DNA from: Paramecium tetraurelia
Lineage: Eukaryota
Length of the DNA: 64,000 bases
Direction: 5' to 3'
Assembly: GCA_000165425.1 (NCBI GenBank)
Contig: CT868014.1
Span: 62,001 to 126,000, forward strand
This document shows, one piece after another, positions 1 to 64,000 of this stretch. The stretch's first letter is position 1; the number at the start of each line of letters is the position of its first letter. Under the pieces are notes generated by a model, which was not told where the DNA came from, ran no database searches, and saw only the letters and a list, made by a program, of their open reading frames with translations. The translations under genes were made by a program, and so were the position numbers.

Positions 1-145
1 TTTGGATTCTATTTAAATCAATGTTGGAGGATTATATTAATGATTTAAAATATGACCATTCTCGTTTCGGATTTGCAAAGTGGGTTATGTATTTCTCTAT
101 GACCAAATCAAAAAACTCAATTATGGCATTGCTAATTTCCTACAT
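1..145 (-). CDS. 5' part of an unknown protein, truncated by the window edge
   Basis: ATG at 145 (minus). Reads MQEISNAIIEFFDLVIEKYITHFANPKREWSYFKSLIQ... to the edge in ciliate code. Confidence 0.5.
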
Positions 146-412
146 CCTTATTATTTATTAGCAGTTAATATAATTTATTAAAATTTTATTTCAATTAGTT
201 AAATATTCCCTAATTCCTACTAACTAATTCACTTATATTAAATTGATTAAATTTCAATCAAGCAAGAATTTCTAATGCCGAATCGAAGAATCGTAAGATC
301 TTAATCATATTCTATTTTTGGCTTTTGATCCCCAAATTAATAAAGATTAAATTTGGTAATAATAAGTTAAATATTGCTTATAAGTACATTTTCAATAAAA
401 AGAATAAGATTT

Positions 413-1442
413 ATGAATAAACTAAATAAACCTGAATCAAGAGTTTAACGCAACATTCGAATAGTTATGTCCAATATCAAGGAGGAACAATAATAAAAAG
501 GTACCCTTGTAATTTGAATGTTATTAAGTTGTAAAATATTTCAGTCATCTCAAACAAGATGCTGAGTTAGCAAAACCTAGATATGCTCATTCTTAATTTC
601 CATAGTAGAAATTTTATTAAACTGTGGCAGAACCCAGTCTCATTGATTTTTCACTTGAAAATCTGAATCTAAAAGTCAGTAGAGTGGGAACCCTAGTGGA
701 ACCCATGATTCCAATAGAAGAAATTCCGCATAAACCAATAATTAAGAAATTTAAAGTCTTGAAGCATCCAGTGTTCCTAACTGAAAATACAATTAACAAG
801 ATAGAACCAACTGAAAGACATAATGAATTACCTACATCGATAAAAAGAAGCACAAAATAATAAATGATGAATAATGAAATTCTTCATCGCTTAGGATTGC
901 TGAGTGTACAAGCTAAGCGAGAACTCCAAATTGAAAAACTCAGCAACAGAGCTCTCAAGGTTTCCAAAAGCAAAGAAATACCTTCAAAAGTTCATAAATA
1001 ACTCGAAGCAATCACATAATAGTTGAAAGAGAATGAGAAGCCAGAACTCATTTAATTAACTTAAAGATGTACTACCTCAGCATCTGGTGCATCCAGAAAA
1101 GCCTACGATTATCAAGACGAGTATTTAGTGGATTGTCTTACTGAAAGACTTAATTTGGTTTACAGTGTTTCGACCTTTAAGAATAGACCTCAAACAAGAT
1201 TAGCTAAGAGAAAAATTCACAACTTTTTCAAAACAGTAACCATGGCGCATCTGGAGAACTTAGACGAAATTAAGAAGGATGATCAAAGTATTCAGATTTA
1301 AATTAAATCAATTAAAGAGAAGTTATAATTATGTAAGAGACGCCTACTAGATTATAATGATGAGATAGAAATAGCCCTTACAGAAGATATTAAAGGGCAA
1401 GTCATTGAATATAAAAATATTATTAAAAATAATAAAAAATGA
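413..1442 (+). CDS. Hypothetical protein (~330 aa) with a C-terminal coiled-coil-like region
   Basis: ATG 413, one intron (gtacccttg...ttattaag, ~501-528), then an open frame with TAA/TAG=Gln to TGA at 1440-1442. Confidence 0.7.
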
Positions 1443-1905
1443 CAGATATCGAAGCTGTATCGAAGTTTTGTGACTTAAATGATAGTAGATATTCAAATAT
1501 AAGAGCTGAAACTAAGGGTGTACTATACATCAAACAACAACTCTCAGGAGTGATAAATTTCACTCCAAATTCTATTGTTTGTAGGATTAGAAAGAAAATT
1601 ATTTGATAATTATGACTATTTGATTGCAAAAGGAATAACTGATTGCGATACAGTGCATGTGCTTAAGCCTGTTCTCACATACTAATAAATTAAGAAGAAT
1701 AAAATGCAAAAAAGGGATGGGATATCATTTAATTGATTAATTAGCACAATGTATTTCATTTTCTCATTATCCATCTAATTGCTTATTGACAATTTGAATT
1801 TAAATCTGGAAGTGATGGATGTGCTAGTGTATTTGTTAAAGTGCTATTTATCTTCAATAGCATTTTTTTCACTACAAATATTAATATATAAATAATATAA
1901 TATAA

Positions 1906-4488
1906 ATGGATCTAAGGGATGAAAATTACAATGCATCATTAACCTAAATTGAGCTTAGTGTTGAGGCACTTACTAATATTCTTTATTATTAAGAATTTTT
2001 TAAAAGAATATCTAGGTTTTTAAGTTTAAAGGATGTGTTGAATCTTGGATAAACTTGTCGTATTTTAAATGAAATCGTTGAGGTTTAATATGAATAATTT
2101 ATACCTAGAAACATTAAGAATTCTTCGGAGAGATCTATTATAAATTATTTCTTAATGAATAACTTGAAATGGCTTTGGAGTTAAACTACCCAGATATACA
2201 GAGCAGATAGTAGATTAGGTTATCGAACTTTGATAAATCTTGCATCGATTGGAAGAGTTAACTGTCAAAAATGATTTTAACAAAGTAAGTTAGACTTAAA
2301 ATTTTAATAGATAAACTTTGTAATTTCCATTTATCCTATGCGACGTAGTGTTTCCCAAGCCCATTTTAACGAGGGAAACAATAGGAATCTATTGCGAATC
2401 CGAGTTTCAAATCATGTTAGCGTAACGTTTAGAACTGGAACAAAAAGGGTTTGACAAGTTATTTGACTATTAATTTATTTAGAATGAAGTAATTTTATAA
2501 TCTTATGGAAACTTGTAGTTGATGAAGGAACTAAAGCAAAACAAATAGCAAATCTTGACACAAATGCAAGCTAAGTTATAACAAAATGAAAAACTTAAAA
2601 GTTAATTTTTATAGTATCGATGGAGTTTGTAGGATGAATAGTATTAAAGTGAATTTCAACAATTGAATCTCCAAAAGTTGGACATTGTCGAATAAGATCA
2701 TGAAGGAAAGGTGGAACCAATTGGAGATGAATAGATTTGCATCTTTAATTTAATGGAAGAGTTTTATACTTCTGTGGAGTGTTATTTGGAAGGGTTGTAG
2801 AAGTATTTTAGTGTATTTATAAATGTTAATACTATCAACAGTATTGATTTGCTTTGTGAATATGTAATGTATTGGCAAGCTTATAGCAACGCCATCATAG
2901 ATTTGTCAACATTAATCTATCCATTCGAGAATATCATTAATGAGTTACATCAAAACTTATTCCCAAAGTATCCCTAATATCCAAAATTTTCAGTTTGGAG
3001 AGTAATGACGAAAATGTGGATTAAATATGTAAACTTCAAATTAATCAAAAGATAATTCGAAATCAACAATTCTAAACTATATTATTAGAATGTTTTATTC
3101 GTCTACTCTCTGCTTAAAGACAACAATTGTTCAAAAAAGAATTTGAATAAGGAGTTAGTGAAGATCTAGAAAATGCTCAATCATTTTAAATAACCTACGA
3201 AATATATGATAATTTCCTACTTAAATAAAAGAATAGTTACAAAGATCAATTTTAAATTGATACTACGCATTAGGTTTATACTGAAGTTATAGATTTATTA
3301 AGAAGCTTTTGTCGATGTGTCTAGGACATATCAATTAGTGAGGTCAATCATAATGATTAACTTAGGTATCCGTACATTGGTTAGGTCACAAAGACTGTTG
3401 TTATGAGGAATTTTATGAATAGTTGAGTGAGAAGATATAATATGAATCCAGTTTTTATTATGATGAGAGCAGATAAGTATTTGGATCAAATATTATTTCA
3501 TTTATTGAGTTTATTAAATTTGATAAGGAGTAAATTCATAATTATTTAAATCTAGATTCTTATAGTAAATTTTGCCTGAACCTCTAATATTCAAAATAGA
3601 GAATCTTCAGAGAGAACATATATATACTTCCTTGTATTACTTTTTAGAAGTTTCTTATCTTTAGAAATTTGTATAGACCAACAAGGATTAAATCATGTTG
3701 GCTTATCAAAATTCTAAGATCAAATCTCCTAAATTAGAACGTAATTCAAATACGTCCTCTTAAAATAATGAACATCTTGAAACTTAAGGAGATTCTAATT
3801 TAAATGACCCTTAAAAATTCTTTAATTTGTGTTTAGAAAACAGCAATTTAGATTTAGAAGAGCTTTTAATCAAAGAGAAAAGCAAAAATCAATAAGACAA
3901 TTTGTTAGAAATCATCAAAGTTGCACTTTCTTAGATGAATCTTGATTCATTATAGAATTTAGATAACATAGATCAATTTGAATCCTAAAAAGATTTATTT
4001 GATTTAAGCAGGGCTCATAAAATACATAGATCCTTTTCAAATACTAGATGTAAGAATATCCCAAATATGTATTTTAGTGGATGCAGAACAAACGGAAGTC
4101 CCTGATGAAGTGATCAAGGCAGCAAAACAGTTTCTATTAAAAGATGCCCAATTTTCTAAACTATATCTCGTTTTCACTGAATATTCCAATTACTATGATA
4201 AAATGCTGATCTAAGTTATCACCAAAGACAGAGATGTTGAATTAATAAATAATGATAGAAAAGTGCCTAGAGTAAGGGGAATAAACTTATCATTAGATCC
4301 TACCTGAATACCTTTAAAACTTTTATTATGTTTCTAACTACTTGACTTATTCTGTACTCGAGGAAAATATTGTGGAAGATCAAGAAGATGAATTTGAAGA
4401 TTTAGATTAACCTCCAAATCTGTCAAAGGATCTATCCAAATTGAAAAGTATAAGTTATAATAAAATTAGAAAATTCTGTTCAATTTGA
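1906..4488 (+). CDS. Large protein with an N-terminal F-box motif and cullin-repeat-like helical region
   Basis: F-box-like EFFKRISRFLSLKDVLNLGQTCRILNEIVE. Cullin-like IDLLCEYVMYWQAYSNAIIDLSTLIYPFEN...FSVWRVMTKMWIKYV...LLRSFCRCVQDI...YEEFYEQLSEKIQYESSFYYDE. Several tiny introns. The 3' end is 4488, or ~4540 if a last intron is spliced. Confidence 0.65.
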
Positions 4489-4657
4489 GTATTATTACTC
4501 AGAAGGAGAAGATGATCATGGCTTCAGCGATGGAGCTTGATTGGCAGTAGTTTAAATTAATAGGAATGATAATATAAATATTAATTTAATTCTGATTATT
4601 ACATTTTCCTCATAATAAAATAATAGATCTTAAATGCATTTTTATGCTAAATATAAA

Positions 4658-5597
4658 TCATATTAATGTGTCTGATTTGATCTTTCCCTCCTCGACCAAC
4701 TCAACCATGTCTCCTTCAACATCTTCTACGTATTATTTTGATGTATTTATGATCTTCCCATTCATAACAGCAATCAAAATCTATTGAAAATAGCTACTAA
4801 ATCATTGTTACTTCTGCATTAACGTAATTAGGATTTGATGGGAATACTAGGAAGTTGTTTTAATTTAGATAATATTTAACGAAAGACCATCTCCATTGTT
4901 TGAATAATTCCTTTTTCTGAGGCCATTGATCTGGAAACAGATTCCCCTTCAAAGGTCTCTTGTCATCCCCACTTAAGGTCTTCAAATTTGTCACATAAAA
5001 TATTTGAGTCACATTTTATTCCTTTACTTTTCTCTAATTTATACAATGAGATTTTAGTGTTTACCCAAAATTTCTTCTCAAATACTACTTCTACAGTTTG
5101 ACCATCCTTATGCAAGTAGACTTCAGATACGACATATCTCAAGTATTTGAATTTCTTGAACCATCTCAAGAACACTATTATAGTTTCTTGAAATTAGCTT
5201 ACACCAAAACTCGACTGTAAACATCATCGGCAATGCTGCAGGAAATGTTGAATAGACTAACATCTAAATATTTAAGTCTTACAAGGATTATGCTTGATCA
5301 CATTTCCAACTAATACCATGGGGAATAAATACACCCAATATTATAATTGATAAGTCCAAAGCTGTATGATATAGAGAGATTATGATTACCAGAGGTTTGT
5401 AATAGTAGAGTAACGATTTGTTCGATGAATCAAATTTGATTTTCTATTATGGATTATAAGTTAATGTTCTAACTAAATATAATCTTTTATAAAAACTTGT
5501 AGTCTATCACAGTATTCTATGGTTTTATTGTGTAAGATTCAACTTTGCAAAATGAATAGACGCTCTTATACTATTGTGTGAATCTTCTCAAGACCAT
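4658..5597 (-). CDS. Putative mitochondrial membrane protein (two TM segments, TMEM70/TMEM223-like layout)
   Basis: Basic N-terminus MVLRRFTQ, hydrophobic segments, then FKYLRYVVSEVYLHKDGQTVEVVF. Multiple tiny introns, TGA at 4658. The family call is tentative. Confidence 0.45.
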
Positions 5598-5664
5598 TAA
5601 TAAATTTTTTAAAATGTTAATATTTTTATTCTCAATTACGAGAGAGGAATAATAAGTTAATCAA

Positions 5665-6097
5665 TCAATTTTTTTGTTTTTTGCCCATATCTCCTATATT
5701 GCTTTTGACAATCTGGAGCAGAGATTTAGTAGAATCAGCAATTGTTGCAAATGCCGACTCGGCTTCTTTCAGGGTCCTGTCACATTTCTCATACTTTTGT
5801 CTCTTGACAGCAACCGATCTATTTAGTTGTTGCAATCTCTGATTCAAGATTTACAAGTCCTCTAAAATCTAAGCTTTTTCTTCCTCCTTCTCATTGAGCG
5901 TATTGTCCAGGATCAGATATCTAAAAACGAAAAAATTCAAATTATATATATAATTACTATTGCTTCAAGGCTTTGAGAATATTGTTAATTTGCGATTCAT
6001 CCTCGGAGATGGTTTCCTCTTGTTCCGGATGATGGTACTTGGTTTTGTAGGGAGTGCTCTGGGCAGAAGACTTAGCACCTGAGGGTTGAGTGAACAT
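5665..6097 (-). CDS. SSNA1: SSNA1/DIP13/NA14-family small coiled-coil centriole/cilium protein
   Basis: EKEEEKAQILEDLQILNQRLQQLNRSVAVKRQKYEKCDRTLKEAESAFATIADSTKSLL matches the SSNA1 pattern. One intron at 5921-5957. Confidence 0.8.
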
Positions 6098-6912
6098 CTA
6101 AAAATTAAATTAATTGTTAATTTGAAAATAAAACTAATATGAGAAATATTAATTATAACAATAAAAATGAACACTAGATAAATGTAGAATGTTAATCAAA
6201 AGGTTATTTTAAAAAGAATTGAAATTTTAACAATGCTAGAATTTACTATAAATTGGATACTTTGCATTATGTAGGAATATTGGATGCATTCATGGTTCTT
6301 CCTTATAATTGTATAGTAATGTATTATATATCATAGATATTTATTTATCTCTTTTTAAACATACTTGAAATTCACATCCTGGGGTACTCTAAATACATAA
6401 TTCCCCTCCCTCTCCTCTTACTGTAATTATCCTTTCTAAACTCATAGATGCATGTCCTTTTTACTTACTCTACTGATAATCACCATAATAGTTTATGGGA
6501 TACAATTTAAATTAATTCTGCTTTTCTTTTAAATTCCAATAGTTTTCCTAAAAACAAGACTCAGATCATTAGCATTGACAGGACACTCCGATCGCTAATA
6601 ACACATATAACTTGATACATCCCGCGTCTAATGATTATATTTGTTGTTTTTTATCATTTGTATCATTCTAATTTAGCCATCTTTTAAAATCGAATATATG
6701 ATGATTTACAAAGATTATATTAGTTTTGCAAGAATTTACCTATTTTTTAAATTCCTTCCCATTAAAAATAGTCTTAACAATTATCTATTACACATAAGCT
6801 TATTCATTTGAATCACACATTACATTTGATACTAAGATTGAAACATGTATTTTAGACAGAAATGAAATAATAAAATATTTGATTTATTTGATATCTCTCA
6901 TGTTCTTTTATT

Positions 6913-9205
6913 TCAAGCTGGACAGCCACTGCTACTAGTTGTCATCGCACATAGTAGCCATGCTGACTTATCGTAAACACCGGCAAAAACTAACGAAAAA
7001 ATTGCACTTAATTTAATGAGAATATTTAAAGATGGGCCAGAGGTGTCTTTTAAAGGATCTCCAACAGTGTCACCTATAACTGCTGCTTTGTGCTCATCAG
7101 TTCCTTTGCCTTTGACTATATCATCTAAAAAATTTATACTATAAATTACCAATTTCGCAAAGATCAGCCTCAATGTACTTCTTGGCATTATCCCAGGCAC
7201 CTCCTGAATTGGCTGATGATGTGGCCATGCATACTCCAGATACTAAAATACCTGGTAATAATCCAGCTACAGCAGTTGGGCCAAGGAATAATCCCAAAGC
7301 CAGAGGTACTAAAATTACAAGTAATCCTGGGGCGAACATCTCTTAAAGAGAAGATTTGGTTGAAATAGCAATGCATCTGTCATAATCTGGTTTCTCTCTT
7401 CCATCTCTTATTCCTGGTCTTTCTGCTAGCTACCTTCTTACTTCTTCAACCATTTCAAATGCAGCCCTTCCAACAGATTTAAGTGTAAAGGCAGAGAACC
7501 AATAAGGAATCATAGCTCCAATTAAGAGTCCTAAAAATACTAATGGAGAATTGACTCCTAAATCTGTTAGTGGATGCTTATTGAGAGAGTTAGATGCTCT
7601 TGTGATAAAAGCTCCGTACAAAGAGAAAGCCACCAGTGCAGCTGATCCAATAGCAAATCCCTTTCCGATGGCAGCAGTGCAATTACCAGCAGCATCAAGT
7701 TGATCAGTTCTGTGTCTAACATCCTATGGATATCCAACCATTTCTGCAATACCTCCAGCATTATCAGAGACAGGACCATATGCATCAATTGCCAATCCAA
7801 TAGTCAAAGTAGATAGCATTCCTAAGGCACTTAAAGCAACTCCAAACATTGACAAAAGAGAATATGAAATGAAGGCAGTAAATGCTAGCAAGAATACTGG
7901 AATAATAGTAGAGAGATTTCCCAAGGCAATTCCATATATAATATTAGTAGCTGCTCCTGTTCCACATGCTTAAGCTACTTCTTGTACTGGTCTATAGGAA
8001 TGGGAAGTGTAATATTCAGTGACAAATCCGATGATGCACCCACTAATGAGTCCGACAACAGTGCAAAGCCATGCATGAATAGGTTGTCTATCTACTGGTG
8101 CCAATCCAAAGATTCTCTCTGGTAAAGTTAGATATGCAACATAATAAAGAGCAGGTAGCATTAAAAGAGTGGATAGAATCAACTAGAATTTCAAAGCGTT
8201 TGACACTTAATCAAAATTTTCTTTTTCACCAACAAATGCAAAAATGGAAACTATAAAACAACTATAAAATTTGGATGAATTAATTACACAATAATTCCTG
8301 CTGCTGAAACCAATAATGGGTAATAAAATGTTGTAGGATGATAATAGAATGATGGGGATACACTACATACTACCAAAGCAGCACAAGTAGCCTCAGCAAA
8401 GGATCCAAATAAGTCTGCACCCATACCTGCAATATCTCCAACATTGTCTCCTACATTATCTGCTATGGTTGCAGGATTATTTGGACTGTCTTCTTTGAAA
8501 TCATTTTCAACTTTTCCAACTAGATCTGCTCCTACATCAGCTGCTTTTGTATAGATTCCTCCTCCAACTCTGCCAAATAACGCTATTACTGATCCTCCTA
8601 ATCCATATCCTGCTATGGCTTCAAACAATTGTTAAAAGTCTCTATAATCCTTTATAAACCAATTTATGTAGATTCCCAAAAGTATTGTTAAACTGAGTAA
8701 TGCAAAACTTACCAATGCAAAACCCATAACACATCCAGCTCTATATGCCACTGCGAATGCATCTGTCATCTTTGTCTATGCGCAATAGGCACAGCGATAG
8801 TTAGAGAAAGTAGCCACTCTCATTCCAATAAATCCTATTGTTTATTTTAATATCCGAACCTGATATGATTGAAGTGAGTGCGCCTACTAAAAAGGCTACA
8901 GTAGTCCAAGCTTATCCGAGGACTGGCTCAACGATAAAGAATATTAACAATGCTAATAAGATAATTACAACTCCAATGTATCTATATTCTGCAGCCAAAA
9001 ATGCAGCTGCTCCACTTTCTATGTGAGATGCTATTTCTAACAGGAGTTAGGAATGGTGATCTTGATAATCATCCTGGAAATTATTATATTAATTGGGAGT
9101 GCCAATCTTTATTCGGTTAAGTTTGTATGCATTATAGACTGCCCACAGTAATCCAATAGTTGTCGATGCTAGAATTAAGATGTTTGATAACTCAAACGAT
9201 ATCAT
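6913..9205 (-). CDS. Vacuolar H+-translocating pyrophosphatase (K+-dependent type)
   Basis: [72 protein letters not shown] (Ala, not Lys, at the K+-dependence position), [14 protein letters not shown]. Confidence 0.97.
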
Positions 9206-9242
9206 TTTATTTAAATAAATTTAATTTGTTTTACTTATTAAT

Positions 9243-9770
9243 ATGTAGCAATCTAAACCTCAACATCAGACTCAGTCACTAAGAAGATGTGGGCTTCACG
9301 TAGTAAACAATTTACTTTAAACAGACAAATACACTAGTAATGATTTCGATAGAGTGGCAGAAGAGATGAAAAGAGAAACTAACAATTCTCATTATACATA
9401 CTTTTTAGGAAATTACGATTTAAATGTTATCGAGCGGATTTTACTTAAAGAATCATATGAGTTATAATGGATTAGATAGAACCAAGCAATTACTGAAGAG
9501 CTGATGGCTGACGAATCAGTAGAAGGGCTTTTAATTAATAAGATCAAGGAGATATCGTTAATTGAGAGATTATGTTAATGGGAACCCAGACATTGGGTTT
9601 GTATTCGAAAAAGCAGGAAATCTGACAATACTTTGGAATTCTATTACCATGATTCATAATTGAAGGATGCTTAACTGTATTAGACCAAAGATTCGATTAG
9701 TTTATTGTAAGAATTGTAAAAGAATAAAGATAATCACTTGCTATTAGTAAAGAAAATGTAGCTTCATTGA
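9243..9770 (+). CDS. Josephin-domain deubiquitinase (JOSD1/2-like)
   Basis: Intronless, 175 aa. HQTQSLRRCGLHVVNNLLQ, GNYDLNVI, RHWVCIRK, FYYHDSQL give an intact Cys-His-Asp triad. Confidence 0.85.
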
Positions 9771-9826
9771 TTCAAATAAATTTATTAAACAAAATTAGAC
9801 ATCTTTCAATTTATAATCTTCGGTAT

Positions 9827-10506
9827 TCATTAGAATTATTAAAAATCATTTATTTTCTCTTCGTTCTATTAAACTCCTTTTGACTTCTAAATAATAAGTT
9901 CAAATTAATTCTATAATTTTTGTTTCATCCTTCCTAACAAAGTGCCAAAGCATTCTTAATACAACTAGTAATTTTTAGCCTTGTGCTCGTTAGATTGCTT
10001 TTGATAATTGGCTGCAAACTTTGCCAATTGATTCTAGTAATATTGCATTATATGTGGAATTGTGAGATCCTCATCCTTAACTTCAAAGATAGACTGCTGA
10101 ATTTCTTGTTCTTCCTTGTATCCCTTCAGTTTCTCCTTGATCTGATGAAGACTCTCCTAATATATATTTGATTTGTCGCTACTCTACATTTAAGTGGGTA
10201 TAATATACAATTTGTCTTTTGAGAATATAAATGGAAGCATCAATATTGGCATTTTGAACTTCTAACACAAGTTCGATATTTTTGGTTTGACAGAGATTTT
10301 CTAAGTAGTTGATAATATAAATTACTAGCACCCTGCAATGAATCTTCATCCACAATAAAGACAGGATTACTCTCATCATCATCCTTATAGATGAGTTAAT
10401 ACATCGTGTGTAATTCATAAGGGAATGTGGCTTCTATTATGTCAATCAAAGTATTGAATTCTATGTTGCCAACTTTAATTTCTTATCCCTTAAAATTGAT
10501 TAACAT
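9827..10506 (-). CDS. Hypothetical protein with a PB1-like N-terminus and coiled coil
   Basis: MLINFKGQEIKV...YQLIYKDDDESNPVFIVDEDSLQGA resembles the PB1 acidic motif. One intron, TGA at 9827. Confidence 0.55.
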
Positions 10507-10518
10507 AATTTAATTAAA

Positions 10519-11289
10519 ATGGATGATGACAGACCAAAAACATCTTCGTTTTCGTTCTCCAGATTTGGTCGTAGGTTGGATTAGAGAAAGACAACTGGAA
10601 CTAGATTTTATCCTTAAAATGTCGTTACGATTCCTCCTATTAAATTGGAAAAGAAATAAACTCAAAAAGGAGATTGGTTATTCAGAAGAATAGATAGATC
10701 TCAAGGATCTATCTATTCTTAATAGTAATAAGCAACCTAAGCAGAAAGAGATTACAAACCTCATTTTGATATTATAGAGAAACATATTCCAACAATAAGC
10801 TTTGAAAAGCAAACTAAGAGGAGATCTATGAGTCTATCGAGCAATCAATAGGATATATCCAATGTTTAGATTCCTCCTCCAAAAGTAAAGATGATGATTC
10901 CATTTGATAAATAAGAAGGAAGAAAGGATGTGTAAAGAGATACAGTTGATAAATTTTATTAACCAATGGATTTAAACAAAACAAACAATGCTCATTCTTT
11001 TGAATCCTATTCAGCAAGGAAACCATTGGTGGAGAAGGATGCTATGCCCGATTATGAGATTTAGAAGAGTTTCAATTACATAAAATCTAGAAGGTCTACG
11101 GCTGTTGATTTTGGAAAGTCCTCTTATTAAAAGGAGCACTTGCCTATAACATCCTTGTTAGATTATGATGTCAAATTAAATAAGAAAATCAGAACAATCT
11201 TGTTTAATAAGCAAATACCCAGGGAGAAAAAACCATAGAATGAAATGTTTAGTAAACTGTTTCAGCGTTTAAAAGCCAGGGTTAATTGA
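10519..11289 (+). CDS. Hypothetical basic protein (256 aa), possibly ciliary
   Basis: Intronless open frame from ATG 10519 to TGA 11287-11289. Confidence 0.65.
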
Positions 11290-11489
11290 TTTAATTTAAA
11301 TTTGTACTATCCTTTTGAATGAATTATCAGAACTAGTGGATTTATGTATAATAATGCATTCACTCTTCAGAATTGGTTTTTTTTTATAATTATTATTTTA
11401 ATGAATTCGGGATACATGTTGAATTATATTATAAATTTATTCAGTATTTATAGTTACGCACTAACTCAAAAAATGACTCATTAATATAA

Positions 11490-12685
11490 ATGAGTGAAAA
11501 GAAAGCAGCAGGAGGACTCCAAGGAGTAGTTGCTGGATAATCTGCAATTTCCACAGTAGGAGTAGGTGGCATTGGCTTAAATTACAGAGGTTATGATATT
11601 AATGTAAGTTATGAGTTTAGAAGTATTTAGGATCTTGCATACAAATGTAGTTTTGAAGAAGTCACCTATTTGTTATTGAAGGGTCATTTACCTAATTAGC
11701 AATAACTCAATGAGTTGAAAACCCTTATTTGGCAGAAGAGATAAATTCCATGCAAATTGAAATAGATTTTGGAGACCTTACCCAAAGAGTCCCATCCCAT
11801 GGATATTATGAGAACGGTGGCATCTATTGCGGGTATTTTGGAACCAGAAACAAAACCCGGTCAGGAATACGAAATAAGCATCAGGTTGATTTCCTTATTT
11901 GGCCCCGCCTTACTGTATTGGCATCATTACAGTAATTCAGGAATCAAAATAAACGAGAATACAGGAAAGGATTCAATTGCTGAAAACTTCCTTAAATTAT
12001 ACCATTTGAAGAGTGAGATAGACCCTCTGGTTGTCAAAACTTTTGATGTTTCACTAATACTATATGCAGAACACGATTTTGCTGCCTCTACTTTTGCTGC
12101 TCGTGTTACTGTAAGTACACTATCTGATTTCTATTCTGGAATCACAACTGCTATTGGAACTTTGAGAGGACCACTTCATGGAGGAGCCAATGAAGCAGCT
12201 ATGCAATATTTGGAACCTCTAAGAAGCATACCATAGGCAGGCCAATTCTTGAATAGCAGATATCAAAGTAAATAATTGATTATGGGTTTTGGACATCGAG
12301 TCTATAAGAAGGAAGATCCGAGGTCTCCAATCATTAAAGATTTTTCATTGTAATTAAGTAAGACAGCCAATGGAGATCCAACCTTATTGGCTGTTTCATA
12401 GCACATCGAGAAAAGAATGATTGAGGAGAAGAAGATCTACCCTAATCTTGACTTTTACAGTGCCAGTGCTTATAAACAATGCGGGTATAATATAAGTTTT
12501 TAAATTTAGAGTGCCAACTCCTATGTTCACAGCAATCTTTGTGATTTCTAGAATGACAGGATGGGGAGGTCATATCATTGAGTAAAGAAGCAATAACAAA
12601 ATTGATGAGACCTGTTTCAGATTACACTGGGCCTGCTAAGAAATAATTTGTACCAATAGAAATGAGAAATAATGCCAATTTATGA
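11490..12685 (+). CDS. prpC: 2-methylcitrate/citrate synthase, bacterial PrpC-type; apparent +1 frameshift at ~12600
   Basis: GLQGVVAGQSAISTVG, LNYRGYDI, LYAEHDFAASTFAARV, LRGPLHGGANEAAM, MGFGHRVYKKEDPRS, YPNLDFYSASAY, SRMTGWGGHIIEQR. Two introns. Confidence 0.88.
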
Positions 12686-12718
12686 TAATGTATTATTAAA
12701 ATAAATATAATAATATTA

Positions 12719-13060
12719 ATGTCTAAGTAGGACAGTTAAATTGTTAATCCATCAGGGTGTTTCATATTTCTTTAAGCGAAAAAGATGATAGATCCTGTTG
12801 ATGATGAATAGTATAGTGCGATCCAAAAAACATTCTTTTCAACTTCGATCACTGTAGGATTATTTTCATTTTTATGGGCAAGATTTTACGAATTAGGAAA
12901 ATATAAATTTATGATTCCAAATAGAATGATGTTCTATGTAGTAGCAGTCGGTGCTCCGTCTATTGCGCATGCATTTTATAGGACGAATGAGCTTACTGGT
13001 TTTATTAGTCAGATGGACCAGAAATATTATGAGTAATATAAAGCATTGGGTTAATAATGA
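12719..13060 (+). CDS. Small two-TM membrane protein (113 aa)
   Basis: Intronless open frame with two hydrophobic segments. Confidence 0.6.
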
Positions 13061-13084
13061 ATGTTTGTATTGATTTATAAATAT

Positions 13085-13844
13085 ATGATAAAAATTGATT
13101 TAATTGTTATTGGTAATCTAGGTATTTGATATATACAAGATGATTAGGGTCTGGTAAGACAAGTTTAATACAAAGATTCATTGACTGTAAGAATTATCCT
13201 ATACTTCAGAGGATGCTCCATTTTAACACAATTATCTTCCAACACTTGGCTTGAATCTAGTCAAGAAGGAATTCGACCATCAAGGACAACAAATCAAATT
13301 ATGCATATGGGATACAGCTGGATAGGATAAATATTTTAGTCTCACAAAAAGTAGGTCTATCTTGTAAACATGAAGGTTATTTTTAAAGAGCTGACGGAGT
13401 CATTATGGTATTTGACATTGCAGATAAAGACAGTTTCAATCGTATTAGCGATTATTGGATTAAGCAAGTCTAAGAATGTTCGAAAGCGAACTCGTAATCT
13501 ATTCTGGTTGGCAATAAAGTAGATTTGTGCGAAGTACAAAATGCCACATAATTAGAAACGATAAGTCAAATTCCTTGAAGCCTAGGAGTTTTCATAGAAA
13601 TACAAATTGCCTTATTTTGAAGTCAGGTTGCATTTTAATAATTAAGGAAGTGCAAAGACTGGAGAAGGAGTGCAAGAGGCATTTAACTTTATATCGCGAA
13701 GATGTACGGAATGCATAGAAACTGAAGTGAATGAAGTCCAACATTTATAAATCGATTCTGAAAATAGACCTACAGGATTTCAAGGATGTGTTAACACTAT
13801 TATGGTATTTATGCCATTAATTATAGAGCATTTGGAAGAAATGA
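13085..13844 (+). CDS. Rab-family small GTPase, divergent
   Basis: GNLGSGKTSL, WDTAGQDKYFSLT, ILVGNKVDL, FEVSAKTGEGV. About six tiny introns. Confidence 0.9.
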
Positions 13845-13901
13845 TTAGTGATTAATTATTTTAAATATTATTATTATTATATTGCAGTTTTACATTTAAT
13901 A

Positions 13902-14707
13902 ATGTCAATGAAAAAAACACCCAATCAGTCATCAGGTATCCCTTCTAACAATTCTATTATAAAAGGTCCCAAATTTATCAAGGATGTCACACACAAATCT
14001 AGATCTGAACACAATCAATCCTTTGATGCATCCTACAGCAAGAATTACGCACCCACCTTCAGCAATCAAAGCAGACTCAAAAGCTACAGTCAATAGGCAA
14101 ATTTCTTGGATGATTTGGAAGAAGAATAGTATCCAAATTAAATTAATGTTGCAATTCAAAAAAGACCATTTGAATTAGCATTATAGAATGAACTTCAAAA
14201 AATGCTATCTAAAATCATTCAAGGATAACATCTATCAATTGATGATTGTTAATCAATTATTAGAGCAATTGATGAATGCATTTAAGAGAGTTTACAAACT
14301 TTGAGATTGAAAGATGCAGAAGTATCTCTATTTTATCATCATTACAGGTCTTAAATATCAAACAAACATATGAATTGAAAATACATCAACAAGAAAATAC
14401 CATCTTGGCTTTGGAAAATGAAGTTCAAGAACTTAAACATATGATTACTCTTAATCCAAACGATTCAATCAATTTCAAATTGTAGTAGTTGGAACAAGAG
14501 AATGAAATGCTTAAACTATAGAACCAATAAGCTATAAAAATGGCTGTCTAAGGAAGAACCAAGAAATAAGAAAAAGAACTTTATGACGCAATGAATAGTA
14601 GCAAATCAAAATAGAAGGCTTAAGTTAATAATTATTCAATCTTGTTGAATTAGCAATATAATAAAATTTATTAACAGGATAAGAAGATTAAATCATAGTT
14701 GTTTTGA
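13902..14707 (+). CDS. Hypothetical coiled-coil protein
   Basis: ATG 13902, one intron at ~14322-14347, Q/E/K-rich heptads, TGA at 14705. Confidence 0.65.
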
Positions 14708-14733
14708 TTCTTGATTTATTATTTTTCATATAT

Positions 14734-15634
14734 TCAATTAATTTTAGTACGAGTCAATTAATTCGAGTAAAAGTTCTTAGATTTTTATTATCTTGAATTT
14801 TGATTCAATCTTTAGCTCTAATATTCGATAACCTAAGCAGCTTATTCATAAGATTAGTTTTCATCAGAATCAATACCTAAAGCAGTCCTTTTGATATATA
14901 CCTAAATTGGTACTGATTTCGTGACTATCGAGCATATCATTCATTTCTCTTATAAATAGATTAACAGAATCTTCAGTCCCCACAATGCGTTCCTGCATCT
15001 CCTGATTCTCAATTTCGATATTTCTTAACTTCAATATATGATATATTTACTTTTGAATCAAAAGATTTAATAGTTGAATTTTTTTTCAATTCATTTTCCA
15101 AAGAGGTCAAAATCGCATCCTTCGATTTTATTTTTTATAGGAATTCTTGTTCTTTTAATTTTTAATTGTTGATATTTTCCATTATTTCTTATTCCTTAAT
15201 TTACAGATTCTTTATCTCAGACTCTTTAGATGCTATTACCTATAAGAAGGATTTCCTTATTTTATCATTTTTGTTTCTCGAGAATTGAAATTGAACTTTA
15301 ATGAATGCAAAGTGCAAATTTCTTTTTTATTTTTTTTGAATAATCTCTCCAACTTACTAATATTTTAATGCGATCTATGTGAAAATAACTTTAAAATGAT
15401 TAGCACTGTATTTATTAGATTGTTTAAGTTTCCTAAAAGCATGGAATTTCTATTAGTTTCCTCTACAATAATCAGTTAGAATTACTTTAATTTCAATATC
15501 AAGCCCAGCTTTCTTATTGATATCTCCATTTTTAAGAATACCAACTAATACTTAGCCATCATGTTGAGAGTTTCAGTATGTATAACTTACTCTCGTAATT
15601 TTTACTTTTAAACATCTAAATCATTAGATGACAT
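14734..15634 (-). CDS. Hypothetical coiled-coil protein
   Basis: MSSNDLDVQKQKLREQ..., several introns, TGA at 14734. Confidence 0.6.
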
Positions 15635-16316
15635 TTGATAAATTTAATAATATCAATATAATTTATTGTCAAAATCTAGCAGTATTTCTTATTCCAAGAA
15701 ACCTTTTAATAAAAAGAATTACCTTGACTTCAATAATTCATACACAATAGACTATGCATAAATAATAAAGTAATTATGGTTAAATTTCTTAGACTTTAAG
15801 ACAAGTACTCATAATTGCATTCATGTTTTTTTTCCAATTAACTTTCTGTGATTCTTCTATGTAACTATAAATATCTTCTCTTAGTTCTTTATATCTAATA
15901 GCTTAGCTAAAAAGGGTTTTCATATTAGATCAATATTTATTTATTTCAAGATTTATCAAAAAATTCTATCATAAATTTGTTAAAATAGAAAGTCTTTTTT
16001 CATTCAAATTTATTTTTAAACTTTTTCAATAATAATACCAGAAACCTTTCTGATTTGCTTATCCTATTCTAATTCTATTCTTTTAAGGGTAGAAGTTTGT
16101 AGTTCTATTGAAATAAATTAATGCTGTACTAAAAAACCAAGAATATAAAGGTTTTTCATATTTTAATAAAAATAAATAGAATCCTTAGTTGCACAAACTT
16201 TACATTTTAATTCGAAAGGAAAGAAGATTGTAATTATAATTCAAATCATAATGAGTAAGAACCAGGTAAACGAAGCGAAGATTGGAAAAAAAAAATATTT
16301 ATTATTAAATTTTAAT

Positions 16317-16710
16317 ATGTTAATACCTCCAAAGTCAAGAAGACATTAAACTATTGATTAAGGAGTGTACTTATTTTAACAAAGGAAAAATTTCGATCCT
16401 TATATTGAGATGATGAAGAAGCAGTAATAAGTGGAAATTAATTCATTTCGAAAGGCATTTGCAAATATTGCTTCATCTAGAATTCATGCTTAACATCTAA
16501 ATGAGAGGAGGGAACAAATAGTAATAATTGTAATAAGATTATAAGGTGTTGACTGTTCATAAAAAAAAAAGAGTCTAACCAAATTCTGAGTTCAAGTTAC
16601 CTACCCTAGGTTAGGGGGAAAAGACAGATAGAGTAAGAATTAAATTTCCTCCTCAGAGAATTAAGAAAAATTTTTGTTTGATATAGTAATATCAATAATT
16701 TGCAACATGA
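16317..16710 (+). CDS. Small hypothetical protein, 3' frame uncertain
   Basis: MLIPPKSRRHQTIDQG... with one intron-like gta..aag. An A10 run makes the downstream frame ambiguous. Confidence 0.35.
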
Positions 16711-17249
16711 TGCAAATGTTTAAAGCTAAGAATATATTTAAATTGTTTTTTTAATGTCTACATAGGTTTTTATCTAGAAAATATTTGGATTATTTAAAGT
16801 TTCTATATTTTGCATCAATAATCCAGAGTTTTGCAAAATTCGAGTTGCCTTTTTATCATTCATTTATCCTAATCGAACATAGTCGATAGTGAATAGACAT
16901 TCATTATTAAATTAGAAAAGTTGATCAGTATAAAGTAACATTTTATGAATAAAAGCAGAAAATTAAATAGTTATAGTTAAATTGAACAATTTCAAAATTA
17001 AATTTGCTCATAATAACTAGAATATGATTTGAAGCATGAAATGGTTTAAATTTAATAGTTACTCTACAAAGTGAATACTTATATTTATATAAAAAGTCTT
17101 TTTACACGAGTAAATTAAGTATATAAATTTTGAATAATAATTTCTTTTTTGTAAATGACGCACATCCTTGAGATTCGCGTTTTATTATGATATAATACAA
17201 AACTAATAGCGGATGATTTGAGTTTATCTAAAATATTAAATATTGTTAA

Positions 17250-17872
17250 ATGAGTGCTTAAGTGTTATTTCGTGTGAAATGCTCCACAGAATTTAGTTAA
17301 ATGGTGAGGATCGTTGGAAACTCTTCATAATTGGGGAATTGGAATCCATAACTAGGATTTAAATTAATGACCAATAATGAAATGTATCCTATTTGGTATA
17401 GTGATTTCGCTTTGGAAGTTGAACTAGGTAAATATATTGTTCTAATTCTAGATTAACTCGTCGAATTCAAACTAATTATCACTGATGGACTTAATTCGTT
17501 TTGGGAATGTGGTGAAAATCGTTGTCTTTAGATATAAGGATAGAAAATGGTGGTTATTTTGACTTATAACATGCCATCCATCTTTATCTACAGTATAAAA
17601 AGGATTATTTCAGACAATGATCTGGCAACAATCGCATAAGGTAATATAAATTAAATAAAATGTAGGCCGAATAAGAAAGGTTTCTTTATAACTGTAGGAT
17701 AAGCTGTACGATTCTGATGATGACTCGGTAAATTATTTTGTGATTCCTTTAGGATTCCGATTAAGAAAGTGATGCCAACTCCATATTTTAAGATGAAATC
17801 ACTTCATGCAATTCAAATGAGAATATTTCAAATTCTTCTCATTTCGAGCCAATCTTTTACAGTGAATATTGA
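17250..17872 (+). CDS. CBM20 (starch/glycogen-binding) domain protein with an acidic tail
   Basis: VLFRVKCSTEFSQMVRIVGNSSQLGNWNP...MYPIWY...EFKLII...FWECGENR fits CBM20. Three introns. Confidence 0.82.
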
Positions 17873-18866
17873 TTTTACTTACTCTCACAACATTAACTTA
17901 ATTTAATATAGATATGTTATTTTTAGAAAGTAGTTAAATTTTAATAGAGTCAATTTAGATTCCATTACTCTTCATTCGTCTCAAATTGCTTAGTCATGAA
18001 ATGTATCACACAAAAAAACCAACTAAATTCTCCGGAATCTATAATTTATTAAGCTCATATTGATCATAATAAAAATCTCTAATAATCTAATTCGAAACAT
18101 AAAAAAAATACACAATTAAATGAGTTATGATTATCTAATTTTATTTAATAAAATATTAGAAATTGATATTTCTTGAATACTATTATCAATTTTAACTCCA
18201 TAATTTCTTGATCACAATTCCTGTAAAAATTTATAAGATGATAAGCCTATTTTTTATGATTTCAGTAAAAACTAAAACTGTGAATTTCGAAAAAAAATAC
18301 AAATATACATAAATATAATTTGTAGAAGCGGGTAAAATTTCATTTTCTTAATTTTACAGACAGATTTTATTAAAAAGATAAAAATTATTAATCATTCTGC
18401 TATTAACTTTGTTTTGATTATTGAAACAATAGAAATCATCGTTAATATTAAATAAAATTTAATTAAATGCATTTCCTTTCTTCAGTTCAGTTAATTTATT
18501 CTAAAAATTTTTAATTATAAAAATTAAATACATCTATCCATCATCATTTAAAGATTAGGATATCTTGATGTTAATCAAAAGATTTCTATTTATCATATTT
18601 TTAAATGACATTGAGATAAAAGAGAGGAGCCAAATATTTTTTGAGTACGAATATACTTATAATATGGTATTTGTTCTCCAGAATTCTTGGGAAATTGCTT
18701 CTTGATATTATGAATTAAAATAGTAAGTTCATTCTCAGTTTAATGGAAATTCATTTTTTAATTCCTCTAAAATAGATCAGACTCTTAACTCGTTTCACAG
18801 AAATCGATATTATAGTTCTGCTTATATCAAAATAGATTTAATTAATAAAAATATTAAAATAAAAAT

Positions 18867-19306
18867 ATGTCGAGTTCCTTAGAAAGTTAAGTATTATTTG
18901 TATTATGGGCTTTATATCAAGAAAATTAAATCTCAATGGAATAAAAAGGATATATCAAAGGTAAATATGTGCTTTATAGAAGATTTATTAATCAGAAGAG
19001 ATTAGAATTTTTACTCTGCTATAAGTAATTGTTAAAAATTAGATCAATTAGAAGAAAAGCTACTCGATATTTTGAATTGTATAGATCTTTAAATTTTGTT
19101 CTGATTAGGCTTCCCCAAGAGAAATAGATGCTGAAGAAACTATTTGTCCAATTATTCGATTAAGTAACCCATCGAACACTCCAACAACTATTAAATCATT
19201 TTAAAACAATCCTTAAAAGAGATTTAAGTTTATGAGTTCAAGTAATGAAAGCGAAATGGCCTAAGACAACTAAAAAGTCAGATCAAACTCATTCCATCAT
19301 TAATGA
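18867..19306 (+). CDS. Small hypothetical protein, splice or frame uncertain
   Basis: MSSSLESQVLFVLWALYQENQISMEQKGYIKDLLIRRD... with intron-like segments. Confidence 0.45.
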
Positions 19307-20229
19307 AATTAGTTATTTTAGTTTAAATTAATCTCAAACTTTACAAGAATCTTAATCATATAAATTTTAATTAAATTATCATATATTCATAAATGTTTAA
19401 AACTAATTGTCATGACAGAAGTTAAAAGCAAAAGATTATAGCCAAACATCCACATTGTCTAATTGAATTCTCCTTAAACTCCAAAGATATAAGGTTTGAT
19501 TAAGATAATCTATTTTTTATTGTGTTACTATTAATTTATGAATACGAAGTTTCGGTTTAATGTTGCTAATCTCCTCATTAAACAAAGATTGATTATGTTC
19601 ATAGAGAGAAACTTATTTAATAATAGATTAACATGTGTCTTATATCAAAGTTAGGGTAATTAAAAATAAACTAGTAGGTGATTTATTGAAAGTATTAAAT
19701 ATAATAATATTAATTATAAGGTTTTGCCTGATAGAAATTAAATTATTCATTCATTATAAATACTCTATTAAATTTATTTATTATTTTAAGATAAATTGAT
19801 ATCATTGTTGATAACTAGAAAAGAATAAATTTGAAAAGAAATATGACAAAAAGTAATTCTCAGCAGCATTAATTTATATTTAAAATAATAGTTGAAAATT
19901 TATGATTTCTATAACATAATTTAAAGTTTTTAATTGAGTGAGTATCATATTTAAATTTAATTACATTTACTATAAGATAGTTTAATATTCATCTAATTTT
20001 ATGACTAAAGTTAATAGCAATTTGTTTTTATAAAATTTAATTTAAAATTAAAGAAAAGATCCAGATTCCCATTTAACAATTAGACTCTTCAAATATCAAT
20101 TTAAATAATTAACATATTTATTTAAAAATAGGAAACAGAATTGAAAATCATCAAAAAAGGTATGAAATAAAAATAAAAGGATTGATATATTTATAATAAA
20201 GTTATCTATGAATAATATATACAATTGTG

Positions 20230-21136
20230 TAATCAATTCATCGAAATTAATTAAGATAAATATTCTGCTATTAACTCTCTGTATTTATGTAGGGCTTATT
20301 AATTGCATTTAGTCTTTTTCAAAGTCTAATATATTTAACAGCAATAATTAAGTTTAATCATTATTAAAAGTTATTCTCTAATATTAATTGATGAGAATGA
20401 TTTGTCAAAGCTCCATGGATCTATAATTTAGATGTAATGTTGTTATTGATTGATTATTAAATTTAAAAGAATGCAAGGGATCCTCATTTATGGAAATATT
20501 AGTCGTTTTATTGTTGTTTATTGTTATTTTTGAGTATTGAGTATTTTAGTTTGTTCATCTGAATCAGAATTATCGTCAAAAATCTATTACTATTAGATTG
20601 ATAGTGGTTCTTGTTATTGATTATTGCTGCTTTGAATGATTTATTTTTTTTATTGCATTTGTAATAGTCTTTTTTGCAATATTTATTCATAATGAAGGAT
20701 TGTCATTTTGGTGATTTCTTGAACTAATTCAAACAACATCATGATGGTTCTGATGACTCTAATGGTGTAAACAAGACAATATCTTTGGTAAGATTCAGTT
20801 GTATTAATGCAGTCAATGAGTGATAAAAGATCAATAAACGCAAGCAATAACTCGTAAAAGCTTAAGGGAGATTTAATATTAAGTATTTTCTTGCAGATGG
20901 TTGGTAGTAGGAATGGAATCAAGCAAAGCCTTATATCCTAATGATTAGTGATTACCTACTTTAGTATTGGGTCCGAATTCGTAATTGTAGAGTAAATTCT
21001 TTTCGACTCGATATGCAAACTTAAGGATTCTGCCACTCATTTTAGTTTCCTCTCTTCCGATTTTTATAAATGTGCATAATGAGACTGAAAACAAGAACTC
21101 AAGGAATTATGCCAATAACATAAATATTTTCATCAT
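20230..21136 (-). CDS. Hypothetical membrane or secreted protein with a Gln-rich tail
   Basis: Signal-like MMKIFMLLAQFLEFLFS, hydrophobic segments, then Q-rich low complexity. The 3' end is approximate. Confidence 0.45.
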
Positions 21137-21168
21137 TTTTAAAATAGTTATTTTTATTGATTATATAA

Positions 21169-21699
21169 TCATTAAAGAGTTTTCAATTCCTCTTCATATT
21201 GCATTAATTATTCTCTAAAACCTTTATTAGGATAGACCTATTCCCGCTTTTGGGTAACAAAAAGAAGTGCATTTTAAAATGTCATTTTCTAGCTCCACAT
21301 GACATATGCAATGACTATAGCGGCACTTCTCGATACGCCAGCCATACAATGAACCAATAGGTTTCCTTTCTTAATAATTGGAAGTAATAAATTACATTTA
21401 AATTTTCTTAGATGAATAAGTTTGTCTAAGTAAAATATTATTTGATGTTAGAGTCTTCATAATCATCCAGAACAATTTAAAGATGCTTCTCAAGTTGAAT
21501 GCTTTTCATATCTAATGGTTCGCATATTGAGATTGCTGCCTTACTAATACATTGCGATTCTTACTCTTATTTGATGTTTTTTAATAGATTTAAATAAGGA
21601 GGCAATATTTCCCAAATAAAGAGCCCCTTTATTTTTAGTTGGCTCTAGGATAAGATTTATAGATTCAGGTACATATTCTAGTAATTCTTCTACTTGCAT
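21169..21699 (-). CDS. Dual-specificity protein phosphatase (atypical DUSP)
   Basis: GALYLGN, VLDDYED, LLVHCMAGVSRSAAIVIAYVM, VYPNKGFREQLMQYE. Confidence 0.92.
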
Positions 21700-21750
21700 T
21701 GTAATAATTATAAAAAAGATTTAAATATAAAATCAAATTTATTGAATAAG

Positions 21751-22426
21751 ATGGCAGCCAATAAATTTTGGAAAAAGAAAGAAGTAAAAATGACTTAAAA
21801 ATATCGAGTTATCAAGTTTGGAATAATAGGTGGGAGCAGCATTAACATAAATTGAAGCAACAATAACAGAAGTTAAGAATTTGAAATTATCATCAGTTGT
21901 TGATTTCACAGCAAAGATTAATGCCAAAAAATAAGTGTATTTGGTATTCATCCCATATCCATGCTTAACAATATACAATAAGATTAGGTATAATTTTGGT
22001 ATGAGCTGATTTTAGCTAAAAGCTATTGCCTGAATTAGAGAAGAGAGTTAAGGCAACTATCTTAGTGGCTGCTAAAAGAACAATTGAAAGTAAGTGGGTG
22101 AAGAATCACAGATCTTAAACAAGACCAAATTCAAGAACTCTTACATCTGTTTATAATGAATTGCTCGAGGATTTGATTTCTCCATCTGTTATTTTGGGTA
22201 GAAGAACAAGAGTCAGAGTTGATGGCACCAAATTCTATAGAATGTAGAATGAAATCATAGATTAATTAGATTCCTGGATGAAAGCGATTAGAAGGACTTG
22301 GAATCAAGACTTGATTCTATTAAGGATGTTTACAAAGTATTGACAACTAGAGATTTGGAGTTTGAATTCAGAAGAGATGACACTTTCTATTAAAAAAAGG
22401 GTGCTAAGAAAGTGGCTAAGAAATGA
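21751..22426 (+). CDS. RPS7: 40S ribosomal protein S7 (eS7)
   Basis: LLPELEKRV, QTRPNSRTLTSVYNELLEDLISPSVILGRRTRVRVDG, VYKVLTTRDLEFEF. Three introns. Confidence 0.93.
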
Positions 22427-22498
22427 TGAACATTAATAAGTATAGTATTATAGGCATAAAAATAAAATAATTTTATATATATTAATAATTTATTAGAG

Positions 22499-23357
22499 AT
22501 GCAAAGAGCAGTAAGGTTTGGTTGCAGCACTATTAATAAATTAGAAAGTGAATTGAATAAAATTGAAAAGATCTCTTTCAAAGAAAGATATCTATCATTT
22601 CAAAGAGAATGGAATGAATTCAAAAATAGAGCAAAAGAGATGTATTAATTTGAACTTATCAATCTTGTCTTTAGGCCTCCAAGAGTTTTCAATGATAAAT
22701 TAGATGCCAATCAATAGAAAAAGATCAACCTATTAGCAAAACATATCGAATACCTAAGCGAGAATGAATTTCAATATCTGAATTACATTTTGTAGAAATA
22801 AGTTCTCAATAAACCTGATTATGCTGAATTTTCTTTAGGTATCTCCAAAGATGATGCACAAGTTGGTAATTTCATGAATTGAATCACAGGTCCTGGAGTC
22901 TGGCCAACAGCTCATCCCCAATGGTTATAGCAATAAGAAATAATAGCCAAATTATGGCCTTTAGGATAATAAGGAATTGCAACATTATTCTCTGAAGTTG
23001 TTGGATTCGGAGGTGGAGTAGGAACAGGAGGAGCTTAGACAGCAGCTACCACTTAGGATTAGCCAAAAGAGGAAAAAAAGGAATAAGCTCCAAAGGAAGC
23101 ACCCAAGGAGGCAGCTGTATATAATAGTCTAGATTATTTAGAAAGCTAATTATGATGTTATTCTTGATTCCATTGATGCTGCATAAAAGATCAAAATTAT
23201 TAAGGATGTCAGAGCAGTTTTCAATTTGGGTTTGAAGGAAGCCAAAGATCTGGTTGAAAAGTTACCTGCCACTTTAAGTAAATAGATGAAGAAGGATGAT
23301 GCAGATGAATTGAAGAAAAAATTGGAAGCTATTGGTTGCACAATTAAGTTAGTGTGA
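22499..23357 (+). CDS. MRPL12: Mitochondrial ribosomal protein L7/L12 (bL12m)
   Basis: C-terminal [39 protein letters not shown]...[14 protein letters not shown], with a presequence-like MQRAVRFG start. Confidence 0.88.
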
Positions 23358-23506
23358 GAGTATATTATTAATCATCATTACATTGTTATTGTCGTTAAAA
23401 CTATTGTTCATTTGAAAATTAAAAGCAAGTCTTGAATCGAATCTATCCTCATAGAACGTTTAAGATGTAGTGAATGCAGATTATTAAATTTATTTAATAT
23501 TCATTC

Positions 23507-24000
23507 TCATTGCTACTTAATATCAAATTTCTCTAATTCACCGATGAATTGATTATAAAAGTTTATTTGTTAAGGCACAGCTCTTGCACTCACTATTGGC
23601 AATTCATAGGTTATCAATAACAAAACCCTCTTCCCATTGAGCTTTTTGCAAATTCCCTATTCAATAATAAATTTATTCTTTTACTCTTGCCAATGAGATT
23701 CCTTCTCCTACATCTGCATCTCCTCTTCTTCCATAAATCAGAGGAGGATGCCATCTGTGAACTTCATAATGTTCTCCTAATAATACAAAGCCTGCCCCAA
23801 TTGTATTGTCTCTCACATCGTAGGCTTTCAAGTATGGTGCCAATTCCTCCTTTGTGGCTGCACAGTTCTTTTGAGTTATCACATTCAGATCCTCATCAAA
23901 TATGATGGCTTTCGCCCACTAAATTACATCTCAAGTTTGATACTTCATCTTGTTTCTTTAATTCTGTTTATAAGAACGCAGGGTCTAAACCTTAATCCAT
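23507..24000 (-). CDS. Profilin-like protein
   Basis: WAKAIIFDED...GFVLLGEHYEVHRWHPPLIYGRRG...GISLAR...LLITYELP fits the profilin-fold pattern. Two introns. Confidence 0.6.
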
Positions 24001-24171
24001 TAATATTTAAAAAATAAAAATATATTTAAAAATTAAAATATCTTTCCAGTCCATAAATTACACTATCTATATCATATTGTAAATAATATTATTAAAATAT
24101 ATATATATATTTTTCTTATTCTTATTATTTTTTTACATTAGTATTAATTTATTTAAATTTTTTACAATTAA

Positions 24172-25718
24172 ATGGATCAATTATACTCCCAGATCGAAGA
24201 ATTAAGTAAAGTTGGATTTCCTACCTAAAAACTTAAAGAACTTTATCAAACCCATCAAATATCGGATTTATTGGAACTCCTAAAATTCACACAATAGAAC
24301 AAAGATTAATTCAATAAGACTATTGCTTATCTTGATGCTCTCTTCTAAGATTCCGATATCTACAAAGAACTTTTAATAAGAGAGAACTCTTTTGAATTTG
24401 TTCAAACTTTACTTTCTCATTAAAACAAAAAAGTAAGATAATTACTTTCAGAATGCATAGAAAATAATGATTTTGAGTTTGGACAATTGATTTCTAAATT
24501 AGTCTAAGAAAAGTCACCATTACTCAATCTAGTACTTTAAGTCATCTTTTTCCAACTTTCTGATCCTGAATCAGAAGTTGGCTTAAAAGCTCTGAGAGTA
24601 ATTAAAAAATTGTTCAAATTTGTCGATGAATCTTTAAAAACGCTATTAAGTAGTGAACTCTTTGTCACTTATATCACCTAAGGATTAAATAACAAAAATG
24701 AAGTCATTCAATTGAGATTTGTTGAAATATTGATTTATATAACTAACTTAGATCAAGCTATCCAATAACCTTACAACAATCTATTTAAGATAGTTTTTAA
24801 ACTCTACAATACTGACGATATTTTGGTTAAATTGAACATGATTGAATTGATTGCTGGAATGGGTAATTCAAAATGGAACTCAGAACTTATGGTAAACCAA
24901 TCCTTTTTTAAGAATATTCTTAATTCCGCATTCACCAATAATGACGATTTCTACACTTAAAAATATGAAGTCTTACTAGTAGCCAGAATGCTTAGTTAAA
25001 GAGTCATTAAATTTACTCCTATCCTTGAAAAAAACCTAATTAAACTATTATCAGTATGGCTATCAACCAATTCAAGTGAATAAATAGAGGGGGCCTTAGA
25101 AATTATATCAAGCTTCGTTACATTTACTGAAGGATTCAATACTATTATAAAGAATAGTGACTTTTTAATATTATTTTGTAATTTGTTTATTTTATCATAG
25201 TCCAATATTTGTATTCAACAAAAGATGTCATAAAACTCAAAGCTCTTAATTGTTATGTTAGCTTCTTTGTTATAGATTCAACAACACCTAAGCCACCTGG
25301 TAAGGTACTTTGGGTGTATTCATTGTTTGGAAATGTTTCCAAAACATTAAGTTAATTCCACTCAAATGATCAGGTTAGTGAAGCAACTATATATCTGATA
25401 AAATAATTGAATACTCCTTTTGGGGAAGTAGAAAAAACCATATTAGAATTAACCATGAGTAAACTTTATTTTTATTCTTTAGATTTGTTGGAATGGGATG
25501 AAATATTCACTAATATTATTGCCAATTAATAATTATTAGTATATTTTTCCAAGATTTCTCAAAACAAGGAGATCTTTGATTCAAAGAATCGAGTCAAATA
25601 ATAGATCATCAATTTATGCACTAATAAATATAAGGCAGAAGAGTACTAGGAGTATGCTAAAACATTGCAAAACTTAAAATTGTAAAAGGATGTCTAGTAC
25701 GCTTCAAATGTTTAATGA
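24172..25718 (+). CDS. ARM/HEAT-repeat protein, PSMD5 (S5b/Hsm3)-like proteasome assembly chaperone
   Basis: Helical repeats, about 500 aa. EVIQLRFVEIL and YNTDDILVKLNMIELI resemble PSMD5. Confidence 0.6.
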
Positions 25719-26502
25719 ATTTATATAGTATAAAATTAATTTAAATATCTACATTTTATTCCAAATTATGATAGAATATGATAATAATAATTATTATTAT
25801 GAATTATATTTTAACAACTAATAAATATGCATCTTTTTACAATAATAACAATTTTAGCTTATAGAAGACAGCTCATTATTGTAATATATTACTAATATAA
25901 ATTTGTTTGAAATAATTCTTCTTTATGAAGGTAATTTAATTTAACACTTAATTCAAACATTAACTATAAAGCTTAAATGAAAAATATTTCTTACTTTTTA
26001 ATAAATTATTAACACATTAATTAAAATTCTTAAATGGTGAAGATGTTAAAATAAATCTATTTATTATGGTCTTTTAAATTATAAAACCTAATATTTAAAA
26101 GTAGAAATTATAATTTAGATCATTGTTGTATAAATCTAGATTTTTATAAACTATTTTTTAATCCCATTAATAAATATTCAACTTATAAATGGGATAAAAT
26201 TAATTAAGAATAAAATAATTAAAATACAAGTTCTAATATTTAATTCTTAATATGACTTTTATGATGGTATTTAAAGGTTGAAGATAAATTATTTTATTTA
26301 TTCTCCCTTATTTCAACTAGTCAATATATTATATTCGAAAGGAGAGCCTACAATAAAATGGTTAAATCTTACATTTGAACAATTAGACATTGGGTGAAAA
26401 AGTAAATCCTTAATTTGTGATTATTGATAAAATAGAGTTGATAGAGAGGAATCTTTTATATGGAAATATAAATAATTGATTTTATATTAATATCTGTGTT
26501 TA

Positions 26503-27832
26503 ATGAAGCACTTTATGAGATTCTCTAAAATAAGCAATGCCTTCAAGGAAGTGCCCTCCTAATATGTTTATCAGATCGATCCAATCAAAAACTTTGAACC
26601 CATAAAATAGTTCAGAGTAATTGATTTGGAAGGTAATCTTATTGCTAAGGAATACAATAACATTCCAAAAGAAACACTGAATCAAATCTTTGATTTAATG
26701 ATAAGTGTAAAGATGTTTATTTTGAAGTTTTTAGATTGAAGAGATGGACAACCTCCTTTACATGTCTTAAAGATAAGGAAAAATTTCATTTTACATGACA
26801 TCATTTGGTGAGACAGCAACTACAGTTGGTACCACAGCTGCGCTCCAACCCTAAGATTTCATCTTCCCATAATATAGAGAACAAGGTAGTTTTATGTGGA
26901 GAGGATTCACAATTGAATAAATTGTAAATCAATGCATTGGAAACCATTTAGATGGTGGAAAGGGGAGATAAATGCCTGTTCATTATGGAAGCAAGGATTT
27001 GAACATCGTCACTGTGTCATCACCTTTAAGTAAAATATAATTAATTGACGTACTATAGCTACGTAAGTGCCATAAGCAAGTGGGGCTGGATATGGATTCA
27101 GAGTCAATGGGGAAAATAAGATTGCAGCCACTTGGTTTGGAGAAGGAGCAGCTTCTGAAGGAGATTTTCATTCAGCAATGAATTTTGCTTAGACTTTGAA
27201 ATGCTAAACACTATTTTTATGCAGAAACAATCATTATGCCATCAGTACACCTACAGATGATCAATTCAGAGGTGATACTATTGCTGGAAAAGCACCAGCT
27301 TATGGAATGAGAACATTGAAAATTGATGGTAATGATCTATTGGCTGTTTATAATGGAGTCAAATATGCAAGGGAACAAATTATTAAAAATAAAGAACCAT
27401 TCTTTATTGAATTCATCACTTATAGAGTAATGTTAATATCTATTCATTAGATTGGAGATCATTCAACATCAGATCACTCTGTATTGTATAGATCATAAGA
27501 AGAAATTGATTCATGGAAATCAGGAAATAATCCAATTAATAGATTAGGATTGTTCTTGAAAAAGTAAGGACTCAGATAATTTAATGATGATCATGATAAC
27601 CAAATTAGAAAAGATGTTAGAAATAGAGTCATTGCTGCTTTGAAACACGGATCTGAATGTATTTTATTTAAATTTATTCAAAATAGAACAATCACCATCA
27701 ATTCAAGATTTATTCACTGATGTTTATGATGAAGTATTACCTCATCTATAGGAATAATATACTGAATTAAGACAACATTTGACTAAATATAAAGATCAAT
27801 ACCCAATCAATAAATTCAAAGGTGGATTATGA
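26503..27832 (+). CDS. BCKDHA: Branched-chain 2-oxoacid dehydrogenase E1 alpha subunit
   Basis: SQRQGKISFYMTSFGE, FPQYREQG, GRGQMPVHYGS, FGEGAASEGDFHSAMNFA, YRIGDHSTSD. Confidence 0.95.
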
Positions 27833-28079
27833 TTATTTACATCTATTACGCACAATAAATATTGTATAAATAATTGATAATTTTGTTCAAATAATTAATA
27901 TTAAGAAATAAGAAGAAGAACTTTCTACGGATGAAATATGAAATACAATTAGAGTTTAACTTGTTTTTAATGTTTCCCTATTAAGATTTCTTCAATATAA
28001 AAGATATAATAATTTAGAATCCATATATAGTTGCATTTACAATTTCTAAGGATTTAGATATTTACAATTGGAAGAATGT

Positions 28080-28929
28080 TCAATTCTATTTGTAAAAAGT
28101 ATGATCGATTTATTTCAGAAAATATCTATCTTGAAAAAAAATTAAATATATCTTATTTATTATAATAAATTATTTATATATAAATAATAAGTTCAACCAA
28201 AGTAAGTGATGAATTCTCTCCTTATTTTTATCAACTACAAAATTTATTAATATCATAAAGACTTTAACCAAGTATACGATAAGGAATACTTAGTAAAAGA
28301 ATAATATGATGACTGGTTTGTATTTCGTGAGTATATACTAATGAAATTCCAGCAATTAACATTAGAATTTGTATTTCTTGAAATTTAGGACTATGAATAT
28401 TGGCAAAAAGAGGAATGATACTTATTATCATTGTTATAACGTAAAAGTATCTTTGACAGTTAGTTACATTCTTCTGAGTACATTTGTCTGGAAATTATTA
28501 AAAAATTTCTAAGTTTGAATCACAACTTTTGCACAGTTCTGAAAAACAAATCTGACAATTTAATCTTTATTCCTCATTTTAAAAACATATTATTTATTTG
28601 GAATTGCATTTGTAACACTTTTTGAAACACACTCCGTTGAGGAATTATTAACATTATTAGCATTTATTAGAGCTATTTTCTTTTTATTTTTGTTGTTGCT
28701 TTTTGTAGAATATTGACATTTAGAGATTATCGTGGTTTTATAAAACATATAATAGTTCACAAGCCGAACAATTCAAGTATGTTTTATTCTCTGAAGCAAA
28801 TTTAAGCTTTAACTGCATCTGATCAATCAAGATCCTAAGAGTCTCATCATTTTATGAGACCTTAGCAAGGAGAACATAATCTCTGTTGTTTTTATCAATT
28901 ATATTTGAATCTAACAAAGGATTTTCCAT
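28080..28929 (-). CDS. Cys-rich (CxxC, IBR-like) protein with C-terminal TM segments
   Basis: Long open frame MENPLLDS... with CSAC, CQQC, CYKC, CQIC, CKSC, then hydrophobic stretches. The 3' end is approximate. Confidence 0.5.
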
Positions 28930-29234
28930 TAAATTTAAATATTTAATTTATGATTTATATAATAATATTATTATATGTTTTAAATAATATTATCAATATT
29001 TGTACAACATTCATAATATTAATGTGTATTGTATAATATGTATTATCATTAATGAAATTAATAATTGGATTCCACTAAAGTGAATATGGTTGTCTATGCA
29101 TTGAAAATGAAGTAGAGACAATTAAAAATGAAATATGATAAATGAAGTCCGATTCTTAGATGTAAATTAAGAAAATTATTTATGAATATATATGATGGAA
29201 TTAAAAAATAGCCAATTAAAATAAAATTAATTCC

Positions 29235-30347
29235 ATGCTATAATAGTAGGTGCTGTTGAATTTTGATTATCTGAGACCAAACCAAAATTTGGTTGATGCT
29301 ATTGTTCATGATGGTATTTGGAGTTTGCAACTATAAAGCATAATACATTAAAAGAAAAGAGCGATCTAAGAGTCAAAGGAGAATTTGGGAGAATGTGCCA
29401 TATGATGCTTATGAAAAGGAAAAGATGGCTGATTTTATGAAAGTAGTGACTAAAAATAAGGTTGTCCTACCTTAGAAGTACCTATTTTAGAATAATCTGT
29501 TAGTTGGACTGATAGTGATACGTTGAAGATGGTGTATTGTGGTAAATTTAAGGACAAGAATTACTTAAAAGTTTTGTAATCACATTTGGCTTGGAGAGCT
29601 ATTCCAAATAATTTCCAGCCTACTGACATCAACATAGCATTTTTATAGAAAGGAATAGTTTACACTTTCGGTAGAGATAAACAACAAAGACCCATTATAA
29701 TTATGAATCTTGAATTGGTGAATCTGAAACAAGTACCTAATTGAATCAATCTATAGTTCAGTGAAGAAGTCTACATAAATGCTTTGAGCTATTACTTTGG
29801 TATCATTAAGAAACACTGTTTTATTCCTGGAAAAGTTGAGAATTGGGTTTTCATTATGGATACTAAGAAGCTTGGACTTTCTAAGTTCCCCTTCAAGGTA
29901 TGCTATTGAATCTACTTGTTAGGCCATCCAAATAGCTACTAAGACCATGCAGGTGAATTTCTGTGGTTGTTTAGATAAACTTTACTTATTGAATCCATCT
30001 AGTTCATTGAGTTTTTCGTGGAAGATGGTTTCTGGTATGGCATTTAAATTTGAGAATAGCTGTGGCTGATGCGGATACTATGGAGAAAGTGTAAATGCTT
30101 AAGCCTAATGAGTATGCTAAAATTTAAGAGAGAATTGCAGTTAATCAATTGGAAGAATAATTTGGAGGGACATCTCCAAACCTATCGAAATTCTGGTTAC
30201 TTTCAAATGCATATCGTTAGGCCACCTATTAATATTGATATTCCAGGGGGATATACAGAGGAAATTTTGAAGGCCGTCGAATCTATGAAAACTGCCGAAA
30301 TTGTAAATTCAGAAGGAAGTACCGTGCATCAGAGGAGGATGAAATGA
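29235..30347 (+). CDS. CRAL-TRIO/Sec14-domain lipid-binding protein
   Basis: HLAWR, GIVYTFGRDKQQRPIIIMN, PGKVENWVFIMD, LDKLYLLNPS, QLEEQFGGT. Multiple introns. The 3' end may extend to ~30407. Confidence 0.88.
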
Positions 30348-30453
30348 AATTGTAAGAATAAATTTCTAAAGTTACAAATTAAAAAAGATGACGACGATGA
30401 TGATTGATAAAGTATATTAATGAAATTATACATTCCATAAATTTAATATTAAT

Positions 30454-33077
30454 ATGAGTTTCTTTAGGTCCAAACAGATGAAATATTATAGTTTAGTCAT
30501 CCCAAGAGAGAGTGCTTGGGTAGTTATGGATCAATTGGGAAGACTGGGATAGTTACATATTATAGATTATGATCCTTTATTGCCAATGATGAATAGACCA
30601 TTTGCCAATTATGTAAAAAGGTACACAAAATCCAGACTATTATAGATGTGACGAATCGTTATTTAAATTGAATGGACTTGATGCAATCCTTAAGCAATTC
30701 AAAAAAAAACTTATATATTGTGAAGATACGCAAAAGTTGCTTGATCACTTCAGAGACATATAGAATTCACGGTAAAAACCTGGACATACTTATTTTGATG
30801 AATTAGAATAGGAAATAGATAAGAAGAAAAGCAATATTCAAGAAATGTCAAATAATTTTGTAGAATTTATTAGACAGAGTAGATTCAATTACAGAATAAA
30901 AATTAGTATTAGAAAAAGCAAAAGAGATCTTGGGAAAATAAATGTTTTCGTAGTAAGTTGAGATTTATAACTTAGATCAACTCCTCATAATCTGAGTGAT
31001 TATCAACAATTAAAATTTGGACAATTAATCGGAGTTATTGATAAAGAGGATGAAACCAGATTCAAAAGAATAATGTTTAGAATCACAAAAGGTAATGCAT
31101 GGGTTAATATTGTGGATCTTTTGCCTGAAAAATAGCACCATTAAATAAAAACATCAATAGATCTGAATAGAGTATTTGTTCTTCTTTAAGCAAGGCATAA
31201 TAACCAAGATGCTTGTATGTTGTTGTTTATCCTGGAATGAATGATTAAAGTACTTTGAAATAGAAATTGCTCAAAGTTTGCGATTCATTTTCTAAAAACA
31301 GAATAGAATATCCAAATTCTTAAGAATCTATGGACAACAAATTGAGAGAATTATCAATACAGATAAGCGAGGCATAAAGTTTAATTCAAATGACCAAAAA
31401 ATAATTAGATGTTACTTTAGATGAGTTGGTTAAGGAGTAGAATGGATGCAATTGCTCTTACTTTGAATAGTTAAGATTATATGTTTTAAAAGAGAAATAT
31501 CTCTATGTTAATTTAAATTACTTAATGATGTAAGGTTCAATTTTTACTGGATATTTCTGGTTACCTGAAGGACTTGAAGTTTAAGTTGAAGATAAATTAA
31601 GAAATGCTATGTAGAACAGTATCGACAGATTTCCAACTGGATAAATTCAAGAGTTGAAACCCAAACCAGGAGATCTGGCTCCTACTTATTTTAATCTGAA
31701 TGAAGTTACAATGCCTTTTTAAGAAATTGTAAATACCTATGGAGTACCAAGATATCAAGAAGTAAATCCTGGTTTATTCACAGTGATTACATTCCCATTT
31801 CTATTTGGTGTGATGTTTGCAGATATAGCTCATGGTTTCTTATTGCTATTGTGTGGATTGTATGTGATAGTCTGGAAAAATCAATTAAAGAAAGAGGCAG
31901 ATTCAATGTTTAATGCAATGATCCCATTTAGATATCTGTTAGCTCTAATGGGATTGTTTGCATTCTATAATGGATTAATTTACAATGATTATCTCTCAAT
32001 ATCTCTTGATCTTTTTGGCAGTTGTTATTATCCTAAACATGAAGAATGGGAAAGGGAATAGAATTGTGTGTATCCGTTTGGTATTGATCCTGTTTGGTTG
32101 GCATCAGGATCAAGTCTAAATTTCATGAATTCCTACAAGATGAAATTGGCTGTAATTTTAGGAGTAATACACATGTTATTTGGAATTTTAATGAAAGGAG
32201 CCAATACTTTATATTTCAGAAATTATTTGGATTTCTTTTGTGAATTCATTCCCCAATTGTTATTTATGGTTTGTACATTTGGTTGGATGGATTTCCTAAT
32301 CATAATGAAATGGTTGAATGTGTATCCAAATGGAAAAGATCCAAGTATCATTGAAACAATGATTAACCAAGTACTAAAACCTACTGATGAAGCTGAATCT
32401 CCAGTATTCCCAAATAATGCTTCTTTATAATTATCTGTTACGCAGTTATTGACAGTGATTGCTGTAGTTAGTATTCCATGGATGTTGTTTCCAAAGCCCT
32501 TAATTTTGGGTTCAGGTCAGAAGAAACATAAAGTATAAGCAAACGAATAGCAATATCAAAAACTGATCTCTGAAAAGCAAGGATCTGAACTTGAGATTGA
32601 TCCTTAATAATTTAGAAAGGATTTATAGAATGCTGCTTCTAGTAGGAGTGTAGATCATTCTGAGTAGGATCATGATTCTGGGGAAATTTGGGTACATTAG
32701 ATGATCGAAACAATTGAGTTCGTGCTGGGAGGTATCAGTAATACAGCATCATATCTTCGTTTGTGGGCCTTATCTTTGGCTCATGGATAATTGGCAGAAG
32801 TATTCTACGATATGTGTCTTGCAGGGAATTTGGATATGGGTGGAATAATGGGTGGATTGATGAGTGGGTACTTTTATATTGTGTTTGCATTGTTGACCTT
32901 CGGAGTGCTGATGATGATGGATGTGATGGAATGTTTTTTACATGCATTACGATTACATTGGTATGAATTGGTTTCATTTTTTAAAGGGTGGAATTTTAGA
33001 GTAAATTCTATAAGGCTGATGGATATCTATTCGTGGGATTTTCATATAACAAAATGTTATAAGAGCATCTTAAATGA
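30454..33077 (+). CDS. V-type ATPase V0 a subunit
   Basis: MSFFRSKQM, FQEIVNTYGVPRYQEVNPG, FPFLFGVMFAD, YPFGIDPVW, ISNTASYLRLWALSLAH (essential Arg present), FLHALRLHWVEF. Confidence 0.97.
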
Positions 33078-33144
33078 CTTTATGGAATTTGAGAAGGATA
33101 TGTAATTATATTATATATTTCATATACGTTTTATAAATAAAATA

Positions 33145-34585
33145 ATGAATAGTTATTAATATGACAATGCTCTCTTTACGGTTTAAGTCGCAAGGAAGCA
33201 TTTCTTCTCAGATAAGATTTACTAACTTTACTTATTTCAGGATGAAATCGTAATGACTGATGTATGCTCCATTTGATAACTCTAGAACACTTTACGCTAA
33301 CCCAAATACACCATAAAATTAAATTTGACTACGACAATCAATTGGATTGTGTAGGACAACAAAATACTAGCATTCTCATTTACATATAAAAATACTATCA
33401 AACCTTTTTATGCTCCAAAGTTACAACTTTTGAAAGAAATGATTGCTGGCAGAGTATTTTATACTTCGATCAATGAGTTTTATCAAATCTAAATGGTTGT
33501 AGGTAATGGAATGTCAGGCGAAGTATATTAATCCAATATTTTGTTTTAGGTTTACAGATGTGTCTCTAACACTGGGGAATATTTTGCAGTTAAAAAATGT
33601 GAAAAGATGAAATTAGCATCTCATGAAGGGGGAATTGTAATCATATCTTCCATAACTCTAGCCTCAATTAATACACGAACTCTCGCTTCTGCAATCTCTC
33701 CAACATCCCAACATCCTGAAATTGAAGGAAGTCTATACTGACGAATCATATTATTACATTGTGACTGAATTTATCGAAGGCAGAGCTTTAAGCACTGAGT
33801 TGCAATCTCGACCCTATGGATTGAGTGTGGCTGAAACCATCAAGATTATGCTCTAAATTCTCGATGCCCTTATCTATATTTCAGAGCGAGGGATTATGCA
33901 CAGAGACATCAATCCCCACAATATTATGAAGTCAGAGCCCATCAAATTGATCGATTTCGGATTAGCTAGAAAAATCAAGAACCAGTTGATATTTCCAACT
34001 TCAGGCACTCCTGGTTACATTGCACCTGAAATCATTAACTTTAACAAGGACAAACTCTACGATGACAGAGCAGATGTCTACAGTTTGGGATGTGTGCTTT
34101 ACAAATTGTAATTACACTCTTTTATTCTTAGGCTAACTGGGGAGAATCTCTTTCATAAACAAAAAAACATCTTCTAAGAAAATAAAGAGGGCATCTATGA
34201 ATTAAGAAAGAATTATCAGCATCCTGAAGTTAACTCTATCAAAATGGATTCATTATTTATTTTATTACCTTATATGTTAGAAAATGATCCTAATAACAGA
34301 ATGACAGCCAAAGTATGTAAAATTGTTATTTAAGAAATTGATAATAACAATCAATAAATTGAAAAATTAATCAAGAAACTTGTCATTTTTAAATTTTTTT
34401 TACTTAGTACTGAAGAAACACATAATGAAAATAAAACTCCACATAGCATGTCCTCTCATAGTCATAAGAATAAAAAGTAATCAATAGACATGCTCAAAAG
34501 ATCAGATGACACTTCTTAAAAAGGACATAAAAAATAATAACAAACTATGGGTAATCTAAATTTAAGCTTTGCTACTAAAAAATGA
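33145..34585 (+). CDS. Ser/Thr protein kinase (CAMK-like) with a PH-like N-terminus
   Basis: GNGMSGEV, FAVKK, HRDINPHN, DFGLA, GTPGYIAPE, DVYSLG. Confidence 0.9.
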
Positions 34586-34888
34586 ATATGAATATTTTTT
34601 ATTATTCTTGTTTTTTTATTTGATTCATATTATGTTATTTTTATTATTTATATATTTATATTGTATTACTTTAATTTTATCATTGTAAAAAAATAATAAC
34701 TAAAAATAGTAATATTATAATACAAATTTAACCTTAATATTCTTTAATATAATTATATAAGATCTCCCCCTCAAAATTTGATATCACATTAAATCATCAC
34801 TTTAAGATATATAATCCTAAACAAAATTTCCATTTTTTTTGATTAGTGAAATACAATTCAAAGATGAATTATAATTTATTAAATATTA

Positions 34889-35872
34889 ATGGATTAAAAA
34901 AAAGTGGGAAACTATTACTTATTTTATAATAAGTTGCTTGGCAAAGGAGCTTTGGGAGAAGTTATTGTTGGCCAAAGAATTGCAGATAATAAACTAGTGG
35001 CTGTCAAAATTATAAAGAAATAATATCTTGAAGGAAAACAAAATTTCGAGAAGTATTATATTTTGTTTGAATCAGAACTGGATTAAAAAGGAGCATTTAA
35101 AGAGAAATTGTCATCTAAAAGTCCCTCGATCATAAAAATATCATTTAGATGTACGAAGCAAAAGAATCTGGCAATAATATTTACATGTTCATGGAATTAG
35201 GAGAATGTACACTCTAGGATTACCAATAAAAACGTACATATCATTTTCGCATTTTAAGATAAGTTAACTAATGAAGACGTTAAGAAAATAATGATATAAT
35301 TGTTGTAAGCCTTACATCACATGGTTAATTTTAAATTGACTAATCCATTATAAAACAATAAGGAATATCGCGGAATCTGTCATTTAGACTTGAAACCTTA
35401 AAACATTCTCATGATAGGCGATATACCAAAAATAACTGATTTTGGAATGTCGATTTAGATGAACAATGATCAACCTTCAGAAATAAGTACCATGACTGAG
35501 GAATTAAGTCAAACTCATCACTTCTACTTAGGAAAAGGCAGTCTAGTATGAATTTATTGATGAAGATAGAAATATATGTCCTATGAGCAATTGCTTGGAG
35601 ATTAAATACCAGAATTAGAGAAAATAGATGTATGGAGTCTTGGAGTCATTCTCTATGAAATAGTATATGGAAAGCATCCCTACATTAATACAGGAGGTGG
35701 CGTGAATCTGAATTAAATCTTAATAACTTAAATGATAGAATAGAAAGAAATAGAATTTCCTCACACTAATTATGATAAATGGGTAATAGACTTGTTAAAG
35801 GGCATGTTACAATTAGATTACACAAAGAGATTTAATTTATAACACTGCCTAAATCACCCTTTTTTAAATTGA
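34889..35872 (+). CDS. Ser/Thr protein kinase
   Basis: LGKGALGEV, VAVKII, HLDLKPQNIL, TDFGMS, DVWSLGVILYE. Confidence 0.9.
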
Positions 35873-35910
35873 TTATTCAAGTTATTAAGTAATTATTTAT
35901 TTAAATATAT

Positions 35911-37023
35911 TCAAAATGCTAATTTTTCAAGCAATTGCTCTACTTTATTACTCAATGATTCTTAATAATCTGTATTGCTGAATTCATACACTTCTGAAAA
36001 TTCAAAAGTCTGACTATCATTAAGAATTGATCTCTCTAATTCATAAATGATTGTGCTTTATTCAGAGGATTCGTTGTTTTAGACATTTTTTTGAATTTCG
36101 CTTTTCAAAGGTAAATTGTATTAATTTGTCGTTTTCTATTTTAATTTCATCAAAGCTTCGTGATATACAAGTTATTCTGTTTATCTCTTATTTATACCAG
36201 TCCTGGTGATATTTAAGAGTGAATCTAATTCTAATTGAACCTTGAAAACATTAGCTGAATTTGCATCTTTTTTCCATTCAATTGATACCTTTGGTTTCAA
36301 ATCCGTAAAGTTGTTGATGAATTCAAGAAATGATGACTTGGCATTCTATTTTAGTTCTGCAATTGGGATATTCTGACCTCTATTTTGTAATAATGCTACA
36401 TTACTTATCTAAGAGTTCCTTAAATAAAGGTTAAGTTATTTCTCTAACATGTTCTAAATCAAATCCAGAATCGTAATATTGTGCTGCCAAAATGGCTTTT
36501 AATGATTCAGCCAGAATCTTAGGATTTCTTCTATATAAATTAAAAATGAATATACTTTAAAGCGGTTTGATTACCTATTTGGACAATATTAGGTAAACTA
36601 TATTGTAATGCAATATCTGCCAAATTTTTCTCATTAAGTAATCTTTATCTCAGCTAAACTATATCACTGGGCTTTTTAATTGAGGAATCTTTGTTGGGAT
36701 ATCTACTTAATGTAATGAAATACCCTCTCTAAATCAGATAATCAGAGAAATAAAATTCTAATATCATTTATCCAATCACAACAAATTCCTCATTGTTTCC
36801 AAATGGGTATTTTATTCCTTTTTTAGATTAAAATTCTAATTCATGAATCTTATTTGTTAAAGCTTATGCTAAAATATTTATATTTTAAAATCTAAAGATT
36901 CTATTATTCATTTTGAAGTTTTAATAATGCTTTTAGTTTCCTGAAAATTAAATATCTCTTGACTAACAAATTAGTTAAGAAGTAAGACTTTAAATTTAAT
37001 CATCAATTATAGACTTACTACAT
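35911..37023 (-). CDS. RNase III-like domain + dsRBD protein, predicted catalytically inactive
   Basis: FRFQNINILAQALTN, NNEEFVVIGQMILEF, LLNEKNLADIALQYSL, PKILAESLKAILAAQYYDSG, then a dsRBD-like NAKSSFLEF...FKVQL...GINK.QTEQLVYHEAL. Four tiny introns. Confidence 0.75.
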
Positions 37024-38285
37024 TCTCTATAAAATTGGTTCTATCTTAAATACAATAAATTAAAATCTTTTGAACGCTTTAATCAATTCTAATATATTTA
37101 AAAAAAGTATTTAAATTTAAAATTTTATACTTTTATATACTGGCACAACTCAAATAAAATTTCAGCCACTCAGGAGAAAACAACTAATAGAATAAGTAAC
37201 CTTTCAAATTATAATTAATTGATTTAATTTAAAACAATTTTTCAAAAGATAAATTAAAATTCTTGTTCAACAACAAAATAATATAAGGAATGTTATATAA
37301 ATAACAAGAAAAAGATAACAATTATCATGCTCATTTAAAATTAAGGAGATCAATTTTCTAGTTGCACCCCATAATTTATATGTAATTCCATTTAAATCTC
37401 CTATGCTAGATGATAATTCTAATAATCAATATAAGTGTATCTTCAAGAAAATATCATCTCTTTGATTAAGTTGATTTGAGTAATTTAATGATATCAACAT
37501 ACAATGAGTAAGCAAAATGATTGAGTGGTTTTCAAATTTCGGCAAGTATATTTATTAATATAATTTTTTTCTTGGGTTTGGATATTTAGAAGCAGGATAT
37601 CAAAAATAAATAGCATCTTTTTTTTAACTTATATTCTCATTATTTTTCATTTATAGTTTTTACATACATTTATTTGAATCTGCTAGTCATTAATCAATGT
37701 CTAAATTATTAATTCTGTTCCAGAAGCACATGCATTTTTAATCTCATAAGGGCTATTTTATCATTAGATTCAATTATAATTAAAGCCTTATCAGCACACT
37801 AAAGTGAATTTGTTATCGAATTAAATTTGAAGTAAGTAGGAGTTAAAACTAAATAATTGATTAATTATATTAGATTTTTGATTATCTTTCAATATTATGT
37901 ATTAATTCTAGATGAATAGGTAAATATTTAGTTGATTATTCCATGCTATCAATTACTCTTGTTGATTAAATGTACTATCTAACTAGTCACTTTTTATTTT
38001 CTCTCATAATTAATCTATCTTCTAACTTAGTAAAGCATATGCATCCAGCATTATAATAGAGTATAAATTATTAGTTAATATAATTCTAATTGCATGATTC
38101 ATTTTCTTAATTTCTATTCTCTTTTAACGTTTGTTCCTCTTAATTAATATTTTTGTTTTGTTGTTTGAGCTATGTTCGGATTTCATGTTGAGTGCTATAA
38201 TTCTACTCTTGTATTGTGTGGTCTTCAAATTTATTAAGGCAATTATAAATCAACGATCCACTTTATAAAATAATAATAAATAATA

Positions 38286-39518
38286 ATGTCAGAGAATAAC
38301 AAAAAATCAGTAATTATTGTGAAATAGAACTAAAAGGAGGAAGAGGAGGAGGAATCTGAATCAGAGTCTGAGTCATCTCATTGTTTCGTGAATTTTGTGA
38401 ATTCTTATTCAAGGTTCATCAATGAATAAAGTGACACTTGCTTGGAGATGGGCTCAGTCCTTAATGAATTAAATGAATAAATATCGAGCTCCAAGCCTCC
38501 TTAAGGAACAGTAGAAGAGTTATAATAGATCTTAGAAATAACTCCTTAACAGATCAATGAACTTGCTCAGCAACTCAAACAACTTCCCGATTCCAAAATA
38601 TATTAGTGTATCTAAAATATTGAGAAGTAGGAAATAATTTGTAATAAAATAGATTAAATTTGAAACTGCAATTGGATTTGAATGTTGAGATGGAGAAAGC
38701 CAAAGCAAATGGATTGATCTGATCAATTTTGGTTATTTTTATTTATGCATTATAAAAAAACATCTAATGGAGATTAATTTACATTTCTAAATAATCGAGT
38801 GAATGAATTAATGACCTAAGTGGAAAATCTGGAGTAGATCATTCAATAGTAGAAGAAAGAAATCAGTTATTTGGTGGCAGCTCCATTAAATGATGAAAAT
38901 AATTATCTCAAAGAAAAAATGAAACTCTTAGAATAAGAGAATACATAGTAAATGGAATACTATGAGGAGATAATACTCCAACATGAATTGAGAAACCAAG
39001 AATACGTAACCAAAGTCAAAGAAGAACAACACTCATTTCAATTATAAATAGACCAATTGGAAATGAAAATTCAGATCATCTTGGAACACAACGATAAGTT
39101 ATAAGAATAAATGAATTAGAGAGACAACATTGAATTGCAATAGAAGTTTTAAAAACTTATGTAAGATCATAATCAAATCTAGTCAAATTTTGAAATCTCG
39201 AACAAAGACTTTTAATTGCTTAAACAAGAGAAAGACAAACAAGACTAGGAATTATGGCTGTTGAAAAATTAAAATGCATAAATTAAAACTCAATACATTT
39301 ATCAATAGGAATAATCTAATCAAAAAGATCTAGAATGCAGTTAATTAGTAAATGAATTAAGTTACTTATAAAATTAACTGCACACTTAAATTTAATAGAA
39401 CAAAGATCTCAAAAAATATAATGACGATAAAAGTGTAATCATTGATTAATTGACAAAGTAGCTTTAAGAATTAAACTAGTATTTGATTGATCATAAATTT
39501 ATATCATAATAATAGTGA
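38286..39518 (+). CDS. Hypothetical coiled-coil protein
   Basis: MSENNKKS...EEEEEESESES, then long Q/E/K heptads. TGA at 39516. Confidence 0.7.
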
Positions 39519-39607
39519 TCCTATAATATTGCCTAAATCTAGAGCTCCTATTAATCCTAATATTAAATAACAAATAAAATTACATTCGTTTTTTACAATT
39601 AATTTTT

Positions 39608-41031
39608 ATGAGTCCAAAAAATAATATTCCTTTATTCAATTTAACCCAGATAATAGTAGGGATTGTCGCATTTTCCCAAGGAGTTCAGCATTTGGCAGAT
39701 TTATCAATTCAATACTTATATAAGGATGATTTTCATGTATCACCAAGTAGGATGGGAGTGTATATTGGACTATCGTAATTGCCATGGTATAATAAATATT
39801 TAGTTTATTCATAGGATTATTAAACCTGTTTGGGGAATTATTTGCGATTCCTTTCCTATTTTAGGTTCCAGGAGAAAAGCCTATATTGTGTTCTGTGGTT
39901 TTTTAAGTTTCATTGGATGGCAATTAATGGCATATACAGGAGTTGACAATGCTTATGTGGCTGTTGCTTTACTAATTATGATATCATCTTCTGTTTGTAT
40001 TTGCAATGTAGTTGGAGGTAAAAATAAGTTAAATTGTAGAGGCGTTAATGGTTGAATAATGTGCAAATGATCATGCAGCAAATAATGTATCGGTGTTCTT
40101 TGGATTCAAAGCTGCAGGTGGATTAATTAGTGCTTATTTTTCAGGGATGTTGCTTATGTATCTAACTAAAAGACAAAGTAAACCTCCTTTACATAATAAA
40201 TAGTATTCCTTATTAATAGCATATTCCCATTAACGATGGCATTGCTTTCTTTGAAATTGAAAGAGACTGAATAAACTCAATAATCATAAAATATAAAGGA
40301 AGTTTTGAGTACGTTCTGGACATTTTTCTCAAATCCCAAAATCTATTAGTAAATATTTAATCTAATTCAAGAGGCCTGTATTGTTAATTTTAGCATTCAT
40401 GATGGTACCTTCAAGTAGTTCAATAATGTTTTATTTTTATACAGAAGTCTTGCATTTTACTCCGAAATTCATGGGATATTTGAAATTCATTAGTTGTTTA
40501 GGAACACTTCTGGCAATTTTATTGTATAGAAATTTCTTAAAGGATATCGCATTTTAAAAGATATTCATCACTACTACAATTTCATTTTTCTTTTGCTATC
40601 TCTCAACGATACCTTTGGTTACAAGAATGAATGTATAATGGGGAATAGATGATAGATTTTTCTGTCTCGGTGATTCAGTTATCTTATAATTTATTGGAGA
40701 ATTGAATTTGTTACCTATATTAGTGTATGCATGCAAAATATGTCCTAAAAATATTGAAGCTACCATGTATGCTATGCTTATGGCTACGATGAACTTTGGA
40801 ACTTTTGCTGGAGGATAATTAGGCAATTTTATCTTATATGAAATGGGAATCAATTAATAAGATTATTCTAAGCTATATATTTTTATTGCTCTTTCAAGTA
40901 TCTTCTTTATTTTACCTCTGCCATGGATTCATTTAATAAATGACAAAGCCATACCAATTGAAAAAGAATAAGAGCCTACTTAGATTTAAGATGTGGAGGA
41001 ATAATAAAAGTTGATTGCTGAAGAAGAATGA
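39608..41031 (+). CDS. BT1-family folate/biopterin transporter (MFS)
   Basis: FSQGV, YLYKDDF, LPWIIKPVWGIICDSFPILGSRRKAY, CPKNIEATMYAMLMATMNFG. Confidence 0.9.
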
Positions 41032-41696
41032 ATTACAATAATAAAATAATATCAATTCAATACATAATTTTCATTATTTTGAAATGTCCCAAATTACTTT
41101 AATCTTAAAAATTAATGCGAGTTTTTTTATAAAATTATTGGTCTTAATTGAGTTAAAACACTCTAAAATTAGTATTTTATAAGTCAATTTTAAAATCAAG
41201 GACTAAACTCATGGTTGCAAAATGGATTAATTCTAATTAATAAACATATGTTTTCAAGTCTATAATTGAATTTTAGATTTTTGGTGATTATTAAATTATA
41301 ATAAAAACTAATTCGTTCAAAAAAAATAATTTTCATTAGAAACTAAGTAAATATGAGGATATTTTAATCAAGATTTAATTATTCTTAATTTCAAAGGCAA
41401 AAAACTAAAGAAAATTTAAAGTTTTTCTCTTAAATAATTGAAAATTCAAATTATTGTTTTTGTCCATTAAGGTAAATATAATTATAAACCAGCATGACTT
41501 GGTGTAATCTGATATTATAAAGGATAATCAAAATATTTATATCAAAAACATTTTATGATATTCTGAAAATTGTATTATTAATATATTAAATAGAGCATGA
41601 TTAGAATTACTTTAGATTTCTTAGTTCTTGAAGTACCTTCTTATAATAACTATTATATAGATTATTTTAGATGTTAAGATTGTATTTAATTTTAAA

Positions 41697-42941
41697 TCAA
41701 AATGCTGGTGGGAATTCAAAATCACCAAATTCAGATGGAATTTAATATGTGCCAGGACCAGGGACTTAAGATGAATGATGTAATTACATTATTTATTTTT
41801 AATCTCCTAGGTCTATCTTTCTTAATAGCCAAATCGAAATCCACTTCTAGTAGAATATTATGAAGGCAAATAGTTTCTTGGATCTCCTATGTCTCCAGGG
41901 GGATCATAAGTTCCAGGGCCAGGAATCTTTTTAACTCTTTGAGATTAAGCAGTAGACGGAGAAATAACAGGAGCTCCACTACTTTTATATTTCCCAACAA
42001 AGTAATTTCCTTTTTAACTGAAACCACCTACATTATATCGACCTGGGGCAGGAGTTGTGGATTCAAGGTAAATGTCTAAGAAATAAAGGGATAAAATGTA
42101 CGTTTGGCTGATGTCCTTTCTCCCATGGAATATTTATAAGTAGTGACGATGTCTTTGACTTAATATAAATTGGGAGCAGGATTAGTATTAGGTCTGCCAT
42201 GAAGACCTTTGGATAGGGTTTCATCTCTTCCATAGGCAAATTTGACTCCTGGCTTTGGTTATAATTTGACATTGTAATCTGTAGGGCCAGGAATATATTT
42301 GTCCCGTTTTGTGAAATCAGATTTAATCCCAAATCCTAGGGCTGCTGATCTCTTACTTAATTGTGTTTAAATTCTAGAATAAATATGAGGATTTACTATG
42401 AATCATAGAACTACATTGAACAATAACTCTCTTTGGGCTTGGAAAACCTTTGAGCTTTAGAAAAGGTGTATTGCTATTTTGCATGAGATCTGTTTATTTA
42501 ATCATGAATTATTCTGGTATCAAATTATTCTGCTGTTCTTAGATGTAGAAATGAGCTTGAATTTCTTTTATTATAAATCTATTCAAGTGTTTTAAATGTC
42601 CTTTCAGTAGTTGTTTTAACTCGTTATTACTTTTCAGTTTCTAATCGTCTATTCTAATCTTTTCTCTATGTAGTAGTTTCCATCTCTCCTTAGGTTGCTA
42701 TCCTTTTAGTTTCATCATTTCCTTCCTTTTTTTAATTGTGTTGTTCTTCATGTTCTTCTATTCTCTATGGATCTTAATGATCTTCAACTTAATCTAAACC
42801 TTCGTTTTCATTTTACTAAACATTTTCATTTTGTGTTTATTTTTATTCTTCATCTTCATTTTATTATTATAACTATTCTGTATTTTGATTATTGTCTATT
42901 TACTCTTACTGAATCTCCTCTTATTAAATCAATTAGTTCAT
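41697..42941 (-). CDS. SHIPPO-1/ODF3/STPG-like PGP-repeat ciliary protein with a Q/E-rich N-terminus
   Basis: Repeated PGPGxY-type units (PGPTDY, PAPNLY, PAPGRY, PGPGTY), and SHAKQQYTFSKAQRF. Confidence 0.8.
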
Positions 42942-43117
42942 TGTTATTTAATTATATTTAATTTTATAAAAATAAATACATTCTCAAATATTGTAGTTTA
43001 TTTGATGATGAAATACAGATTTAAAACTTACACTTCCTTGTTTATATTAATAAATTAATGCATTTAATATATAATCCACATGATGTCTTATATATATATA
43101 TATAAATATATTTAAAG

Positions 43118-45927
43118 TCAAACAGCAACTTCACTAATATATCTTTCGATGGTCCACCCTCTTTTCACATATTCATCTAATTATTATACTTGTTTTCCAA
43201 ATATCACTTATGATGTCTAACCGTCAGCCATTTGCTTTAACACATATTGAGCTTGCTCCTTCACATCTTCTTCAGAAACTGCCAATATCTATTACATTTT
43301 CTCAGGATCTTCAATGCTAAAACTACCTAATTTTGCTGAATTCAAATTATCCTAATCTAGACATTCTAGTAATAAATGAACTGCATTTTCAAATATTCTG
43401 TAGGTTCTGAGTGTATGAATATCATTGACAGTATAAAATGTCAATTTCCCTGTGTTATATTGACAGTATCCTAATTGTGAATCGTTACAATATTAAGGAA
43501 TGAATATATGTGTTAGGAGATTAGATAAAATGTAATTAGCTGGTTTATGGGCAATTTGGATTGTTTCAGTAACACAGTTTGTGTGAGTGTTTAAGGCAAC
43601 ATATAATTTTAAGTATTGAAACTCCTATTTGAATGGAACTACTTCATACTTTTACTCGAAGTCTATTTTATTCATCAAGTAATCTAAAGATACATTTATA
43701 TAGTAATACCATCAAATTATAACTTGATATTTGTCAATAGTAAGTTTAGTTAAGAGTTGATTTTATCTTTTAAAAGGGGATTTGAATATACTTCGAAAGA
43801 CTAGATGTTCTTATTCATTATTTTATAGAAACAAGCAATTAATTGCTGACTCAATTGTTCCAATATCTGTTTTGCACTATAATTTTTTAAGATATCAACT
43901 TCTAATTAACAAATTTTCCTTGCTTATTAAATGATGGGGTATTTCTCTTATTAGGAATATGAGACAGCAATCTAAGGGATGTCCTCATTGCTTAAATAAT
44001 TAGCACTTATGATAGACAAGGATTAACTTATCAATTCTAAATTATCCAAACCTGGATCAGTTACTAATTGAAATTATTAAAAGGCTTCCTCAATATTCTT
44101 ATCCAAACAGATCAATTCTATAATTAATTTATCTTCAACCACAGAACACTCTAAATCATGTTAACTTACTTATTTATTGAAAAGCTCAGGTAATATGTCT
44201 TTTAAAATGCAAATGGTTTCATAATCCTTTTGACTAAATTAACTTACATCGATGATCCATCTGATGTTGCTTTGTTGAGGGTGTTTAGCTGCAAAAATAC
44301 TACAAGGAATGTTAACTATTAAATAGAAGGTATTAAATACAATTTAGATCTAATTTGATTGAATTCTTCTATTTCAACAACGGTATGATGTTGGCAGCAT
44401 TTAATTTAGGTAATGATTCTAAACTCAAAACATCTGTGTCTTCCTCTATGATTTTTTATTATTCAGATAGTTATTGATAGTTCACTTGTAATTATTTCAA
44501 ATGCTATTTAATTTCTGTAGTCATGTCTTCGATATAATATTGATCAGCCTCCATATTCACAGTGCATTTATCTTTAGTAAAATACTTTTCGATTAAAGAT
44601 TAGAAATCTTCGCTTTTGCATTCCTAGTTTAAGTATATTGATGGTTTGACATTATTTATAATATATGGAATTATATCGGATACATTAATTGATCTTCTTA
44701 ATCTGATTCTATCCAATGCAATATTGATAATATTTTAAGGTATTACCTGATAGATATTATCAGTTATTTATTTCATAAATGTATACAATTCTTGTTCGCA
44801 TTCCTTGTTATTAAATCCGAATTATATAATTTAATTGTGTAAAGTCATATCTGCTCCGAAATTGAGACAATACTATCCATACTTCTCAAGAATGGGTCTT
44901 AATCCATAATCCTAAATATCATGCAACAAAAATGATAGAATTCCTAACTTGAAATAATCTTCAGGTGTTTCAGTTAGATTAGCACCTCTATAAGCAAATG
45001 AAAATGAAGGCTATCCTTTCAATGATAATCTAGGTTCAAACAATTTAGCAGGTTGGTAATCCAATTACTTAATCGGTTTGATGGTATTTTAATGTTATTC
45101 AATTAAATCATTAAAATATTAACAATATTATAAAACATCTATGTCTCCTACAGTCACAAGGTAAGCATTAGACAAGTGAATGTAATCCTTATAATATTGC
45201 TAACATCTTTCATAACTCGCATTAGTCATCTCTTTTGGAATTCCCCCTGTAGTGTACTGATAAGCAGTTCCTTCTAGAAGATGCTTGCGAACTGCCTCTG
45301 CATGAATAAAATCTGGTTATTCTAATTGTTTTATCATTTAATCGTAAACTATGCCTCTGAGTATGAGTTCATTCCCTCCAAGTACTTGAACTCTAATTTG
45401 CTAGAGGAAATCAACTTCCCTGAACATAGGTCTGAAAACTTATTCAAAAGTGAGATTGAAAAGTTGTTTCAAGTCTTCAAATAAAGCAGATTAAACCTAA
45501 AACACCGTATGATCTGTGCTAACATAAGGCACTAAATCTGGAGGTTGTAGAGAGCGTCCTCTCATATGAGACCATGCATCTCTGACTGGATATCTTTATG
45601 AACCACATGTTAAGATTTATTATACAATATGTGGAATTCCACTATTATCGATAGCTGGAGTTTTAAATATCAAAGCTCCTTGATTCACAATAGAATTAGT
45701 TGCAAAATGAATATAATTTGTATTAGTAGTTGTGTGATGCATTTTATAACACAATGTCTAAAAATCTCTTGATCTATAGAATTCATCGACTTTAAAGTTA
45801 TTATAAGTTTCACCTTCTTTCAATTACTGTTTAAATACACCTCTAACTAATATTTGATTACTTCAACATACCTGACTTGATATTATGTGATGGTACTAAA
45901 TTATGCTTTTCTTAATTAATTCAACAT
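43118..45927 (-). CDS. Presequence protease (PreP/PITRM1, M16C)-like protein lacking the HXXEH motif
   Basis: Mitochondrial-presequence-like N-terminus. FKTPAIDNSGIPHIVQQILTCGSQRYPVRD, RGIVYDQM, GGIPKEM. About 900 aa. Confidence 0.8.
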
Positions 45928-46404
45928 TAATTATAAAAATTTATGACAAAAGCAGCTTAATCTTGTAATTATCAATTAATCATTAAATTAATGAAGTAAT
46001 TGTTTAAATCTATGGAATAATATGATGGAAAATGAGTATTATGAGTAATAGTAGAACTATATTGAATGCAACTAGAATTTTCAAAAAGGTGCTTGCTGTT
46101 CATAAGGATACTTGATATTGTTAAAACTGAACTAAAATCAAATGTAAATTCAGTTTATATGGGTTTTATATAGAATCAATAATGAACAATAATTTTAAAA
46201 ACTACGTTTTAATTACATCAACAAAGTTTATAATATATAAATTCCAGAAATATTGCTATTGTTCTATCTCGAATTTTAAGTATTTTATTCGGAAGTGAAT
46301 GCAGTAAAAGGTCGCAGTCCATTCTACATTAATTTGAGATTTTTCAGTCTCTGTAATATGTTATATATTGTATAATCTATTATTATAATAAACATCATTT
46401 GATA

Positions 46405-47376
46405 ATGCAAAAAAAAACGCCCTTAAATAGGTAGGTGGTTTTGGAATGGTTTGAATAGCCAGATGAACTACTAGCTAATGCTCTTCTGAGAAATTATTAA
46501 TTCACATTCTCGAAATTACCTGAGCAAGAAGAAATATAATTAATTTTATGCTCAGTTGAAAAAGCTTACAATAGCAAACGAGGGGCCTGGACTCCTTGTC
46601 AAGATAAGTTTCTTAATCTTGCTGTTTTGGGGATATGCCTGAGAAATCATGTAAGACCGGTTGAGCTGGTATTTATATTTCCTATTTTTCTAGTCTCCAT
46701 AATATTGGGAGTAGATTTCGAGGTTGTTTAGATTTCATAATTGGAAATCATGCAGGAATAGATGGTTAGAAGAGTGTCACAAAAAAGCAAGTTGGACACC
46801 CTAAGAAGACAGAGTCTTAAAAGAATTACAGTAATTTAAACCAAATAAATGGTGTGAGATTGCTTTGGATTTGATGAGGATTTGTAAAACTCCGTATGTT
46901 CGATAAGGAAAATAATGTCGTGATAGGTGGATAAATAAACTAGATCCCAATATCGTCAAGTAGTTTAATATATATATAATTCAATTAGTTTGCCTTGGAC
47001 AAGAGAAGAGGAGCTTTTATTGTTTAAGGAAATTGAACAAAGAGGAAAAAAATGGGCTGAAATTTCTCTCCAAGTGTTTTAATTGAAGAGGACAGAAAAC
47101 ACAATCAAAAACAGATATTACAATCTTTTGAAATAAGCAGAAGCAAAAATGAAATTCGGAAGGATAACAAAAGAATTGAAAAATAAAATATTGGTCGATT
47201 CGGTCATTAATCAATTAGAAACATCTATAAATTATTAACCCAAGTTAGAACAAGGGGAAGAATATTAAGTCAAAAATTACCAAATCCATTTATTTGACTT
47301 CGATAATATTGATAACTATGAGGAAATTGTTCTCATTTCTAAAGGAAAACTTGTTAAATTAAATGATCAGTAGTGA
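46405..47376 (+). CDS. Myb-family transcription factor with three Myb repeats
   Basis: GAWTPCQD...WEQIS...SCRNRW; SWTPQED...WCEIA...GKQCRDRWINKLDP; PWTREEE...WAEIS...RTENTIKNRYY. Confidence 0.9.
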
Positions 47377-48001
47377 TTTTAATTTTATTTATATTTGGAT
47401 ATCTTATATTAGTATGTTAATCATTAAAATTTAAATTATGATTATAAATTCTGTTATTTTGAAAAAATTAAATCTCATTTTAATAATTAGGTTTCTCATA
47501 TATTCAAAAAAAATTAACATTTTATTTAATCCACATAAACTGAGTTATCAAAAGGATTGTTAATATACCATTTTTATTCACACTCTCTATTTGAAAAATA
47601 ATATTATAAATATATCTATTAAAATTGATTGACTAATCAAAATCTACACTCTTTATAGGGAAATGGAGTATTTAAAGAAATTTTCAGCATTTTTTTTGAA
47701 AATTTAACAGAATAATAAATTATTATATTATAATGAAATGAAGATAATATGATTAAACAGAACAGCATAAATTCTTAATTTAATATTCTATAATATATAT
47801 ACTTATCGAATTAGAGACTTTTTGTCCATATTTGCCATAAAAACAATTGATTTTAAAATCGATTAGAATTCAAATTAATTGTCTTAAAATGGATTACATC
47901 CATTCTAGCTCTTACAAAAAGTGTAAAAATATATTGAAAGAGTTTTCGAGATTATTTACATATTGCCATGTCAATATTGTACTGATTTTAATATAATTGA
48001 A

Positions 48002-48427
48002 TCATTCCTTCAAAGCAAACTTTCTTAATGGGAAATTGTTGAGTCTCTTCCATTATCTCTATGTTTTTTAAGCTTTACACATAACTAAATATATATACCT
48101 TTTTCGCTTCTTGTAAGTCTTTATCTAATTGCTCTTGTTTTCTTGCCTCTAAGATCAACAGGAAGTTTGCCACTTGATTTAGTAGCACTTTTGACTTAAT
48201 TTCTTCTTTATTCATTTATGACTGTCAAATATTTAGCAATTCGCTTTCTAACAAGCTTGATTATTCATATATTATGTTACTCCAATTCTGCCAAGTTTTT
48301 AGGCATTACCTGCTGATACTTTCACTGTTCTCAATTAAATTAATTCACCCTTAAGCTTTTCTAAGTCCTTGAGGAGATCTTCAGGCTTTTATTCTCTGAG
48401 CTTTCTAACCTTGAACTTTTAGGACAT
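48002..48427 (-). CDS. RPL35: 60S ribosomal protein L35 (uL29)
   Basis: LEKLKGELIQLR, VRKRIAKYLTVINE, LPVDLRGKKTRAIRQRLT, FPLRKFALKE. Confidence 0.95.
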
Positions 48428-49317
48428 TATTTAAATAAAAGGATTTAATTTTTATCAAATATGAAGAATTATTTTCAATATAGCAATCAATATTCTGTAA
48501 ATACATTATCAAAACTCAAAATTATCATCTAAATTCATAGTGTTGCTAGGTCAATCTATCTGAAATAATACACATAATTTTGTGATATAGTTTCTAATAA
48601 AATTAGACCAAAATCTTTTGATTTTTCATATAATTATTATTTCTCTCCTTTTTGAAAAAAAGAATGATTCATTTTAATGACTTTCTATAATAAAAATATA
48701 TATGCAGATATCATGAATATAAATAGAAATCAATATGCTATCATTTAAAATATTTTAATATATTATTTTTTCTAATCTACTTTGTTTAAGCGGATTTATG
48801 AATAATAAGTAAGTACTACAATCAATAATTTGAGTAATTATTAAATATCAATTCTTTTATCATGACTTATAATAAAAATTTGATTACGGTTTAATTCAAT
48901 GCATTAAATCTAAGGATATTAATTTAGAAACACTAATTAAAATGCAAATTGATAACTTAGAATTTATATTTGAATTAGGAATTGATTAAAAAATATCTTT
49001 ATAGTTAAAATTAATGTATTCATTAATTATTTCAGAAAGTTTTAGTATTTTTATTTGATTTTCTAAATAATTTATTTAAAAGGAATAAAGTGTATATGTA
49101 TATTTTATAAAGGAACACCAAAGTCTAATTTAATTTATAAGAGATATTAATTAAAATTATAAAGAGAGTGTGGAATGATAGTTATTTAATTTAAGCATCT
49201 AAAGGTTGCTATATTGATATACTCTTAATTAACAAAATAAATTTTGAAATGACAAAATGGTAGAATTGTACTAATGAATTAGAATATGTTAAATTGATTA
49301 TATTATTTTATAATTTT

Positions 49318-50328
49318 ATGGCTTCGTAAAAATTTATGGAAGTGTTATCAAACAATGACAAGTTAAGAATGAATGATATGAAACTGATTGAGCAGGAATA
49401 ATATTATATCAGCTAGTTAAAGGATTAAAGGGAAAAAGTAAAAACCCATTTTAATGATAGATGGAATTATTAAAAATTGAATTTTTGAAGAAGGATCATG
49501 TAATATTAGAGTTGTAAGGGCATTTGGAATAATTATAAGAAGAATGTGAATAACTCAGAGAAATTTACTAAGAACATGTTCAGAATCAAGAAAATGAATT
49601 TTATAGATTGAATTAATTATAGGTGGAAAAAGATAATCTAATGAAAGACAACGAAGAATTAAAGGATGTAATCTTACATTTACGAAATGAAAATGAAACT
49701 TTAAATGTATTCAAAATGATATTATTTCATAGTCGTTATAATTTAAAAATGATGATTAGTTAAGATAGTTATAAGAATAATTGGTTGTGTGGACAGATGA
49801 AAATTAAAGATTAAAATAAGAAATAGCCAAGTTGGACGAACTTCTCTTTACATACGAACCTTTAAAAGAGGAAAACGAAAAATTGAATGAAAAACTAAAA
49901 TATTATAAGCATGAAAAGCACAGACTATCCTCAGAATTGAAATAAGGAAAACAAGAAATTAATAAACAAATAGAAGAATTTAAATAAGGTTATGTTAAGG
50001 ACTTAAAAAATGAGATTTAAAGATTACAAGAATACAAAGAATAATATTAGTAATTAAAAATACAAGTTCAAGATTTTGAATAGTAATACATTGAAGCAAT
50101 TAAAGAAAACAATGAATTAAAATTAGAAATTAAATCTCTATATGAAAAGGAGGAGAGTGAAATTAAAATTAAATCAGAAATAGATAGAGTACATATATTG
50201 CATTAAAATTTAAGGTGAGATAAGATCTTATGTCAGTAAGATATTAAGAGACCTTAAAATTGAATGAACTATTTAATGGTATGATCAATCTGAGCAGTTT
50301 AGCAAACTCTAGAGATCATTTTAATTGA
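49318..50328 (+). CDS. Hypothetical coiled-coil protein
   Basis: MASQKFMEVLSNNDKLR... heptad-rich, with three introns and TGA at 50326. Confidence 0.6.
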
Positions 50329-50600
50329 ATATCAAATTTTTCATTTTTAATTATCTATAAATTATACTTTAGCGTAATCAAAAAGTGTGATATCAGCATA
50401 TATAACTATCTTTTATGAAAAATAAAAGAAGAAAATTAAAAAGGATTTTTATACTGATTTATAAAAGTCTAAGTATGATATCTTTCAGATTCTAATTCAT
50501 TAAATAATAAAATCTTGGAGAAATTCAATATTAAATCTGATAGATAAACTTTGCTTTGGTTATGAAATATGAATTATAAATAATAATTTAATTTAAAAGA

Positions 50601-51048
50601 ATGAGTAAAAAGGAGGAGATAATAGAAATAAACCTTGAAGAAAAGATTCAATAAGAGAAAAGAAATAAGTAAAATGTGAGAAAAGGGTACTAAGAAAAGA
50701 GATAGAAATTATAAGCATTCACTAATGATAGACATAGAAATGACAATCGCAATCCTGGGACTTTTGTTGATATTACAAACTTGCATTATAGTGTTACAAA
50801 TGAAGAATTGAAAGAGTTGGCTTAACAATTTGGGAAGGTGAAGAGAGCCTAAGTGGAATGGGATAAAATGGGCAGATCACTTGTATAATTAAATATATAA
50901 TCTAAAGGAATAAGGCTATGTAGAATTTTTTTATGTATCAGACGCAAAAAAGGCAGTTGAGAATTTAAACAACACAACGATTGAGAGTTTACCAATGAAA
51001 GCCTAATTAAGAGATTAAACTACGAGAAGAGGCATGTTCAAGCGATGA
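50601..51048 (+). CDS. RRM protein, ALY/REF (THOC4/Yra1)-like
   Basis: VDITNLHYSVTNEELKELAQQFGKVKRAQVEWDKMGRSL...YVEF...DAKKAVENLNNTTIESLPMK. Confidence 0.8.
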
Positions 51049-51079
51049 TGAATATTAATGTACGAACAAAGGTGTTTAA

Positions 51080-51471
51080 TCAATCAAACAAGCCTGCCAT
51101 ATCAACATCTTCTTCTGGTTCTTCAGCTTTCTTAACTTCTTTAGCTGGCTCAGGAGCTTTAGCTTATTGAGTGGCAGGAGCTGATGTTTATGCAGCAGTT
51201 TAAGCAGCAGGTGCATTGCCTGTATTTCCATGTAAAAGATCTCCGACTTTCTTTCCTTTGAGTGCCTTTTCAAATACTTTAGTCCAGATAGGTTCAACTC
51301 TCAAATTAGCAGCTTTGATGACTTAAGCTAATTTAGAAGCAGCAATCTGAGTATTATTTATTAATTTACTTCTTAATTGTCTTCATATAAGATGAGAGCA
51401 GCATAGGTGCAGGCTGCTTCTGAAGTAGCTTAATCAGCAATTGGTCGAGTGTCTTTTTGTGCTCTTGCCAT
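51080..51471 (-). CDS. RPLP1: 60S acidic ribosomal protein P1
   Basis: EAACTYAALILYED, KAANLRVEPIWTKVFEKAL, an Ala-rich hinge, and EEPEEDVDMAGLFD. Confidence 0.95.
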
Positions 51472-51727
51472 TTAAAAAAATAATTAAAAAGATTTAATAT
51501 TTAATGCTCATCTTATTCTTCTTATAATTCTTTACTAAAAAACTTTTTGCTGTTTAAAGATGTTCATTCCATTTTATGTTAACAGAATATTGAATTAATC
51601 CATATTTATGATTTTTTTTTTTCTTAATAAAAGTAAAAGTGTTTAAATTATAGGATAGGTATGAAAATACTTAAATCAAATCTCTTTATAGATTATTCAA
51701 TTAATTAGTAATATAAAATAATTTTTA

Positions 51728-52190
51728 TCAGCTCCAAGCATCATGCTTTTGGTTCCCAAATCTTTTTCATATTTTCAGGACTTTCACTAAAAATATTAAA
51801 ATATCTATTATCTTATTCATCAATTTCAAGAATAGAAGCTCTGGTTTCATCGTTTCCTCTAATCATTGTGACTCTATTTGGTTATTTTACCTTATGGAGG
51901 GAAAGCAATGTAATAACTTCAACACTATGAACACCTCTATCCACATAATCAACCAAAAACATTTAATTTGTAAATGGAGGGTTCCTTCCTACTTTAAAAA
52001 GTTCCTAAACATCGTACAATTGACTAATTATACAAAATTCAAATACCCATGAACTTCTCCAACTATCGTATCAGGAGTGGGGATCTTATTTAAATTTGGT
52101 TCCTTTGAAAAATCTCCTTCAATGTTAAGCAAATAAACTTCATTGCATTTTCATTAAGTAATAAACTTATTTAAGAAATTTATCAATCAT
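51728..52190 (-). pseudogene. Decayed PP2A/PP4/PP6-type Ser/Thr phosphatase
   Basis: GEVHGQLYD, FLVDYVDRG, IRGNDETR (degenerate PPP motifs). Two frameshifts near the 5' end and a large internal deletion. Confidence 0.8.
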
Positions 52191-52677
52191 ATTATAATTA
52201 TATAGAATAATTATGCAGTTCTTTATCAAATTGTACATCAGGTCTATGTATAACTTGATTTATAATTTTCTATTTCTTTATCACTATCCATCATTTTATC
52301 AGGAGTGAGTAACCACAAGTACAATAATAGTAGAATTATGTTTTAGTAATTCTCATTTTAATGGATAGAATTTTTATCAAAACTTACTCAACTTGCTTCT
52401 AGATAAATTACTTTGCAATAAATGATAAATTGTAGACTCAAATTAAAAAACTTCACGAATTATGAATTTTTCTGACATCTTTGGATGTTTGATATCCCTT
52501 TTGAAATGTGATTGCTAACATTGATTCATTAAGAATTGAAATATTTCTATTCTATGTGAAATCTCAACTTTATAGACTCTGTAGTATGTTTTTACCTGAA
52601 TTGATAATTAGTACTAATTTGTTTACTTTTTTCTTTTTATAGTAGTTAATCTGCGATTATAATTATTAATTAAGGCT

Positions 52678-53465
52678 ATGAGTGTTTTATAATCGTCTTC
52701 TGAGCCAATGTCTATGGCAGAATCAATTGTGCCTTATGTGTATGAACAAGGCCCAATACTTAACATAGTTAAGAATGGAGATGAGTTAGTCAAAAGTTCG
52801 CACTTTGAAGAAGCCTATGAAGTTTACAGCTCGGCACTTCCCTTAATATATTAAAATTCAAGGCCAGAAGTTATAGAACCTACAACAGAAGATGTTCTTT
52901 TAGGATTAGCAAAGTGTGCTTTAACTTTGAATAAACTCTCCGAGAGCAAGCATTATTGTTTTGAGGTAGTGAATTCTTTGAATTTCGCTAGATTTTAAAG
53001 AGTTATCCCTAGCATCCATAAGCCCTACTGTATTTAGGATTAATTTACAAATAAGAGGGTAATGAAAAGAAAAGTGAAAAGTATATGAAATTAGCTTACA
53101 GCTCGAATTAAGATACGGATATCAATTCAGAAAATTAATTATTACTTCAAATCTATAGATAATATTCTGATTAATCCAACAATTACTCTTCAGTTTAAAA
53201 TAGCCGAGAATAAAAAGAATCTACATAAACTCAATCAAATGATTTGTTGACTCAAATTGTTGCATCAACCATCTTAGGAAGCTTATCAACCTCAGTGATC
53301 AACTGGAAAAGAAGATACTCTTACACTAATTTATTTATTAGTGCTTGGAATTCTACTTGCATTTTTGGATGTCTAAGGTTGAGTTGCTTCAGATTAAAAT
53401 ACCTTTGTTTTGGAGTTTACATGCTGAGCATAATAGCACTATATTTATATTAAAGATATTTTTGA
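52678..53465 (+). CDS. TPR-repeat protein with C-terminal TM segments
   Basis: GDELVKSSHFEEAYEVYSSAL, LLGLAKCAL, YPQHPQALLYLGQIYKQEG, then hydrophobic C-terminal helices. Confidence 0.65.
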
Positions 53466-53485
53466 AATTTTGTCATTATTATAAA

Positions 53486-55004
53486 TCATTTAAGGATTTC
53501 TTCAAATATGGGTAAAAGAGCTTTTGTATACTTTTCTACCTAATCAATATCCTTTAAGCAATGGCCTAAGCTTAAAACATTTTCTATCATTAATGGTTGA
53601 CTTAATAATTTTTGTACATTTTACTAATTTAAGATATTATAATTTTACAAAGTCACATATTAGATCACAGGCAATCAATAATTTAAGTTAAAAATATTTA
53701 ATTTTGAAATTCAATTCTTTTGAATTGAATGTTATATTATTTAACTTTTTGTAAAAAGCAGCTAAGTAACTTTAAAAATGAGTATTAAACTATTTGCTTC
53801 TTTCTGAGTGTCTTAACTCATCTTTTAATTCACCAGATTCACATAGTATTTAGGTTTAATTTGTTTTTTGATTTTCATACCACTTTCTAAATAAGATAAT
53901 TACTTTTTATACTTTGCATTTTACACATAAAATCTTAACTCTTCATGCTATTTCATGTCTTTTAAATAATTGTATTTCTTTCTAGCTTAAAGTTCTAATG
54001 TTTTTTCATCTATAAGTTTATTATATTATTTTATAATCAAAAGACCAGTTGGATACATAAAATTTTTAGTATTTTCATCTTGAATGGATTGTTATATCTC
54101 AGAAAAGCTACTTATTATTTTATCTAATAAATTAAGTTTCTTATAGTAGCATATAAAAGTTGAGACATCTGACCAATCGGCTCTCATTTTCGGATCCTTT
54201 TCTAACATTCTATTAATAAGTTCCTCTAAGTCACTTCGAATTTTAATTATATTCTAATAGTTGGTAATAACTTAACATCTATCTATCAAACCATGCAACA
54301 TTTCAGATAACACTATACCTAATGAATAAATATCTGCTTTATAAGGACAGAAATTTGTATTAGAATTTATTTCAGGGGCTGAATAAATAGGAGTCCCCAC
54401 AATGGAGTGAGCTGCTGCTTTATACATATCTTCTATATTTTTTGCCAAATTGACATCTGTTATTTTAACACAACCGTCTTTGAGCAATATATTTTCTGGT
54501 TTTATATCTCTATGAGAGTATTTTTATTTGTGAAGACTATAACATTAATTTAATATTACCATTTTTCACCTTCAACAATTTATGAAAATATATCCATCGC
54601 TTCTTCTTCCTCCAATCTTTTACCTGTCTTTTTTTCTAAATATTCCTTAAGATTTGCTAAATTATCAATTTAAATATTACAATCACATAACTCAAGAATG
54701 ATGTAAAAATGATCTTGCGTTTCAAAGTTATCCACAAGGGAAATTACATTTTTATGCACACATTATTTTAAAATTTCTATTTCTAAGGCATATGATTTTT
54801 ATAATCTTTCATTTGACACAATTCTGGAATCTTAAGTTTTCCGTGATATTTTTTTTAAAGCCACATACTTATTTGTATCTAAATATTTTGCTTCATAAAC
54901 CTAATTATAACTATTTATAATACCGAGCAGATTAAGCCTTGTCCCAATTTTCTTTTAGTATTTTAAATATATTTCCCTATAATCTTAGTATCTGCTTCGC
55001 ACAT
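53486..55004 (-). CDS. Ser/Thr protein kinase (ULK-like) with a C-terminal helical region
   Basis: VALKKI, HRDIKPENILL, ITDVNLAK, GTPIYSAPE, DIYSLG. Confidence 0.88.
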
Positions 55005-55056
55005 TAATTGAATTATATATTTTTATATTAATAATTAATAATTAGATATTGTTTAA

Positions 55057-55928
55057 TCAAACCACAGAGGCATTTCGAACTTTAGAAGGTCGTTTATGTT
55101 CTACTGGAGTTAATTGTCTTTTGAATTAGGGTAGAGTGGCATTTAGGTCTGTTACTTTGTTATTAATGATATATTAAGGTCTTCTTTATCCATGAGGAGC
55201 AGTAGTTGGCTTTTCAGTTTGATTTAGATAATTGCTAGTGTCAATTGATTTATCAGAGACCTTTTTGATCTGAAATGATCTATCACATTATTTGATTTCT
55301 TTGACCAAATTTTCTGCTTATTATTATATTTTTTTTCTGAATTCATTCGGATCAAAATTATCGATAAACATGTTTTCTATTTTTAGTTAGGTCACTTTAT
55401 TGGTCTGATCTCTGATTTGTTGTTTCATAATCAATGAATGTCGATTATTATTATTAGTGTTCATCTATTTCTTATAAATTTCTTAGTGATCTTGCTATGT
55501 TATTTCAGTGGTTGGTTTTTGTTCTTTAAGATTGGTGACTTGGACATCAATCTTCTTTTTAAGGGAGTGTCTTCTGACAATAGACTTATTGGTAGACGAA
55601 TAATCGGACAAGTTATTATTTTAATTTAGTTCTCCTAAATCTATTATTGGTCTATCTATTAGTTTGAGTGTCAATGCCTAAAAGGAATCTATGGTTGGTC
55701 TTAAATTGTATTCTTGATCATCCAATAAGATGGAAGAATTCTAGCAATCAATTTAGTATAGATTGATGGCTGATCTTGTGATTGATGTCACTATTACTTG
55801 ATCTGATGCATAGATTCGCATTTCAAAAAGGCAGGAATCTTAGCGTCTATTTAATGTTCTCGTATCAATTTCCTGGCCTGATGTATTATTTGTTTGACAA
55901 TGCCATCTACTATAATTTCTGAGATCAT
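55057..55928 (-). CDS. Hypothetical protein, possible frameshift near 55825
   Basis: The MISEIIVDGIV... frame stops early, and an adjacent frame runs open to TGA at 55057. Confidence 0.5.
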
Positions 55929-55969
55929 AATGTGGTTGTAATGATTTTATAAATATATATATTAATTTA

Positions 55970-56788
55970 TCAAATTAAATGTGCATCATCCTTGATCTCT
56001 GAAAGATAAGGATGATTATAAATAATATCTAGAGTAGTTCTGGTAGTTGAATCTGGCTAAAGTAATTGCTCCAGAAAGTCCTGTGTGATTAGATCTATTT
56101 ATTATTTTGACAATTTTTAAACGAGTGCCCAATACTATGACCATTTTTTTTATTGAATCAATTTCCACAACTTGCAACTGGCACTGGGTTTGGTGGATTT
56201 GAAGGGCATAAAACCCAGAATTAACTAAAATAGAGTAACTCCTAATGAAAACACATCACTCTTTATTAGTACTTGAGTATTTATGTTCTCACTATTGTGT
56301 CCTCCCAAGAGTGTTTCTTGATGCAATTCGGGAGGCATGTAATGGAGTGTACCAACAGTTCTTTTGGCTGTACAATTACTTAACAGTTCTGCAAAGCCGA
56401 AATCACATAAAACTAGTCCTCCTTCTTTGTCAATCAAAATGTTCTCCAATTTGATATCTCTATGAACTACTTGGTTTTGATGAACATAGTTTATGATTTT
56501 GATCAAGGTCTTGCAAATCTCCTTTATAATTTGTGTGTTTAGTTTTTGAGATTTGAGTACTTCAAACAAATCATGTGTCTAAAGTCTCTCTAAAACCAAG
56601 TAGTTATCTGTGTACGTGATGAGTTTTACAATGTGATTACTTTTGAGGAGTTCTAAAATTTGAACTTCCTTCAATCTGGACTGTATAGAGTAGAATGATT
56701 TATATTCTTTGATTACGTAATTGGGATCCTCGGTTAGGAACACATTAGACGAAGATCCTTCACTCAGTAGAGTGGTCTTGTTGTGCAT
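55970..56788 (-). CDS. Ser/Thr protein kinase
   Basis: YVIKEY, HRDIKLENILID, CDFGFA, GTLHYMPPE, DVFSLG. Intronless in ciliate code. Confidence 0.92.
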
Positions 56789-56862
56789 ATGCTTTTAAGA
56801 ATGATTGATTTATAATTATAAAAGAATAAAAAGGGATATATATTTGATTCAGTTATAAATTA

Positions 56863-59146
56863 ATGGGATAGACAGATAGTAAATAGGAGCAAGATTTTTT
56901 GAGAAAGATTGACACGCAATATGAATTCCTAAAGCACCTGAATGATGCAAGTGAATCATTTTAATTATAAAGTAGGATACGGAGATGGCAAACTGTTCGG
57001 CAAGAGAAATGACAAGTCATAAATGATTGTATTAAAAGAACATCAGCATTCCAGATGAGCCTAGTTTTTAAGCTTGGAAGAATAAATTATAGTTGAGACA
57101 ATCACTCAAACATCCCAACATCATTGAATTGAAAGGTAAGCAAAAGACATAGTATCAATTAGAATCAATTTAAGCAGAAGAAGAACAAGTTTGCAGCACT
57201 TTTTATAAGATCAATCTCGTATTCGAATATCTCCCTCAAACCTTACAAGATGCCATAACATAAAGGAAATAAGCAGGTGCCTATTATGGAGAATAAGAGG
57301 TGTTACAAATGTTGAATGGATCAATAGAGGGATTGGCCAAAATGCAAGAATTGAAGATTGCTCATCAGAATTTGAGAGTGCGAACACTATCCTATCAAAA
57401 TGGAACCATCAAAGTAAGTGACATTCCTTTGTTAGCCAACATCACATCGTTTGCCGCAGTCTTGCAAGATTATGGAAATGCATCTGAAGGCAATTATCTC
57501 TCCCCAATATTGACTAAGGCTGTTTATGAGAGTAATCACATGCCATAACATAATTTATTCAAATCGGATGTCTACACTCTTGGAATGATATTCCTTTAGG
57601 TTTGTTTACTCTAACCTCAGGATAATTGCTATGATTACTTTGAAGGGAAAATAAACATGTAATAATTGGTCACAAATATTGAATAAGCAAGAACTATTTA
57701 CACTTCAGAACTAGTTGAAATTATAGAAGAAATGCTTGAATAAATTGAAAAAGACAGACCTGATTTTATTTAGTTAAGGAATAAAAGAAGAGAAATCATA
57801 CCCTAATACCCACCTCAATTCGTAGACAAGAATACTCGTCAATAGGAGGATGAATACTAAATGATGTATTACAAGAATGCCGATCATTAATCTGAAGTCA
57901 ATCAATCACTCTAACCCTCCTATTTGGATGAAGGACCATTACCATTGCATGATGGACAATTACGATCAATTACATTAACCATTCAAAGAACCATAACCAG
58001 CCAATTATAGTGAACATGATGTTCTCATTCACAATGCAGACATCACCAGGAATTCCATCTGTAAGAAGAATAATAATATATAAATAAGCTCCAATGAAGT
58101 AAAACAACTCAATTGGATAGATTCCTAAAGCATTAATCTAAGAATTTCAAGTTCAACCTATCTCATTTGCATAAGACAATAACATACTAAATTAAGACAT
58201 TTACAAAATCCCTGATCAATAAAAATCAAATATCAAATATGATTCTTATGCTAATCCCTACAATCACATGAAACAAGATGCTTACACTCAATCCAGTCAA
58301 TTACTCAACAATAACAATTAATAAAAATCCAATATTCATTTACAATCCTATGTGACAACCTATCAACCACCTCCAAGAGAATCTCTCCAAGTCAATGATT
58401 ATCTAGATAAATTTCACTTCACCTCACCCAATGACATTAAACTATTTGAACAAAACAACTAGACTGATTACAACCAACCAAATAGAGAGTCCTATTAATA
58501 CTACCCTGCCTAACCATAAAGTAGGTTCATGTCTGTCTAATAACAACAATAACCTATTAAATAATCAAATTATGTGCCTGTTTAAGCAGCATCCACTTAC
58601 CTCCCAAAATAGAATCTATCCACTTATGTTAATGAAACATATCCCAATGGACAGAGATACGTTGGCGAAAAGATCAATGGCAAAAAAGAAGGCAGAGGAA
58701 GATTGTATTATAAAGAGGGAGGCTATTATGATGGAAATTGGAAGAATGATAGAATTAATGGATAAGGTAAGAAATTAATATCTAAATCAAGGTGTTTTAT
58801 ATTATGCCAGTGGAAGACCTGCATATGATGGAGAATGGATCGATGATAAATTTCAAGGATAAGGTATCTTGTATAATGATACCCCAAAAATTGAAGATAT
58901 AAATTACAGAAATCTAGAAGATATCGGATTGTAATGATATTCTCTCATCATTATAGTGCTTGGACCAAATATGTAGGATAGTTTTATGATGACAACAAAA
59001 ATGGTTAAGGAACATTATATCTTTTGAATGGCGATCGCTTCGAGGGAAGTTTTTAAGATGATCAAGCCTAAGGTTAAGGAAGATACATTTCAATTGGAGG
59101 GAAGGTAATCTAAGGGTTTTGGAACTTTAATCATTTTGTGTAATGA
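56863..59146 (+). CDS. Predicted myristoylated pseudokinase + Q/P-rich linker + MORN repeats (apparent frameshift at ~57953)
   Basis: Starts MGQTDSK. Kinase fold with HPNII, HQNLR (for HRD), SDIP (for DFG), YLSP, KSDVYTLG. C-terminal YVGEKINGKKEGRG, YDGNWKNDRINGQG, YDGEWIDDKFQGQG. Confidence 0.78.
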
Positions 59147-59190
59147 AATTCTACTCTTATATTAAGTAATGTATAAATTATGATAATAAT

Positions 59191-60290
59191 TCATTTGAAT
59201 ACTTTGGTACATTTATTCCATTCTCTCTTATTAGATTAACATCTCTGGGATTGTTAAGGAGATGTATTCGTGATTCCTTTATCTATATTGTTTGCTCTTT
59301 GGGTATTAATATTAAGAGTCAACTGATTATTGAGTTGATTATACTGATTCTCCTAATTACTGTTAACTGTATTCCTTTGCGAGTTCAATGGAGAACAATT
59401 GACTCTCTTAGGATTATCTTATCTCTTATCATCAAATACAATGGCTTCTCTCAAATTCTTATTTGTTTAAACTAATTATTTGATCTGCTAACTCTAAGTC
59501 GAAACAATCTCATTCAATTCTTGTTCTGTTTACAACAACTTCTCTCATAAGGACTCAAACTATTTATTAGCCACCAAAATCAAGTGTCTTAATTGCTAAA
59601 TCTTCTTATTATAAATCCAATGAATTTAACCTTTCTTAATTGAGTTCACTCATGCTTTGTTTGAGCTACAATTACATCTTCTACAGAATCTATTATTGCT
59701 CTGCTGTTTGGTTATGCAATAGAGTGATTTCTTGATCAGCATCAATTAGAGTTTGCTTTAAACTATTCAGAAGATTCATGGATTTTTCCATGCCTTAATA
59801 GCTCTAGATATGCATAATCTAATTATTGCTATTTTATGTATACATAAATCATTTGCATCTTCTCCAAATAAGAGATTATATAATTTTATTCCTTCGAATC
59901 TCTTACTAAATTGCTAATTATTTTTATCGCCTCGACATAGCATTTCTAAAACCCTTCAAACATTATCTCCTTTCTATCCAAAGGTTGTTTTTATTGGAAA
60001 CTGTAATATTCCTCTTGTTCCGTGCTCATCACAACTGAGAGCTCATTTTTCAAATTTGATGGCTTCACTTTCTATAGTAGTCCTATGAATTGATCTAATT
60101 CAAGCTTCAAGTTCGAATCCTTAACAATCTCTTGCGATACCAATTTTTCCAATGATTCAATCGACTGATCAGATTATAATGTGGCTATTGACTAATACGA
60201 TTGCTATTGAGTCGATTTACTAATCGATTGGTAATACTATCGATCGTCTTCTATGCATTATAGTTGTTCGAGAGACATTGTCAAATCCAT
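59191..60290 (-). CDS. Hypothetical coiled-coil protein
   Basis: MDLTMSLEQLQCIED... open frame to TGA at 59191. Confidence 0.65.
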
Positions 60291-60354
60291 AACTTAATAT
60301 CTGTTAAATAATATTAATTAATTTTTTAGTTGCTATGTATATTAGACATAAAAT

Positions 60355-60905
60355 TCAATCATACACTCTTCTAAAACCTACATGAGTTTCCACCATATTT
60401 GTATCCAACTCCACCTTGGTAGTATTCCCATTAAGAAAATCTTTATCGCAATATAAACTTGAGATTTGCATATTCAGACTTCCATAGACCGTTTGTGTGT
60501 CAATCTTTTATTTATTTAACTCACTATTTTGTTTGTTTATCTTTATATTGATTTATTTATTATACATCTGAAAGTAATGCCTTCGTTATTTGATCCTCTT
60601 CTCGATATTAATTGGATTTCATTTTATGTAATTCTTCCCGTATGACATTCATGTCGTCTCGGCTCACCTTCAAATCATCCTTGATTTTATTTAATATGTT
60701 CTATTTGTATTTTAAAACTCCTTACAAACAACTTGTCAATGTGATCCTTCACATTCATTTACATCGAATTCTCAAAGCTTTGTTGCACTATTTCAAATTG
60801 ATCCTATTGTTTTTCTGTTTCTTAATTAGCATTCTTTGAATTTAGAGATGTTAGAGATTATTGATTTTACGATCCCATATGTAACCTCTTCCCATGCTTA
60901 TGCAT
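60355..60905 (-). CDS. Hypothetical coiled-coil protein
   Basis: MHKHGKRLHMGSQ..., two introns, ends ETHVGFRRVYD. Confidence 0.6.
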
Positions 60906-61055
60906 TATAATATAATTTAATAAATAAAATACTTATAAATTTAATAATTTATAATACATCTAGTTCGGGAACCCACCTTCGTCTGTAATATATAATTTGT
61001 ATTGATATTGATCAAAAACTCAGTCTAATGATTAATATATACACAGTAAATTATA

Positions 61056-61568
61056 TCAACATTATTTCTTAAGTGAATCTAATGGTCGCTGATTTTATGT
61101 TGAAAACTTACTCTTCCTTGTTTCCTTCCTTGACAACAATTAAATAGGTTCTTCTGACTCACTTCCATCATCATTCTTCACTTGTACCAATTCAGAAAAT
61201 TACACTTTTTTGCCTATTAATTTCTCTGATTGAGTTTTCTAAGGTATCACTTATGATGTTGTACTGTGTCGATCTGTTTACTTTCCTAAAATCAAATCTA
61301 TGCTATCGAATCCAAAGTCTGTTGATTCTGTTTTTAATTTGTACTGAGATTTGCTGGTATATTTATCTGGTAAACTAAATGGGTCAGAGAAGAAATCCCA
61401 TTTTTTTAGTGTTTCTTTGCCTACCTTGGAGAGATTTTATTTATTCTCATAAGGATCTGTAAAGTAATTAGACAGTTGGGGTTGACTTGAGTGATGTTTG
61501 TGATTTGATCTGACATAATATGGCTTTTAAGGGGTTTTGAATTCAGCAAAAGGGAAATCGAAATTCAT
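61056..61568 (-). CDS. Hypothetical protein with an RVxF-like motif
   Basis: Intronless MNFDFPFAEF...KKVQFSELVQV...KKQC. Confidence 0.6.
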
Positions 61569-61588
61569 TTTAATTATTTTTTATAAAA

Positions 61589-62594
61589 TCATATCACTTA
61601 TTGAAATTTAATTTTATTACTCGCACTCATTGCATTCTGAGCAATAATTGCTAATTAAGTTGAGCAATCTTCAATCTCCATTTCATTCAAATGTTGTAAA
61701 ACCTATTTAATACTTGGTCTTTCCTTAGGATTCATCCTCAACATATGGTCAACTAAAGGCTGTATATTTTTAGGCAACTAAGATAAGACTTTTGGTAGTT
61801 TTGGTTGCTTGTCATTAACAAATTCCAAATACATAGGCAAAGATGAGACTCCTTCCCAATTTGAATCCTAGGATATAGGTACAATTTTACATTCAGACTT
61901 CCCAAGAGTTCAGCTATCTAAGACATGATCTCAATTTCTGATCTTCCATCAAATAAAATTTTGCCTGTAAATAATTCTACCAGCGTACAACCAAGTGACC
62001 AAATATCAATTGAAGCATCGTATTCTTTCAGTCCAAAGAATAATTCTGGCGCTCTGTAATTCTTGGTGCAAGTCTGAGGAGTCATTAAATCTCTCATCTA
62101 AGTGGAGATGCCAAAATCGCCTAATTTAACTTGTCCTTCTGTTGTAACAAAGATGTTGCTAGGCTTAATATCTCTATGGAGGATATTTTATTAATGGAGA
62201 TAGTTCAAAGCCTAACAGAGCTCTTTAAAGATGTAGAGTTGTCTATCGTTTATTGAGTGTAAGAGTTCATGAAGTGGTGGCATGTATTCCATCGTTAAAC
62301 ACAAGTATTTTTTGTATTCAAATTTTTCGGTGAAAGCATCTAAAAAATTGACGATATTGGGGTGATGTAGGGTGCTCAAAAACTTGTATTCATTTAACTA
62401 AGTGTGATCCTGAGGGTCTGATGGCTATATACAATTGCAATTATCAATACTTTTCTGTAATATCTTTTCAACACCAAAGGAGTGTGTTTCTTATTGGGAG
62501 GATCATTTTCTGATCTTCTTTCAATCAGGTATACTTTGCCTGCGTATCCTTTGAATAGGCACTTTATTTTTGTATAACTCTGATTCTGCTACAT
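61589..62594 (-). CDS. CDK-family (CMGC) protein kinase
   Basis: HPNIV, HRDIKPSNIF, LGDFGI, CTKNYRAPELFFG, IDIWSLGC, LFDGRSEIE. Confidence 0.9.
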
Positions 62595-62963
62595 TTTATT
62601 TGATTTTAAATTTAATTATATTCACTTTTTGATTCAAATTTTGCTCAAAAGCCATAAAAATCACGAGTCTCCGCTCTGATTACTTATAAGTTGGGTTGCT
62701 TTTACGAAGGAATAATTGATTATCTGATATAAATTTCAATAAATTTATTGAAGTATTAACAGAAATAACTGTCTAATTATATATATTTTAGTTAATAATT
62801 TTAATATATGAATATTTATTCATCAAAATATATTGAGTTTCATTTGTTCTTTTAGCAAATTTATATAAAAAGTTAAATTTGAAATTCTTTTTATTTGTAC
62901 TCTAATATTGCAAATGCTTAGATTAAATGAAAAAAAATTTAAAAATTTAGATATTATTTTTTA

Positions 62964-63532
62964 ATGGTTAATCTCCGCCTCTAAAAAAGATTGGCTTCCA
63001 CATAATTAAAGGTTGGTATCAACAGAGTTTGGTTAGACCCAAATGAAGCAAGTGAAATCAGTCTTGCAAATTCAAGAATGTCAATTAGAAAATTAATTAA
63101 AGATGGTTTGATTATGAGAAGATTGAGAACAATTCACTCAAGAGCCAGAGCAAGAAGATTCCTTGAAGCAAAGAGAAGAGGCAGACACACCGGTACTGGT
63201 AAGAGAAGAGGTACAAGAGAGGCAAGAATGCCAACCAAAGTTCTTTGGATCAGAAGACAAAGGGTTTTAAGAAGATTGCTCAGAAAATATAGAGCTGCAA
63301 AGAAAATCGACAGATAATAGTAAAAAATCATTAATAACTTAGATATCACGAATTTTATTTGGCTTCAAAAGGTAATCAATACAAAAACAAAAAAGTTCTT
63401 ATCGAGGCAATTCATGAAACTAAATAAGAAAAAGTTAGAGTTGATAAAATCGAGAAGGAATAAAATGACAGAAGAGAAAAGAATAAGGCTCAAATAACCA
63501 AGAAAACCTAAAACAAATTTGCTGCTGAATGA
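62964..63532 (+). CDS. RPL19: 60S ribosomal protein L19 (eL19)
   Basis: [54 protein letters not shown]. Confidence 0.97.
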
Positions 63533-63705
63533 TATTTACATATTTAGTACAATAATCAATAATTGTTATCATAATTATATAATAGATTGTATGGTGTTCT
63601 AGACATCTAATATGCTCAAGTATATATATAAAGTAGTCTTTAATTAAATTATGTCATGATTCCTATTTTGTATATTAAAAAAAGATTTAATTTAATTTTT
63701 AGACA

Positions 63706-64000
63706 ATGGTAACTATAACAATTAAATAAAGGCTGACCCAAAACAATAACCCGTCCAATAACCAAAAGGCAAAAAGGGAAAGAAAACTGGAGAAGAAACT
63801 ACTTAATAAGTTGTAGCTACTTTGGGACCAAATGTGGCTGGAAATGAATTAGTATTTGGAGTGGCTCACATCTTATCCACATGGAATGACACCTTTATTC
63901 ACATCACCGATTTGACAGGCAGAGAAACATTAGCCAGAGTAACTGGTGGAATGAAAGTTAAATCAGACAGAGAAGAATCATCACCATATGCAGCCATGCA
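63706..64000 (+). CDS. RPS14: 40S ribosomal protein S14 (uS11), truncated at the window edge
   Basis: ATG followed directly by an intron. [49 protein letters not shown]. Confidence 0.96.

What the first reader, a model, noticed from the sequence alone, without database searches (positions are those of the whole stretch)
1906..4488. F-box fused to cullin N-terminal repeats, with no cullin C-terminal module
Seen: an F-box-like motif at ~1970-2085. At ~2750-3620 a helical segment tracks the cullin repeat 1-2 pattern in order: LL.EY...W.AY, the W...V helix, L....R, L+.SF..C+.D+, YE.F...+..ES.FY.DE. I found no cullin-homology, Rbx1-binding or neddylation winged-helix domain downstream. Known: in SCF ligases the F-box and Cul1 repeat 1 are on separate proteins and both contact Skp1. 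Inference: one chain carrying both could clamp or sequester Skp1, act as an SCF decoy, or use cullin repeats to bind substrate. That would be an unusual ubiquitin-ligase regulator.
Basis: partly seen in the sequence, partly recalled or inferred. Interest (0 to 1): 0.7.

Follow-up and report, generated by a model that had tools for sequence, protein, structure and literature searches.

The report
F-box fused to RING-less cullin stalk
A Paramecium gene encodes one protein that joins an F-box to the helical N-terminal stalk of a cullin but lacks the catalytic half of a cullin, an apparently undescribed architecture shared by other ciliates that may form ligase-dead look-alikes of SCF ubiquitin ligases.

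Summary
The window is Paramecium (aurelia group) macronuclear DNA. One + strand gene (ATG 1906, stop ending 4540, not 4488) has 10 exons and 9 introns of 22-30 nt. It encodes 801 aa, 94% identical to a 799-aa P. octaurelia protein.

- **F-box:** aa 19-60 form a divergent F-box. It is below Pfam cutoffs here and above them in 12 of 42 long homologues. A family profile hits the FBXO3 F-box at E 1.2e-5.
- **Cullin-like stalk:** aa 119-529 (2312-3646) resemble the cullin N-terminal domain.
  - A 147-sequence family profile hits the Cul1 N-terminal domain at E 3.5e-8.
  - An AlphaFold model (pLDDT 77, pTM 0.81) gives only cullin-family chains as its nine best matches among 48,161 PDB chains (Z 14.5-8.1; next Exo84, 6.0).
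  - A Blepharisma member gives the same result.
- **No catalytic half:** no cullin-homology, Rbx1-binding or neddylation domain is present.
- **Range:** every family member that carries an organism name is a ciliate (Paramecium, Platyophrya, Blepharisma).
- **Literature:** six searches found no description of this architecture.
- **Function:** this is inferred, not shown. My leading reading (about 0.35) is a RING-less, Skp1-bound pseudo-SCF. A canonical SCF receptor that uses the stalk to bind targets is nearly as likely.

The parts
1906..4540 (+). Whole gene: 10 exons (1906-2082, 2109-2284, 2311-2488, 2519-3028, 3052-3342, 3366-3529, 3556-4049, 4078-4271, 4297-4447, 4470-4540), 801 codons plus a TGA stop, ciliate code
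   Evidence: Splicing was worked out from frames and GT..AG introns. It was confirmed by 94.1% identity over the full length to P0001.
1960..2111 (+). Divergent F-box, three helices, aa 19-60 (interrupted by intron 2083-2108)
   Evidence: Pfam F-box-like 18.7 bits and F-box 18.3 bits, both below cutoff. Helices 19-36, 41-50 and 52-60 in the model. Aligned with above-cutoff F-boxes of homologues. The family profile hits the FBXO3 F-box at E 1.2e-5.
2115..2311 (+). Helical linker between the F-box and the cullin-like domain, aa 62-118
   Evidence: Helices 62-85, 89-101 and 107-120 in the model, with 10-residue block means of pLDDT 63-89. Coordinates.
2312..3646 (+). Cullin N-terminal-domain-like helical repeats (equivalent to cullin repeats 1 and 2, with insertions), aa 119-529. 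Holds the family motifs P.P.L.RE..FQ (2336-2425), RW (2618-2623), LL.EY...W..Y (2849-2884), YP.YPKFS.WR.M.K.W (2969-3054) and D.S.SE (3322-3380).
   Evidence: Family profile against the Cul1 N-terminal domain, E 3.5e-8. VIA-align: model 119/120..~525 aligns to Cul1 21..303, Z up to 15.3, rmsd 3.1 A over 237 residues. The nine best of 48,161 chains are all cullin family. Motif conservation. Coordinates.
3794..4368 (+). C-terminal helical region, aa 579-752, possibly a partial third cullin repeat
   Evidence: Helices 577-645 (block-mean pLDDT about 50-83) and 671-749 (above 90 for 671-750) in the model. Several cullin alignments run on to model residues 700-703, matching Cul1 ~331, Cul2 306 and Cul5 305. 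This part was not folded or searched on its own.
4369..4537 (+). Acidic, low-confidence tail, aa 753-801. No Cys at position -4, so no CaaX box.
   Evidence: pLDDT below 50 for 769-799. Sequence from the spliced model. The tail is conserved in P0001, P0004 and P0007.
2083..2108 (+). Intron 1, 26 nt, GT..AG
2285..2310 (+). Intron 2, 26 nt
2489..2518 (+). Intron 3, 30 nt
3029..3051 (+). Intron 4, 23 nt
3343..3365 (+). Intron 5, 23 nt (starts GTC)
3530..3555 (+). Intron 6, 26 nt
4050..4077 (+). Intron 7, 28 nt
4272..4296 (+). Intron 8, 25 nt
   Evidence: RNA reads of the close paralogue end with exon-8-like letters exactly at 4297.
4448..4469 (+). Intron 9, 22 nt.

Best explanation
SHOWN (confidence about 0.85). 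One Paramecium gene encodes an 801-aa member of a ciliate protein family. The family's fixed layout is an N-terminal F-box, a helical linker of about 60 residues, a cullin N-terminal-domain homologue (repeats 1-2 and perhaps part of 3) and a short acidic tail. It has none of the cullin C-terminal parts: no four-helix bundle, no Rbx1-binding alpha/beta domain, and no winged helix with the neddylation lysine. It therefore cannot recruit a RING/E2 or be neddylated as a cullin is.

INFERRED mechanism (about 0.35). The chain is a 'single-chain pseudo-SCF'. In solved SCF structures the F-box and helices H2/H5 of Cul1 repeat 1 sit side by side on one Skp1. That is established knowledge of the Cul1-Rbx1-Skp1-Skp2 structure, entry 1LDK. 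Fusing the two partners would keep this geometry:
- the F-box would hold the C-terminal helices of Skp1;
- the chain's own repeat 1 would cover the BTB face of Skp1 that Cul1 normally uses.

The product would be a stable, RING-less Skp1 complex that excludes Cul1-Rbx1. Its long stalk and conserved C-terminal helices would be free to hold other proteins. That would make it a non-SCF Skp1 scaffold or an SCF decoy rather than a ligase.

Not shown: Skp1 binding by either module, exclusion of Cul1, and any partner of the stalk.
For: Single gene
- The spliced frame is 94% identical over its full length to P0001. Homologues of 783-807 aa exist in five named Paramecium species.
- The intron between the F-box exon and the next exon is only 26 nt.
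- RNA-seq reads of two oligo-dT runs cover 2091-4612 on one strand.

F-box
- Sub-threshold Pfam match in the window.
- 12 of 42 long homologues pass a Pfam F-box cutoff, in the same alignment columns.
- 17 of 147 members match F-box-like and 16 of 147 match F-box at E<=0.01.
- A family profile hits the FBXO3 F-box at E 1.2e-5.

Cullin stalk
- Profile A2 hits the Cul1 N-terminal domain at E 3.5e-8 and 4e-8, collinear with Cul1 164-350. Cul5 N-terminal domains score 0.01-0.1.
- Pfam Cullin is the only family besides the F-box families matched by more than one member: 7 of 147, best E 1.1e-6, model positions 36-147 in the two hits listed.
- The P0001 model has pLDDT 77.3 and pTM 0.81.
- All 50 listed entries of the second-look alignment are cullin structures, Z 15.3-11.9.
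- In the unbiased search of 48,161 chains the nine best are Cul3, Cul2, Cul4B, Cul5, Cul3, Cul1, Cul1, APC2 and Cul7 (Z 14.5-8.1). The next is Exo84 at 6.0.
- The Blepharisma member P0129 (pLDDT 88.5, pTM 0.89) gives cullins as its nine best rows, Z 15.9-9.3. Its residues 83-499 align to Cul1 15-388.

For the clamp idea specifically
- By sequence the best solved relative is Cul1, the Skp1-binding cullin.
- The strongest family-wide conservation lies in the repeat-1 helices that align with Cul1 H4-H5. W294 and P330 are invariant, and Y290, F332, R336, M338 and W342 are at least 90% conserved in 36 sequences. In cullins, H5 is part of the adaptor-binding face (recalled knowledge).
- The domain order places the F-box directly upstream of repeat 1.
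Against: - No result here shows binding to Skp1.
- The F-box of the Paramecium branch is below both Pfam cutoffs. At E<=1 it is seen in only 5 of 12 Paramecium homologues. It lacks the usual Leu-Pro start, so it may have lost Skp1 binding.
- The sequence link to Cul1 depends on the alignment used. It is E 3.5e-8 with A2. It is only E 0.21 with the 54-sequence A5 and absent with the 12-sequence A1. Only two truncated Cul1 chains were listed, not the full-length ones.
- Foldseek alone gave no match at E<=0.001; its best was 6.2e-3.
- For helical repeats a Z near 14 can arise without kinship, according to the tool's own note.
- By structure, Cul3, Cul2 and Cul4B score as well as Cul1. The partner of repeat 1 need not be Skp1.
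- I could not align Cul1 helix H2, the other half of the Skp1 site, residue by residue.
- RNA depth over exon 1 (1906-2082) was 0 to 0.6, against 2-6 in the next bins. These reads do not prove that the F-box exon is on the same mRNA.
- Most F-box proteins work in ordinary SCF ligases, which favours the main rival.
Confidence: 0.35

Rival explanations
1. Canonical SCF substrate receptor. The F-box docks on Skp1-Cul1-Rbx1 as usual, and the cullin-derived stalk is simply the substrate-binding domain. Cullin repeat 1 evolved to bind BTB-fold adaptors, so the targets could be Skp1-like, Elongin C-like or BTB proteins. The protein would then be an adaptor-surveillance or cross-regulating ligase.
For: - This is the default for F-box proteins (established knowledge).
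- The F-box is well preserved in many family members (12 of 42 above a Pfam cutoff; profile hit to FBXO3).
- By structure the stalk resembles Cul3, Cul2 and Cul4B as well as it resembles Cul1. Repeat 1 therefore need not be specific for Skp1.
Against: - None of the 48,161 representative solved chains searched, and so no solved F-box protein among them, resembles the stalk. The best non-cullin rows are Z 6.0 for the Paramecium model and 9.2 for the Blepharisma model.
- By sequence the best solved relative is Cul1.
- Nothing here identifies a substrate.
Confidence: 0.3
2. Skp1-independent helical scaffold. The F-box in the Paramecium lineage is a relic, and the protein works only through its cullin-like stalk and C-terminal helices, with partners unrelated to SCF.
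For: - Sub-threshold F-box in the window.
- No F-box match at E<=1 in 7 of 12 Paramecium homologues.
- The Leu-Pro start is lost.
Against: - The F-box columns are still conserved among the Paramecium paralogues. Invariant residues in the 12-sequence alignment include L26, R34, F38, L39, L41, T50, L54, N55, E56 and V58.
- The F-box is fused in distant ciliates.
Confidence: 0.15
3. The helical domain is not a cullin homologue. It would be a convergent helical repeat or a CATCHR/Sec10-like domain, as in the yeast F-box protein Rcy1.
For: - Helical repeats give middling-to-high Z by chance, according to the tool notes.
- Foldseek E-values are weak.
- The Cul1 sequence hit weakens with other alignments.
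- Rcy1 is an F-box protein whose C-terminal third is Sec10-like (passages read in PMC2175155).
Against: - The profile hit to Cul1 at E 3.5e-8 is collinear.
- Pfam Cullin is the only recurrent non-F-box family, in 7 of 147 members.
- In two independent models cullins fill the top nine rows. Exocyst and MUN chains score only 4.5-6.0 for the Paramecium model and 6.0-7.5 for the Blepharisma model.
- No Sec10 Pfam hit at E<=1, and no CaaX box.
Confidence: 0.07
4. Annotation artefact. The F-box exon and the cullin-like exons belong to two separate genes or transcripts.
For: RNA depth over exon 1 is 0-0.6, against 2-6 just downstream.
Against: - Only a 26-nt GT..AG intron separates exon 1 from exon 2, and the frame is continuous.
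- The same N-terminus is in the gene models of several Paramecium species.
- The F-box is on the same chain in Blepharisma and in many uncultured relatives.
- Exon 1 is the extreme 5' end of an mRNA sampled by oligo-dT libraries, where low depth is expected (inference).
Confidence: 0.05

Closest known systems
Cullin-1 N-terminal domain (SCF scaffold; PDB 1LDK, 6WCQ)
   Same: Elongated stack of five-helix cullin repeats. Sequence-profile match E 3.5e-8, collinear with Cul1 164-350. Structural match from Cul1 residue ~21 to ~303, Z 11.3-15.3. The conserved aromatic pattern of helices H4-H5 is shared.
   Different: It stops after two to three repeats, with no four-helix bundle, Rbx1-binding domain or neddylation winged helix. 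It carries an F-box on its own N-terminus. It has family-specific insertions and motifs in repeat 1 (P.P.L.RE..FQ and RW[Y]). It is not a cullin by the family's defining C-terminal features.
Canonical F-box proteins (e.g. FBXO3, Skp2)
   Same: N-terminal three-helix F-box. The family profile matches the FBXO3 F-box at E 1.2e-5, and Pfam F-box is above cutoff in 12 of 42 long members.
   Different: The domain behind the F-box is a piece of the ligase scaffold itself, not a WD40, LRR, kelch or other known substrate-binding domain. The Paramecium F-box is below the Pfam cutoffs.
Non-SCF F-box proteins of yeast: Rcy1 (F-box + Sec10-like + CaaX) and Roy1
   Same: These are F-box proteins described as working with Skp1 outside a cullin ligase. 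Rcy1 has an all-helical domain of the wider 'cullin-repeat-like' fold class. Sources: PMC2175155, passages read; PMC3084679, start of the abstract in the search listing. The fold-class statement is recalled.
   Different: There is no Sec10 profile match and no CaaX box. Exocyst-type structures score Z 4.5-6.0 for the Paramecium model and 6.0-7.5 for the Blepharisma model, against 14.5-15.9 for cullins. There is no sequence relationship.
CACUL1/CAC1, a vertebrate protein with a cullin-like domain but no ligase module (recalled from memory, not examined in any call)
   Same: A cullin-derived domain without the Rbx1-binding and neddylation parts.
   Different: CACUL1 has no F-box as far as I recall. 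No comparison was made here.

Membership tests
F-box proteins (Pfam PF00646 / PF12937) | F-box motif of about 40-50 residues matching the family profile at the curated cutoff | tested here: inconclusive
   Window exon-1 frame: 18.3 bits (cutoff 20.5) and 18.7 bits (cutoff 24.3). P0001: 17.0 and 16.4 bits. The same alignment columns hold above-cutoff F-boxes in 12 of 42 long homologues. The family profile hits the FBXO3 F-box at E 1.2e-5.
F-box proteins (Pfam PF00646 / PF12937) | Three short helices at the site of the motif | tested here: met
   Helices 19-36, 41-50 and 52-60 in the P0001 model. Helices 6-11, 16-23, 27-33 and 36-48 in the Blepharisma model, with 10-residue block means of pLDDT 89-92 over residues 11-50.
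F-box proteins (Pfam PF00646 / PF12937) | Binds Skp1 through the F-box | not tested
Cullins (Pfam PF00888; cullin-RING ligase scaffolds) | N-terminal stalk of cullin repeats (five-helix bundles) | tested here: met
   Profile against the Cul1 N-terminal domain, E 3.5e-8. Z 14.5-15.3 to Cul1/2/3/4B over about 230-290 residues, with cullins alone at the top of 48,161 chains. Same result for the Blepharisma member. Pfam Cullin positions 36-147 are matched below cutoff in the two hits listed; 7 of 147 members match Cullin at E<=0.01.
Cullins (Pfam PF00888; cullin-RING ligase scaffolds) | Cullin-homology region: four-helix bundle and alpha/beta domain that binds Rbx1 | tested here: not met
   No Pfam Cullin match at E<=1 in 12 of 12 Paramecium proteins. 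No strand of three or more residues anywhere in the model. Only about 270 residues follow repeat 2, about 100 of them of low confidence.
Cullins (Pfam PF00888; cullin-RING ligase scaffolds) | C-terminal winged helix with the neddylation lysine (Pfam PF10557) | tested here: not met
   No Cullin_Nedd8 hit at E<=1. The tail is acidic and disordered (pLDDT below 50 for 769-799).
Rcy1/Pof6-type F-box proteins | Sec10-like C-terminal domain | tested here: not met
   No Sec10 Pfam match at E<=1 in 12 proteins. Exocyst chains Exo84, Exo70 and Sec15 score Z 6.0, 5.6 and 4.6, against 14.5 for cullins. A fold match that weak does not by itself exclude kinship.
Rcy1/Pof6-type F-box proteins | C-terminal CaaX prenylation box | tested here: not met
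   The spliced protein has no Cys four residues from its end. The same tail is in P0001, P0004 and P0007.

The most novel reading that the evidence does not exclude
Ciliates encode a built-in SCF decoy. A single chain supplies both of the surfaces that normally grip Skp1 (the F-box and cullin repeat 1) and so locks Skp1 into a RING-less complex. This would buffer or redirect the Skp1 pool and set how much SCF ligase the cell can assemble. The conserved C-terminal helices would possibly recruit a different, non-RING effector. It would be the first natural case of a ligase scaffold fragment fused to its own substrate-receptor motif.
Probability: 0.2. Interest if true: 0.8.

Novelty: new variant of a known kind. 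Interest (0 to 1): 0.62.

Why it matters
SCF ligases are built from separate parts: an F-box receptor, the Skp1 adaptor, the Cul1 scaffold and the Rbx1 RING. A conserved natural protein that fuses the receptor motif to the adaptor-binding end of the scaffold, and drops the catalytic end, is a new arrangement of these parts.

If it clamps Skp1, it would be a genetically encoded regulator or competitor of SCF assembly. It would also be a natural test of how Skp1 is shared among its partners. If instead it works inside a normal SCF, it points to ligases that use a cullin stalk to recognise adaptor proteins.

Either way it defines a cullin-derived domain family that Pfam finds only below its cutoff, in 7 of 147 members. 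The family is at least as old as the split between heterotrich and oligohymenophorean ciliates, an inference from the named members. Paramecium species keep up to four copies in the searches here (P. octaurelia).

Tried and rejected
1. Rcy1/Sec10 (CATCHR) idea. This was my first guess. I rejected it because there is no Sec10 Pfam hit, exocyst and MUN chains score far below cullins, and there is no CaaX box.

2. Raw unspliced ORF pieces in Pfam. They gave no Cullin hit. The 12-sequence Paramecium profile against PDB sequences gave nothing better than a Sin3 PAH domain at E 0.17. The cullin link appeared only after distant homologues were added.

3. Complex prediction. I ran the cullin-like domain (P0001 residues 105-545, no F-box) with Paramecium Skp1 (P0198). 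The verdict was 'no answer': score 0.00 against a mark of 0.34, folded by ESMFold2 without my alignments, and the controls were not run. This is neither support for nor evidence against binding.

4. ESM Atlas look-up of P0001. The best score was 0.86, to unnamed clusters, with weak F-box/FBXO47 leads. It was not used.

5. Word-based homologue search with alignment A2. It found only Paramecium proteins and added nothing on taxonomic range.

6. The look-up of sequencing runs. No holder of the stretch is on record as RNA. Two contig runs laid on the region (X3, X4) gave only 38-nt pieces. No joints were reported from the 58-nt raw reads, so the window's own introns are not confirmed by reads. The reads whose loose ends lie exactly at 4297 carry the paralogue's exon-8 letters.

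7. The window's whole genome is not held, so I could not survey Skp1, Cul1 and Rbx1 genes of this genome.

8. Earlier findings of this scan. There was nothing on this place or sequence. One unrelated F-box fusion in a red alga had no bearing.

9. Literature. Searches found no paper describing an F-box fused to cullin repeats. In the cullin-family survey PMC2785787 I read only passages. They mention no F-box fusion, and they describe all cullins in that survey as having the central cullin-homology region, which this family lacks. Subscription journals are not covered by the library.
Full report
**What the DNA is.** The region is AT-rich (GC 0.24-0.31). It is open only when TAA and TAG are read as Gln. 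It is broken by very short GT..AG introns. The longest exon finds proteins of 783-807 aa in Paramecium octaurelia, pentaurelia, primaurelia, sonneborni and tetraurelia. The best is P0001 of P. octaurelia, 90% identical over that exon. The window is therefore macronuclear DNA of an aurelia-group Paramecium. The window's own protein was not among the hits, so P0001 stood in for it in folds and profile searches.

**Gene model.** I used P0001 as a guide and spliced nine introns of 22-30 nt: 2083-2108, 2285-2310, 2489-2518, 3029-3051, 3343-3365, 3530-3555, 4050-4077, 4272-4296 and 4448-4469.
- The result is one 801-codon frame from ATG 1906 to a TGA ending at 4540.
- It has 33 TAA and 17 TAG codons in frame and no TGA.
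- It is 94.1% identical to P0001 over 801 alignment columns, with 754 of 799 aligned residues identical.
Most orthologues have the spliced acidic tail instead.

**Expression.** Raw reads of two oligo-dT RNA-seq runs (X21, X22) lie on 2091-4612.
- The first mate is on the minus strand, which in most stranded libraries means a plus-strand RNA. Depth is 1-10.
- Depth over exon 1 (1906-2082) is only 0-0.6, and no joints were reported from the 58-nt reads. These data show that the gene is transcribed. They do not prove that exon 1 is attached.
- The loose ends at 4297, 4334 and 4515, and the five sites with about half variant reads, fit the close paralogue (of the P0004 type). Its reads cross-map onto the window.
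- One gene is supported by three things: the 26-nt first intron, the shared N-terminus in the other Paramecium gene models, and the same fusion in distant ciliates (below).

**The F-box.**
- The exon-1 frame matches Pfam F-box-like at 18.7 bits (cutoff 24.3) and F-box at 18.3 bits (cutoff 20.5).
- Among 12 Paramecium homologues, 5 show such sub-threshold matches at E<=1 and 7 show none.
- A profile of the 12 (A1), run over 1.84 billion representatives, found 143 proteins at E<=0.001 and 27 at E<=1e-10.
- Of the 42 hits I picked as longest (350 aa or more), 12 pass a Pfam F-box or F-box-like cutoff at their N-terminus and 5 more match below cutoff.
- Of all 147 aligned family members, 17 match F-box-like and 16 match F-box at E<=0.01.
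- In the alignment of 36 long members (A3) the Paramecium residues 27-62 sit in the same columns as these F-boxes, but the usual Leu-Pro start is lost.
- A 54-sequence family profile (A5) hits the F-box of FBXO3 in the PDB at E 1.2e-5.
- I conclude that the F-box is real for the family and divergent in Paramecium.

**The cullin-like domain: sequence evidence.**
- Neither the raw ORFs nor the Paramecium proteins match Pfam Cullin. The 12-sequence profile finds nothing in the PDB.
- With 147 family members (A2), the profile hits the Cul1 N-terminal domain at E 3.5e-8 (6wcq_D) and 4e-8 (1ldk_A). Profile positions 169-346 align to Cul1 164-350, and a weak second stretch aligns to Cul1 85-137.
- Five Cul5 N-terminal chains follow at E 0.01-0.1.
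- Pfam Cullin is matched below cutoff by 7 of 147 members (best E 1.1e-6). In the two hits listed the match covers model positions 36-147. Cullin is the only family besides the F-box families matched by more than one member.
- Caveats: profile A5 scores 1ldk_A at only E 0.21, and one search listed only the two truncated Cul1 chains.

**The cullin-like domain: structure evidence.**
- AlphaFold2 of P0001 with A2 gave mean pLDDT 77.3 and pTM 0.81. The model is all helix. Low-confidence segments are 1-20, 555-579, 648-664 and 769-799.
- Foldseek against the PDB gave no match at E<=0.001. Its nine best rows are cullin N-terminal domains (best E 6.2e-3).
- VIA-align on Foldseek's candidates: all 50 listed entries are cullin structures, Z 15.3-11.9. 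For example, model 120-523 aligns to chain residues 22-300 of 9xzl_C at rmsd 3.1 A over 237 residues.
- The search that does not depend on Foldseek covered 48,161 chains. Its nine best are Cul3, Cul2, Cul4B, Cul5, Cul3, Cul1, Cul1, APC2 and Cul7 (Z 14.5 to 8.1). There is then a drop to Exo84 at 6.0 and Exo70 at 5.6.
- A second, independent model of the Blepharisma stoltei member P0129 (552 aa, F-box at 39.9 bits) has pLDDT 88.5 and pTM 0.89. Its nine best rows are again cullins (Z 15.9-9.3). Residues 83-499 align to Cul3 25-309, Cul2 6-306 and Cul1 15-388.
- The tool warns that helical repeats can reach Z about 14 without kinship. Here the cullins stand clear of all other folds in two models and agree with the sequence profile. 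I therefore accept homology with the cullin N-terminal domain.
- In window coordinates the domain is aa 119-529, or 2312-3646.

**What is missing.**
- No Cullin or Cullin_Nedd8 Pfam match exists at E<=1 in any of the 12 Paramecium proteins.
- The model has no beta strands.
- Only about 270 residues follow repeat 2. They comprise a low-confidence acidic stretch, helices 577-645 and 671-749, and a disordered acidic tail.
- Some cullin alignments continue to model residue ~700, matching Cul1 ~331. A partial third repeat is therefore possible. I did not fold this part alone, so I make no claim about its fold.
- The protein cannot be a cullin in the functional sense.

**Family anatomy and range.** Alignment A3 shows a fixed order:
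- the F-box;
- a proline-rich motif (L..P..P.P.L.RE......FQ..L);
- an RW[Y] motif;
- the LL.EY...W..Y helix;
- the YP.FP.FSIWR.M.K.W helix, which aligns with Cul1 helix H5;
- a D.S.NE motif.

W294 and P330 (P0001 numbering) are invariant. R211, W212, Y290, F332, R336, M338, W342 and D437 are at least 90% conserved.

Of 30 distant hits looked up, 4 carry an organism name: Platyophrya macrostoma (1) and Blepharisma stoltei (3). The other 26 are unnamed metagenome or transcriptome records. With Paramecium this spans three ciliate classes (class assignment recalled).

**Surroundings.** The neighbours are ordinary housekeeping genes: H+-pyrophosphatase, a Josephin protease, citrate synthase, an E1 dehydrogenase, V-ATPase subunit a, several kinases and ribosomal protein L19e. 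No Skp1, cullin or Rbx1 gene lies in the window. Gene order says little about function in this organism.

**How it may work.** The architecture is shown. The rest is inferred.
- In solved SCF structures the F-box and helices H2/H5 of Cul1 repeat 1 both sit on one Skp1 (established knowledge).
- A fusion of two such neighbours most simply keeps that geometry. I therefore favour a single-chain pseudo-SCF that grips Skp1 from both sides and excludes Cul1-Rbx1 (about 0.35).
- The main rival is an ordinary SCF receptor whose cullin stalk binds targets, perhaps BTB-fold adaptors (about 0.30).
- A Skp1-independent scaffold (0.15), a non-cullin helical domain (0.07) and a two-gene artefact (0.05) follow.
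- To test the key step I obtained a Paramecium Skp1 (P0198). I got it through a ciliate Skp1 fished from metagenome contigs. I then submitted the cullin-like domain with it. The job returned 'no answer', which is not evidence either way.

**Novelty.** Six full-text searches found no description of an F-box fused to cullin repeats. In the passages I read of the cullin-family survey PMC2785787, no such protein is mentioned. Public records name these proteins only 'F-box domain-containing' or 'uncharacterized'. Both domains are known; their union, together with the loss of the catalytic half, is what is new. I therefore rate it a new variant of a known kind.

Noticed in passing
window 2154, 2160, 3769, 4319, 4506; loose ends at 4297, 4334, 4515: About half of the RNA reads at five sites carry another base. 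Reads also break off at three places into letters that encode the close paralogue's residues (of the P0004 type). The paralogue is therefore expressed and spliced at the homologous intron, and its reads cross-map onto this gene.
   Followed up: partly
P0002, P0003 (P. pentaurelia, P. primaurelia orthologues), C-terminal ~35 residues: Their annotated C-termini differ from the conserved acidic tail of the other homologues.
   Followed up: no
P0166 (P. tetraurelia paralogue, 793 aa), residues ~55-115: Its N-terminal region departs from all paralogues just after the F-box, probably from mis-called introns. UniRef labels it 'RGS domain-containing', which nothing here supports.
   Followed up: no
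window 9066-9767 (+): An ORF with a Josephin domain (deubiquitinase family, Pfam E 6.5e-17) lies about 4.5 kb downstream. It is next to an H+-pyrophosphatase gene on the minus strand (6916-9259). Probably coincidental.
   Followed up: no
window 23941-25395 (+): An ORF with a borderline match to the proteasome non-ATPase subunit family PF10508 (23.1 bits, cutoff 23).
   Followed up: no
L011:98-583 (+): A metagenome contig carries a complete 162-aa Skp1 with three in-frame TAA/TAG codons, so it comes from a ciliate that reads them as Gln. It is 73% identical to Paramecium Skp1 and 81-83% identical to the Tetrahymena and Ichthyophthirius proteins.
   Followed up: partly
window 417-1442 (+): A 341-codon open frame directly upstream of the gene has no Pfam match. 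It is probably the neighbouring gene's last exon(s) and ends about 460 nt before the ATG at 1906.
   Followed up: no
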